A DNA stretch of 64,000 bases. It comes from Podarcis bocagei. Lineage: Eukaryota. The position numbers and the translations under genes were made by a program. Shown piece after piece: positions 1 through 64,000 of the stretch. The notes below the pieces were generated by a model. The model was given only the letters and a program-made list of their open reading frames with translations, searched no databases and was not told the DNA's origin. How positions within the stretch are numbered: position 1 is the stretch's first letter; every line of letters begins with the position of its first letter. The stretch lies in assembly GCA_964188305.1 (NCBI GenBank), contig OZ076887.1; one strand, written 5' to 3'.

Positions 1-69
1 ATGTTTGGCTCTCACTGCTTTATGTCACAACAGGGTTAGTTAAACAAGCTCAGGATCGTGGTACATGGT

Positions 70-260
70 TTCCCCCCTTCTCATCCACTTTATCCTCACA
101 ACAACCCTCTGAGGGAGATTAGGCTAGGAGATGCGGGCTGACCCAAGTCACAGCAATACCGTTAAATTACCATAAATGTGCTAGCAAGCTTCATAGCCCA
201 GGTGTGATGTGAACCCTCGTTTTCCATTTGTAATTATGGCATCTTACCCACTGCCCCACA
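70..260 (-). mobile_element. Old CORE-type SINE fragment (MIR/Squam3-like)
   Basis: tttatcctcacaacaaccct...gacccaagtcac...cttacccactgc resembles the CORE-SINE copies at 3435 and 6325. Confidence 0.55.
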
Positions 261-738
261 TTTGCTTTCAGGTCTAGATTCTTGAGCATAATAAGGGTGA
301 TTCTACGACTCTGCTTCTTAAGTGTGGCATTTCAACACTGCATGAAAGACCAAAACTCAGTACTGACAGCATTGCTACATTACTGAGAGAAAACTTCAGC
401 CACTCCACTATATTCCTTTATATTCCCTTTCTCCTACCTTCTTCCTCTGCATGCAGCAGCAAAGTAGATGCCAGGTGTAGTAAGATTATAGGTACTGGTA
501 ATAAGCCATTAACGGAACAAAGGAAGTGGATCTGTGCCAGTCTGCAAAGTAGTGGGCCCCTTCCCTCCATCCACTCGTAGTTAGAAAGACAAAGACCAGT
601 GTGGAGAGGAGAGTGGACTGATGTGAGCTAGAAACTAGAAGTGGAAAAGCAGCGAGAAAGAGAGTCGGGGGTTGGGGTGGGAAGAGATGCTTCACGTCTG
701 TTTGAATCCAAGGCTGTGGCTATGAGGGAACAAGATCC

Positions 739-2716
739 TAGAATCATAGAATCATAGAGTTGGAAGAGACCACAAGGGCCATCGAGTCCAACCCCCTGCC
801 AAGCAGGAAACACCATCAGAGCACTCCTGACATATGGTTGTCAAGCCTCTGCTTAAAGACCTCCAAAGTAGGAGACTCCACCACACTCCTTGGCAGCAAA
901 TTCCACTGTCGAACAGCTCTTACTGTCAGGAAGTTCTTCCTAATGTTTAGGTGGAATCTTCTTTCTTGTAGTTTGGATCCATTGCTCCGTGTCCGCTTCT
1001 CTGGAGCAGCAGAAAACAACCTTTCTCCCTCCTCTACGTGACATCCTTTTATATATTTGAACATGGCTATCATATCACCCCTTAACCTCCTCTTCTCCAG
1101 GCTAAACATGCCCAGCTCCCCTAGCTGTTCCTCATAAGGCATCGTTTCCAGGCCTTTGACCATTTTGGTTGCCCTCCTCTGGACACGTTCCAGTTTGTCA
1201 GTGTCCTTCTTGAACTGTGGTGCCCAGAACTGGACACAGTACTGCAGGTGAGGTCTGACCAGAGCAGAATACAGTGGCACTATTACTTCCCTTGATCTAG
1301 ATGCTATACTCCTATTGATGCAGCCCAGAATTGCATTGGCTTTTTTAGCTGCCGCGTCACACTGTTGGCTCATGTCAAGTTTGTGGTCAACCAAGACTTC
1401 TAGATCCTTTTCACATGTACTGCTCTCAAGCTAGGTGTCACCCATCTTGTATTTGTGCCTCTCATTTTTTTTGCCCAAGTGCAATACTTTATATTTCTCC
1501 CTGTTAAAATTCATCTTGTTTTTGCCCAGTTCTCTAATCTGTCAAGGTCGTTTTGAAGTGTGATCCTGTCCTCTGGGGTGTTAGCCACCCCTCCCAGTTT
1601 GGTGTCATCTGCAAATTTGATCAGGATGCCCTTGAGTCCATCATCCAAGTCGTTGATAAAGATGTTGAATAAGACCGGGCCCAAGACAGAACCCTGTGGC
1701 ACCCCACTAGTCACTCTTCTCCAGGATGAAGAGGAACCATTGATGAGCACCCTTTGGGTTCGGTCAGTCAGCCAGTTACAAATCCACTGAGTGGTAGCAT
1801 AGTCAAGACCACATTTTACCAGCTTCTTTACAAGAATATCATGGGGCACCTTGTCAGATGCCTTGCTGAAATCAAGGTAGGCTACATCCACTGTGTTCCC
1901 TTCATCTACCAGGCTTGTAATTCTGTCAAAAAACGAGATCAGGTTAGTCTGACATGACTTATTTTTCAGAAATCCATGCTGACTATTGGTGATCACAGCA
2001 TTCCTTTCTAGGTGCTCACAGACTGTTTGCTTAATGATCTGCTCCAGAATCTTCCCTGGTATTGATGTCAGACTGACTGGGCGGTAATTATTTGGGTCCT
2101 CTCTTTTCCCCTTTTTGAAAATAGGGACAACATTTGCCCTCCTCCAGTCTGCCGGAACTTCGCCTGTTCTCCAGGAATTCTCAAAGATGACTGCCAGTGG
2201 TTCTGAGATCACATCTGCCAGTTCTTTTAATACTCTTGGATGCAGTTCATCTGGCCCTGGAGACTTGAATACATCTAAACTAGCCAAGTATTCTTGTACT
2301 ATCTCCTTAGTTATTCTGGGCTGTGTTTCCTTTGCTGAATCATTTGCTCCAAATTCTTCAGGTCGGGCATTGTTTTCTTTATCGGAGAAGACTGAGGCAA
2401 AGAAGGCATTGAGGAGTTCAGCCCTTTCTGTGTCCCCTGTTTGCATTTCACCATCTTCTCCTCTGAGTGACCCCACTGTTTCTTTGTTCTTCCTTTTGCT
2501 ACGGCCATACCCATAAAAGCCTTTTTTGTTGCTTTTAACCTCTCTAGCAAGCCTGAGTTCATTCTGTGCTTTAGCTTTTCTGACTTTGTGTCTACACGTG
2601 CTGGCTATTTGTTTGAATTCCTCTTTGGTGGTTTCCCCCCTTTTCCATTTTTTGTACACATCCTTTTTTAATCTTAACTCAGTTAAAAGTTCTTTAGATA
2701 GCCACCCTGGCTTCTT
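739..2716 (-). mobile_element. CR1 LINE, 5'-truncated; ORF2 RT with one frameshift and one stop
   Basis: ORFs 1511-2659 and 816-1394 contain [52 protein letters not shown]; 3' (ATTCTATG)n tail; frameshift near 1520 and TAG near 1431. Confidence 0.95.
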
Positions 2717-3434
2717 CCTCTTGGGGTGTTAATGCTGTGAACCCGTCCATTGTAGGCTCAGGTTGTATATATGTGCAAATGAATCATATATCGCAAAGAC
2801 AACACAATCTCTTGCTGTCCCTCACTCCAAAGGAAACACAAACCTGAGTTAAGTGCCTGGAATCCCTGGAATCTTGCACCACTCAGAGACTGGGGTGGGG
2901 TGCAACCATAGGTACCAAGGGCACAAGGTGAGAGGGGTGCAGCCTTCATTCCCTCACCCCACTGCAACTGTCATGGAATTTTTAAGGGTATGAATGCCTC
3001 AGTTGCAATTCGGCAACCTCAAACAGTATTGATGTAGCAACCTACTATGCTGGCTGCCCTGTCAATCACTTGGAGACGGTCAACTCAAACTGCTTAGGGC
3101 TTTCAAAGGGTCAGAAGCAGGAATTTTATTTATTATGGAGTTCTGCTTAACCAAGGGGGGGGGGGAGTCCCCTTTCTGAAAACCAGATTCAGCTTTTCTG
3201 ATGTAAAAAAATAGCACACAGACTACTTGCCTGTTTAGCTCCTCTACCATGCCTTCTTGGAATGCAGCTACCAGGGAAAGAAGGTGGAAAGAGCCTTGGC
3301 TGAAAACGTGTCAGTGTAGATAGTACTAAGCCAGAGGGACTATTGGTAGGGTGTGGCATGTTCCTCATATAGAGGGCTTTGCCAGAGTCACAGACATCAC
3401 AGAGCTAGTTCTCCCATCTGTCCAGACTTAACAA

Positions 3435-3489
3435 AGAAGAAGAAGAAGAAGAAGAAGAAGAAGAAGAAGAAGAAGAAGAAGAAGAAGAA

Positions 3490-3523
<34 letters not shown>

Positions 3524-3754
3524 TTGGATTTGATATCCCGCCTTTCACTCCCTTTAAGGAGTCTCAAAGCGGCTAACATTCTCCTTTCCCTTCATCCCCC
3601 ACAACAAACCCTCTGTGAGTGGGGCTGAGAGACTTCAGAGAAGTGTGACTAGCCCAAGGTCACCCAGCAGCTGCATGTGGAGGAGCGGAGACGTGAACCC
3701 GGTTCCCCAGATTACGAGACTACCGCTCTTAACCACTACACCACACTGGCTCTC
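3435..3754 (-). mobile_element. tRNA-derived CORE SINE (Squam3-like) with compound (CTA)n(CTT)n tail
   Basis: tRNA-like head with A/B boxes (gtggtgtagtggttaagagc...ggttcac) on minus strand, CORE segment, microsatellite tail 3435-3522. Confidence 0.85.
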
Positions 3755-6324
3755 AACATATGGGTCTGGCCCAGGTTATATGGCTCTGCTTTTTGCTTTT
3801 AAAATGGTATCCTAAGGAATTGCTTAAAAAAATGTACAAACCATTTAAAAAAGAATCAGAGGTAATCTCACATCAGGGCAACATTCCAAAATTGGACTCA
3901 GATTCTTCATTAGTACCTCATGGAGCTTCATCTCCTTGACAGTATCTATCAGTACAGAGACTCCTTGGTAGCAGGTCACGCGACGGCAGTCATTTTAAAC
4001 AATTTAATCAAGGATAGATTTCTCTAGAGAGCACTAGATGTGTCTGCTACGTCTCACTTGAATTCCAAACACGTCTTACTCTAGGTACACAATAAAAAAA
4101 GTTGAAATGGTAAGGGAATCCACTGACATGGGAAAAGATGAAAGGCAAGGGAGGTATACAGTGCATATTGTCAAGTCTTTCAGCATTTTAAAGAACAGCA
4201 GGGCAGAGTCATGCTAAAGTATGATGATGACATTGAAATTTTGGTTTAAAAGGCTGCCCTGGCTAAAGTTCTAAGAAATATGAGAATGTTGCAAAGCACA
4301 CCTTTCTCTGAAATTCAATTGCTAAGAATTAAATCCATAATATTTTCTCTAAAGGTGCATGAAAAATAGTCTAGTATAGGTGTTTTAGGAGTAGGAGTTC
4401 CTGGCAAGGCTACGCCGTAGACAGCTGACAGAAGGGAGTCAGGGCGAAGGAATTAAATGAAGAATAAAAGCTGACAAACAGACCAAGAAGACCACTGTTT
4501 CTCAGGCAAAAATCTCAGTTCAAAATAGGCAAGACTACCTGACGCCTGAGAACATTTCACTGCACAGGAAGATGCTCCAGTGTGAAATTTTGGTGGCACT
4601 TCCCTATAGAACCAAAGGCTCAAGTCAGTCCCCCAGCAACAATGTCATCAGGTTCCACTATGGCTGGAAAGGGTCTGACCATTAAGAAAGCCCTCCTGAC
4701 TTCACGAGAGAATGTCCCAGAGGGAGAGGCCCAGGCAAAAAAGCAGCATGGTGCACCACTTCAGCAGCCACCCTCGCAGCATGAAATGGAAAAACGCCCC
4801 ACACATTTCTGCAACATCTTCTGGGAACCTTGCCATTTCATGCAGGGGAGGATGTTGCCTGCTCAAAAACAGGAATCAATTACCTTTTGTCCTTGGCAGT
4901 GCCACATCCCAAACTAGTTGTCTGAGAAGCAGTGTTACCCAGGAAAAAGAAGAAAGAGTGTGTGACACTCCACTCCTGATCCTGTAAACGCCACTCACAG
5001 CTGTGCTTAGGAAAAGACTGTAGGAGCAGATTGAAATAGCTGGCCAAGTTGGTTTTAGGCTGCAAGCTGACAGTGAGCCGTACCTGGCCTTCGGGGTAGA
5101 AAGCAAGGCTGTGCCTCAGAGGTCACAGCTGCAGACATAATTTTCCAGTCAACAGGCTACATTTCATTTCTTTGCTATAAAGTCAGGGGAACTGTGTTTC
5201 TTGCCTAGGATTTTATGGCCAACATCTAGAGCTCCAGTTAACAATGATATGTTAGGACAGAGAATAATCGACCATCATGTCTTTGTCATTCTACATGTTT
5301 TGTTTGTGTGTTTGAAATGTTGCATCGTTACTGAATGATTGATTGATTGATTGATTGATTGCATTCATGCATTGTCCCGATAGCTGACAACTGGGAGTTA
5401 TATGCATTCCTAATATAAGAAGAAATTAAATGGATACTGGATTGTGTTCCAATCATTCAGCCACAATCGATCAGAAATAACAGTGTAGTTCAATATACCA
5501 CACTGTATTCTATGGCAATTAAAGAGCCAAACAGCCCTTATTTCCAGTGTCTCTGTTAGGACTAGACTTCATAACCCAAGTCCAAGGCCCTGCAGTCCCC
5601 AAACAACCGGCAGAGGAGACAACAGTGGCAGATGATGGGGCCAAGTGGAGCAGGTGCCTTAGCAGCAGACACGTCGTTGCACAACATGCCCACCTAAATG
5701 AAAAAAGGGCTGCAGTTGTTGGGAAACGGATATGGAGAGCAGATGAGAGCAACCAGGGAGGTTGTGACAGGAGGAGAGGGCAGTAGGGACCTGGGAAGAA
5801 AGAAAACATAGGGCAGCAGTGGGGCGGCCAGGACATGTGAAGGCAAGGGGAGCAGCCAAGAGGCACTCTACCCAGAGTCCTGTCAAACCCGGCACTGCCA
5901 CTGCTCATCTCCCCTTTCTTCTCAGCCTTCATTCCCATCCTACATTAGCAGTTCCATTGTTATGCAAAACGCTGACAATTCAGGGGTTATTACAATGTAA
6001 GATTATGGTGAAAAATTAATTAGTAACACTACAGTAATAGCAATGCTAATTAAAACATTAAAAACCTTGCCCATAGCAATAATGTATGAATAATGGCATT
6101 GAGGCTTGTGCCTCATATCAAAGATGTCCTCGTTCTAATTAAAAATGTTATGTTTTCCCAATCCTACAAACCAGCCAAATCAACTACTTATTAGAAATCA
6201 GCCACTTGTAATTGTAATATTTACATCTCTAGACAGACATGACTTTAGTAAGCTTTCAAGAAATCTTCCTATGGAACAATGATCTCTACCTGGAAACTGT
6301 TTCCTACCGTGATTTTTAAAACTT

Positions 6325-6560
6325 TGTTTATTACATTTATATCCTGCCTTTCCTGCAAGGAGCTAAGTGGCATATATGATTGTCTTCCCCTCACATACCC
6401 CTAATTTTATCCTTACAACAACCCTGTGAGGTAGGTTAGGCTGAGAAACAGTGACTGGCCCAACATTACCCAGTGAGTTTCATCATATGAGTAGGAAGTT
6501 GAACCTGCACACACACACACCCCACTACAGTTATAGTTTGTAACCACTAGACCACACTGA
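6325..6560 (-). mobile_element. Old CORE-type SINE (MIR/Squam3-like)
   Basis: tttatccttacaacaaccctgtgaggtaggttaggctgaga...gactggcccaa...taaccactagaccacactg. Confidence 0.65.
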
Positions 6561-8126
6561 TAAAGTAGAGGGTGATCAGGTTTAAACCCAACTCATATAT
6601 TGGCACAATTTACTAGCTTATTTATCCCTTCTTCTCTCACCCACAGGTGCATATACTCTCTTCCCAAAATCTCAGACCAAAGCAAAACACATTGCTTAAC
6701 AGAGTTTCTGATGACCCAACTATTTCATTTTTAGCAATAAAGATTCTGGCAGGATTGTAAAACAGTCACGGGCAAGGGGAAATTGCCAAGAGACAACATA
6801 ATGTTCATTGACACTAGAGATTAAGTTATGTACCTCTGAAAATGCTAGATCAGATATTCAAAATTGCTCCAAAATTTCATGGAGAAAAACTAGTGGTATT
6901 AACTGGGCCATCCACATGAGAGGCAGGAGGGCTTCTCCACGATTGTAGCTAGCTGTATTTTCCACTGACCATTCTGGCCAGTAAGTGGATCGTATCTGCA
7001 GCCATAATATAATGATGTTCTGTGTTTAGTCCGGCAAACCCTATCACACTGCAGTACAGATGCCTCCTCTAAAATAATGTAAAGGCAGCCCCAAGATATG
7101 TTTGCTCCAGTTGTTCAATAGTTAATAAAACATTTGTTTTTAACCGACCTTTAAGAAGACAACATAATTTCACCGCGGGGAAGTGATTTATGAGTATTTT
7201 AATGTGGCTGTTTAATCTATTTATTTACTTTGTTTCTTTGTTATAAAAGGAGTCCAAGGCACAATATAAATGCTAGGCAGTAAAGAGAGGGAAAGGTATG
7301 CTTTGCTTGAAATCTATGTGCTGTGCCCTCCCCCGACCTGCTGTTATCATCATAAACAGTTGACTATCACAGGTAGTATCAGAGGCATGCTCAATTTACA
7401 TGTGGATGATCTTGAACCATTTGACGTAGGGAGTCTCATTAAAACAAAATTTCAAAATTTCTGCACTGCATGACACCAAACTAGGATTAAATTGCTTCAG
7501 AGCAGACAAGCTGAAACAGTAAATTTAAATGTACTGCTACAAATGTGTTTGATGAAGGAAAAGACAATAGCAATTGTGATAGATGAAGGCAAATTGAACT
7601 GTGCAACCCTTGAGAATTCCTTCCCAAGATATTTTCATGAATTTTTCCAAACTAAGCTTGCTTTGAAATAATAAATTGGCCAACTGTACCCCATTATCCT
7701 AAATCCCACCATTTATCATTGTGTGGATTTAATCAAAACCATTTGTTTACTTGCGTTAAGCCACCAGTTGCCCTCTCTCTTGAACTCTTTCCTGGTGAAG
7801 CTTGATCTTCAAAAGAATGGAAAAAAAGAGAATAGCCACTGATATATATGGATTGCTTCTTGCTTATCAAAAGATGAAATTAAGAGGTCCTGTAATTATA
7901 GCCTGGGAAAGCTTCCTAGGCCAAATAAATTCTGACAAAAGGAGATTGAAAAATAGGCTGCATTCATGGTCCAGGTCTAAAAGAGGGGTGGGGAATATAC
8001 AGTATTTTAAAAACAGTAGGCACTCACCAAGATGTGCTCTTAATATAAATTGCAATGATGTCAGTGTTTACAATCTACAGAGGGCAAGTACCTTCTCTCA
8101 TACCAAAGGGGAAATTTCCTTTGAAG

Positions 8127-8450
8127 TAAGGTAAAAATAAAGGACCCCTGGACAGATAAGTCCAGTCAAAGGTGACTATGGGGTGTGGTGCTCATCTCGC
8201 TTTTCAGGCCGAGGGAGTCGGCGTTTGTCTGCAGACAGCTTTCCAGGGCATGTGGCCAGCAGGACTAAATCGCTTCTAGCGCAACGGAGGACCGTGATGG
8301 AAGCTAGAGTGCACAAAAATACCATTCACCTTCCTACCACAGCAGTACCTATTTATCTACTTGCACTGGCGTGCTTTCAAATTGCTAGGTTGGCAGAAGT
8401 TGGGACAGAACAACAGGAGCTCACCCCATCGCGCGGCTCTGAACCACCCG
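8127..8450 (-). mobile_element. Sauria SINE (Squam1), 5'-truncated
   Basis: Diagnostic gtacctatttatctacttgcac and gagctcacccc segments shared with copies at 24985, 30667 and 37164; degenerate (ACCTTT)n tail. Confidence 0.9.
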
Positions 8451-8576
8451 CATCTTTTACCTTTACCTAAAGTAGTACTTGCTGCAACACAAACAGAAAC
8501 CTCCCTAGAAGAGCTGAAGGCCAGTAAAGAAGTATTTTAAATAATCTAATAAATAATGCTGCATTCTTCAGAACTA

Positions 8577-8839
8577 CCGTATTGGCCCAAATATAAACCG
8601 CACCCTAATATAAGCCGCACCTTTAAAATCCAAGGGGGAAAGAAAAAAAGACAATACCTGAATATAAGCTGCTCACTTAAAATTCCGCAGACACTCACAC
8701 CTGTTCCATTTTACCGTATGTCTGTTTCAGCAGCGATATCATAAAAGCCAATTTTTGTAAGGTCACAAATTTAAGCTACACTTAACTTTTCATGATTGGA
8801 ATTTGGAAAAAAGTAAGGATTATATTCAAGCCAATATGG
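8577..8839. mobile_element. Tc1/mariner-pogo superfamily MITE (CCGTATT termini)
   Basis: TA-ccgtattggcccaaatataa ... ttatattcaagccaatatgg-TA: imperfect TIRs with TA TSD. Confidence 0.75.
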
Positions 8840-10591
8840 TATTGCTTTATTCACATACAAATATATGTGGATTTAATAAAATAATTCATCAACCAATTAG
8901 AGGATAGTTTCTTTAATGAATTAACAACTCTAAAATTGCATTTTCTGAGCATTTCAGGATGTGAGTAGCTGGTACGGGGGCTCCACTGCTTTACAATAAA
9001 AATTTCAGGAGATCTAAACATGAATCACTCACAGCACATGAGGATTGGCCCTAGCATTCATATCAGAGAACTTTATTTCCACTCATCAACACATGCCAAC
9101 CAGATAGATTGGGAAACAGCTGAACTAGTTTATTGAGCTTCTGCAACAGACTCGGAAGTTTATTCTTGCAGTTACAATTTCACAGTCAGATAGGTTTGAA
9201 ATTATATCAGGAATAATTAGCAAAAGCTGCTCCGGACTGTGATAGCATAGCTGCTATATAAACAGGAAACCCACATAGCTCTACCTCACTAAGCACAATC
9301 CATATTTATCACTGACATGGACACAAATCTGCTACAGAAAAGCTAGACAGTATTACAGCAGAGATATTTCTCCCGAACTCAATTCCAGTTTCTGAATATA
9401 AACTCGTTTTCTTAAAAATACAATAATAATAATAAAGCATTGCTCACATTAACCATGAAAATGAAACTGAGAAAGCGGCAACAACTGCTCAAGCTCATAC
9501 TGAACTTGGGCCAAAATTCAGCTACATTCAGAATTCTGATATTTAAATCCCTGGATTTTAGGTTAAGTTAAAAAATGACAAAAAGCTAGGAGATAAAGGA
9601 GAGACGGATAGAACAAGGGATTTAAGCTGAGAAAAGACACAGCTGTCACAATTCACTAGAGAGAATGTTTTCCAGGATTGCTGTCTCCGTTTGTTTCCAA
9701 CAGAACTTCACAAGGCTTAATATAAATCTGGTTTTCAAAAGATGAAACAAAGCAAAATATAGCCCAGCATACAATGAGCAAGTATGGACTTAAGTAGGAG
9801 TTTTGTATATTTCTCAAACTTGATGACAAAAGAGGACATAGGTCATCATCATTTTTCTCCCAGAAATGAGAGCCTAAAATTGTACAAGGCATTTCTTCCA
9901 TTTATATGTTACTTAAAAAAAATATGCCAACAATATGTTTAGTGATAAATGTAGCTCAGAAGTACTTTGTGCCCTATACCAACTAGGTTTCATGTATGCT
10001 ACCTACTGATTTTTGCTGGGAGTGTCCATGATAACAGAGATTTGGGTGTTTGGGGAGGATCTAGACAATTTGGGTGTATGGCAGAATTTTAGATTTCAGG
10101 TGTTTCTCCAAGTGGCCTGCAAAACAGCCTCCTTTGGAATGAGCCTCAGCTCAGCTTGGAGCCTGTAGGATCTCTGAGGCAGGCTCCTGACTAACCCATA
10201 CCTGTGTGGTTGTTCACTGCCTTTGGATCACTGCCCAAAGTATGTAGTAATTTGGAGGTGACAGTGTTATTCCGACACAGGTGGTATAACAGTCTGAGAG
10301 TTTATCCATGAGCAGGGCCTACTATTGCTTCTGTTTAATCATAGCATTAGTGGTAAAAGTCTGGCTTTGCTCAGTCATTCTAACAAATAGAAAAAGGTGC
10401 ACTTTTGAAATCAATGGTTTTGAAAGGTTCAGTGTTGATTCAAAATGGCATCCAATTGTATCCAAACATGAACAAAATCCTGCTCCTTGGTTTCAGGAAC
10501 CAACATGCAAATTCTGGTTCAGATATCTTACATCTTGGTTAAAATCAATGCAGCTCTGAAAGGTTCAATCCACCATCATAATTCCAAATTA

Positions 10592-10920
10592 CAGTGGTGC
10601 CTCGCAAGACGAAAATAATCCGTTCCGCGAGTCTCTTCGTCTAGCGGTTTTTTCGTCTTGCGAAGCAACCCTATTAGCGGCTTAGTGGATTAGCGCTATT
10701 AGCGGCTATTAAAGGCTTAGCGGCTTAGCGGCTAAAAGGCTATTAGCGGCTTAGAAAAAGGGGGGAAGCGGGGGGGGGAATGGAACACTCACAAGACATT
10801 TTTGTCTTGCGAAGCAAGCCCATAGGGAAATTCATCTTGCGAAGCACCTCAAAAACGGAAAACCCTTTTGTCTAGTGGGTTTTTCGTCTTGCAAGGCATT
10901 CGTCTTGCGGGGCACCACTG
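10592..10920 (+). mobile_element. Tigger/pogo-like MITE, copy A
   Basis: TA-CAGTGGTGCCTCGCAAGACGAA ... TTCGTCTTGCGGGGCACCACTG-TA; internal (ttagcggc) repeats; strand is arbitrary. Confidence 0.9.
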
Positions 10921-10961
10921 TATGTCCAATTGTATTGTGGCACTCAGATCTGGACATAGTA

Positions 10962-11308
10962 CAGTGGTGCCCCGCAAGACGAATGCCTCGCAAGACGAAA
11001 AACCCGCTAGACGAAAGGGTTTTCCGTTTTTGAGGTGCTTCGCAAGACGATTTTCCCTATGGGCTTGCTTCGCAAGACGAAAACGTCTTGTGAGTGTTCC
11101 GATTCCCCCCCCCGCTTTCCCCCCTTTTTCTAAGCCGCTAAGCCGCTAATAGCCTTTTAGCCGCTAAGCCGCTAAGCCTTTAATAGCCGCTAAACCACTA
11201 ATAGCGCTAATCCGCTAAGCCGCTAATAGGGTTGCTTCGCAAGACGAAAAAACCGCTAGACGAAGAGATTTGCGGAATGGATTAATTTCGTCTTGCGAGG
11301 CACCACTG
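10962..11308 (-). mobile_element. Tigger/pogo-like MITE, copy B (inverted relative to A)
   Basis: Same TIRs and TA TSD; body is the approximate reverse complement of copy A. Confidence 0.9.
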
Positions 11309-11412
11309 TACTCCAGGTGTGGTCTGACCAAGGCAGAATAGTGTGGTATTATTACTTTCTTTGATGGGGACAGTATACCTCTACTGATGCAGCCTAGAAT
11401 AGCATTAGCTTT

Positions 11413-11830
11413 ATAATAATAATATAATAATAATTATTTATTATTTATACCCCGCCCATCTGGCTGAGTTTCCACAGCCACTCTGGGCGGCTTCCAATCA
11501 AGTGTTAAAAACAATACAGCATTAAATATTAAAAACTTCCCTAAACAGGGCTGCCTTCAGATGTCTTTTAAAAAGAAGATAGCTGCTTATTTCCTTCACA
11601 TCTGAAGGGAGGGTGTTCCACAGGGCGGGCGCCACTACCAAGAAGGCCCTCTGTCTGGTTCCCTGTAACCTCACTTCTCGCAATGAGGGAACCGCCAGAA
11701 GGCCCTCAGTGCTGGATCTCAGTGTCTGGGCTGAACGATGGGGGTGGAGACGCTCCTTCAGGTATACAGGGCCGAGGCCGTTTAGGGCTTTAAAGGTCAG
11801 CACCAACACTTTGAATTGTGCTCGGAAACA
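11413..11830 (-). mobile_element. L2-clade LINE 3' fragment
   Basis: FRAQFKVLVLTFKALNGLGPVYL...RAFLVVAPALWNTLP...FKRHLKAALF, 3' UTR and (TTA)n tail. Confidence 0.85.
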
Positions 11831-14330
11831 TATTATTATTATCATTATCATTATTATTACAGCAAAAAACAACAACAACAATTTAATTCTGCTGCATCAC
11901 ACCGTTGACTCATGTTATGCTTGTGGTCTACTAAGACCCCTAGATTCTTTTCACATGCAGTACTTGGCAAGCCAGGTGTCCCCCCACCTTATATTTGTGC
12001 AGTTGGCTATTCCTGTAGATACTTGTAGAGCTGTGCAGAGGAACACCTTTGCTCAGTACAACCCCCTGCAACACCCTGACATAATGGGGGGATTGCTCTG
12101 TAAGTTATACCAAGTGTAGACCCGCTAAAATAATGGACTTCACTAACTTAAGTCCGTTGATTTCAATGGGCATATACTCTGAGCATGATTTAATCAGATA
12201 CAATCCAGAGACTGGAGAAAGCAAATCCTGCAATGGCAATATCTCATACAATCATCAACCAATACAGGGTTGTAACTCTTGTGAAAACCGCAAAATATAT
12301 GCATGTATTATCAAGGGAATAACTGCAATGTTCAAATATTGCATACTGATATCCATGAAACAGAAGAGTAGGTAGCTGTGAGAGAAGCAATGCACAACAA
12401 ATGAAAAAAGGAAGCTCTTTTTTGTTGGCACAGCAAATTGATAAATGGGAAGGGACCTTGAGCCCAGATTTGAGTACTAATTCCATGCAAACTTCCATCT
12501 GTTTTCCTAAGCCTGGTTAAACAAGTTTTAGCTAACTCTTTATAGCTCATCTCTGTAAGTCTGCAAATTAAAAAAACAACAACAGAACTCTGTGTGCTAG
12601 GAATGGTAATGAAAAGAGAGCGGTCTTAAGATAATTAAGTCATTTTAAACTGTTGCTAAATGGAAATTTGATTGCATCTTTTATTAATTATTACAAGTTG
12701 ACATTTTAAATAAAGATAAAAGCCTTTCAGAATATTGTGGACATTACAGGAGCTAAATAAGACAGAACAGAACTGATTGCGATCTCTTTTCGCCTGGCTT
12801 ATACTGACACAGGAATATCTAAGCTACTATTTGCATAATGCATGGTTGCTACCACAGGTTTCTATGCATCACCGGTAACAATACTGAAAGCAATGGCCTA
12901 GATGCCTGTCAGTTCTTGCTTCAAGCAGAGCTTGACAAATACTTCTTGATGGACAGTTGACTCCTACCAGGACATTCTAACTATCTATAGATGTATGTCA
13001 TGAACTAGAGACTGCTATGGACAACCCCACATGCTTGTAACTCCCTAAAATATTCTGATGTGACGTTTTAATACAGCTCAAGTGAATCTTGGCCAGCTGG
13101 TCTTCTCTCCAAAACCCATGACTAATAACAGCCACCAACCTATTTATATTGGAGAGGAAGAGGTTCCCTGTGGATCCATAAACAAATTGAGCCTGTGCAG
13201 CTTGGTTATGTGACCTGGCAACCTGGCATACAGCACTATTTTAAAGGCTTGTTTTCCCTCTGCCACACTAAGCTGAGCAGCAGCAGCAGCAGCAGTCCTC
13301 TGATGAATAGGACTTACTTACACCAACTTAAACCAGCTTGATTTACACCAGCTTCATGTGCATAAGATTACTCCCTAAGAGCTCCCACATGCCAGCTGAC
13401 TTACTTCAGATACTAATTCCAAAGCACAATATCTAAAATCGTATACTATGAATGCAGAGGCTCATAGGCTTATATTTTAAGAAATGTCTAGAAATCATAC
13501 AGAATGTCTGCCATCAATTGGCCAATTCCAATCAAACCTTCAGCGACATCTTATAACTTTGGGAAATAGTGGGAAACTGACATCCGCATCACAATCCAGA
13601 TACACACATTCACAGACACAATGGTTGAAGCACTGACTTGGGACAGATCCACTCCACTTGGCAGACTCCACTCACATAGAACATTTCAGATGGTGAAATC
13701 ATCACATGTTGGAACACAGTGCTTTCTATGGGGTTGCATCCATACCACTGACACTCACATACCTCCATGTAGGTGATCTCATGTAATATCATGTTTAAAG
13801 AATTGGACTGTACATACCTGGTTTAAGTACAACTTAATGTCACGTCGAAACTCTACAGCAAACATGCATTGTTGCCTATAGAAATAATACGGTACAAAGC
13901 CCACGGACTGGAGGGTGAGCATTATCTTAATGATATATAAGAACAAATTGGATCCTAGTCATTATCACCCAAAAGGCCTGTAAGATATCGGGTCAAAATT
14001 AGGTACATGACCAGAAGAAGGGGTATCATCTTGTGGGGAAATAGATCAATGCTTTGTTCTTAATTACTGGCTGGGCAAATATGCTAAAAGACTACTTTGT
14101 GGCATTTGTCTACCTTACAGCAGCCTTCAATAGGATCAATCATGATAAATTGGTTGTGGAGCACAAGTATCAATTGACATTGATTTACTTTAAGGCCATC
14201 TGAAATAATTCCTACAACTAAAGGTGTGAGACTAGTCAGTTCCTTAACCCGTTTTTATTTCATTTGTACATGAATGATTTGGTTCTTGAATTACATCCAT
14301 CTTTTAGTACAATTACTGGAGACTGATTAT

Positions 14331-14705
14331 CAGGGATGCGCAAATCTGTCAATTTCGGTTTCTAATTCATCCAAATCTTAATATTTTCAAATCAATTTGC
14401 AATTTTAAAAAGGCATCATGAAAATTCATCAGCATTTGTGTGAATATACATGTTTGTATGCAAATTTGCCTAGTAAAGACATTTCCCTTAGTACAAAGCA
14501 TTTTACGTTATTTTCACTAATAAATGCAATTTTTATGCACACTTTACCCAACTTTGTGCATTTTAGTACACATTACTCGGCTGGAGAACTGCATTGCAAT
14601 TTTTTTGAGAAGAGTGAATTATGAAAGCTGTATTTCAGTTCACGTATTCTTTCTTAGTGAAGTTTGCCTTTAAATGTGAACTGAATCACTGATGATACAG
14701 CCCTA
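14331..14705. mobile_element. Probable degraded non-autonomous DNA transposon (hAT-like)
   Basis: cagggatg...cagcccta termini around an AT-rich core; TSD not convincing. Confidence 0.4.
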
Positions 14706-16477
14706 TCACTAACTTCTGGCTATGTATCAGAACTTCCCCTCAACCCACCAGAGAAGATTTTTTGGGGGTAGGGGGGCAATGCACAGAGGCCAGGGAGGGG
14801 AATTCCCATGTGCAAACCAAAATTGTTGTGCTGACCACCTATTCTTAATAAGGCTTTATTACTGTGGCCTGAAATCAGTTTATTTCTGAGCTCTGTGATG
14901 ACCTTGTTGTTTTAACAATAAAACTGAGCTAGACTTGTAATAATTTAGGCTGTGGATAACAAGGGCCCAAAGAAAAGAAAGGACTATTAACTCATGCATG
15001 GTAAAGGTGAAGGCCCCAAGAAGCAACTTAGTGCTTGTGTTTTGGTTTTTTCAATTGTGTGTAGTCTATGTTAATTAATAATAAAGATGATTTTTAAAAG
15101 ATTGCATATTCATATTCTGTTTTGCTTTTCCATTTAATCATTGTGTTTTATTTCACCAGCTCCTTGTATTTTCCCTTCCACAACATTCATTTGTGTACAA
15201 TGTGCCTTTGCTTTCTCTTTGATATTCATAAACTGAAATGCATTCACTGACCTTCTGTGGATGTGTTTCAAATATATTTTCCAAAACTGATTTTAGCCTC
15301 TGGTCATATCTGATCAAAACTCTCTTGAGCACAGGGGCAAATTAAGGAGCCAATTTTTACTTTTTTAAAGCCAGTTTCATTAGAATCTCTTTCTAGAAAA
15401 TGTCAGGAATTAGTCACCTCAGTGAAGGTCTACTTGTTTTTCTATTTTGACTTCTTGTCTCTTCCTTCTTGTTCTTGAAGTTACAGCATCAAACAGATTA
15501 TGACTGACCTTCAACTGTAGCTTTCTACAATTTCTGATTGATCAGAAAGGAAAAAATGGAGGCTAGGCTTACAGCAAGCATCCAGTGAACTTTAAAAGAA
15601 TGTGTTGCAAAGTCAGAAAAACAATATTACAACAGGATATCACATACTGGTAGTACTACGTTCATAAAAAACCATGAGTCCATCTAGCACCACGTAAAAC
15701 TCACAACATATCTTTTAAATGCTACATGGGATTTCACTTCTCTCACAGATAGTCTTCCTTGTTTTTGTTCATTCAAAAGTTAATAAATTGCTCTCTATGA
15801 CATAATGAGCCATAAACCTCCATGTCATTCGTATAAAAAGCAGAAGGTCAGTATATTAAACATAGTATAGTGAATACACAATACTGCAACAGCCTAAGTC
15901 TTCTTAACAGGACTGATGGTTCCTGTAAGCTTGACTTCTGTAACAAAGATTTCTTTTCCTTTGCTTACAGCCAACTAAATTCTACTTTTACAAGCTGAAA
16001 ATAAAAGGAAGAAAAGAGCAGGAAAACCCAGTTGCCATCACTTTTGCCATCACTCAGAAAAAGATGTCTCCATAGGCCTCTCCCTGGTCACGCCCAAGCT
16101 ATTCCCCTTAAAGGAACATACAAGTTACAACATAGGAACAGCAAAATAAAAAATTCAAATAGTGGACACTGGACGCATAAATGAAAAAAATGGCAGAAAA
16201 TTGATTAAAAGTAATTTTGTGAAGTATAGTAAGACCTGCACACTTGCACAATTCTTTTGAAAAGACTATCTTCATTGCATTTAGTTTTTCGGCAAAGTGG
16301 AAAAATGAAATTCATTAAGGTTAACTTCCATAGCTACACACAAATCATTTTTATCAGAATATTATGCTTAATAAAATTGTATCAACTCGGTGTTTAAATA
16401 GCAAGAAGAAAACCTGGAAAATAGTTAAAACACAACAGATGCATCTCAACAAGTGACAACCTAGACACATCAAATTA

Positions 16478-16719
16478 CAGTCAAACCTTGATTCCCAAAT
16501 CGCTCAGTTGCAAAACAAATCGGCTGCCGAACGCCGCAAACCTGGAAGTAAGTGTTCCAGTTTGCAAACGTTTTTCGGAAGCCAAACACCCGATACAGCT
16601 TCCGCTTGAGTGCAGGAAGCTCCTGCAGCCAATCAGAAGCCGTGCCTTGGTTTTTGAATGGTTTCGGGAATTGAACAGACTCCCAAAACAGATTAAGTTC
16701 AAGAAGCAAGGTACCACTG
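16478..16719. mobile_element. Tigger-like MITE
   Basis: TA-cagtcaaaccttg ... caaggtaccactg-TA. Confidence 0.8.
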
Positions 16720-16835
16720 TATATGTAAAAGCTGTTTTCATCTTTCTTTTACACCCAGAAATTGAATTGAGGGTGGGGCTATGCAAATAGTTAGCACAGT
16801 TCTCAGTGGATTCCACTGAGTTCTAAAGTATACAG

Positions 16836-17093
16836 TGTTAGGTTGTGGGTGAACATATCAGACGACACGGCGATTCTTTAAACAGCTCTTGTTTATTCAG
16901 AGGCCAGAACAGAACTGAACTGAAGGGTTCAGCCAGCCTGCTTATATAGAGCTCCAGTACAACGTAACTGTAACCATTTTCTGTAACTATCCAATCACTG
17001 AACGCCGCTTTCAAACCCTTATTTGTATATGTGGACCTGAACTATCTACAGTATCCCCCTGCTGGCCCAGGGTGAGAACTTCAGTACATAACA
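16836..17093 (-). mobile_element. Solo LTR, family X copy 1 (258 bp)
   Basis: TGTTA...TAACA termini, 5-bp TSD TACAG; TATATAA and AATAAA read on the minus strand; close homolog at 33806. Confidence 0.9.
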
Positions 17094-18172
17094 TACAGTA
17101 AACTGTAAGGTAGGAAATATTTGGAGTGGGGTTGGAGGGGAAAACTGACAATTTGTCACTAGGAGCAGTTTAAGCTAAACTCTAAAGGAACACACCTCTT
17201 TACATTTTCTCATTCATTCCAATGGGGGATAGTAAAGTGATATACTTGGGCATAATGTTTCACCCATACACTGCACCCCACAAAACAATGCCCCTGAAAT
17301 ACATAGGCCCTTCTTCCACATATATATCTCCTGCTATAATGACGGTGGGGGGGGGGGAGACTGTTTCATCTGACAAGCTGAAATGCTTGCACTGACAGTA
17401 CATGGAACATAGCTGAATGTTGAATTCCTCCCACAACTTTTGTGGATGAAATATGACTCACACCTCATTCCATCAGTTTTATTATGATTATGTAACTACT
17501 AAATCCCAGGACATTAATATTTCAGGATTAAATTATACATATCTACTTTGCACTCTCAAATAAAGACTGCAATTTATAAACTGAAAAAACAACAAGCCAG
17601 GAATATGTAATAGAAGTTACTAAACTCTGAGCCATCACTGAAATAGTTAGAATTTTCTTAAAACACTGAAAAAAATCTAATAAATTAATGGCAGTGTTCC
17701 TACTTATTTCAACTTATCAGTTGTTGCAAAATAATGAGAATTATAAAATTAGCAGTAGTTTTGAGAATTTGTTAGTAAAAGTTACTCTTAAAAAAAATCA
17801 TTAAAAGATTAACCAGTTGCCCATTTTAGAGCATACTGTCAATTTTGACGTAGCTAATTCTGGAACTCACCGATATATTGTGGAACATATCATCATATAT
17901 CAACATGAGAAAAAACACAAAATATAAATGTATCTGCCAAACAGATTTTATTCGGCAGAAATATACAGGTTTCAAAAGAAAAATGCAAAGCATAAACCAT
18001 AAGATCATTTTTCCAGAAAGCAACACCTTATGGTGGATAGAATTTGTCTCTAATCGTTCCATGTCATTTTTCAATATCAGCATTTTATGCTATCATCGTT
18101 CTCATTTTTAATATGCCCATTCTTTGCTGCTTAAATTAAAAACAAAGAATTCAATTTTTTATATATATATAT

Positions 18173-19540
18173 ACACTATCTACCGGAAAAAAACACACAC
18201 CAACCGCTACTTACATGCACAATCACACCACCACCCTGCACAAATAAACTCCGTAGCCAAGACTCTCATCTCCAGAACCAAACGCCTGGCTGACAAAGAC
18301 CACTTGACAACTGAGTTACAGAATCTTTCAAATGTGTTAATCGCCAACGGATACCAGCAAAACAGGGTTACGAAGCTAATCCAAAAAGAAACACCCCCCA
18401 AAAACCAAGACACAGAAGAAAACAATGGCATGGCCCTCCTTCCTTATATCAAGGGCACTACAGATAAAATTAGCAAAATCCTCCATAAACACAATATCAA
18501 AACAGCCTTTTGCACCAACCAAAAAATAGCCAATATCCTCAGAAACCCCAAAGATAAAATCCAGTTAGAAAACCAAGGGGTCTATGAAATACCCTGCAAA
18601 GTCTGCCCAGCCACGTACATTGGACAAACAAACAGACGAATAAATGCACGTATCGCAGAACACAAGAATGCCGTCAAAAAAGAAGAAAAAACTTCCTCTC
18701 TTTACCAACACATGAAAGAAACAGGACACGAAATTAATTTTTCAGATTCCAAATTGCTCTTTAACACGGAACACCACCACAAGAGAATAATCATGGAAGC
18801 CATCGAGATAGAGAAACACCCTCACAACATGAACAAGCGTGACGATACGTCCCGCCTGCCAGACATCTGGAAAATAGCCCTCCCCACAAAAACCGACACC
18901 AGAACCAGAGGCACACAGAACGCCATCTCCAATCAACCACACCAGACCCAAACCCAGACCCTCTCCACAGATAAATTACAGACACCATCCAGTAGCCAAA
19001 CCATAGTGGCACCTCCGGATGCTGCACCCCCCTGCAATCCTTACACAGATCTGGCTGGCACAGGGCACAAAACCACAGCTCGCCCCTATACACGAAGCCA
19101 AGCCAGAGCACAACTAAGTGCAGTACAGCCATCTTCTCAGAAAAAACTCTTCACAAGCTCAAGAGGTCAAGACACGAAAGCTTTAGCAACTAATCCACAC
19201 CTAATGACCCTCCTAAGTGGTACTCAGAATATCACTCAAGAAATCACTCAAGATATCCCTCAAGTAATTAATGAACAAAAGAAGAAAAGACACACTAACC
19301 TGGGAACTTCCTCTCTGCCCAGAACGTTGGAGGCTATACACCACACCCCCTCAACAGTATTTATAGGAACTCAAACACTGAGATCCTGCTCTGTTCCAGT
19401 AACAAGAAGCCGAAAGCACCAGCCTGAAGATGACGAGTGAGACCTCGTCGAAACGTCGCCTAGACACCCCAACTCTTACACGGGAAGACACCCGAAGACA
19501 CCAAAACCTGCATTCCTGTACCCGTGAAAATCTACGAAAG

Positions 19541-19544
<4 letters not shown>
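18173..19544 (+). mobile_element. Penelope-like element, Poseidon-like, 5'-truncated, inserted in (TA)n
   Basis: Uninterrupted ORF to 19440: YRKKTHTNRYL...HH (RT C-terminal), LPYIKG, GIY-YIG nuclease GVYEIPC...YIGQT.R....RIAEH...E.IEI...MN; no CxxxxCxxC linker; TA repeats on both sides. Confidence 0.92.
19422..19459 (+). ncRNA. Minimal hammerhead ribozyme motif (weak stem I)
   Basis: gc-CTGAAGA-t-GACGAG-tgagac-CTCGTC-GAAA-CG-TC-gc. Confidence 0.7.

Positions 19545-19616
<72 letters not shown>
19545..19616. repeat. (TA)n microsatellite
   Basis: ~36 perfect TA units. Confidence 0.98.
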
Positions 19617-19619
<3 letters not shown>

Positions 19620-19783
19620 AATGATACTGCTCCCAGGCACAGAATTTGTTTAATTACCAAAGTGGAACATAACATTTACTGTTCATGCTGACATATGGCA
19701 ATATATTATGGTTTTGCATGAAACAGAAAAATTAAGGACATGGGAAATGATAGAACTGCCAGGAATCCAGTTTTAACACTTAC

Positions 19784-19920
19784 TTTTGCGAAGGTCTGAA
19801 GAGTATCTAGAGCAGGTGGCAGCTGAGAAGCTTCTTGGATCTCCACTTTCAGATACAACTGCAGAGTCCTTGCAAGGTGCCCAAGACCATCTTTCATTTC
19901 TTCACTTAACTTGTCAAAAT
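19784..19920 (-). CDS. SMYD3: SMYD3 coding exon 5
   Basis: ctctaaag|...|gtaagt; 137 nt; (N)FDKLSEEMKDGLGHLARTLQLYLKVEIQEASQLPPALDTLQTFAK vs human NINKLTEDKKEGLRQLVMTFQHFMREEIQDASQLPPAFDLFEAFAK. Confidence 0.96.
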
Positions 19921-20009
19921 CTTTAGAGGAGGCAACATAAAGCAAGGGGTGAACAGAAACTTCCACCAACAACTTCATGTCTGCCCAATGGCAGATTTGC
20001 ACTCTAGAT

Positions 20010-20145
20010 CAGGGTTTCCCAAACTCAGGTCTCAAGCTGTTTTTGGACTACAACTCCCATCATCCCTAGCTAGCAGGACCAGTGGTCAGGAATGATGGGA
20101 ATTGTAGTCCAAAAACAGCTCAAGACCCAAGTTTGGGAAACCCTG
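20010..20145. mobile_element. hAT (Charlie/URR1-like) palindromic MITE
   Basis: CAGGGTTTCCCAAACT...AGTTTGGGAAACCCTG, near-complete fold-back; 8-bp TSD ctctagat/gtctatat. Confidence 0.88.
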
Positions 20146-21389
20146 GTCTATATATTTCCAACCCCAAAGATACAAAATGTGAGGCATAGTACCATTTTAT
20201 TTGTTGATTGCTACCTCTCACCATCAGGCAGTTGTTGCCAAACTCTGCAAATGTTGTGTGAATGATAGCTCAAAAGCCTGGAACTAAAAGATGTCCGAAG
20301 ATTTGTAAAATAGCAAAGCAGGTGGCTGGATTGTCTGTTTTGTGTCACTATTTAAAGCTACCTGTTTATAATACACAATGGGGATAACACCTTAGAAGAG
20401 CTTAATAAAATTATGGAAGGCTGGAATTCAAAGCCTATAAAAATGCACATTCATGTAATAAGAATATATTGGATGTTTATCTCTAAATATGACAGGTAAT
20501 ATGGCGAGTATTAACAGAGATCCAGAGAAAAGCTCAAAGAATGGAACTAGTAGAAGCCCACTCTTCCCTTTAGGAACCTTTTCACCCATCAGCCAAAAAC
20601 CTTTCACTGTTGGTTAGAAGGTCACTGTGACGCAGGGGGCTGAGGTGAAAGTGGGGGTTTCAAAAAATCAGACAGAGACACCTTCAATGAGCAGGAGGCC
20701 CCCCTAGGAAAAATTATCTGCCCAATTTGGGGGTATTCTCCCCTTCCCCCCTCAGCCCCAAGCCCACTGTATTGAGGAATGTCACCCAACGCTAGACTGG
20801 CTGCCAGGGAAGTCAGGGCAGGAATCCAGCTTCTACTGGTTTAAAAGAATCTGCAACCTTCTAACCACATCTTAACTGACATGGTCCAAATCAAAAATAT
20901 AATATCCATGCATAGTTTATTCATAGTGGTCCACATTTTATTGGAAACCAAGTTATTAGGCCAGGGGGGGAATGAAAGCTGATCCGATCAATTATTTACA
21001 TGTTATGATTTCTGTGGTACCGAATCTGGAAACAAGAAACCAAGTGTCTTTGAGCCAAACTAGATATTACAGTAATTGTACATTAGTCCAAGGATGCTTT
21101 TAAAGTCAGAAAAGGCACACAAGGTTTCAAGTGTGTAGGAAACCACTTGGCTATCGAGCATAAATGTCTAGTGAAAAGAATTCTTTACCATACTACTGAA
21201 AGAAATCTTTGTCATTTAAGGTATAAGAATATGTTTTTTTTCTTCAGCTTCTTTACCACTCACAGCTAAAAAAACGTAAACAGTAGTTCCTCCCAAATCT
21301 TATGAAGAAAGGTGCAAAATTATGTCCACCATTTAAAACACTGCAGGGGTGACCGGCCGTGGGAAAGGACCAACTAATTTACTTATGTA

Positions 21390-21666
21390 CAGTCATACCT
21401 TGAGTTACAGATGCTTCAGGTTGCGTTTTTTTTGGGTTACGGACCCACCGAAGCCCAGAAGTACCAGAACGGGTTACTTCTGGGTTTCGGGGGTTGCGCA
21501 TGCGCAGAAGTGCTGAATCGCGCTTTGTGCATGCGCAGAAGCACCAAATTGAAGCTGCGTGCGTGCAGATGCGCCGCTGCAAGTTGCGAACGCTGCAAGT
21601 TGCGAACGCTGCAAGTTGTAAACGTGCATCCCGCACGGATCATGTTCACAACCCGAGCATCCACTG
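21390..21666. mobile_element. Tigger-like MITE with internal 16-bp tandem (cgctgcaagttgcgaa)
   Basis: TA-cagtcatacct...atccactg-TA; related to 43456-43715. Confidence 0.8.
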
Positions 21667-23090
21667 TACAGTTATACTAACTAATAACAGAGCTCCAGAA
21701 TTGCTTCCAGATCTAATGACACAGAAAACTTAACACTGTGCATGGTCCTGCACACATTATGTTTGCGCCTTGTATACCCCCATTCAGCTCTCTCCCACTG
21801 TTTGGTGCAAGTTACTCATGCACTGGCACTGGATCAGAAGGGAAGGCTGGATGTGGATTGGGGAGAACGCCACAGACCTCCTGTTCCTCCTAACCAGTGG
21901 GATAGAGCTCTATTGAGCGTAAGGAATCTCAAGAGTGCTGCATTTAAATGGAGTGGGTCCACAATTTCCAAAGATCAGCCACCCTGGAGTATTATGCAAA
22001 AGGGATCCAAAATATCCAGAGGCACTGATGTTGTAGGCTGATTTGTAAAAAGGTTAGGAAGGAAGGTTTCCAGTTCCCCCACTTCACTGTCTATAGAAGG
22101 GGGAAGCCGTAAGAAAGTGCAAAGAACTATACACCCCCAGGGAAATGTAGTGCTACTACACTTGTGTGCTTGTATTACAGCTTTCCCCTGGAAGTGGCCC
22201 CATGGTCCTCTTTCCTTCCATTTTTACATTTTAAGAACAGGATATAATATATATTTTTAAGAACCTATTCAGCCCAAAGGAGCACAATGCACATTGCAGA
22301 ATTTATTGATTTATTTCAGAGACAGGCAGACAGTATTAACTTCACCCATCGCTGAAGCAAAACCACCTCTGGGATGGAGAGTAGCAACCGTTTAAGAATG
22401 CAATGTGGGGGACATTTCAGTTCAGGACAGATGCAAACAAGAATAATATATCCGTCCAAAACTTTGGGGAGAATTTAGAGAATCAAAAAGCAGAGGGCAA
22501 TTATCCAGACTGGAATCTGGCCAAGATGTCAGCATTGAACATTGTCTGAGAAAAATTGTCCCATAAGAGTTTTCACAGCAAGTGATCAGGAGCTAACTTT
22601 CCCATCTCACACTGAAGACAAAGGAAGTAAAAAGTGAAAAGATATTGAGTAAACAAATTGTTTTAATTTTCTGGGGTTTAGAAAATTAAAATTGTTCCAT
22701 TTCCGGGAAGATGAAACGCTGCAAGAAGTATGGCTATGAATAGTGTATGCAGCCCCTTTTTTCACATGTTATACTAAAAGGACCACTGAGCCCCATTCCC
22801 ACCATCTGTGCATATGATGGTGAATATTGCGGAAGCAGGATAGAAAGAAGAAGAAAACCTGCTTTTAAATAAAACGGACATTTCTAGGCAGATGCAGGAA
22901 AAAATAAAATGATTTAAATCCCACATGTGAATACTACCTTTGTGGTGCAATTTTAAGCATGCTTATTTGGAAATAAGTTAAAATCAGGTCAATGATCTTT
23001 GGATTGTAATAAGATGTTACCATGGGGGCTCTTGTGGACAGAAAGGTGATTAAAAAAAACCTACTACTGTCGTTAATACTAATAGTAATA

Positions 23091-23621
23091 CAGTGGTACC
23101 TTGGTTCTCGAATGGCTTAGTAGTCAAACAACTTGAAACCTGAATGCTGCAAACCCAGCAGTAAGTGTTCCGGTTTGCAACCTTTTTTAGAAGCCAAACA
23201 TGCTCCGTTTTGAGTGTTACGCTTCAGATTTGAGTGCCACGCTTCCATTCTGAGAGCTACGCTGAGATCTGTCTGTTTTTGCTATTTATTTTGCGTTTTT
23301 GTTTGGGGGGCTTCCCCCCCCCATTTTTGTGACTGTGTGGAACCCAGTTCAGCTATTGATTGATTGACTGTGTGACTGCGGAAAAGGATCAAAGATGCAA
23401 AGTACAGTACATTGTTTATTGCTTTCATTTTATGGATCAATGGTCTCGTTAGATAGTAAAATTCATGTTAAATTGCTGTTTTATGGGTTGTTTTTAAAAG
23501 TCTGGAACGGATTAATCCATTGTGCATTACTTTCTATGGGAAAGCACGCCTTGGTTTGGAACGCTTTGGTTTTCGAACGGACTTCCGGAACGGATTAAAT
23601 TTGAGAACCAAGGTACCACTT
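23091..23621. mobile_element. Tigger-like non-autonomous element (~530 bp)
   Basis: TA-cagtggtaccttggttctc ... gagaaccaaggtaccact(t)-TA. Confidence 0.85.
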
Positions 23622-24151
23622 TAATAATGTGTACTGATTATATATTCCTAAAAATCCTTCATCAGCCCATCATTCAACAGTGGCTGAAAGTAGTATAGGG
23701 CATCCTCAGGAAGGTGATGGAACAAGCTACCAAGAAGCTCGCAAAATATTAGAGGAATCTACGTATGAGCAGTCCTGCTGGATCAGGCCAAAGGCACAAC
23801 TAGTCCATCATCCTATTCTCATAGAGGACAACCAGATGCCAAAGGCAGAGTGAATAAATGGATTCCAATACAGAAGAGCTGCTAATCCGCAATGCCGGAA
23901 ACATTTGTTCTTTGATTTCCAATTGTCTGTATTTTTCTTCTAGATCACTTCTGAAATTAAATCCAAAAGCACTGTACAACCCAAAAATGAAAACATATTA
24001 GTTAGCATAAAAAAACAAACACAAATTCGAAAAACAATCCTTCTAGCTCTTCTCAGGTGTTACTTAAGTTCCAAGAGGAAGTTAAATCTCAGGATGCTAC
24101 GCAGTAAACATGGGAAGCATTTACAAAAAAGTATGGCTAACGTCTACTTAC

Positions 24152-24209
24152 TTGACTGAAGATCAAAAAGGGAGTAGAGCTCTTCAGATGGACATGTTGA
24201 TTGTCTTAA
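24152..24209 (-). CDS. SMYD3: SMYD3 coding exon 4
   Basis: ctcaccag|...|gtaagt; 58 nt; LRQSTCPSEELYSLFDLQS(N) vs human MDGAPSESEKLYSFYDLESN; phase fits exons 3 and 5. Confidence 0.93.
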
Positions 24210-24984
24210 CTGGTGAGCATAATAATAATAATAATGAATTAAAAGGATGGCAGACTAAATCATTAACTCAATTTTTAATCATTCTTTTAATACTTCATGT
24301 ATAGCACTAAAAGAGCAATCATTAGCATTAATCCATTCTTGTTCATGTTTGTGAAAACATTAGTAGCATTTTGTTGTAAGTTACAACTCATTTATTCTTA
24401 TTCTCTTGATTTTCACACCTTGCTTTGCAGAACACATTTCACCCATATGTTCCACTGAGTTCCACACTGAGTCAAGCACAACTGAAGTGGCTGTTACAAA
24501 CCTTTTTGAATTCATTCACTGACACAAGGTATTTATTTTACTGATATGCAACATTTGTGAATATTTGTGAACATGTGCAAAAGAAGCCCCCTTGAAACTG
24601 ATGTCAGACGATGAGCCATAGAGATCTGAGCTGTGAAAATTTTGAAACTACATATGAGTAAACATACAACTTCTGGATTCAACTAAGATCAAGCTAAGGA
24701 CTAAACTCTGAAGCCAGCACTAAGTACACAAATTCCACAAATTACAGCAAGTTTGATTCAGTTAGGACTTCAATGCTGCTTACTCAAATTACTATTCTGG
24801 TGCAACTTGCTTGCATTTTATAACATATATTACTTATGAATTTATTCTTCTGAAGTATAGTCTGTCCTTCTGCTTCTGCATTTCCATCCCAGTGCTTAAG
24901 GATACATTTGTAATAAATCCAAAAGCGGTTCAAACAAATGTGACAGTGCTCTGCCTTTTTGCATGCATGTATCTTAAAAGTCGA

Positions 24985-25203
24985 AAGCACGTCAAAGTGC
25001 AAGTAGATAAATAGGTACTGCTCCGGCGGGAAGGTAAACGGCATTTCCGTGCGCTGCTTCTGGTTCACCAGAAGTGGCTTAGTCATGCTGGCCACATGAC
25101 CCGGAAGCTGTATGCCGGCTTCCTCGGCCAATAAAGCGAGATGAGCGCCGCAACCCCAGAGTCGGCCACAACTGGACCTAATGGTCAAGGGTCCCTTTAC
25201 CTT
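24985..25203 (+). mobile_element. Sauria SINE, 5'-truncated, 15-bp flanking direct repeat
   Basis: TATCTTAAAAGTCGA at 24970-24984 and 25204-25218; cctttaccttt tail. Confidence 0.92.
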
Positions 25204-25551
25204 TATCTTAAAAGTCGAGTAAGTGATGGCACAAAAGTTTCATCCCTGCTGCCAATTGCAGAGGATAATGCAACATGAACAGAAGCTACCTACTTCCACA
25301 CTGAACTACGTAGGCAGTCAATTCAAGAAGTTCTGCTTGAGGTCATTAATATGCCAGGCTCTCACTGGCAGGGAAGGAAATTTGCTTCGGCAAGGAGCAT
25401 AGGGAAACTTGGGCGGACAGTTCTTATCCTAGCCTCTCCCCAACAAGAGCTATTATGAATCAATAACAACTCTGTGAAATATAGGCCTCCTCAGCCACAG
25501 TCAGGGCAGACACCTTTGCAAGGATCAATCACAGGTAGAAAGTTTACTTAC

Positions 25552-25659
25552 TAGTTTGAAAATTATCCTGCCAACAAGCCTCACTGAGTCTGGGGGGAAG
25601 TTAGGCTCAATGCTCTTAATACACTTGCATTCCCGTTTGTGGTCCTGCCAGGCTTCTTT
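25552..25659 (-). CDS. SMYD3: SMYD3 coding exon 3
   Basis: cttgtag|...|gtaagt; 108 nt, phase 0; KEAWQDHKRECKCIKSIEPNFPPDSVRLVGRIIFKL vs human KKAWPDHKRECKCLKSCKPRYPPDSVRLLGRVVFKL. Confidence 0.97.
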
Positions 25660-27708
25660 CTACAAGTTGTGATAAAACAGAAGTTATTTTGCCGGTAAAC
25701 TTTTCAGAAATATAAAAAATATGAATTATTACTGCAAGAGACCAGTGCACAGATAAAAGCGATTTTGCGCAAGCATAAGAATATTTGGATCCAAGCCACT
25801 GATTACGGTTGGACATATGGTTTTTGCAAGAAATGCTGTTGAAACACTCGGTCTATTTTTACAGTAAGGTATGAATTGTTATTAGAATTACCAACCATTT
25901 AAATGTTTTAGTTGATCAACCATCTGTCTTTTACATCTAAATAATTTTGCATATTACCCAAACCTCAGTATAAGTGACTTTGTAGGATTCTGGAGACATA
26001 TTAGAATTTAAGCAAAATTCTACCACTGTGTATTAAATGAAAATATTTTCCCTATTTCTGTAATATAAAAACTGTCCTTCCATTTTAAGCTCTCTGCCAA
26101 AATTTCACCCCACTGATCAATTAACTGAAACTATCTGTGTAGAAAAAAACACAACCCACATACAGTACTAACAACTTCCTTATATAATCGTTACATTTCT
26201 TCTTTCAACTGTTTTACAGACCACACTAAGCTACTCTGCCAGGATACTGGGACCTACCAACACATGTGCTGAAACTGCAACTAGATAAAGGAGTTCTGGA
26301 CAAAAGTATTTTCCGAGATCTCACGCATAACCGGGCAAACAATTCATCCCCTCCCCTTGTTTGACTCTTTGAATTTGTAAATTTGGGTCAAGATCTGAAT
26401 AACAAGGAACTGATCTCACTGTTGGCTATTTGCAGTATAGTAACGCTGCAGAGAGCTTGCTGGGGAGCCCATGCATTAAAAAGGGACTCAAAAATAACTT
26501 AGACAAGGTTTTAATAACAAAAGCAAAAACTCCTTATACACTAAATACATCAACAAAACAGACCCAACCACCAACCCAGCCCCCAGGGTAATGGGAGAGC
26601 TAGGTGCTGCTCCTTATATACTACACCCAATTGCTGACACAGCTTAATCAATACAACTCAGCAGCACTTGCTATGTTTCACAGCTGTAAAGCTGGGTCTC
26701 TGGCCCTTGCTCTGGCCCCTTAAAGACATACACATCGGGTGGAACAATGATGAACCTTTACATTTAAAGAAACCATTCAACACTCACATCTTTCAGCTGC
26801 AGCCTAGGCCAGAACTGCCAAGTTTGGGAAGACCTTTGATTTCAATAATCTGAACTATTAGACTATGTCAAGACTTGGTAAATCAGCGTTATTAAAAAAA
26901 AATCTCACATAAGCTAAAAATTTCCAGGTGCCAAAGTGCTCAAAATTGTTTCTTCACCATTTGGTTTAATTTTATTTCATATACAAACTGGAGTGTTATA
27001 TCCCACAGGTCTATGTAAGTGTCTGAATTTAGTTTATTGATACTTTTATCTTTTCTGAAATAGAAATTTGTAATTGTTTTGATTTAGAGACCTTGTAATC
27101 ATAAACTATACCTCCTTTCCCCATATTTCCTTATCAGCAATTGTAACAACTTACTACTTTTAAACTATTTTTTCTTGCATTATCCCCCCCCCGCAACCTG
27201 TCTGTTGTTATAATAAATAAATGAAAAAACTACAAACAAACTGGTCAATATTAACTATGATTAGCTTCAAACAATCAAATTTCAAACCATGGTGTGTGAA
27301 GCATGCTTGTTTGAAACGAACTGCTGGTAAAATTAACCACAATTTCAGATCTAGGTGAGACCTGTGAATAATCAATTAATGAATCAGAAGCTTCCTTACT
27401 CCTCTTCCCAGCTGCATGGGAGGGAGATAAGTGGTAGCTCATAATCTCAGGAGGAGGTTAAACTTGTTTATGTAAAACTAAACTGTATGTCATGACACAG
27501 TAGAGTGTTGTACTGTGTAGATATGTTGCACAAATGCTCACCGTGCTCCTCCTGGGCCTGGAAAGGGTTAGTTTAATCTCTGGGTTGCTAGTAAAACTGA
27601 ATTACTGTGGCACAAAATGATGCACGTCTAAAAAGTGTGTCACCAACATAAAAGTTTGGAAAGCTCTGGTTCAGAGTAACGTCTGAATCTAGCCGATATG
27701 TACCAATA

Positions 27709-27915
27709 CAGTGGTACGTTGGGTTACAGACGCTTCAGGTTACAGGCTCCGCTAACCTGGAAGTAGTACCTCGGGTTAAGAACTTTGCTTCAGGATGAGA
27801 ACAGAAATCGTGCTCTGGCGGCGTGGCAGCAGCGGGAGGCCCCATTAGCTAAAGTGGTTTCAGGTTAAGAACGGACCTCCAGAATTAATTAAGTTCTTAA
27901 CCCAGGGTACCACTG
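27709..27915 (+). mobile_element. Tigger-like MITE (CAGTGGTACC family)
   Basis: TA TSD and TIRs; homologous to 35581, 53602 and 62085; strand is arbitrary. Confidence 0.88.
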
Positions 27916-29040
27916 TATCATCCAATTTCCTACATTCATAGGTGAGTGTGGATCCCTAAAGTAGACAAAACAGACCATTTAAGCAGATAAGGAGGTATTT
28001 GGGGAGCATCTAAAATACCTCCTAAAGAGAGTGGGAACCCCAGAACTAGCCTGATGAAGACTGATCACATACATTCAGTGGTCACAGAAAGCTGACTGAC
28101 TCTTCAGAGGGGTACATAAAACAGGGTAGGAAGGGATTGGATTGTCCTGGAGGCAGGGCTGACTAACCAGAACACTCAAACAGCAGTAGTCAGTTAATAC
28201 TGCAACATTTTGTTGCAGGTCCCCCTTATTTTTCTCTAAATCTGATCTCCTATGGAAAAATGAATAGGAACAAATCTCTGCCTTTTGTAAGATGCCGTTC
28301 TTTTCAGTGGAGCTTTCTGCTTTGCAGCAACTCTGATCCTGGCCCAATGGAACCAGTAATCCTCTCCTCAGAATATTTATGTTCAGCCTCCAATTTTGAC
28401 TGTCCCTTGATTTCTACCTCAAAAAGATTTTTCTGGGTTTTCGTTGTTGCTGCTGCTGCTATGCCAGATTTCTGCTTAAGGTTTTGCACAGCGGCTGGCA
28501 GGCAGGCAGACAACAGAAGCAAGAGGCATGACATGGGATTAAGGAGTGCCACTATATACAAATCTGCAAGAGCAGCTGAATGGACAAAAAGCATTTCTGT
28601 TTCTGGCACATGAAATAGTGGTTTAAAATTATACAGCTCATATTTTAATTTCACCCTTGCTCTCTTTGAACTAGGCCTGCACCAAATGGTCACAATATTT
28701 TCAGTGTGAAAAAAGTATTTTTGGAGAAGCCAAAATGGCCCCTAAATCAATCCTCAGTGCATACCTTCCAGAGTTATTTGTACGTTGTTCACGACCCAAT
28801 CGGTGAATCCTCATGTACCATTATTTTTAAGGGGTGGTTTCTTTATTCTGCTAACACAATTCTGGCCACTCTGAGATCATGTAATCAATGTGAAGATGTT
28901 GCAACATCTTAAGTCAGAGTTTCAGGTTCAATCTGCAACATCTCCAGCTAAAAGGGCTCTTGATAAGAAGCTAGAAGCACCCCTGCCAGACTTTACTGGG
29001 CTAGATGGACCAAAGGTGTGACTCAGTATAAGGTATATTC

Positions 29041-29751
29041 CCATAAGAGAAATATGTAAAATAACTAAGCAAGGATTAGGCATCACCCCAGAATTGGCCC
29101 TACTAAACACCTTCCAAGACAACAATGCCCATTTACACCACAAAGAACTCATAACCCACCTACTTTCAGCAGCCAGAAACACCATAACCAGACACTGGAG
29201 AGACCTGTCAGGAGTAAGCATGGACCAATGGTACCAAATAGTATGGGAAACAGCCCCACTAGAAAAATTAACCAATAAACTGAAACTGACATGGGGACAA
29301 ACAGAAGAAGACGCCTTTACCCCGGTATGGCTCCCCTTTATCACATACACAGCCCAACAAGACAATGACAATAATCCACCAACAGCATACAAATCAATAT
29401 GGCTAACCTGATCCAAAACACCCACCCACCTCACTCACACACGAAAACAAAGATCACCACAGCCAACCACAAACAAACAACCACACCCTAGGCCAACTCC
29501 AACCTCTCTCACCACCAAAGAAACACAAGTGAACAGCAGAGAACCTGTACGAGCAACGCTGACACCAAACCCTACATACATTAAGCAAAATAGAAACATT
29601 GCCACCCGACCCCACCCATCTCCCCCCCCTCCACCCCTTTTCTTCCTAATGTCTCAACAAAGGAAACTGATTTGTAAAAATGTTACATGGAAAAAATACG
29701 AGAGACATTACACATACTTCTGTAAAACAAGAAAATCTTTAATAATAAAAA
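29041..29751 (+). mobile_element. L1/Tx1-clade LINE 3' fragment
   Basis: ORF2 C-terminal signature LLSAARNTITRHW...W...F..VWLPF..Y, A-rich tail, 16-bp TSD AGTATAAGGTATATTC (29025-29040, 29752-29767). Confidence 0.85.
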
Positions 29752-30666
29752 AGTATAAGGTATATTCGTATAATTCACATACCCAAACAGATTTGACTTT
29801 GTGATGCTAGAAAGCCATTTCAAAGTGAAGGTGTGCACAGAAGCTTAACCAGGCCATCTCTCAAAAACTGCTGAAAGGGCAGATGGTGCATTTAGCTTAT
29901 TGTGCAAGTTTTTGTGAAAAGTTCCCACTCTCAACTTGGTTTTACTCCCCCTGGCAAATAATTGTTTTGGACTTCACTGAAAGTTCACCCTTCTAACTTA
30001 TCTGCTGTTTCGCATGGACTACAAAGCGAGAGCTATCGGAATATAACTGTAACTCAAAAGTATCCAGAAAACAAAAGTTATATGAATCCAGTTTCTTTCA
30101 CCCTAAATAAACAGTCGTGTCTCTAATCATTAAGACATCATTCTGCATAACGTAGCTGTACTGGCATGTTCCTCCCGAGCCAACTAAAATTGTTCTTTGA
30201 AGCCAGCCTTTATCTGACATGCTTTGTTCCTAAAATAAATGCTGGGAATGAGTTTAAAATATGCTAGAAGTGACACTGAGATGATCAACTGTTTATGCAG
30301 CCTTTAAAGGAGTAAGGAGATGAAATATGCAACATCACACAAAATCGTCTGTCTCATTCTTCTAATCTTAGCAGTGCTTTTTAAAGTTAGAAAGACATTG
30401 GAATCACATCTTTATGATCACTGCCAATTTGAATCCATTCACATCGTGAATACGGACTGCTTACAAACAGGCATAGCCTTCCCTAGTTTAGGCACTGCCA
30501 TGGCTGCACCTGCTGCCGCAAAAGAACCCAGTAACCTTGTGTGTATTTTGCATGAACAGTTTAACTTGGCAAAGTCCGGCCAATGTAACATAGTGCTTTA
30601 CTTCTGCTTGCATTTTTAGGCAGGTGTTTGGTTTGTTTTTTGTTATGGCTAAGTATTATTTAGTTT

Positions 30667-31030
30667 TTTAAAAGGTAAAGGGATAAAGTGACCCCTGACC
30701 ATTAGGTCCAGTTGTGGCCGACTCTGGGGTTGCGGCGCTCATTCTCGCTTTATTGGCCGAGGGAGCCGGCGTACAGCTTCCGGATCATATGGCCAGTATG
30801 ACTAAACCACTTCTGGCAAACCAGAGCAGCGCACGGAAATGCCGTTTACCTTCCCGCCAGAGCGGTACCTATTTATCTACTTGCACTTTGACGTGCTTTC
30901 GAACTGCTAGGTTGGCAGGAGCAGGGACCGAGCAATGGGAGCTCACCCCATTGCAGGGATTCGAACCGCCAACCTTCTGATCGGCAAGTCCTAGGCTCTG
31001 TGGTTTAACCCACAGCGCCACCCGCGTCCC
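30667..31030 (-). mobile_element. Sauria SINE, full length
   Basis: GGGACGCGGGTGGCGCTGTGG head, ggttcgaatc B box; 11-bp TSD TTATTTAGTTT. Confidence 0.95.
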
Positions 31031-31506
31031 TTATTTAGTTTGTTAGTTACAGTTAATTTGTATACCGCTTCATATTTCAATAGAATTGTCTAAGCAGCTA
31101 ACAAATCCTAGCAAAAAAGAACCAGTACATAAAAAATGCAAAGCAAATTCCACATTCAAAACCTAAGGATACTACTATTATTATTACTATTACTACTACT
31201 AATAATAATAATTCATTTTTAAGTAACATAATTCAATATATCAGTGTACATAAGCAAATTAACCAAGAACCACAAAAACAAAACAAATACAGAACATAAA
31301 AATATATAAAGTTACATCAAAATGCAACATAATGACACTGTACCATTAAAAAAATTCATTGTGCATGTGCATGCATGTATAATTTTTGCTGGCCATGACA
31401 ACCAATTTCCTAGATCTTAAGAAGAGTTAATGGGGAAAATATCAAGGCTAAAAGGGTAACATATTTGCATTATTCATTTGCAGCTAATTATCAGAGTAAT
31501 GATTAC

Positions 31507-31570
31507 CTGGCAACGTACATCACAGTATCTTGCAACTTTGCACTGAGAACACCTAAGCAGTCGATCCTTC
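31507..31570 (-). CDS. SMYD3: SMYD3 coding exon 2 (MYND zinc finger part)
   Basis: Minus strand ttgcaacag|G...CAG|gtaatc; 64 nt; translates KDRLLRCSQCKVARYCDVRCQ, matching remembered human SMYD3 KEKLMRCSQCRVAKYCSAKCQ. Confidence 0.95.
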
Positions 31571-33442
31571 CTGTTGCAAAGGAAAAAAGGGGGGGGGGGT
31601 GAAATACTTTGAATATTTAAGACAAATAACTTTCAGGTAAACTTTTAAAAAGTATGAAAAGCCTAATGCTAGAGTAGCAGTCCACAATCCAGGGAGCATT
31701 TTTAGAGCCAAGTTTCAAAGTTGGTTTTTGAAATGGTTTATAAGGCTGCTTAATGGAGTGAACTCACAAACCGGCACTTTTTAGCTTCCTAGGTTGTGGT
31801 TCTAGGAAACAGCATTCTTTGCCACTGACAACTAGGCAAGCTGTTTTGTGGTCTGACTCTTCATCTGAAATAAAAACTGCAGAGAAACAACTTGTGTCCT
31901 TGTGGTTGTACACATCACCTTTGTATTGTGCCCAGCTGTGTTTCCTAAAGTCTCAATAAAAAGGAACTTGAGAATTCTAGGTCAAAAAAATGACCTAGAA
32001 TATTTACAGCTTCTATTTTTGTATGTTCAATGGGCATAAAGTTAATTATTTTAACTCTGTTTGATTATTAAACAATATATTTTCCAGGAGAACAAAAAAG
32101 ATGGAAAGTCTCAGAATCCAATATTCATGCTCCGCTTGAACAATTTACAGCTTTTGCATCCTGTATGTAAATAATTCATAATATTTATAGGGGCTCTTCA
32201 AGCAATACCTGTTTGCCTTAAAATGAAATGCTACAATCCGGGTAGAATATATTTTACCTTTTATTGGGTGCAACAGTAAATAAAAGAAATAACCTTTTTA
32301 TTTTATTGTTCTCTTCTCATACAGTCAACTATGTTTGTGTTAAACTATGTTTAACATAGGAGAAATCCCAAGCTGATTTGCAGTAAACAACACAGTGGGA
32401 TATGGTTGGCCTTTTGAGGTCAAAAACGTGATATTCCATTGCAAGCTAAAATTCAGTAAATCTTAGTCCATATTTTATCTGCCTTAAGCAAAATTCTTGC
32501 TGTGAATCTGTAGGCGCATTGAGTTGCGGCATATATTTGTACTCTGAATTCCCCATCAATACAAAATAGCATTAAAGTTCTATCTAAATTGTTCCAGGGT
32601 CTGTAAGGCACTTGGGAGGGGGGCCTACAATAAAAAGAGATGGGGAACTAGAGATGTATTTGTATACCGTTAAGACGCTTGGTAGAAATGCTTTTTTATA
32701 TAATTCCTATTGTTTGCTAAGTAATAAAAACATGTAATTTAGTCCTTCAGTTAGCATGCTCAACAAAACACCCCAAAAGATAAGTGAAGAAATAAATGAC
32801 TAAAATATTATCAATTAAAAAAAATATATCTTTCCAGTGTGTGGTTTTAACTGTAACACTTTAGTCAGGTTACAAAACTTTTAGTAGACTGATCAGTTAA
32901 ATCAAAAGTAGCTCCAAACTCATATGGCAGCAGATTTTTTTCTGATTAATTAATTAAGTAATTAAAAGCCACATTCCGTATTGACAATCTGCCAGCTGAG
33001 GTCCATGGAGCTGTCAAAGGGCTCATATACAAGGAGAATGCAACAGCAGGTATACCGCAGGAACATCCCAGATATGCCATCAGAACAAAGTTGTTCTGCC
33101 TCTGAAGAGGCACAGCGGGACACAGGCTGCAGCTGTGGGCAGAAGGCAGGTAGGATGGAGATGTCATATATCCTGTGTCATATATCTTGTGCCCCTTCAT
33201 CCCACATGCTCTCCAAATGATCTAACTTTACACCAGCCCCTCACACAGTGCAAATAAGGGGAGAAATTTTAAAAGCTGCCTCTGAATCAAAGACTGAGTC
33301 ACACCCATGTCACCATGACAGAGTATAATATACGGTGTAACAAAGCACCAACACATAGCGCAGCGCCTGTATATGAACCCCAGACAGGGAGCTCATAATT
33401 CAGATCACAGGGCACACAAAGCGATGGCAGAAAAATTCAGTT

Positions 33443-33628
33443 TGCTGGGGTGCTAACTTGAATATAATATTGGGGGGCAGTAAGCCCCGCCCCGCATTAC
33501 TGATCACATGACACCATGCACACACAGCATTTGAATGGCAATGCCCATCAACTTTGACGGACCCAGCCCCTTCAAATATTTTATTGGGGATCCGAAGACC
33601 CCTCAGCCCCTAGGAGCTGACTCCCACG
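33443..33628. mobile_element. Probable non-autonomous DNA element remnant
   Basis: ggggtgctaact...agctgactccc termini with internal inverted segments (ttgaatataatatt / tcaaatatt). Confidence 0.4.
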
Positions 33629-33805
33629 GTTCCACTTGGTAAGACATGGGCTGTGATGCAAGCATTGCTGAAGACACAAGGGAATGAATGAATGAACGAA
33701 TGAACGAATGAATGAATGAAATTTATTACGGTCCCAGACCAGATTCACATTCCGTACTAAGCAAACATAAAACACAATAGAATTAAGACACAAGGGAAGT
33801 ATACT

Positions 33806-34069
33806 TGTTAAGTTGTGGGTGAACATATCAGACGGCACAGCGATTCTTCAAACAGCTCTTGTTTATTCACAGGCCAGAACAGAACTGAACTGAAGGGTTC
33901 AGCCAGCCTGCTTATATAGAGCTCCACTACAACGCAACAGTAACCATTTTCTGTAACTATCCAATCACTGAACGTCACTTTCAATCCCTTATTTGCATAT
34001 GTGGACCTGAGTGAAAACTATCTACAGTATCCCCCTGCTGGCCCAGGGTGAAAACTTCAGTACATGACA
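33806..34069 (-). mobile_element. Solo LTR, family X copy 2 (264 bp)
   Basis: TGT...ACA termini, 5-bp TSD ATACT; highly similar to 16836-17093. Confidence 0.9.
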
Positions 34070-34703
34070 ATACTTATCTGCTAGGAGCTGGAACAGGCAC
34101 AACCCACTCTGGACCAATCAGTTTTGTTTGGGTTCAGATTCAAGATGTCCACTGTACTAGTAACTACAGGGCTGGCTCAGTCATGAAGCGCGGTGAAGCA
34201 GTCACCTGAGGCAGCAGAAGCGCAAGAGGCAGTGCCCCTGCGGGCACTCCACCTACACTGCCGCCATGAACAGAGAAGCGAGATCTTGCCAGAACCTGCC
34301 ACTTCACAGGCGCTGCCATACAACCCAGGTAAGAGAAGCTGTGGTGGCAGCACGTTCCTGTTTTGCCTCAACCATTATTATTTTTTTGCCATACTGCCAG
34401 CTCCCTACAGCATCTGAACAGCGCGACATCTTGCTAATACAGTACATCTCTCAAGCTAATGTGCAGACCCGATACACTTGATGGAAATAAGGTGGGTGCA
34501 AGTAATAGTCTGAACTGCAGGCTCGCGCTCCTCTCCCTCTCACTACTTTCATCTTTGAGATTCATATCAGTTATTACTCTCACTATAGTAACAGGTGTGA
34601 AAATAAGCAGCAGCTGCATTTCACAGACCATTATTCAGGATCAGCACAAAATTCAGCTGTTTTGAAGTCAAAACATACTGATAGATCCAAACTCATAAAA
34701 CCA

Positions 34704-34829
34704 CATAATTGTAGAATTGGAAGGGACCACAAGGGTCATCTAATCCAACCCCCTGCAATGCACTCTGGGGCTCAAACCCATGACCCTCAGATTAAGAGTC
34801 TCATGCTGTACCAACTGAGCTATCCCAGC
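34704..34829 (-). mobile_element. tRNA-Lys(CTT)-derived SINE with CR1-like 3' tail
   Basis: gctgggatagctcagttggtacagcatgagactCTTaatctgagggtcatgggtttgagcccc followed by gcagggggttgga...tgacccttgtggtcccttccaa, similar to the CR1 3' end at 760-800. Confidence 0.85.
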
Positions 34830-35189
34830 AGTCATATAATATTTCTGAAATAGTTGATATTAATGCCCTGTGCAGGATTTATAGATCTTGATTTTCAAAA
34901 ATGTAAACCCCAAAGTGATGACAATTAGCATATTAATTCAATCTGTTTTTCTTGGCTTTATGCCAATGGCGCCTACACAGAATTCAGTGAAATCCATTCA
35001 GGTTAATACAGAGGTATTTTGGTTAAACTGGACTGTACATTGGGGTTTCTAGATCACTGCAGGATTGTTAAAAATGTATTAGATAGTTTAACAGTAAAAT
35101 GTAAAAAGATAGGTAAGGAGGGACATTGTAGAGATTTTTGTACAAAACAAGCAGATAGCAATAACCTTTTTCTCCTCTCACAAGACTAA

Positions 35190-35575
35190 AACTCGGGGCT
35201 ACCCAGGACAGTGGATTCAGAACAGACACAAGAAGCAACTTCTTAACAGAAAGCAAAACTTAGGAAATTCACTGACACGGTATGTGGAGATGGCTAATAA
35301 CGTAAGAAGGCTTTAAAAGAGAGTAAGAGAAACTCATGAAACAAAGATCTATTAATGGCTGTCATGGTGGCTGTATCTAACCTCCACGTTCAGGGAGAGA
35401 ATGCCACTCGACACCAGCTGCTGGGAAACAAAAAAGAAGAGGGTTGATGCTTTCAAGGCTTGTTGCAGAGAGGGGGCTTCCTGGAAGCATTTTGTTGGTC
35501 ATGGTGGGAAACAGACTACTGCAATAGGCAAGACCTTTGGTCCAAGCCATCAAGGTGGTTGTTATGTTTGTATAA
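35190..35575 (+). mobile_element. Degraded CR1 3' end
   Basis: ggattcagaacagac...ttcttaacag...gaaattcactg...ggctttaaaagagagtaagag resembles the CR1 ORF2 end and 3' UTR. Confidence 0.55.
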
Positions 35576-35580
35576 AGCTA

Positions 35581-35806
35581 CAGTGGTACCTCAGGTTACA
35601 GATGCTTCAGGTTACAGACTCCACTAACCCAGAAATAGTACCTCGGGTTAAGAACTTTGCTTCAGGATGAGAACAGAAATCGTGCTCTGGTGGCGCGGCG
35701 GCAGCCGGAGGCCCCATTAGCTAAAGTGGTGCTTCAGGTTAAGAGCAGTTTCAGGTTAAGTACAGACCTCCGGAACGAATTAAGTACTTAACCTGAGGTA
35801 CCACTG
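35581..35806 (+). mobile_element. Tigger-like MITE (CAGTGGTACC family)
   Basis: TA-cagtggtacctcaggtta ... taacctgaggtaccactg-TA. Confidence 0.92.
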
Positions 35807-37163
35807 TATATGTGAAACTCACCCAGTAGCCCACAACCTGCAATCCCCTGGCAGCTCAGGACTTGGCTCACCCATAACTGTGGAGCTAGGCTTCCAGGCA
35901 GCTCGCTACAAGCATCAACAGCTTAGTAAAGCTTAGGTGCAAATGTTTGGGTCTTTTGTGGAGGGCCATGTCCTCTATTGTCCCATGTGTCAAATAAGCA
36001 ACATGTTTTAGGTAAAGAATAATTATCCAAGTTCTGGTTTTCTTCTTCATCCTGTTTTGATGATATTAGAGAATAGCCAGATCATTTGTGAAGTGGTCTG
36101 GCTAAGATGGTGAAAAAGCAAATTTTCTTTCAGTGTAGTATAAGTGATCTTTCAAGGTCCTTTCCCCAGTTGTTGTCTTTTCAGTCTGCATGTTGTCACG
36201 TTGCTCCTTCAGATGTCCCACTGCTCTGTGTTATCAGTCATCACAAAAACATCAGCACATCCCTGTGTCTATTACGCTCACTGCTAGAGGCCAGGCTGGC
36301 CTTGGAAACTACCTACCTACGAGTCATTTTTCTCCTCTGTGCAGACCTAACCTTTCTTTTCACCATACTAACAGTTCAAGCACACAGTGAAGATAAAAGA
36401 ACAACAGGAGTTTGAGGAGCTATTCAGGACTTTGAAATAAGTTGAGGTGTGTAAGAGTTCAGCAACAATGCATCAATACTGAAAAGAAGACGGGTCACGG
36501 CATGAGTTACGATTCTGAGGGTCTAATCCAAAGTCCTGTTGAATCAATGGCATGCCTGCAGCATATTTCAATAGGTTTTGGTCCATGCACTCTGTGAACT
36601 GCAGTAATTATGCGAATGCAGTCTTTATAAAAACACAGGGCTCTCCATTTCCATACAAAGACGTTTTTCAACAATACTGTCGGAGCTTTACATAAGAAAC
36701 GACAACTTGGTTTGGATCAAGGCCCAAGTAGCAGAGCTACTTCCATTTTCAAAAAATGCCCCAATCAGATGTCTCTACAAGCTCACAAACAAGGCTATAA
36801 GGTAATGGTCATGTGTGCTATTTGCCCCCAGCATTGTAAGGATGTGCCTTGTATCTCTCTGTGTGTGTTGTTGTTGTTTTTTTTAAAAAAAAAGCTGATC
36901 TGGTTCTGAATCGCTCTGTAGCCTCTCAGCTGCAATCTGTGTTTCATGTTCTGAGCTGCTCCATATAAAAGAAAGCTCTGTGTTCCCCCATTCACTATAA
37001 AGAGGAATCTAAAAACAGCTATAACTCCTTTTGACCAATATGGATGAAATGCACTTTCACTCCATAGCTCCTCCAGAATAGATTAAGCCTGCCAAATTGC
37101 GGTCAAATGGGTTCGGGGGTTTTTTGTGGGGGAAGTAATAGGGACTTTCTTTCTTTCACAAAA

Positions 37164-37531
37164 GGGACGTGGGTGGCGCTGTGGGTAAAACCTCAGTGCC
37201 TAGGGCTTGCCGATCGCATGGTCGGCGGTTCGAATCCCCGCGGCGGGGTGAGCTCCCGTCTTTCGGTCCCAGCTCCTGCCCACCTAGCAGTTCGAAAGCA
37301 CCCTTAAGTGCAAGTAGATAAATAGGTACCGCTTTATAGCGGGAAGGTAAACGGCATTTCCATGTGCTGCGCTGGTGCTGGCTCGCCAGAGCAGCTTCGT
37401 CACGCTGGCCACATGACCCGGAAGTGTCTCCGGACAGCGCTGGCCCCCGGCCTCTTAAGTGAGATGGGCGCACAACCCTAGAGTCAGACACAACTGGCCC
37501 ATACGGGCAGGGGTACCTTTACCTTTACCTT
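37164..37531 (+). mobile_element. Sauria SINE, full length
   Basis: GGGACGTGGGTGGCGCTGTGG head, (ACCTTT)3 tail, TSD CTTTCTTTCACAA. Confidence 0.95.
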
Positions 37532-39171
37532 TCTTTCACAATGCCTTGGAGCTGGGGTCTGTCTCTTTCTGACCTTAATTAAGAGGTGGTACGTATTTGT
37601 GTGTTTGTGTAATTTTGCAGCTTCACATTAGCCTTTCTGTCTAGTGGTTGGTTGTGTCCTCCAACTGACCAATAGGCCTAACAATATGAGACTGCCTAGA
37701 CTGCTGCCTGCAGAGTTCTGAAGAGCTCAGGGTTGGTCTGTGGGTTTTGGAGTTTTTTTTCTAAAAAGCAGAGCAATATATGGATTTTTAAAAAACTTAA
37801 ACGAAAGTTTTAACTTTAAAAATAAAGCCTCCACAGCTGTGCTATAGAACTAAAAAGCAATATAGAGCTCTGCAGTGCCCTGCAGGCAACATTTTGGATA
37901 TCCTTACTTCTTGAAAAGCCCAAGGTCCAAGAGGAACATAGAGATATCACGGAAATACAGCACAGAAACAGAGCAATGAAGTGACACAAAACTTTGTGCC
38001 AATGCACACCATTAGTATAGTGCCACTGTCATCAGGTTATATTTGTTTCTTAAGTTTCCCACCTTTCCTCCAAAGAAGCCAGGGCAGAATTTTGCATCGC
38101 AGCCCAAGAAGCCCAGGGACCAAACTCCAAAGCACAACAGCTGTGCAGCTAGTTCCATCCTCCTGTTGTAACATCTGGATCAGGGTAGCATAAGGTTTTG
38201 CAGTTCTTTAACCACTGTCCTACACTGGCTGCTGATAACAGGGGCAGTGAAACCAAGAACTCTGTAGTGTAACGACACCAGACAAATTCTACTAGATGTT
38301 ATAGAGGGGGAGAGAGGAACAAGATCTGTGGCTGTCACTTACATTGGCAGCAATATGTTGACTGTGGCCCTGAAAGAGAGGGGATTATATGAGCAAGGCC
38401 ACTCACTGAGTTTTGTAGCTTAGTGGGAATTCAAAACCTGGAATGCTCTCACTTAGAAAAATCCACATTGTAGCCTCTAGTTCATGCTATCTCTGCTGAT
38501 TCATGATACGGGGCTAAGGATGACTGGGGCATTAAAGCAAATATTTAAACAGCTCTATGTTCTGATACAGGGCACCACCCTGATGTATCTAAAATCCTCT
38601 GTTAATGCAGAACTTTTCTGTTTATTTTACTTTACAATCCCTTTTGCAACATTTTCTGTTGGAAACAATTGTGTTAAAATCAAGACTGACGTCACGAGAC
38701 ACGGTTGTCAGAGTTGCTGAATCTGTACGTGAACCAACATGCAATTATTATTCTGCTCTTTGACTTGCAGGGGGTTAGATTCACAGCAGGCATTCAGTGA
38801 AAACCTGACAAACCTTTTCTGTTTGCTGCCCCTGCCCCCACCCATATCATTCTAGTCAGGGTAAGTTCAAATAATTAATATCTCCTTATCTCTCCTCTTC
38901 ACATGTAACCTTGGGATGATGGTATGCTGCTTTCAAAACCTTTGAGACTAAAAAAAAGTCTGAGGATAAGTAACTTCTGTAAGTAAAACAAGGCCTTAGT
39001 CAAATTGGAAAAATGCAGAGCAGACCATAGAGTTACTTTAAGGAAAAAAAGTATTATTTCTGTCAATTTACTTTTTAGGTTAGCCTTCACTTTGGGGGGG
39101 TTGCTTCAAAGTGCCTTTCAAGGTTATATTGTCACTCACAAAAGGTTCCTATGGTACCCATTCTACCTGAT

Positions 39172-39310
39172 CAGGGATGGGGAACCTGTGGCCCTCCAGA
39201 TATTGTTGGACTACAACTCCCATCATCCCAGGCCATTGCCCATGCTGGCTGGGGCTAATGAGAATTAGGAGTCCAATAACGTTTAGATGGCAACAGGTCC
39301 CCCAACCCAG
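39172..39310. mobile_element. hAT/URR1-like MITE
   Basis: cagggatggggaacctgt...ggactacaactcccatcatcc...caggtccccc; related remnants at ~48045-48152, ~58325-58385 and ~59970-60075. Confidence 0.75.
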
Positions 39311-40993
39311 TTCTAGGTAATTAAGCATTGCAGCATTTAATTATCTATTTGCTTACTTGTTTTATATCCCAAATTTTGCCTTTGTGTCCAGTTGAAGACC
39401 TGCAAGTAAAATGCCATTCTATTATTGTGCTGCAGTATTGCCAGAACGGCCAACCTAGAATCCTCTGATGCCAGACCCAGGTCCTATCTACTGGAGGAAG
39501 GGGAAAGGGCAAAGGTGTGCCTGCAGTAAATGAAGGTATCCTTTTTAGCCAGATCAGCAAGGAAGCTAGAGGCAAAAGCCTTAATGCAGTTCAGGATTTA
39601 TTAGCTGACACTGTAGCCTATTGGTGCAAGGAGTTTTCCTTGGCTAATCTCCTTAGTTTTCCCCTGTAGCCAGCATAAATTTCTGCCTAATCCCTGACTG
39701 CCATTCCTCAAGTCATCAGTTCAAGTGCTGCCTGGGGAGCAAGCCAATGTAAGTCTTGCCATCTTTGAACCCTGGTCCATTTCCGCTCTGCTTGCCTTCC
39801 TTGTACAGGTTATAATTACAGCGGTTGCAAAGCATTCATCTGTTACAACTGAGTTAGGACAGTAAACCAGTTTTAGATTATGTGGACAAGGTCAAACTTC
39901 AGTTGCACCAACCAGAGAGGAAATCAAGGATAGATGCAAGAATAATCATAGGGTAAACAAACAAATAAACAAATCTATACTAAATAGAGTATGGTATTAC
40001 AGTGTACCTTTCCTTATAATGTGGAGTAGGTTTTACACCACTACTGAAGCAGAGCATCAATAATTCCTGGAGTAGATGGTTGAAACAGTACAATTTCCCA
40101 TACTTTCAATACACATTCCTTTTTGTGTGCAGCAATGCTAGCATCTGACTTCAAATGGAACTGTAATGTTGAAGCCTCTTTTTTTACATTTTATATATGG
40201 AAATCAACAGAAATCTCATGGCACTTATCCAGTAGCTCCCAATGAATCCCACGAATATATCCATGTTTACATTAATGAGAAGGAAGAAGCCAATGATCAG
40301 TTGAGTAGCAAAAATCAGTATTTGACAACTGATACTGGTTTGTCAGTTTTAACTAGTAACTAGAGAATATTTTGATCTATAAATTATGCATTTTTCAGGC
40401 TCCTGAATTATTGCTGTGGATAAAGCTTCTTATCGCACTTGGTCTACTATGCCTTGCCATCATGGGTATTCATTAAGAACCTGGAGGCTTTTTCCTTTTT
40501 CCTTATTTGAAAATCATACATATTTAAGGTTATTTCAGTTCAAACAGGATTTGGTGAGAACCTGGAATAAATTGTCTTCTTGATATGCCAATTTTAATGG
40601 GAATTAACCCAGTAACTGGGTGAAATGACTGCACACAGATTTTGATCTTTGTTTTGTTTTTATTATTTTCCTTGAATAAATATGGTTCCTATGCTAGAAA
40701 CCTGCCAACACGATTAGGCAGAAGCATGACTGCAATACAGAAGCAGAAAAGCTGAAAGCAAGTCATGGGTGGCACAGGAAAGGAATATAGTTGCATTATA
40801 TTGCATACCCCTTCCATCTGTGACCACACCTGTCAACAGGGCAACTTCACACCAGGCCTACAGTAGATCTGGCACATGCTATTTCCCTCCCATGGACTTC
40901 AGTAAGAGGGAAGAATAGAATATTAAGCAAGCTGCCCATCCACATTGCATGAACTATGGAGAAAGGACACATTGCATCCAAAGAGAGCACTTC

Positions 40994-41484
40994 TGTTAGG
41001 ATTCTTTTCCCGTGTTGCAGTCATGGGATTGTTTTTATTACATGACGGTGTATGTTTTCATTCCACATTGTGGGAAGTCATGGAGACAGGATGTTTGTAT
41101 TACTGTGTTTCCATGATGTAGGACGTTTGTCCTTTCTTCTTTCTCTTTGCTGTCTGATGCTGAAGAGGAAGGAGCTGAGTTACGATGCTCCTAATGTGTA
41201 TATGTAAATAAACATAGTTTAGCCAAATGCTGCGCTACTGAGTCTGTACGCTGACTGCCTATACTCTGCTGATCCTGAAGTGTGCTGATGCCTCTAAGGT
41301 ATCAGTCGCTGTGATGTTCAGGCTGGAGAAAGATTTTGAATCTCCCGAAGGAAGGACCAGGAGGGAGAGAACATGCCAGTCGGGCATGTGTCTCTGCCAG
41401 ACTCCTACTTGTGTGTAGGACCTCCTGGCAAATATACAAAACAGCCTCCAGAACACAAACAGGAACCTCAACAGAATTCTAACG
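40994..41484 (+). mobile_element. Possible degraded solo LTR
   Basis: TGTTAG...CTAAC(G) termini with cttc on both flanks, internal AATAAA; boundaries uncertain. Confidence 0.4.
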
Positions 41485-42016
41485 CTTCTGTGCCTATAGC
41501 AGGTAGCCCTGCCTCAGGACTCCAAACACAAAACAGCACCCATCAGAGTTCAGCAGGACACCCCAGGATCCCAAGACACACATCTCCCCTCCATGGCTCC
41601 TCCTACCCTCCTTTACTACATGTGAATACTGTGTATTGTCTGAACCACATTGTTGGACCTCTGGCAAGCTCCGTTAGAGATGGGTAGCTGAATGCGTGAA
41701 CTGACTCCATTAAAAAAATATTGCCTTTGACATGAGGCAAGATGAAATTAAAGTTCACTTTCCTTGCGGTGAGCCATTCCCACATGGAAGTAATGGTTTG
41801 ATAATGCAGTTAAGTGATGAATATACATGCATACCCAGCTAAGCGGGTCTTCACTGATGGCTCGGTGGATCTAGAAATCACATCGCTGGATGCAACCCAA
41901 AAGCAAGCAAGAGTTGAATCTAAAGCTTTCATCAACGTACACAGCACACTAACTTGTAACTGAACATGCCTAAACACCTTATCCAAATTCATCTGCACAT
42001 TACTTTACATACATAC

Positions 42017-42465
42017 TGTCAGGGTACTGCCATCGGAACAGGGTAGGGAAGCAGAGGGGCAGTTGGGTTACAGGGAACCTCCGAAAATCTTGAGAAGCAG
42101 TTCCTCTTCCTGTGGTGGGGAAAGCCACACCTCCAGTAGGGAAGAGGGGAAGGGACCAGAGGATGCTGCTGCGAGCCTCAGCACCGCTCCTGGCCAAGCC
42201 GGCCAGGAGGGAAGCACGTCTCTTCCGTTGCCCACCCTGCGCAGAGGTGTAAAACGCAAAGAAGGAAGGAAAAGGCTGGGGGTAACTAAGCTCTTATGTT
42301 GGGGGAGGACCCGGAAACGACCACTCCCGGATTCTGCTAGCGATTGAGGCAGACGTGAACTTGTGGTTCTGCACTGTAAATAGTTTTGCACCAAACTAAA
42401 ACCTGTAAAAGACAGGTCAGTGTCCTGACTGGTTACTCACGAGCAACCACCATTGCCATCTGACA
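42017..42465. mobile_element. Solo LTR (449 bp), family distinct from X
   Basis: TGTCAG...CTGACA termini, 5-bp TSD CATAC inside a (CATA)n run, GC-rich body. Confidence 0.85.
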
Positions 42466-43455
42466 CATACATACCTACTTTTATTTGTATGGTACCTTTC
42501 CACAGTTCAAGCCATGCTCAAGGTGGCTTACAACGTGGGGAAAAAATACTTTAGATAAGACTAACATCAGCAAAAACTCAATTATCACAAAAATGAAGGA
42601 GAAATGAATAAAAAATGTAATATAAAATTATTCAACTTCCTATAGTGTTGAATTCCATCCCTACAATATGCATTCATGCTTTAATGAAGGGTTGTTTGCT
42701 TGTATTTTTAATGAGCAAGCTAAACAAATCCTTAAGATAGCAATTTAACATGTTCATCTCTATCTGCACTCTAGTGACATCCCATGGTAAAAATTATAAA
42801 TTGATCATATACTTGCTGAATGTTCTTTTTTCACACTACCAAACATGTCCAAAAAAACCCAAATCAACCCACCTAGCAGAACAAAGGTACACATATGCAA
42901 CCACAGTTAGAACCCTGTTGATGTTTTAACTACAGACCAACCGCACCTTTAGAATGAATAACTCAGGGAATTACTTGCCCTCGCATGCCACTTTTACTTA
43001 GCCAAGTAAGCACTGTCAACAAACAGCCTTTGTCTTCCTCCCATATGTGCTTCTTCACCGTGTATTTTTTTAAAAAAATAATAATAAATGGCTTAAACCA
43101 CAATAGTCTTTAACAATCGTAAATGCTTTGTGTTGAAAAGTGTTTTCCACATATTTCTAATACTTTTTAACCCTCGCTATATCAGCTTTCCCCCTCTTTG
43201 ACTCAAGAAAAGCCTCCCTTTCACTCTCTGCACTGGAGATCTGCTGTCCAGGTGCTGTCTAAACATCCTCACTTGCTGCTCTGGGAATGTGATTGGCTCA
43301 CTTATCCAAGCATTCTACTTTCTTATGAACCATTTCTCAGGGCACCTAACATACCAACTTGTATTGCCTCCTCTTTTAGTTAGGCAATTTTCAATCCAAC
43401 CCATTGTTTTTAACAGCTCTAGGAGACAGAAATTCAACAGCTGAAATCTCCAGTA

Positions 43456-43715
43456 CAGTCATACCTCATGTTACGCTTGCTTCATGTTACGTTCTTTCAT
43501 GTTACGTCCCACGGCAACACGGAAGCACTGGAAAGGGTTACTTCCAGGTTTCGCCGCTCGAGCATGCGCAGAAGTGCAAAATGATGTCACGCGCATGTGC
43601 AGAAGCGGCGAATCGCAACCTGCGTGTGCACAGATGGGCCGCTTCGGGTTGTGCTCTTTTCATGTTGCAAACGGGCCTCTGGAATGGATCCCGTTCGCAA
43701 CCAGAGGTACCACTG
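43456..43715. mobile_element. Tigger-like MITE
   Basis: TA-cagtcatacctc...gaggtaccactg-TA. Confidence 0.82.
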
Positions 43716-44348
43716 TATCTCATGTTGCATTTTTGCCTGTTTTACAGCTGTTAAAAGTAAAAATTTCTACCTGCAAAAAGCCCGACTTCTAGAAAGACTC
43801 ATCTGAAAGGCTGGGAAGATAGGTTTCTATGTAAACAGTAGCAGACTCAAAATATAACTGCCAGCTTGTCATACATATTTTTGGAAAGCTGGCTTATCTA
43901 GGCTGCTCCAATTAAAACAGAATCAAAACACATTGTTTTCCGTCTTTTTTCTATAGCTGGGGATATGCCTGTCAATTGACAGCTTAGTTTGCTATAATTT
44001 TGCCTGTTGTTGATTTGTTCTATTGATTGCAGGGTTGTGATGTTGTCAAGACACTTGGAATTTTGTAGAAGAAATAAAGATTGCTGGATAACCACACACA
44101 GAGAAGGCTTCCCACCATTGCTCTCGATTCAGAAAAAAGTTTCACATTTTTGCAACATCTAAAGATTATACAAAACAAATAGAATCTTAAATTAGAATTT
44201 TAATTAACTCTGCAATACTTAAATATACTAGTTTGGATATATAGAGCCCTTATTAAAATCAATGCAACTTATCTAAGAGTAAACAACTTCAGGATCTGGA
44301 CATTTATGTGAAATATAAAGATGTTTCAGTTTTACTAAATTTCTAATG

Positions 44349-46053
44349 CTATGTACGTGACACCACAGACTTTCTGAGGAAAATACAATCTTTAAATAAT
44401 CTTCCCAACAATACTATACTAGCTACTATGGATGTGGAATCTCTGTATACCAACATCCCACACAACGATGGTTTACAAGCTATAAGGAACACCATTTCAG
44501 ATAAAACCACAGCGGACCTTGCCACCAAACTCTGCCAATTTGTCCTTACCCACAACAACTTCAAATTCGGTGATGACCTGTTCCTTCAGATCAGCGGCAC
44601 AGCAATGGGCACCCGCATGGCCCCACAGTATGCCAACATCTTCATGGCAGATTTAGAACAACGTTTCCTAAACTCCTACCCACTCAAACCTCTCTTGTAC
44701 CTGCGATACATTGATGATATTTTTATCATCTGGACACATGGTCAACAGACCCTGGTCACCTTTCACCAGAAATTTAATGATTTTCACCCCACAATCAACC
44801 TAACAATGAATCAATCCATACAAGAAATACATTTTTTGGACACTACTATAAAAATACAGGATGGGCGCATAGACACCACCTTATACCGTAAACCAACTGA
44901 CCGACAAACATATCTACATGCCTCTAGCTACCATCCCAAACATACCAAACAGTCCATTGTATATAGCCAGGCACTACGTTACAGCCACATCTGTTCCAAT
45001 TCTACAGACAGAGACTCTCACCTAAGAGATCTACAGCAAACCTCTTTAGAACTAAAATACCCAGCAGATGAAGTTAGACAACAGATCAACAGAGCCAGAC
45101 TGATACCCAGAGAGAACTTGCTGCAAGACAGACCCAAAAAAGAAAACAACAGAACACCTCTAGTCATCACATACAGCTCCCAAGTTAAAACAGTACAACA
45201 CATCATCAGAGATCTACAACCTCTCCTGGACAATGACAGTTCTCTTTCTCAAGCTCTGGGAGGAAGACCTTTCATTGCCTACAGACAGCCACCCAATCTT
45301 AAACAACTCCTAACCCACAATAATACTACTACCAGACTTAACACGGACACTGGCACCAGAGCCTGCAATAAACCCAGATGCCAACTTTGCTGCCACATAC
45401 ACCCGGACAACACCATTACTGGCCCCAACAACATCACACATACCATCTCGGGACTATTTAATTGCTCATCATCTAACATTGTGTATGCCATCAAATGCCA
45501 ACAGTGTCCTTCAGCTCTCTATATTGGACAAACAGGCCAAACCTTACGCCAAAGAATAAACGGACATAAATCTGACATCAAGAATCACAAAACAGAGAAA
45601 CCAGTAGGAGAACACTTCAATCTCCCAGGACATTCTATACAAGATCTCAAAGTAGCTGTTTTACTACAAAGGAATTTCAGAAATAGACTGGAAAGAGAAG
45701 CTGCTGAATTGCAACTCATTACCAAACTCAAAACCATGGAGAGACCTGGTTTGAACAAAGACATTGGATTCTTATCTCATTATACATGACTAAGCCATTT
45801 TTCACCTTCTCACCCCTTGCCTTTTCCTGGAAGACCTATTGCAGTCGTTAAGAGTCGTCAACAGGCTCATCTCAGCTATCTGCCAATCACCCATTCCCAC
45901 CACCCTTCTGAGTAATACCCCTCCCCACCTTCTCACTATATAGAAGGACCTGGCAACTTCTGTTTCAGTGTATCTGAAGAAGTGTGCATGCACACGAAAG
46001 CTCATACCAAGAACTAACTTAGTTGGTCTTTAAGGTGCTACTGGAAGGAATTT
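44349..46053 (+). mobile_element. Penelope-like element, Neptune-like, 5'-truncated; open RT plus GIY-YIG ORF
   Basis: Frame open ~44350-45789: DVESLYTNI, GTAMG, YLRYIDD, FLD, CNKPRCQLC linker, IVYAIKC...YIGQT...R..GH...HF...E...GLN; 13-bp TSD TAAATTTCTAATG (44336-44348, 46054-46066). Confidence 0.95.
45970..46007 (+). ncRNA. Minimal type I hammerhead ribozyme in PLE terminal repeat
   Basis: GTAT-CTGAAGA-a-GTGTGC-at-GCACAC-GAAA-GC-TC|ATAC; stem I GTAT/ATAC; predicted cleavage after 46003. Confidence 0.88.
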
Positions 46054-48189
46054 TAAATTTCTAATGTGTAAGATCTTTTCTCTTCAGAATCTAATCTGGT
46101 TCCTCTTCTCATATTTTTCTTTCTCTTAAAGAAATAGATATTTATAATTTCTGTTTTACAGATGAGATTTCCATATATGACCATATTTACAAGCTTGAAG
46201 GAAATTGATCAATAAATAACAGAACAATTCAGATATGGCCTAAATCCAACACAGGTAACTGTTTAAGTCCACTGGAGGTCAATAGGCTTAACCATGCCTA
46301 ACTGTTATGAATTTAGGCCTATATTTATTGATCGATTTGGATTCCAGTGACTGAGAAGGATGACGTTTCCTTGGTTTTATTGATTATCCCAGAACATGAA
46401 GAATATGGAATACCTTCATAATGGAATAGAGGTGGGATGGTGGACATTTTTCAGTCCAAATGTCACATTCCCCCATGAGCAACCTTCACGGGTTGCATGC
46501 TAGGAATGGGCAGCACCAGAAGCATATCCAGTAATAGATATGACATTCCAGGCCTGCAAAAGTCAGGGGTATCTATACATAACATGCTCAACTCCATCCT
46601 GGCCCGCATGAAGCAGTCACAGCTAAGCACTCAAGGAGGTGGTGGAGCAAGCCTAGCTAGCATGGGATGGGGTTGAGGCCTAGAGAGACACCTAAAGCCT
46701 ACGTAGGGTGGAGGGACACATTCTGCCCTGTGCCTGAGATTTCTCATTCCTGGAACGGAAAACCGTTACTAATATTTCAATTTACAGACAGAAAACCAAG
46801 GATGGAAAAGAAGCAACTTCCGCAAGCCACTCAGCATGTCTATGGCCCAGTAAAGATCTAAAGGCAAGTCTCTCAGAACAAATGTTATTACTCTGTCAGC
46901 TGGACTGCCTAATGAAGTAAATGGAGCAACTCAGTTGGACGAGTTGTGCATGCATGTCTACCCCGGAGAGGTCAAACTTATTCCTACTAAATATACAAAC
47001 CATCCTGTACCACAATGCAAACCTCCTGCTCTGGCACCATATATTGCACTGTATTCAACATACAGTACACAAAATGGTGTGACAATTGCAAGCCAAATGA
47101 CATTGGGAAAGTTCTACTGAATGGCTAATAATCATCATTGACTGCAAAACCAATTTGCAGCATTTCTTCCAGCTTCTAAGCTTTGCTTCTCAGCCTCTCC
47201 TGCACTGATGTCTCTGTCTCTCTATATATACATCCTAAGAAGCGGAGTTACAGTGTCACTGTTATCTGTCACAAGAGGAGAGATTGTCAATAACTCTCCT
47301 GCTCAGTTGGTCCAATCACATCACATCAGTGAGCACATTTCCATTTCAAAAATTGCTGCTGGTGTTGAAGTTACTTCAAAAGAGACACAAGCACTGCTGC
47401 ACAGTATGAATTGGTATGAAAATGCCAACCTGACATGGCATGTTCCTGGATGTTTCAGACAGATTTTTCCAGATACATTTAGTTAAAATTGTATTTTAGG
47501 TTTGAAAAATAACTACATGTTCATCACTGAGCCAAATTGCCTTTTGCCTTGAGCCCAGAAGACATGGGCCTTTAATCATCCTCCAGTAGTTTATAGAGTA
47601 GGTTTTCAGTGAAATAAGCTTATTTGGTTTAGCTTGACAGCCACGGAATTACGCTTTGCACAATAAAGAGAAAAGATATTTTATTATCTGTTAGCTATGG
47701 CAAGCTTTCACTCACTGGTCAAAGATGAAGAACCAACCAGAGGTTTTCACTAACCCATACCAACAATCCATTTTGCAAGAAAATGGTCTGAATCAAGAGC
47801 CATGCTGTGGTCCATGGAGTTAATGAAATGCCAACATAGTATCACTTTTGGAAGCATTTAATTTTGAGAACAAATAACGGGTGAGCACAACTGGGTAAGA
47901 AAAAAGGAAATGGAAAAGATTCTCGGCCACTGAGCTATTACTGCTGTTGTTAAGGGAAAAGGATGGACACTGTCAAGGATGACAGTGTGTGTGTGTGTAC
48001 ATGTATTTATAGGACACTGCACTCTCATGTGTACCGTACCATAAGAGCTGGGAAATCTGTGGCCCTCCAGATGTTGTTGGCCTCCACCGGTCATGGATGA
48101 TGGGAGTTGTAGTACAACAACATCCAGATGGCATCAGGTTTCCCACCACTGCAGTACATAAATTGAAGTGAATAGAATAGAATAGCAGA

Positions 48190-48345
48190 CTTGCAATGTT
48201 TCTGAATACCAGTTGCTGGAAACCATGGGAGGGGAGAGTGATCTTGTGCCCATATTCTGCTTCCTGATTTCCCACGGTCATCTGGTTGGCCACTGTGAGA
48301 ACAGTATGTTAGATTCGATAGGCCATTGGCCTGATCCAGCAGACT
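48190..48345. mobile_element. Degraded CR1-type 3' UTR remnant
   Basis: catctggttggccactgtgagaacag...ggccattggcctgatccagcag; similar inverted remnants at ~23765-23845 and ~51845-51925. Confidence 0.55.
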
Positions 48346-50359
48346 ATTCTCAGGTTCTCTAGGAAGGGAGTTCCAAAGTCTGGGAGCTGCTACCAAAAAG
48401 GCTCTCTTCTGTGTCCCTATCAAGCATGTCTGATAGCAGGGACAGGTTCATATGAGGGAATACGGTATTTCTGAATAAGCACTTACACTAGTCCTTTTCT
48501 ACATCTAGCTTCCTGTAGGCATCTGGTTGTTCACTACTGGAAAAGGTTGATGGACTAGCCTTTGGTCTGACCTAACAGGGCTCCCAGGTTCTTCAAAATT
48601 TTGCTTTTAAAGGGGGGGGGAAACGAGATAGCACTCTCCAGAAATAAATCTCCATATTAGGGCACTACAAAAACAAAAGCCTAATTGCCTGTTGAAGTAT
48701 AGCTCAATACCAATCTTGACAGCAGGAATGTTGAAGAGCACTAATCAGTTACATAATTCTTCTCAAAAGAGCATGCTACAGTGATTAAATTAATTTATTT
48801 TATTCTTTGTTTATCTAATATCACCAGTGGCCACAACTTTAAGTCATAAACCATGATTAAGCAAATTAATCTGTGTTCCTCCCTTAGCTGAGCTGAGAAA
48901 CAAACTATGAAGTGGCTGACTTAACACCATGTCCAACAGAGCTCAAGCTTTGTTTCTCCCAAGCCTACCATGATCAAGAATACAGTTTAGGTTTTCCCAT
49001 GTTAAAGGGTATATATATATAAAAGAAGTCAAGAACAAACCTTGGCTTCAGATTGTGATTTGCTTGCACTAAGACAAACCACAAGTTTGCTGTTTCAGAC
49101 ATAATGGTAACCGAGCTGCTCAGTGGTTTGTTTCCCTGCTGGAGGAAGGAAGGAGACAAAGCGGGCTATTTTTTAAAAACTATGGATATATAGCTTAGTT
49201 TTATGCCTGAACACATGCCGCAAACAAGAAAGACAGGGACCTATAATTTAAATTTCAATAAAGGTAGAAACAACAGATGGAGAGAAGAATGATAGAGGCA
49301 AAGGCAACAAGAAAAGCATATGTATAAATTTATTTGTAGGTAAGGAAAGGAGAATCGTTTTGATAAGAGGAAAGCCTGTGGAAGAACAAAGAACAAAAAA
49401 GTATTTCTGTGAAAGACTTGTGTTAGAAATTCATATAGTGACCTTACTTCCAAAGAGTAGAAATGCACACACCGTATACATTTAGCTATTTAATTCAATA
49501 TCTTATGGACAGGTGTACAAAACAGATTTTAATAATATTTGGCACAAAAAATCTTTGTGTTAGCATACCACCAAAAAAAATCAAACTAAGACCAATGGCT
49601 TCACTAATGTATATAAATGACTGCCTGAAGGTTGCACAGATGCTCCACTGTACATCTGCAATGACTTTGTGGTCATTCTGAATAGTTCCCTTTCACAATC
49701 TGTTACAGTACGCTTGTTTCTGGTTCCCTGGCTTATGAAATAATCTTCATAACCAAATGACTTGCTGATAATTGCTTTGCTATCAGCTTGCTCTAAATAA
49801 AATGGATGATACTGCTTTGCCTTAAGAATTAGACCAGTCAGAGAACTGACAGTAGCATTTATGAAGATTATATACAAAGCAGATTAATGTATTTCTGAAC
49901 TCTAATATAGATTCTGGCCTCCAGCAGCAGCACATATATTTTCCCCTTCAACCTCGGTCAACCCCACTGCCTCAGACCACTAAATCGTGGAGCAATAAAT
50001 GGTAGCCAAATAAAATATTAGTCAAACACTTCTTGGGAGCAGCGAGATCCACTAAATGTCAGAAACATTAATTTTAGATTTAAACCAAGGATTTCCCCAG
50101 CTTGTGTCTTCACGTAGCTATAAATAGGAATCATTCATGAAAAAATGTTTCAAAAAGCTTTAAAATCATTTATATTTAGATAAGCTTCCCAGTCAATTAG
50201 AGAATCAGTCGCTACCCTAACTACTACACAGGCATGCCATCGCCTACCTGGTAACAATTAATAATATTAAAGAAACAGAATTTGAGGGAATAGGGAGGGA
50301 CCATGATATTTTGTTGCCTGAGGCAAAGACAAGATGGCACCACTTCCCCCTTCCATATA

Positions 50360-51522
50360 CAGTGGTGCCCCGCAAGACGAAATTAATTCGTTCCGCAAGT
50401 TTTGTCGTCTAGCGAATTTTTCGTCTTGCGAATCACGAAATCCCATAGGAATGCATTGAAAATCAATTAATGCGTTCCTATGGTCAAAAAAAGTCCAAAC
50501 AAAGCCAAATTTGGTACAACAACAGTTTATTAACTGCTCTTTAAAGTCACACATACTGTAAAGAGCAGTTCAAAAATTGAAGGGAAAATAAATTAACTTT
50601 ATAAACATGACAGAAAAACATTTAAAAATCAACAAAGTGTACAGTACATTTTCTAAGACTCTGGGGGACCACTCGAAGAAGGCTCCTCTTCCACTCTTTG
50701 CTTCTTGCTGAAGAACCCCCTCCTCAACTGTTCCCCCAGCCACCCACCACACAGAAATTCAAATCCAGATTTTTTTTAAAAAAAGAGCAGAGTGGCCCAA
50801 TGGTCACAGAAAATCATAAAAATGCAGAAAAAAACACACAAGCTTCCAGATTCTTGCAAACCCCTCCTCAACTGTTCCCCCAGCCACCCAGCACACAGAA
50901 ATTCAAATCCAGATTTTTTTTAAAAAAAGAGCAGAGTGGCCCAATGGTCACAGAAAATCATAAAAATGCAGAAAAAAACACACAAGCTTCCAGATTCTTG
51001 CAAACCCCTGCCCAACTGTTCCCCCAGCCACCCAGCACACAGAAATTCAAATCCAGATTTTTTTTTGAAAAAACAGCAGAGTGCCCCAATGGTCACAAAA
51101 AATCATAAAAATGCAGAAAAAAACACACAAGCTTCCAGATTCTTGCAAACCCCTCCCCAACACCAAGTCCTTGAATTCCAAACACCCCAACCCAAAATCC
51201 AAAACCCCCCAAAAAAGTTTTAAAAACTTAACTTACCAAATGGCTGCAAAAGAAGTTCTGGAAAAGCTTCAAAAATCACCAAAGTCTTTAAAAACCTCAA
51301 AAAAGGCTACTATGTACACTGCGTTCTATGAGTTGCTCCTCGAAGTCAAGTCGCAACTGTATTAAAGGTGTTAAGAAAAAGGAAACAAACTTGCAAGACG
51401 TTTTCGTCTTGCAAAGCAAGCCCATAGGGAAATTCGTCTTGCGAGGCAACTCGAAAACGGAAAAACCTTTCGTCTAGCGAGTTTTTTGTCTTGCGAGGCA
51501 TTCGTCTTGCGGGGCACCACTG
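50360..51522. mobile_element. 1.16-kb Tigger/pogo-like non-autonomous element (same TIRs as MITEs A/B)
   Basis: TA-CAGTGGTGCCCCGCAAGACGAA ... TTCGTCTTGCGGGGCACCACTG-TA. Confidence 0.9.
50717..51158. repeat. ~144-bp tandem repeat, 3 copies
   Basis: Units start at 50717, 50861 and 51005; nearly identical. Confidence 0.95.
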
Positions 51523-51662
51523 TACTGAAAATAGCAGCTTAATCTCTTTTCAACATCTAGTGCAGCAGCAACATCTAGTGCAGCAGAGACCAGCAAGTTA
51601 CGGTAACTAAGGTGGTGCAGGACAGGCCATGTGGCACATACAGGTAAATCCTCCACCACCAC

Positions 51663-51722
<60 letters not shown>

Positions 51723-51842
51723 TTATTATTTGTACCCCGCCCATCTGGCTGGGTTTCCCCAGCCACTCTGGGCGGCTTCCATAGAAACCAAAAAACACTA
51801 AAATATCATACATTAAAAACCTCCCTGAACAGGGCTGCCTTA
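51663..51842 (-). mobile_element. L2 3' end with (TTA)n tail
   Basis: Homologous to 11413-11560. Confidence 0.85.
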
Positions 51843-52370
51843 AGAATGCAAGAGCCCTGAAGGATCAGACAAAAGTCCCATCTAGTCCAGCATTCCATCC
51901 TCAAAATGGCCTACCAGATGCCTGCTCAAACAAATGCTGCAATGAAGCAGCAGCAGATTGTATCATGTAAGTAGAGCTGTCCATGCACATTGGTAATGCC
52001 CACCGCATAGTACGGCCTAGGCTGGCCGCCTGCCTGCTTGGTTAATCAGGACCTTTCACAATGGCACTGCTTCTGATGCATTGGGAGAAGGTAAGTGGGA
52101 ATCACCCCAGGACAGCAGCAACAAGCATTCTTAGGAGGATGGAAATAGCCTGGGGAAATAGCCAGGGGGCTGCCACTCCACAGCAACTTAGTTGTGAGAA
52201 GAAAACTAAGAGCACAAGGAGCCTGGGCTTGGACGTAACACTACACCAAAAAGTGACTTAGCTCCCAGCAATATAGCAGAAATGCAGGAGCAGCAAAGTG
52301 CCCACAGTTCCAGTGGCATGCACCAGCATGCTGCACTGTCACCTTTAAATTGTCATTAACTATGGTTTAA

Positions 52371-52656
52371 AGAAGAGGAGGAGGAGGAGGAGGAGGAGGA
52401 GGAGGAGGAGGAAGAGGGGTTTGGATTTGATATCCCGCTTTATCACTACCTGAAGGAGTCTCAAAGCGGCTAACATTCTCCTTTCCCTTCCTCCCCCACA
52501 ACAAACACTCTGTGAGCTGAGTGGGGCTGAGAGACTTCAAAGAAGTGTGACTGGCCCAAGGTCACCCAGCAACTGCATGTGGAGGAGCAGAGATGCGAAC
52601 CCGGTTCACCAGATCACGAGTCTACTGCTCTTAACCACTATACCACACCAGCTCTC
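52371..52656 (-). mobile_element. Squam3-like SINE with (CCT)n tail
   Basis: Close homolog of 3435-3754. Confidence 0.88.
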
Positions 52657-52734
52657 GAAAACAGGAATGAGGAACATGTAGCCATTCAGATGCTGCTGGG
52701 TGACATTCCCCATAGGCTCCTGACCATGGGGCAT

Positions 52735-52850
52735 GCTGGCTGGCAGGAAGCTCCTGCAGCCAATTGGAAGCCGCACCTTGGTTTTTGAACGTTTTCAGAA
52801 GTCAAATGGACTTCCAGAACAGATTCCGTTCGAGAACCAAGGTATGACTG
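52735..52850. mobile_element. Tigger-like MITE half
   Basis: gcaggaagctcctgcagccaat...gagaaccaaggtatgactg-TA, homologous to 16610-16719. Confidence 0.75.
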
Positions 52851-53601
52851 TACCGCTTCAGAAAATATTTTTTTTTCTGATTTAAAAGGGAACAAATATC
52901 ACTAAAAATAGCCTGCATGAGCAATATTTTACGAACCAAAGAAATACATTGCTTTGCAAAACAAATTCCACAGTTGTCATTTTGAGAATTTATTATGAAC
53001 TTAATATCACCTTGAAAATTAAAGACTTGGACAGATTCAACAAGCACTAGAAAAGTGCATACAAACCGCTGTCAAATGAATCATGTCATCAGCAATCAAT
53101 AAGTGAAAGGTGCTAGTTCAACAGAGCATAACAGAAACCTAAGTCATCTATTTGACAACTGGCCAGTTAGATAATACAGCTCCAGGATGACCTCTGTGGA
53201 AATTTAATTATCTTTGTCTCTGCAATTTCTGTTACAACAGATTCCTGAATCAACACCCCCAATCACAAATATACATTCTGAATTTTTTAAGTGACCCTTT
53301 ATTCTGTTATTCAAATAGTTGTTTGTTTGTTTGTTTGTTTGCTTGCTTGCTTGCTTGGAAGACATCAATCTGCAGTGCATGAAGCTTTTATCTTAAAGTC
53401 TATTTGCCTTTAAAATATAGCAATGGGTGCCCTTTTAAGAGCCAATTATAATTTCTGATTTGCTAAGAATGATGGACAAGTTTTAGTTATATTTCTAACT
53501 GGTCCTCCTTTAGAAAACTCAGAGCATTTACAACTGAACACAGATGCACACAGAGTGCTCAAGCTGCTGCAGAATTACATCCTCATTTTTTATCAGACAT
53601 A

Positions 53602-53827
53602 CAGTGGTACCTCAGGTTAAATACTTAATTCGTTCCGGAGGTCCGTACTTAACCTGAAACTGTTCTTAACCTGAAGCACCACTTTAGCTAATGGGGCCTC
53701 CTGCTGCTGCCGTGCCGCCGGAGCACGATTTCTGTTCTCATCCTGAAGCAAAGTTCTTAACCTGAAGCACTATTTCTGGGTTAGCGGAGTCTGTAACCTG
53801 AAGCATATGTAACCTGAGGTACTACTG
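53602..53827 (-). mobile_element. Tigger-like MITE (CAGTGGTACC family), inverted vs 35581
   Basis: TIRs, TA TSD. Confidence 0.92.
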
Positions 53828-54824
53828 TATATGCTTCTTAGAAACAAACAAGTTCTGTGAAGCTTCCGACAGAAGTGGCTATGCACATTGCTGAATGGTT
53901 GGGGACTTGCGTCACCACATCTCACTTTTCCCCTGAGCTGCTTTTCCATTAAAAAGGAGACAATGTTGTGTGTATGTGAGAGAGAGAGCACACAAAGCAC
54001 AAAAAATGGAAATGGGTAAACTCATTAACAGTGCTTCGGGCAGGGAGGGGAGTGAGCAACCCACCTAGAAGGGGATGAAGAAGCAAAGAGGAAGGGGATA
54101 TCAGAATTCATATGTACACAGTACATGTGTTATCTGAATGCAAATTTGGGGAGAACATGCATGAAAATGAAGCATTCCTGGTCCTCTTTGCAAGTATGCC
54201 TATATGGTCTGATGGTCTCCCTTCTAGACACTCAGCTTCTAAACGGCGATGTCTCCTGGGTTATTCAAACCCAGTTATTTATTTCATTCCTTTACTGGCC
54301 AAATTTTAGATTTATCTTACACTGAACACGAAGTTGCATATTTTTTAAAACTGAAAATACTGTCTATTGAATATTATTATCTAGCATATTATTACAAAAT
54401 AACTCCATGTTATACACTTCTCAGGCTTTTTGATAAGATTAATAAATTCTGTACATGTTCACTTTGAGAAGAAATGTTATGGCTGTGTAGACAGCAAGCT
54501 ATGTTGCACGTTAGCCCTAGACATTGTAAACTAGATGTTTAATGAAGAAATATATTTTAAATGTCAGCTGAAGACAAATAAAAATTATGATCTATGGCTA
54601 TGGCCACTTCCAAATTCCACTCAACATTAGAACTGAAGAGCAAATGAAGTGAGTTACATCACCCACTATAATGTTAACCAAGAATCTTTGTATTACTCTT
54701 AGCAAACAGTATATAAAAGTCAAGCCATTCAGCTGTAACATCCGAAGGCCACAAAGATGTGAATCAGTATCTACACTTGATCACTTCTTTTTAATGGGCA
54801 GGGAAATGGGCAAATGTCAGCTAG

Positions 54825-55200
54825 GCTTTTAAGCCCTAAATGGCCTCGGTCCAGTATATCTGAAGGAGCGTCTCCACCCCCATCATTCTACCCGGAAACT
54901 GAGGTCCAGCACCGAGGGCCTTCTGGCAGCTCCCTCACTACGAGAAGTGAAGTTACAGGGAACCAGGCAGAGGGCCTTCTCGGTAGTGGTGCCCACCCTG
55001 TGGAACGCCCTCCCTTCAGATGTCAAAGAGAACAACAACTACCAAGCTTTTAGAAGACATCTGAAGGCAGCCCTGTTTAGGGAAGCTTTTAATGTTTGGT
55101 GTATTACTGTATTTTAATATTTGGTTGGAAGCCACCCAGAGTGGCTAGGGAAGCCCAGCCAGATGGGCAAGGTATAAATAAATTATTATTATTATTATTA
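54825..55200 (+). mobile_element. L2 3' fragment
   Basis: Reverse complement of 11440-11795; (TTA)n tail. Confidence 0.85.
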
Positions 55201-56988
55201 GCCTCTTCACCAGCAGTCCAGCTCCCCCTTATATACTGTTATACTGCCATCCCCTCCACTTACACATGTTCAAGTCATTCACGACTGCACATATGCACTG
55301 CGTGCTGGAAGTGGGGGAAGATCCCTGGAGAGCCTCAACAAAGCCCTGTTGCACCTCCAGCTGACGAGGAGCCCGAAGAGGACATCTCCTTTGGACTCCA
55401 GGGAAGCTCTCCTTGCAAACTGGAGGAGCAGCAGGGCGTTCCCCATTTACACGCATTTCACTTCTGTGCGCAGGGAGCCAGAAAGTAAACGCTGCCTAAA
55501 TGGGGAGTTGCCTAAAGTGTGGCTCCTAAAAGCAGCACTATCAGACCACACCCCAACTGCTATAGTGAAGGAGAAAAGGTACCAGGAGTTTATCAATTAA
55601 TGAAGGTAGAAGGAGAATGCTTGGATTTATTCTAGATAGAAGTTCATATATTCCTATGTGTATAGGACCATATAGGGTTCAAGATAATAATCAACATCTG
55701 GTCTTAAGCCCAGAAACAATTTGGTAGCCAGTGCCACTTTACAGGAATTTCTAGAGAGTATTTTTAATATAAATTAATAGAATTTTTATATAAATATCCA
55801 TCATTTAAAGCACCAAACAAACAAAATTGAAAGCATCCACTGCTAACTCAGGTAATGGAATTTTCCTGAGCAATTTCCAATGCTTACCAAATGCTAGCTT
55901 AAATAACATCACAAGTGTAGGCAGCACAAAGCTAATAAACCACAATTTATTTACATCTAGCATGTTTGTAAGCTAACAGTTCAAAGTTCTATATGTGACT
56001 GAACTGTCAATCAGACAATTATGCAAAACAGCCTTTTCTTTACAACAAAGTGAATACAAATTAATGTTTTTCCCATAATGTTTATGTCACATTTTATGTG
56101 AATGCTTGCCCAAAAGACTGAGATCAGAAGTAATCAGTGTACAGGGTTTTGTAGTCAAAGCTCATCAAATTGCAAATTGATTTCCAACACCCGTTTTCAA
56201 CCTTACATTATATTGGCCTCATAACACAAAACAATGGTGTATTTTCAGTGGCAATTTTTCAGCTACAGAACAACTACTTTTCAACAGGCCCACAGTAATA
56301 GACATAGATACACATAGATAAATATTTTTAAATACTTTTATCAAATGAAATATAAAATTCCGTGTTTATAACAACATACCGGAGAAACCTGACTCTTTGA
56401 AGATGATTTTCAGGAAGCAACTACTTTTTTGAGAGTTGAACTATAAATGCCAATGGTAACTAAAGCCTAGTACAGGCATGCTAAGCAAGTTGGTTTGCAT
56501 AGCTTCATATTTTTTATACCTACATCGTTACTCTGACACCAAACATTCTGATTTTCAGATAAATTGTTGCAATGTGATTTGAGGCAAACCAAGTAATGGG
56601 CAAAATATTTTATTCTAAATCCATTTGATTATTTTTCCTTATCAACCTTCCTTCCCAAAAACTTAGCATCACATGTAAATGGGGTGGTATTGACTAACAC
56701 CCACTGCTTTCCCCAAATCCATTGCTGGTTGTTGCAATTAAAAGCTGAAGTGGAAAGAGGGTGGAAAGCATAAAGAGCAAGGGAATTGTTTTATTCAGTC
56801 TTGTATCTATGTGCTAATTAAAATATCATTTTAAAAAATGTCTTCTTTCATTGCAATGTTATGGTGGCGTTGTTTTAAGACTTCTTTTCTGGTTGCTGAA
56901 ACAAAAGGGTTGGACAACCAGAAGTGGACTAGGAGAGGTTCAATATATGCTTACACTGAAAGTGCAGAGCTAGGCATGTTTCTAAGTA

Positions 56989-57567
56989 CCGTATTTTTCG
57001 CCCTATAGGACGCACTTTTTCCCCTCCAAAAATGAAGGGAAAATGTGGGTGCGTCCTATGGGGTGAATGCAGGCTTTCACTGAAGCCTGGAGAGCGAGAG
57101 GGGTTGGTGCGCACCGACCCCTCTCGCTCTCCAGGCTTCAGGAGAGCCCCAGCGCCAGCCCCACAAGGTCGGGGGACAGAGGGAGGCGGAACGCCGCCAT
57201 CCCGCTGTCTCCCGAAGTGGTTTGGAGGCTGACGGCGGGGAGAAGAGCGCTTCTCCCTGCTGCCTGCCCCACCACTCCGGGGACGGCAGGAAGACGCAGC
57301 GCGTCTCCAGGCTCTCCCCGGACCTGATCTCAAGGCGGGCGGCGGGGAGAAGAGCGCTTCTCCCCGCTGCCTGCCCCACCACTCCGGGGACAGCAGGGAG
57401 ACGCAGCGCGTCTCCAGGCTCTCCCCGGACCTGATCTCAAGGCGGGCGGCGGGGAGAAGAGCGCTTCTCCCCGCTGCCTGCCCCACCACTCCGGGGACAG
57501 CAGGGAGACGCAGCGCGTCTCCAGGCTCTCCCCGGACCTGATCTCAAGGCGGGCGGCGGGGAGAAGA
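56989..57567. mobile_element. Truncated CCGTATT-type Tc1/mariner-pogo non-autonomous element with GC-rich tandem array
   Basis: TA-ccgtatttttcgccctataggacgcac left terminus; no right TIR found. Confidence 0.75.
57234..57567. repeat. 107-bp GC/CpG-rich tandem repeat, 3 copies plus partial
   Basis: Units start at 57234, 57341, 57448 and 57555; units 2 and 3 read identical. Confidence 0.95.
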
Positions 57568-58432
57568 TGCTTACTATTGCAATTAAGAATGCTTACTATT
57601 GCAATTAAGAATGAATGTCTACCGCTCTCTAATGAAAACATACTACCAGTTATTTTTACAATTAAAAACTAAATCCATACATGCATGGCTGAATATTAAA
57701 TAAACCTACTATCAGCACCCATATTTACATGAGCAATAAAGAGTGTGTACAGGCAGATATGATAATTATTAATTTATATGTGAAGGAAGGCAAAAAATAA
57801 AAAGAGAAGTGAAATAATTAATTAGCCTGCAGGAGAGTTGTTCCACATGGGCAAGCCTTGAAGCCCTTAATCTAACAAAAATAACTTACTAAGGGAATAA
57901 GGACACTAGAGAAGAACCTGGATATGTCTGCTGAAATATTGTTGAGCTAGCCAAATTTGTTGAGAAGCACAGATCAATTGCATAAGATAGTTGCACCCAA
58001 TACAGTTTTGTGTACACTCCGCCCCTGCAAATAATAGTGTCCCCAAGTTCATCTTACTAGTCCTCATAGGAATGGATGGCAACCATCCACTTATGTAGGA
58101 GATAATAGAGTGTGAAGCCTGGAACATCACTATGGAGTTGATTAGAATGTCCTTGGGTGATCCTAGTGGGTGGAATAAGAAGCATGTTTGAACCTCTTTC
58201 AACTCCCTTCCAGGTGACAGCCTCCTTAACTTTCTCCACACACTATCAGAGCACTGAAGAACTAAGTCAGCGCGTACTTGCACAGTCCTGTTTTCTGGGT
58301 TCTGTTTCTCAGATGCACTAGATCAAGGCTGAGGAACCTGTGGTCCTCCAAATGTTGTGGAACAGCAACTGCTATCAACCCTGGCTGAGTTGCTTACAGT
58401 GGCAACAATATTTGGTGGCCACAAGCCTGTAC

Positions 58433-58462
58433 ACTCTCTCTCTCTCTCTCTGAGTGAGTGAG

Positions 58463-58499
<37 letters not shown>
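58433..58499. repeat. (CT)n / (GT)n microsatellite
   Basis: Direct reading. Confidence 0.95.
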
Positions 58500-58501
<2 letters not shown>

Positions 58502-61500
58502 CATGCTTCCCACCGGCTCAAGCTACATCCATTGACTATTTGCCCCCCACCCCCATCTGCTAACACATATGGCCCTTGTAGGCAAAAAATATGACAAAAC
58601 ACTGGGAAGCAAATTTTTTATAGATCTGCAAAAACATTACATTAACAGGGACACTTACTAACTCCTGTGACGCTATAATTAATCTGAAGTGACAGCATTT
58701 CAACCTCTCCCAAAAGGTTCACATGCATTTTTTAAATAATTAATAATGATTTCAGCATTAAGTTAGCTCCAGATTCACCCCACGTTTAGATAGAAGAAAT
58801 AATTGCTTATACAATTAGAAAACTTCAAAACTGAGTACAAGTTGACCAGCATTTACCAGCTGAAAAGATATCAGGTAGACCATTTAGTTTACTCCCCATA
58901 GAGTAAATATCTTCAGCCAATGCCTCTTCATTTTATCTTCCCACATCTAATAAAAGAGGTTTGTAGCATTCCCTAGTAGCTGTCCACTGCTGAACAGCTC
59001 TTACCATTAAGGATATTGTAAATGAAATCTACCTTCCTGTAATTTAACATCATTGTTTATTGCCTATACTAAGGAACAGTATATAGTGAATAACTATTCT
59101 CTCCCATATTTCTGAAATCATCATAAAATATTTGAGAATTAATATTTAAAGATTTCCCATTTTAAAATTATTTCCTTACATTCCAAGTTGATATTTTAAC
59201 AGCCAAAAGCTGTATACATTACAATATTGCCTTGCTAGCACATTGTACCATTAAAAAATATTGCTCAAAAGAAATTACCAGCGAGCTTATTAGTGTATCC
59301 AAAGCAAGGAGACTTCTGTGCAGTTCTTAAAACATCAGCAATCTTCTACATGTTTCATTAAAAATTTAATTTAAGCAGCATTGGCTTATCAAGACATAAA
59401 ACAAGGGATTATCCACAGCAAATACTTAGGGTAATTCAATCAAAATGACTGCCAAGGAAATAAAACCTTTCATGGGAGCTCGCAAGCCATCTACTTGCAA
59501 TATCCAAACTGTTTGAATGGACAGCTATTAGCCAAAAAGCTACATCATCAAACATTTGACAATCTGCCAGGCACCGTTCCTTCACTGTGAGCTTAATTTG
59601 TCCTTCAGGAGTGAGCCAGTCTGGCTCTGACCTTCTCCTGTATTATCTGTGTTGTCTCCCTCCCAAATGCTTACCTGGCAATTCCAGGTGGAATACTAAG
59701 GGGATCAGGCAAAACACCGGCACTAAGCTTGACTGAGGTCTTGATTTCTACCATAAAAGTTATCTTCGACAAACAATTGAATTGACTGTCTTTTTTGTCA
59801 CGGACAAAATGCTAGTTCTGGTTCTTTGGATATTCTCCCATTTTAGCAGCAATACCTGTTGCAGATGGGAAATAGGTATTTTAATTTAAAGAAACAGCCA
59901 GTCTGCTTTCAGGACCACTGTTCTCCCAACATGTGGAATTGTGTAAATGCACATTGAAATATAGCCGAAGTAGCCAACATGGTGACCTTCAGATGTTTTG
60001 GACTACAGTTCCTGACCACTAGCTGATGGGAGTTGTAGTCCAACAACATCTGGTGGGCACCTCATTGGCCACCCCAACTTAGAGTTTATAAAATACTGTC
60101 TTTTCAAACATTTTACTTAGACCTGCAATAATACTGTGTCTAATTAATTTTCCATTAAACTGTGCCACTCTACAGATCAAACATTTCAGATCAAAATAAT
60201 TGACCATTTGTTTATTTAGGTACATAAGAACCGATAGACTGCCTTTCTAACACACGTGTATTACACCAATTAAAATCGACAGATAAAAATATCAACAATA
60301 CAAAAACAAAAACGACATATATCCATAACATATTAAAAGCAGATCAGCATTATCAAACAAACTTGACAAGGTCAAGCACATCAGATAAAACATAGTTTCC
60401 CATTAAAACCAGATCAGCATGACAAATGAAAAGCTGGCTGGAAAAGATAAAAATAAAAATTCTAAAGCTGGCAAAAGGCTGAATGAACCTCATGGGGCAA
60501 GGTTTTCCAGAACAGCTGCTGCAATGAATGAGGTGGTGCTGTTTCTTCTCCAAATCAACCTTACTTTCACCTTAGGTAGGTAGGAGGCAAGAAACTGGAT
60601 GTCAGGAAGAAGAGCACTAACCTCAGCATGCCGCCTTTCTATATACACAGGGTTTGTCTTTTGAAAAATGAGTTCTTTGTCGTAGAGAGATGTATTAATT
60701 CATATGATCACCCTCCAGTATTTCAGATCTACATGCAGCATCCATGGATACAGTGAAAGGGGGGCAGGAAGCGCAAGCCCAGGAACTGAATGCCTCCCTT
60801 CAGATCACTCTATCTGGCCCTTGGCACTCTTCCCCAGGCCAGACACTTACCAGCCCTGTCTCACATTCCTGGAGTGTTTTTGCCCTGCTAGAACGTGTCC
60901 TTGAACTTTGACAACTCCTCTTGTTATCCAGGATGGAGGATAGAGAACTGGGAGAGTACTGTACAAAAGTAAAATTTACATTTGTTGCCCCACCCATTAT
61001 TGCCTCTGTCTCTGCCCCTGGAAGATTGCCCAGGAGGAGATGAAGCCCTAAGGCTCAAAAAAGTTTTCCACCTCTGATGTGGTGGATGTAGCTCAAGTAC
61101 AGAGCCTCCTTCCCAAAGTCTAGCTAGTGCTTTCCCAGCTTTGGGGAGGAGGTAAAAGGGCCCTAGGACCCTGCCAGAGCTTTGCGCCTCCTTCCCAAAG
61201 CCAGGAGCCTCGCTTAACCAGATTTGTGAAGGCAGCACAAGGTGGAGAGGTGCCAACTTTTGTTTTTGCCTCCCCCCCCCCATCCCATGCCCACAACAAG
61301 GTATTGTGCAGCTCATGGGTTCCATGTCAATGTACTCTTGTGGCCATTGGGTATGAAAAGTTGGAGTGCCCTGTCATAGCAGATAAGACTTAAGGCCACT
61401 TCTGAAAACACCTCCAGGCAGACTGGCAGGGAACAGAAGATTTCCCTCATGAAAGGCATCATCCAAATATTGCAGTAAAAGAAATTCCCTATTTCCATCA

Positions 61501-62084
61501 AGCGAACAAAGACTCTTAAGGGCAAACCAAGCTGGATGTAATGAATCCCCAACTGCCCCTTCTTCCTTTGCAAAGTGCCTTCAGGAGAGAGTGATTTGTA
61601 TCAGAGAAAGAATAGGAGGGATTTCCCTCAAAACATTCCTCTGGTATCCACTCACATTTCCTCTGTACAGTTCCAGGCCTATGTTTGTAAGGTAAGCTAG
61701 AGTGCAGAATGCTAATGTGGGTCAAAGAAGATGGAGAGAAGATGTTTCAGAGGAAGAGAGGCTGGCAAGGTTTCTATCCAGGAGTACATTGCAAGGGAGA
61801 ATGGGCCACCAGGGTTTTATGAGGTATGCCCCAGCTTGAACTTGACGCAAGTCTTGTGGAGGGAATACCAGTTACAGACCAATGTGTACTGTACACAGAT
61901 GACCAAGACTGCAGAACCATGCAAAGGATGAGGCTTTAGCCACTGCAAAAGGGATCCACTTAGCCAAGGCAAGGCAACTGTCAGCCACCCCCACTTCCAA
62001 TCAAGGGAACAGCTCCATAACAAACCTAGGTCAGAAAGGTCTGAGTACTGCAAGGAGACACAAGACTGATTCTGAAAACAATTA

Positions 62085-62310
62085 CAGTGGTACCTCGGGT
62101 TAAGTACTTAATTTGTTCCGGAGGTCCGTTCTTAACCTGAAACTGTTCTTAACCTGAAGCACCACTTTAGCTAATGGGGCCTCCTGCTGCTGCCGTGCCG
62201 CCGGAGCCTGATTTCTGTACTTATCCTGAAGCAAAGTTCTAAACCTGAAGCACTATTTCTGGGTTGGCGGAGTGTGTAACCTGAAGCGTATGTAACCCGA
62301 GGTACCACTG
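62085..62310 (-). mobile_element. Tigger-like MITE (CAGTGGTACC family)
   Basis: TIRs, TA TSD; same orientation as 53602. Confidence 0.92.
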
Positions 62311-63737
62311 TATTCAAAAGTCCCACCAAATTTATTGGAACTTCCTAGCCAATGATTCCCCTCACCTGCATTAGAATAACAGCCACCTCTGCTTATAGCA
62401 GGAAATGAGAGCAAACCACATCTTATGCAATACCATCATATCCCCTGTTGACTTTCAATCATGAACCGATTTCCCATATCCTTATAACTTCTCTTAAAGG
62501 ACTGTTAAAAGCTTAGCCTACTTATGGTAGAAGATTTTACACTCTATATAAACTGAAGTATAGCTCTGCCAAAACTGATTATACATATAGTACAGATTAA
62601 GGAGGAAAGAGAAACCACTACTTGTTGACTTTAATGGTAAAAAATATTCCATCATGCTATGCGTAGGGAGGAAATTACACTTTACTATAACTGGCTGTAT
62701 TGATCCAAGGCTCACAACATATAAAAGAACCAATCTTGGAAGCTAGAGATAGCCTTGTTCTGTAATATAGAATGGAGCTATTACAGCGAGCTTTCGGCTA
62801 TCTATCAGTCTGAGATATAACACGCTCTGGCTGTTTATGTGTATTTATAAGTACAAAAGTGACTCAAACCTATCCTTATTAGCTATGGAATCTAAACTAC
62901 AACATGCTGTCATACTTGGGTCTATAAGCAAATCCTCTTCATTCAGGCATATCCCGAATCACAAATTGTAATATACACCAATTTTCAGAAAACTGTTGCG
63001 AAGAATATTTATACTCCAGGCAGATTATAAATCAAAACAAAGCATAAAGATATCCTATCCAAGATGTAAAGAGACTCTGAATAATGTAGGACTTTGAAAG
63101 CAAGGACATGATACAACTGGGTGTGTGATACAAACAAGAACAAAATTAATTGACAGCAGGAGAGGCATGGGTCAGAATGATAAGAGGAAGAGAGATTATA
63201 AATAGGAACACATGTTTTGAAAAAGCCATTGTTAGCATTGAAATTGCTTAAGGACCGTTACTGAAACAGGAGGTGTTTAAGCCATGGAAAATATATTTAA
63301 GGATAAAAATAAATACATCAAAACTGTAATGAAAAGACTCCCCAACTGTGAAGATAAATGAAAATCCACAACAGAAGCAAATATGAAATCAGGTAATGTT
63401 AGACTCCGGACATTACAAAAAGTCTGCTCCTTACTATTACAACGTGCCACAAAACTAAAAGATATGTGCTTAAGCTTCCATCTAAACAAATAGTGCTTTA
63501 ATTGATCCACCAATTACTCCTGATATCCCAACTCAGAATGTTTGTTATATAAATTTATTGCATTTGATTCCTCGATTTACCTTACATTGCATGTGTCCAG
63601 GAAATCTATACCTACTATAATCTGCACCTGAAAACTACCCTTTCTTCCTAGCAGAATCCTTGGTCTCTTCTACAATCAGACTAGATTACCGTAAATTAGC
63701 ACACAAAGGGCCTCATGTCTTAACTTTCCCTATGCTT

Positions 63738-63874
63738 CTAGATACAGGTAGGTAGCCATGTTGGCTGACACAGTCAAAATAAATAAATAAATAAAATAAA
63801 TAATAGTCCAGTAGCACCTTAGAGACCAACTAAGTTTGTTCTGGGTATACCAGAACAATTTATTTATTTAATTA
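63738..63874 (-). mobile_element. Mini-insertion derived from the Neptune-like PLE terminal repeat
   Basis: 13-bp TSD TTTCCCTATGCTT (63725-63737, 63875-63887); minus strand 63848-63807 matches 46004-46045 at 39/42 nt. Confidence 0.88.
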
Positions 63875-64000
63875 TTTCCCTATGCTTTTCAGCCATGTCT
63901 GTAAAAGAACATTCATATCTAACTCACTGGGAAAGCTGACTGCATTGAGAGTTCATACACCTCTGGGGGATGAGGTGGAGGGGAGATGTAAAAGGTCTAC

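Follow-up and report, generated by a model that had tools for sequence, protein, structure and literature searches.

A 137-bp insert lying close to the end of a 64,000-nucleotide stretch of Podarcis bocagei DNA (contig OZ076887.1 of assembly GCA_964188305.1, hereafter the window) is a target-primed insertion of a Penelope-like element (PLE) of the Neptune family, consisting of two arms hinged at position +1, i.e. the first nucleotide following the predicted cleavage site of the PLE hammerhead ribozyme. The insert is a fragment and not an element, and it is better read as a dead-end by-product of the PLE RT starting at internal sites near the 5' end of the transcript. Three further scars of this kind, in related lizards, point to cutting by the ribozyme of the RNA later copied into DNA, but do not prove it. 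The chances are about even that the template of the window insert was such a product, a PLE transcript stripped by self-cleavage of its first 36 nt (the hammerhead), with the RT running off the new end.

The features of the insert, of the Neptune-type copy of the window used for comparison, and of the arms starting at the cut in other loci are collected in Table 1. The first-pass annotation of this DNA had described a retro-insertion flanked by a 13-bp TSD, whose minus strand resembles the sequence located directly behind the predicted hammerhead cut of the Neptune copy, which lacks the catalytic core, and which is fused at the same junction with a short, head-to-head inverted and internally deleted copy. 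All these observations were reproduced; the two TSD copies are exact. A 13-mer repeat alone is weak evidence, since about five exact direct repeats of this length (60–300 bp spacing, outside tandem arrays), including the TSD, are present in the 64-kb window; the TSD flanks a transposon-homologous segment directly on either side. The homology between the insert and the Neptune copy ends at ATACC, upstream of which the former reads ..TGGT and the latter ..GCTC. The three mismatches in the 42-nt tail (63822, 63837, and 63843) occur in 25–75% of genomic copies and are subfamily variants, not decay. The long arm can be aligned from +1 to ca. +98 of the full PLE 3' ends in two other lacertid loci, L006 and L007. 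A pattern scan found no CTGANGA..GAAA core within or adjoining 63738–63874; this segment has no ORF either, and as nothing resembling a promoter was found in it, the insert is not taken for a SINE.

Table 1. Location of the two-armed insert and of the reference Neptune-type copy in the window, followed by arms starting at the predicted cut in the lacertid sample
Feature	Position	Strand	Remarks
Left TSD copy, 13 bp, TTTCCCTATGCTT	63725–63737		exact repeat of 63875–63887
Long-tail arm, 111 nt	63738–63848	-	from predicted hammerhead cut (+1 = 63848) to distal RT start site
Long-tail box, AC-rich, with ..CAACATGGCTACC.. motif	63738–63775	-	the optional 30–40 nt PLE 'tail'; homologous to arm ends in L003, L006, and L007
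A/T-rich (ATTT)n spacer	63776–63806	-	short-tail arms end in such a region
Conserved 42-nt tail box, immediately 3' of the cut	63807–63848	-	read from 63848 to 63807, 39/42 identical to post-cut Neptune sequence 46004–46045
Inverted stub arm, 28 nt	63847–63874	+	12 nt following the cut and 16 A/T-rich nt
Right TSD copy, 13 bp, TTTCCCTATGCTT	63875–63887		exact repeat of 63725–63737
Neptune-type PLE, 5'-truncated	44349–46053	+	comparison copy; ORF domains, linker, TSD
Pseudo-LTR TATA box	45937–45943	+	31 nt 5' of GTGTATC (45968), 67 nt 5' of the cut
Minimal type I hammerhead	45970–46007	+	core CUGANGA...GAAA and H17 at 45974–46003; cut 46003/46004
Window insert, both arms			start at +1
L003 (Zootoca), both arms			start at the cut within 2 nt; TSD 9 bp
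L006 (P. raffonei), short arm	6357 of L006		starts at +1 or -1
L007 (Zootoca), inverted 73-nt arm			starts at the cut; fused to a 1.3-kb Neptune copy

The stub repeats on the plus strand (63847–63858) the first 12 post-cut nucleotides in the opposite orientation, with one C missing, and shares with the long arm a 2-nt AT overlap (63847–63848). Its A/T-rich 16 nt (63859–63874) match the (ATTT)n region of the arm weakly (E=0.08), and about 35 nt are deleted internally. The insert displays a TSD of the variable length characteristic of PLE scars (13 bp here, 9–13 bp in related events), an inverted 5'-truncated copy at its 5' end, represented by the stub, and a tail at one end only, as the long arm reaches ca. 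+111 and the stub stops in the A/T-rich region.

The Neptune-type copy possesses its own 13-bp TSD (44336–44348 and 46054–46066), is truncated at the 5' side inside the ORF, and has a short tail, ending 50 nt past the cut. Its single ORF (44428–45789), whose product shares 99% identity with a PLE protein cluster of lacertids, codes for the RVT_1 domain (6e-9) followed by a C-terminal GIY-YIG (2e-5); the CX4CXXC linker of the Neptune clade is found as CNKPRCQLC in the translation of 45328–45600, in agreement with the CX2-5CxxC zinc-finger-like linker preceding the endonuclease that is ascribed to Arkhipova 2006 in PMC8557442. The hammerhead is built of helix I (GTAT/ATAC), CTGAAGA, a 14-nt palindromic helix II, GAAA, the AGCT palindrome of helix III, and C17, after which, between 46003 and 46004, cleavage is predicted from the hammerhead consensus. 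Compensatory changes are present in all three helices when lacertid copies are compared with those of gecko, agamid, and tortoise: helix I occurs as GTAT/ATAC, GCAT/ATGC, or ATGT/ACAT, helix II in four different versions, and the 4-nt helix III as AGCT or ACGT. It is the consensus together with these changes that fixes position +1. The Rfam hammerhead models matched nothing in the window and in its 45800–46150 segment, whether the gathering score was applied or hits up to E<=10 were accepted. This result is expected and uninformative, because a monomeric helix III is lacking in the minimal dimeric type (Cervera and de la Pena, PMC4209133) to which the ribozyme belongs. Two boxes located behind the cut, TAAGGTGCYAC and the AC-rich AACACGGCTACC, are conserved from lacertids to gecko, agamid, and tortoise (L008, 12087–12189 and 18589–18673; L009, 11233–11381; L010, 9339–9456), while the ribozyme helices covary; the boxes are candidate RT binding and initiation signals.

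PLE insertions are 5'-truncated, are often accompanied by an inverted 5'-truncated copy, and carry a tail of 30–40 bp at one end only (PMC8557442). For a PLE of an anole, the origin of the tail was assigned to two internal sites, located 3' of the hammerhead, at which the RT starts, and cutting and extension were observed on both strands of the target (PMC11167929). A similar asymmetry of the two arms is observed in L003 of Zootoca, L006 (two events), L007, and the tortoise locus L010: in these loci one arm stops in an A/T-rich stretch ca. 50–65 nt after the cut, and the other ca. 95–111 nt after it, beyond the AC-rich box. In the full-length tortoise copy the long-tail box sits just 5' of the ORF start. 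The window insert fits the tail rule, its long arm being the segment from the cut to the long tail and its stub an internally deleted segment from the cut to the short tail.

The first-pass annotation regarded the window insert as a single example, which is no longer the case, as three further independent insertions were found in Zootoca and Podarcis raffonei. The lacertid sample, ca. 240 kb in size, comprised the window and the loci L002–L007, of which L003, L004, and L005 are duplicates of one locus; it is a small sample, reached via relatives of the Neptune protein (PLE-related gene models), and hinge positions in it are uncertain by up to 2 nt. It contains seven independent tail-bearing events, and four of these, i.e. 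the window insert and those in L003, L006, and L007, have an arm starting at the cut (-2 to +1), each with a TSD of its own and with one long-tail and one short-tail arm. TC, the dinucleotide located before the cut, precedes the arm in both Zootoca loci, L003 and L007. The partner of the short arm in L006 retains 10–12 nt of the core. The Neptune copy joined to the inverted arm in L007 has its own 5' end in the ORF, so the inverted arm is not the mirror image of its partner. The other 5' ends are different. The mini-copy in L002 starts at the equivalent of 45969, the start predicted from the TATA box, and represents the class of ends expected for uncleaved RNA, while the window Neptune copy and a perfect 2,102-bp palindrome of L006 end inside the ORF. 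No cut-site ends were found in the five copies from gecko, agamid, and tortoise.

Several other features were observed in the window and in the related loci. The palindrome of P. raffonei (L006, 7807–12051) consists of two inverted 2,102-bp arms of a Neptune copy, 100% identical, separated by a 41-nt spacer, and flanked by an 11-bp TSD; one arm has a short tail, the other a long one, and the hinge lies inside the ORF. It is a very young head-to-head insertion. In the same locus an element of ca. 500 bp with AGTGGTACC.. TIRs (5857–6356) is inserted at the TATA-like centre of a PLE palindrome, the hinge of the event with the short arm at 6357. In Zootoca vivipara (L003, 10001–27889; L004; L005), a CARD domain is combined with a GIY-YIG part of Neptune origin in the gene models LOC132593050, LOC132593051, and LOC118078985, which lie in segmental duplicates sharing a palindromic PLE scar 1.7 kb upstream; a piece of a PLE may have become exonic here, or the annotation may be chimeric. 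The window itself carries at 18124–19547 (plus strand) a second, unrelated PLE of the Penelope/Poseidon type, with GIY-YIG in the ORF, in which the stop codon of the ORF is located in the helix II loop of the hammerhead (19424–19457). The end of this element, at a (TA)n microsatellite, lies ca. 90 nt past its cut, and the family has no further copy in the 304 kb compared. The window comprises also a fragment of a LINE-type RT ORF (1511–2659, minus strand), 98% identical to Podarcis muralis proteins and thus indicative of a Podarcis-like genome, and two tandem arrays detected from repeated exact 13-mers, 50717–51119 with a period of ca. 144 bp and the GC-rich 57233–57550 with a period of ca. 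107 bp.

The presence of the insert in relatives and its RNA were studied by aligning to 63400–64000 Logan contigs from two related species and, for one of these, a sister species, also RNA reads. In both species contigs span the right junction, with the stub already in its present form, and the left one is covered by short contigs only, below the 31-nt bridging rule. Empty orthologous sites, which the first-pass annotation had proposed to look for, were not seen in either of these species, as no read or contig skips the insert; this, together with the bridged right junction, indicates that the insertion is fixed in both and arose before they diverged. For the 42-nt tail, word depth adds up to ca. 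1.1–1.2 million, compared with 14–18 in the flanks, and the family therefore counts roughly 10^4–10^5 copies. The consensus of the ends clipped beyond 63848/63849, in DNA contigs as well as in RNA reads, is the reverse complement of the hammerhead core, which means that the family normally carries the core in the place where the insert is devoid of it. Scans with the tail-box pattern gave nothing in JGI metagenome contigs or IMG/VR contigs, and an nhmmer profile of seven short terminal fragments detected no further copies in the 304 kb compared.

The majority of the aligned sister-species RNA reads (406 of 552 and 324 of 467) cross the site uncleaved. No pile of read starts or ends was seen at the cut or at any other position in a test requiring one-fifth of the depth, with the tissue unspecified and both orientations equally covered; owing to this insensitivity, a cleaved minority may exist unseen. 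RNA-seq in Anolis was likewise negative (PMC11167929). An arm starts at +1 in two junctions seen in RNA reads, a loose end at 63839 (X23) and a joint 63829->63848 (X24), and the read alignment gave only one opposite-strand joint.

A course of events leading from a self-cleaved transcript to the window insert may be proposed. Self-cleavage would remove the first 36 nt of the PLE transcript, comprising the hammerhead, and the RT would start at internal sites just 3' of the cut and run off the 5'-OH end after ca. 50–110 nt. A staggered cut of the target gave rise to the 13-bp TSD, one arm extends from the distal RT start ('long tail', ca. +111) to +1 after the hammerhead cut, and the inverted short-tail arm is fused to it head-to-head via the 2-nt AT overlap, the usual layout of a PLE insertion; the two cDNA ends would have been joined once the RT had run off. 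Uncleaved RNA would yield core-bearing mini-copies. Since the RT starts internally just 3' of the ribozyme, a mini-product could come from any PLE transcript that has been cleaved, and neither a separate mini-element nor mobilisation in trans, as put forward in the first-pass annotation, is necessary. A family of promoterless mini-retroelements, named there as a possibility, is not supported as a self-propagating one, the copies having neither promoter nor ribozyme; the dead-end reading accounts for products without means of propagating. The third element of that proposal, the 3' self-cleavage product as the template, agrees with the 5' end lying at the predicted cut and recurring in three more insertions, and is weakened by the RNA being mostly uncleaved and showing no pile of ends. 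Cleavage is further favoured by the absence of the core from the insert and its presence directly upstream of the cut in the source family. It is disfavoured by the TC ahead of two of the arms (L003, L007), the piece of core kept by one arm of L006, the small sample, and the lack of cut-site ends in the outgroup copies, as well as by the finding that hammerhead cleavage is unnecessary in vitro and that no RNA-seq ends fall at the cut in Anolis (Frangieh et al., PMC11167929).

The main and serious rival to cleavage is a stall of the RT on uncleaved RNA, where the enzyme, having copied helix I, would halt at the folded, possibly protein-bound and dimeric, hammerhead, and the stalled cDNA end would be joined or snap back; we consider it possible, although rather unlikely. 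The TC preceding the arm in the two Zootoca cases also fits such a stall and is consistent with ends at -2, before the G–C pairs of the dimeric helix III, and one arm of L006 stops at the base of helix II. The prevalence of uncleaved RNA and the dispensability of the hammerhead in vitro (PMC11167929) point the same way. However, the end lies at +1, and not at -2, in the window insert as well as in the two RNA-read junctions, most genomic copies have the core in full, which shows that the RT as a rule copies past it, and the GA/TC of L007 is also a part of an adjoining 14-nt palindrome. Each of the remaining explanations is less likely than the stall. A coincidence of ordinary random 5' truncation with the usual PLE inverted duplication, the match to the cut site being accidental, seems quite improbable. 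Arbitrary 5' truncation is the rule among PLEs (PMC8557442) and is exemplified by the window Neptune copy and the long L006 palindrome, both truncated inside the ORF, but four independent insertions in three species and two RNA-read junctions fall within 4 nt of a position specified beforehand. With the insert that triggered the search excluded, the occurrence of three out of ca. 14 independent 5' ends in a window of 3–4 nt has P between 0.013 and 9e-7; when only the two cleanest cases are counted, P reaches up to 0.09, a value obtained under the most conservative null and dependent, like the others, on the counting and the null.

Transcription could alternatively start at ATACC, with no participation of the ribozyme, as TCATACC fits the initiator YYANWYY and the same DNA fossils would be expected. 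We regard it as very improbable, because the TATA box, located 67 nt upstream, predicts a start at ca. 45968, where the L002 copy does start, no pile of RNA read starts is present at the site, and a match to the initiator is found by chance about once per 128 nt. There is equally little likelihood that a longer palindrome with a core in each arm lost both cores later from its unstable centre. The stub arm has already lost ca. 35 nt internally, in line with such instability, but the loss would need to stop at +1 in each of the two arms, both here and a second time in L003, and the present structure is identical in two species.

A more far-reaching reading extends the self-cleavage explanation and treats the minimal hammerhead of EN+ PLEs as an in vivo end-defining device, acting through dimer cutting, double copying, and cDNA joining. 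According to it, two transcripts would pair through the palindromic helix III and both be cut, a dimeric RT-endonuclease would copy both 3' products off the two strands of one staggered break, and the ..GGTAT cDNA ends would anneal via their self-complementary AT, giving rise to head-to-head PLE scars. Taken jointly, these steps make a doubtful proposition.

Among known systems, the insert resembles most directly the insertions of EN+ PLEs of the Neptune and Penelope/Poseidon clades (Evgen'ev and Arkhipova 2005; Craig et al. 2021, PMC8557442; Frangieh et al. 2024, PMC11167929), with which it shares a variable TSD, head-to-head arms, a tail at one end, ends rich in A/T, and 3' boundaries at two sites located past the pLTR hammerhead; it differs from them in being devoid of coding sequence and of the hammerhead core and in having its hinge at the predicted ribozyme cut. 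The non-LTR retrotransposons R2, RTE, and L1Tc have a 5' self-cleaving ribozyme which determines where the RNA to be reverse transcribed begins, and the genomic 5' junctions therefore coincide with the cut (PMC3774820; PMC6765202). The nearest functional counterpart is the HDV-like ribozyme setting the R2 RNA 5' end (PMC3774820). The HDV-like ribozyme of those elements stays on the 3' product, whereas the hammerhead core lies upstream of the cut and is lost, and hence the products described here are capable neither of a second cleavage nor of propagation. Animal non-LTR retrozymes (Cervera and de la Pena 2020; Li, Clavereau and Pollet 2026, bioRxiv 10.64898/2026.07.22.740005) are, like the insert, short non-coding pLTR derivatives dependent on the PLE enzyme, with monomer copies dispersed in the genome. 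They are, however, composed of tandem hammerhead-bearing units and form circular RNA, and the insert, a single unit without a hammerhead, is ruled out as a retrozyme. The SINE-like elements Sm-alpha and Sj-alpha of Schistosoma (Ferbeyre 1998; Laha 2000), as far as they are presented in PMC6765202, are very abundant short retroposed units with a minimal type I hammerhead, which keep both the promoter and the ribozyme, and the insert has neither.

As a piece of an element of a known kind, the insert is ordinary; the clustering of arm 5' ends and hinges at the cut is unreported in PMC8557442 and PMC11167929. The hammerhead is found in nearly all endonuclease-positive PLEs, and its role is an open question (PMC8557442); in the only biochemical study it was dispensable in vitro, and no cleaved RNA was found in vivo (PMC11167929). 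If the ends and hinges truly cluster at the cut, genomes would already contain an extensive natural archive of cleavage in vivo, and a part of the tens of thousands of short PLE copies would be by-products of internal RT initiation. If the RT stalls on uncleaved RNA instead, the scars would map where the folded ribozyme blocks the polymerase. Were the hammerhead indeed an end-defining device, the short core-less palindromes would be its direct fossils, and the PLE hammerhead would gain its long-sought function.
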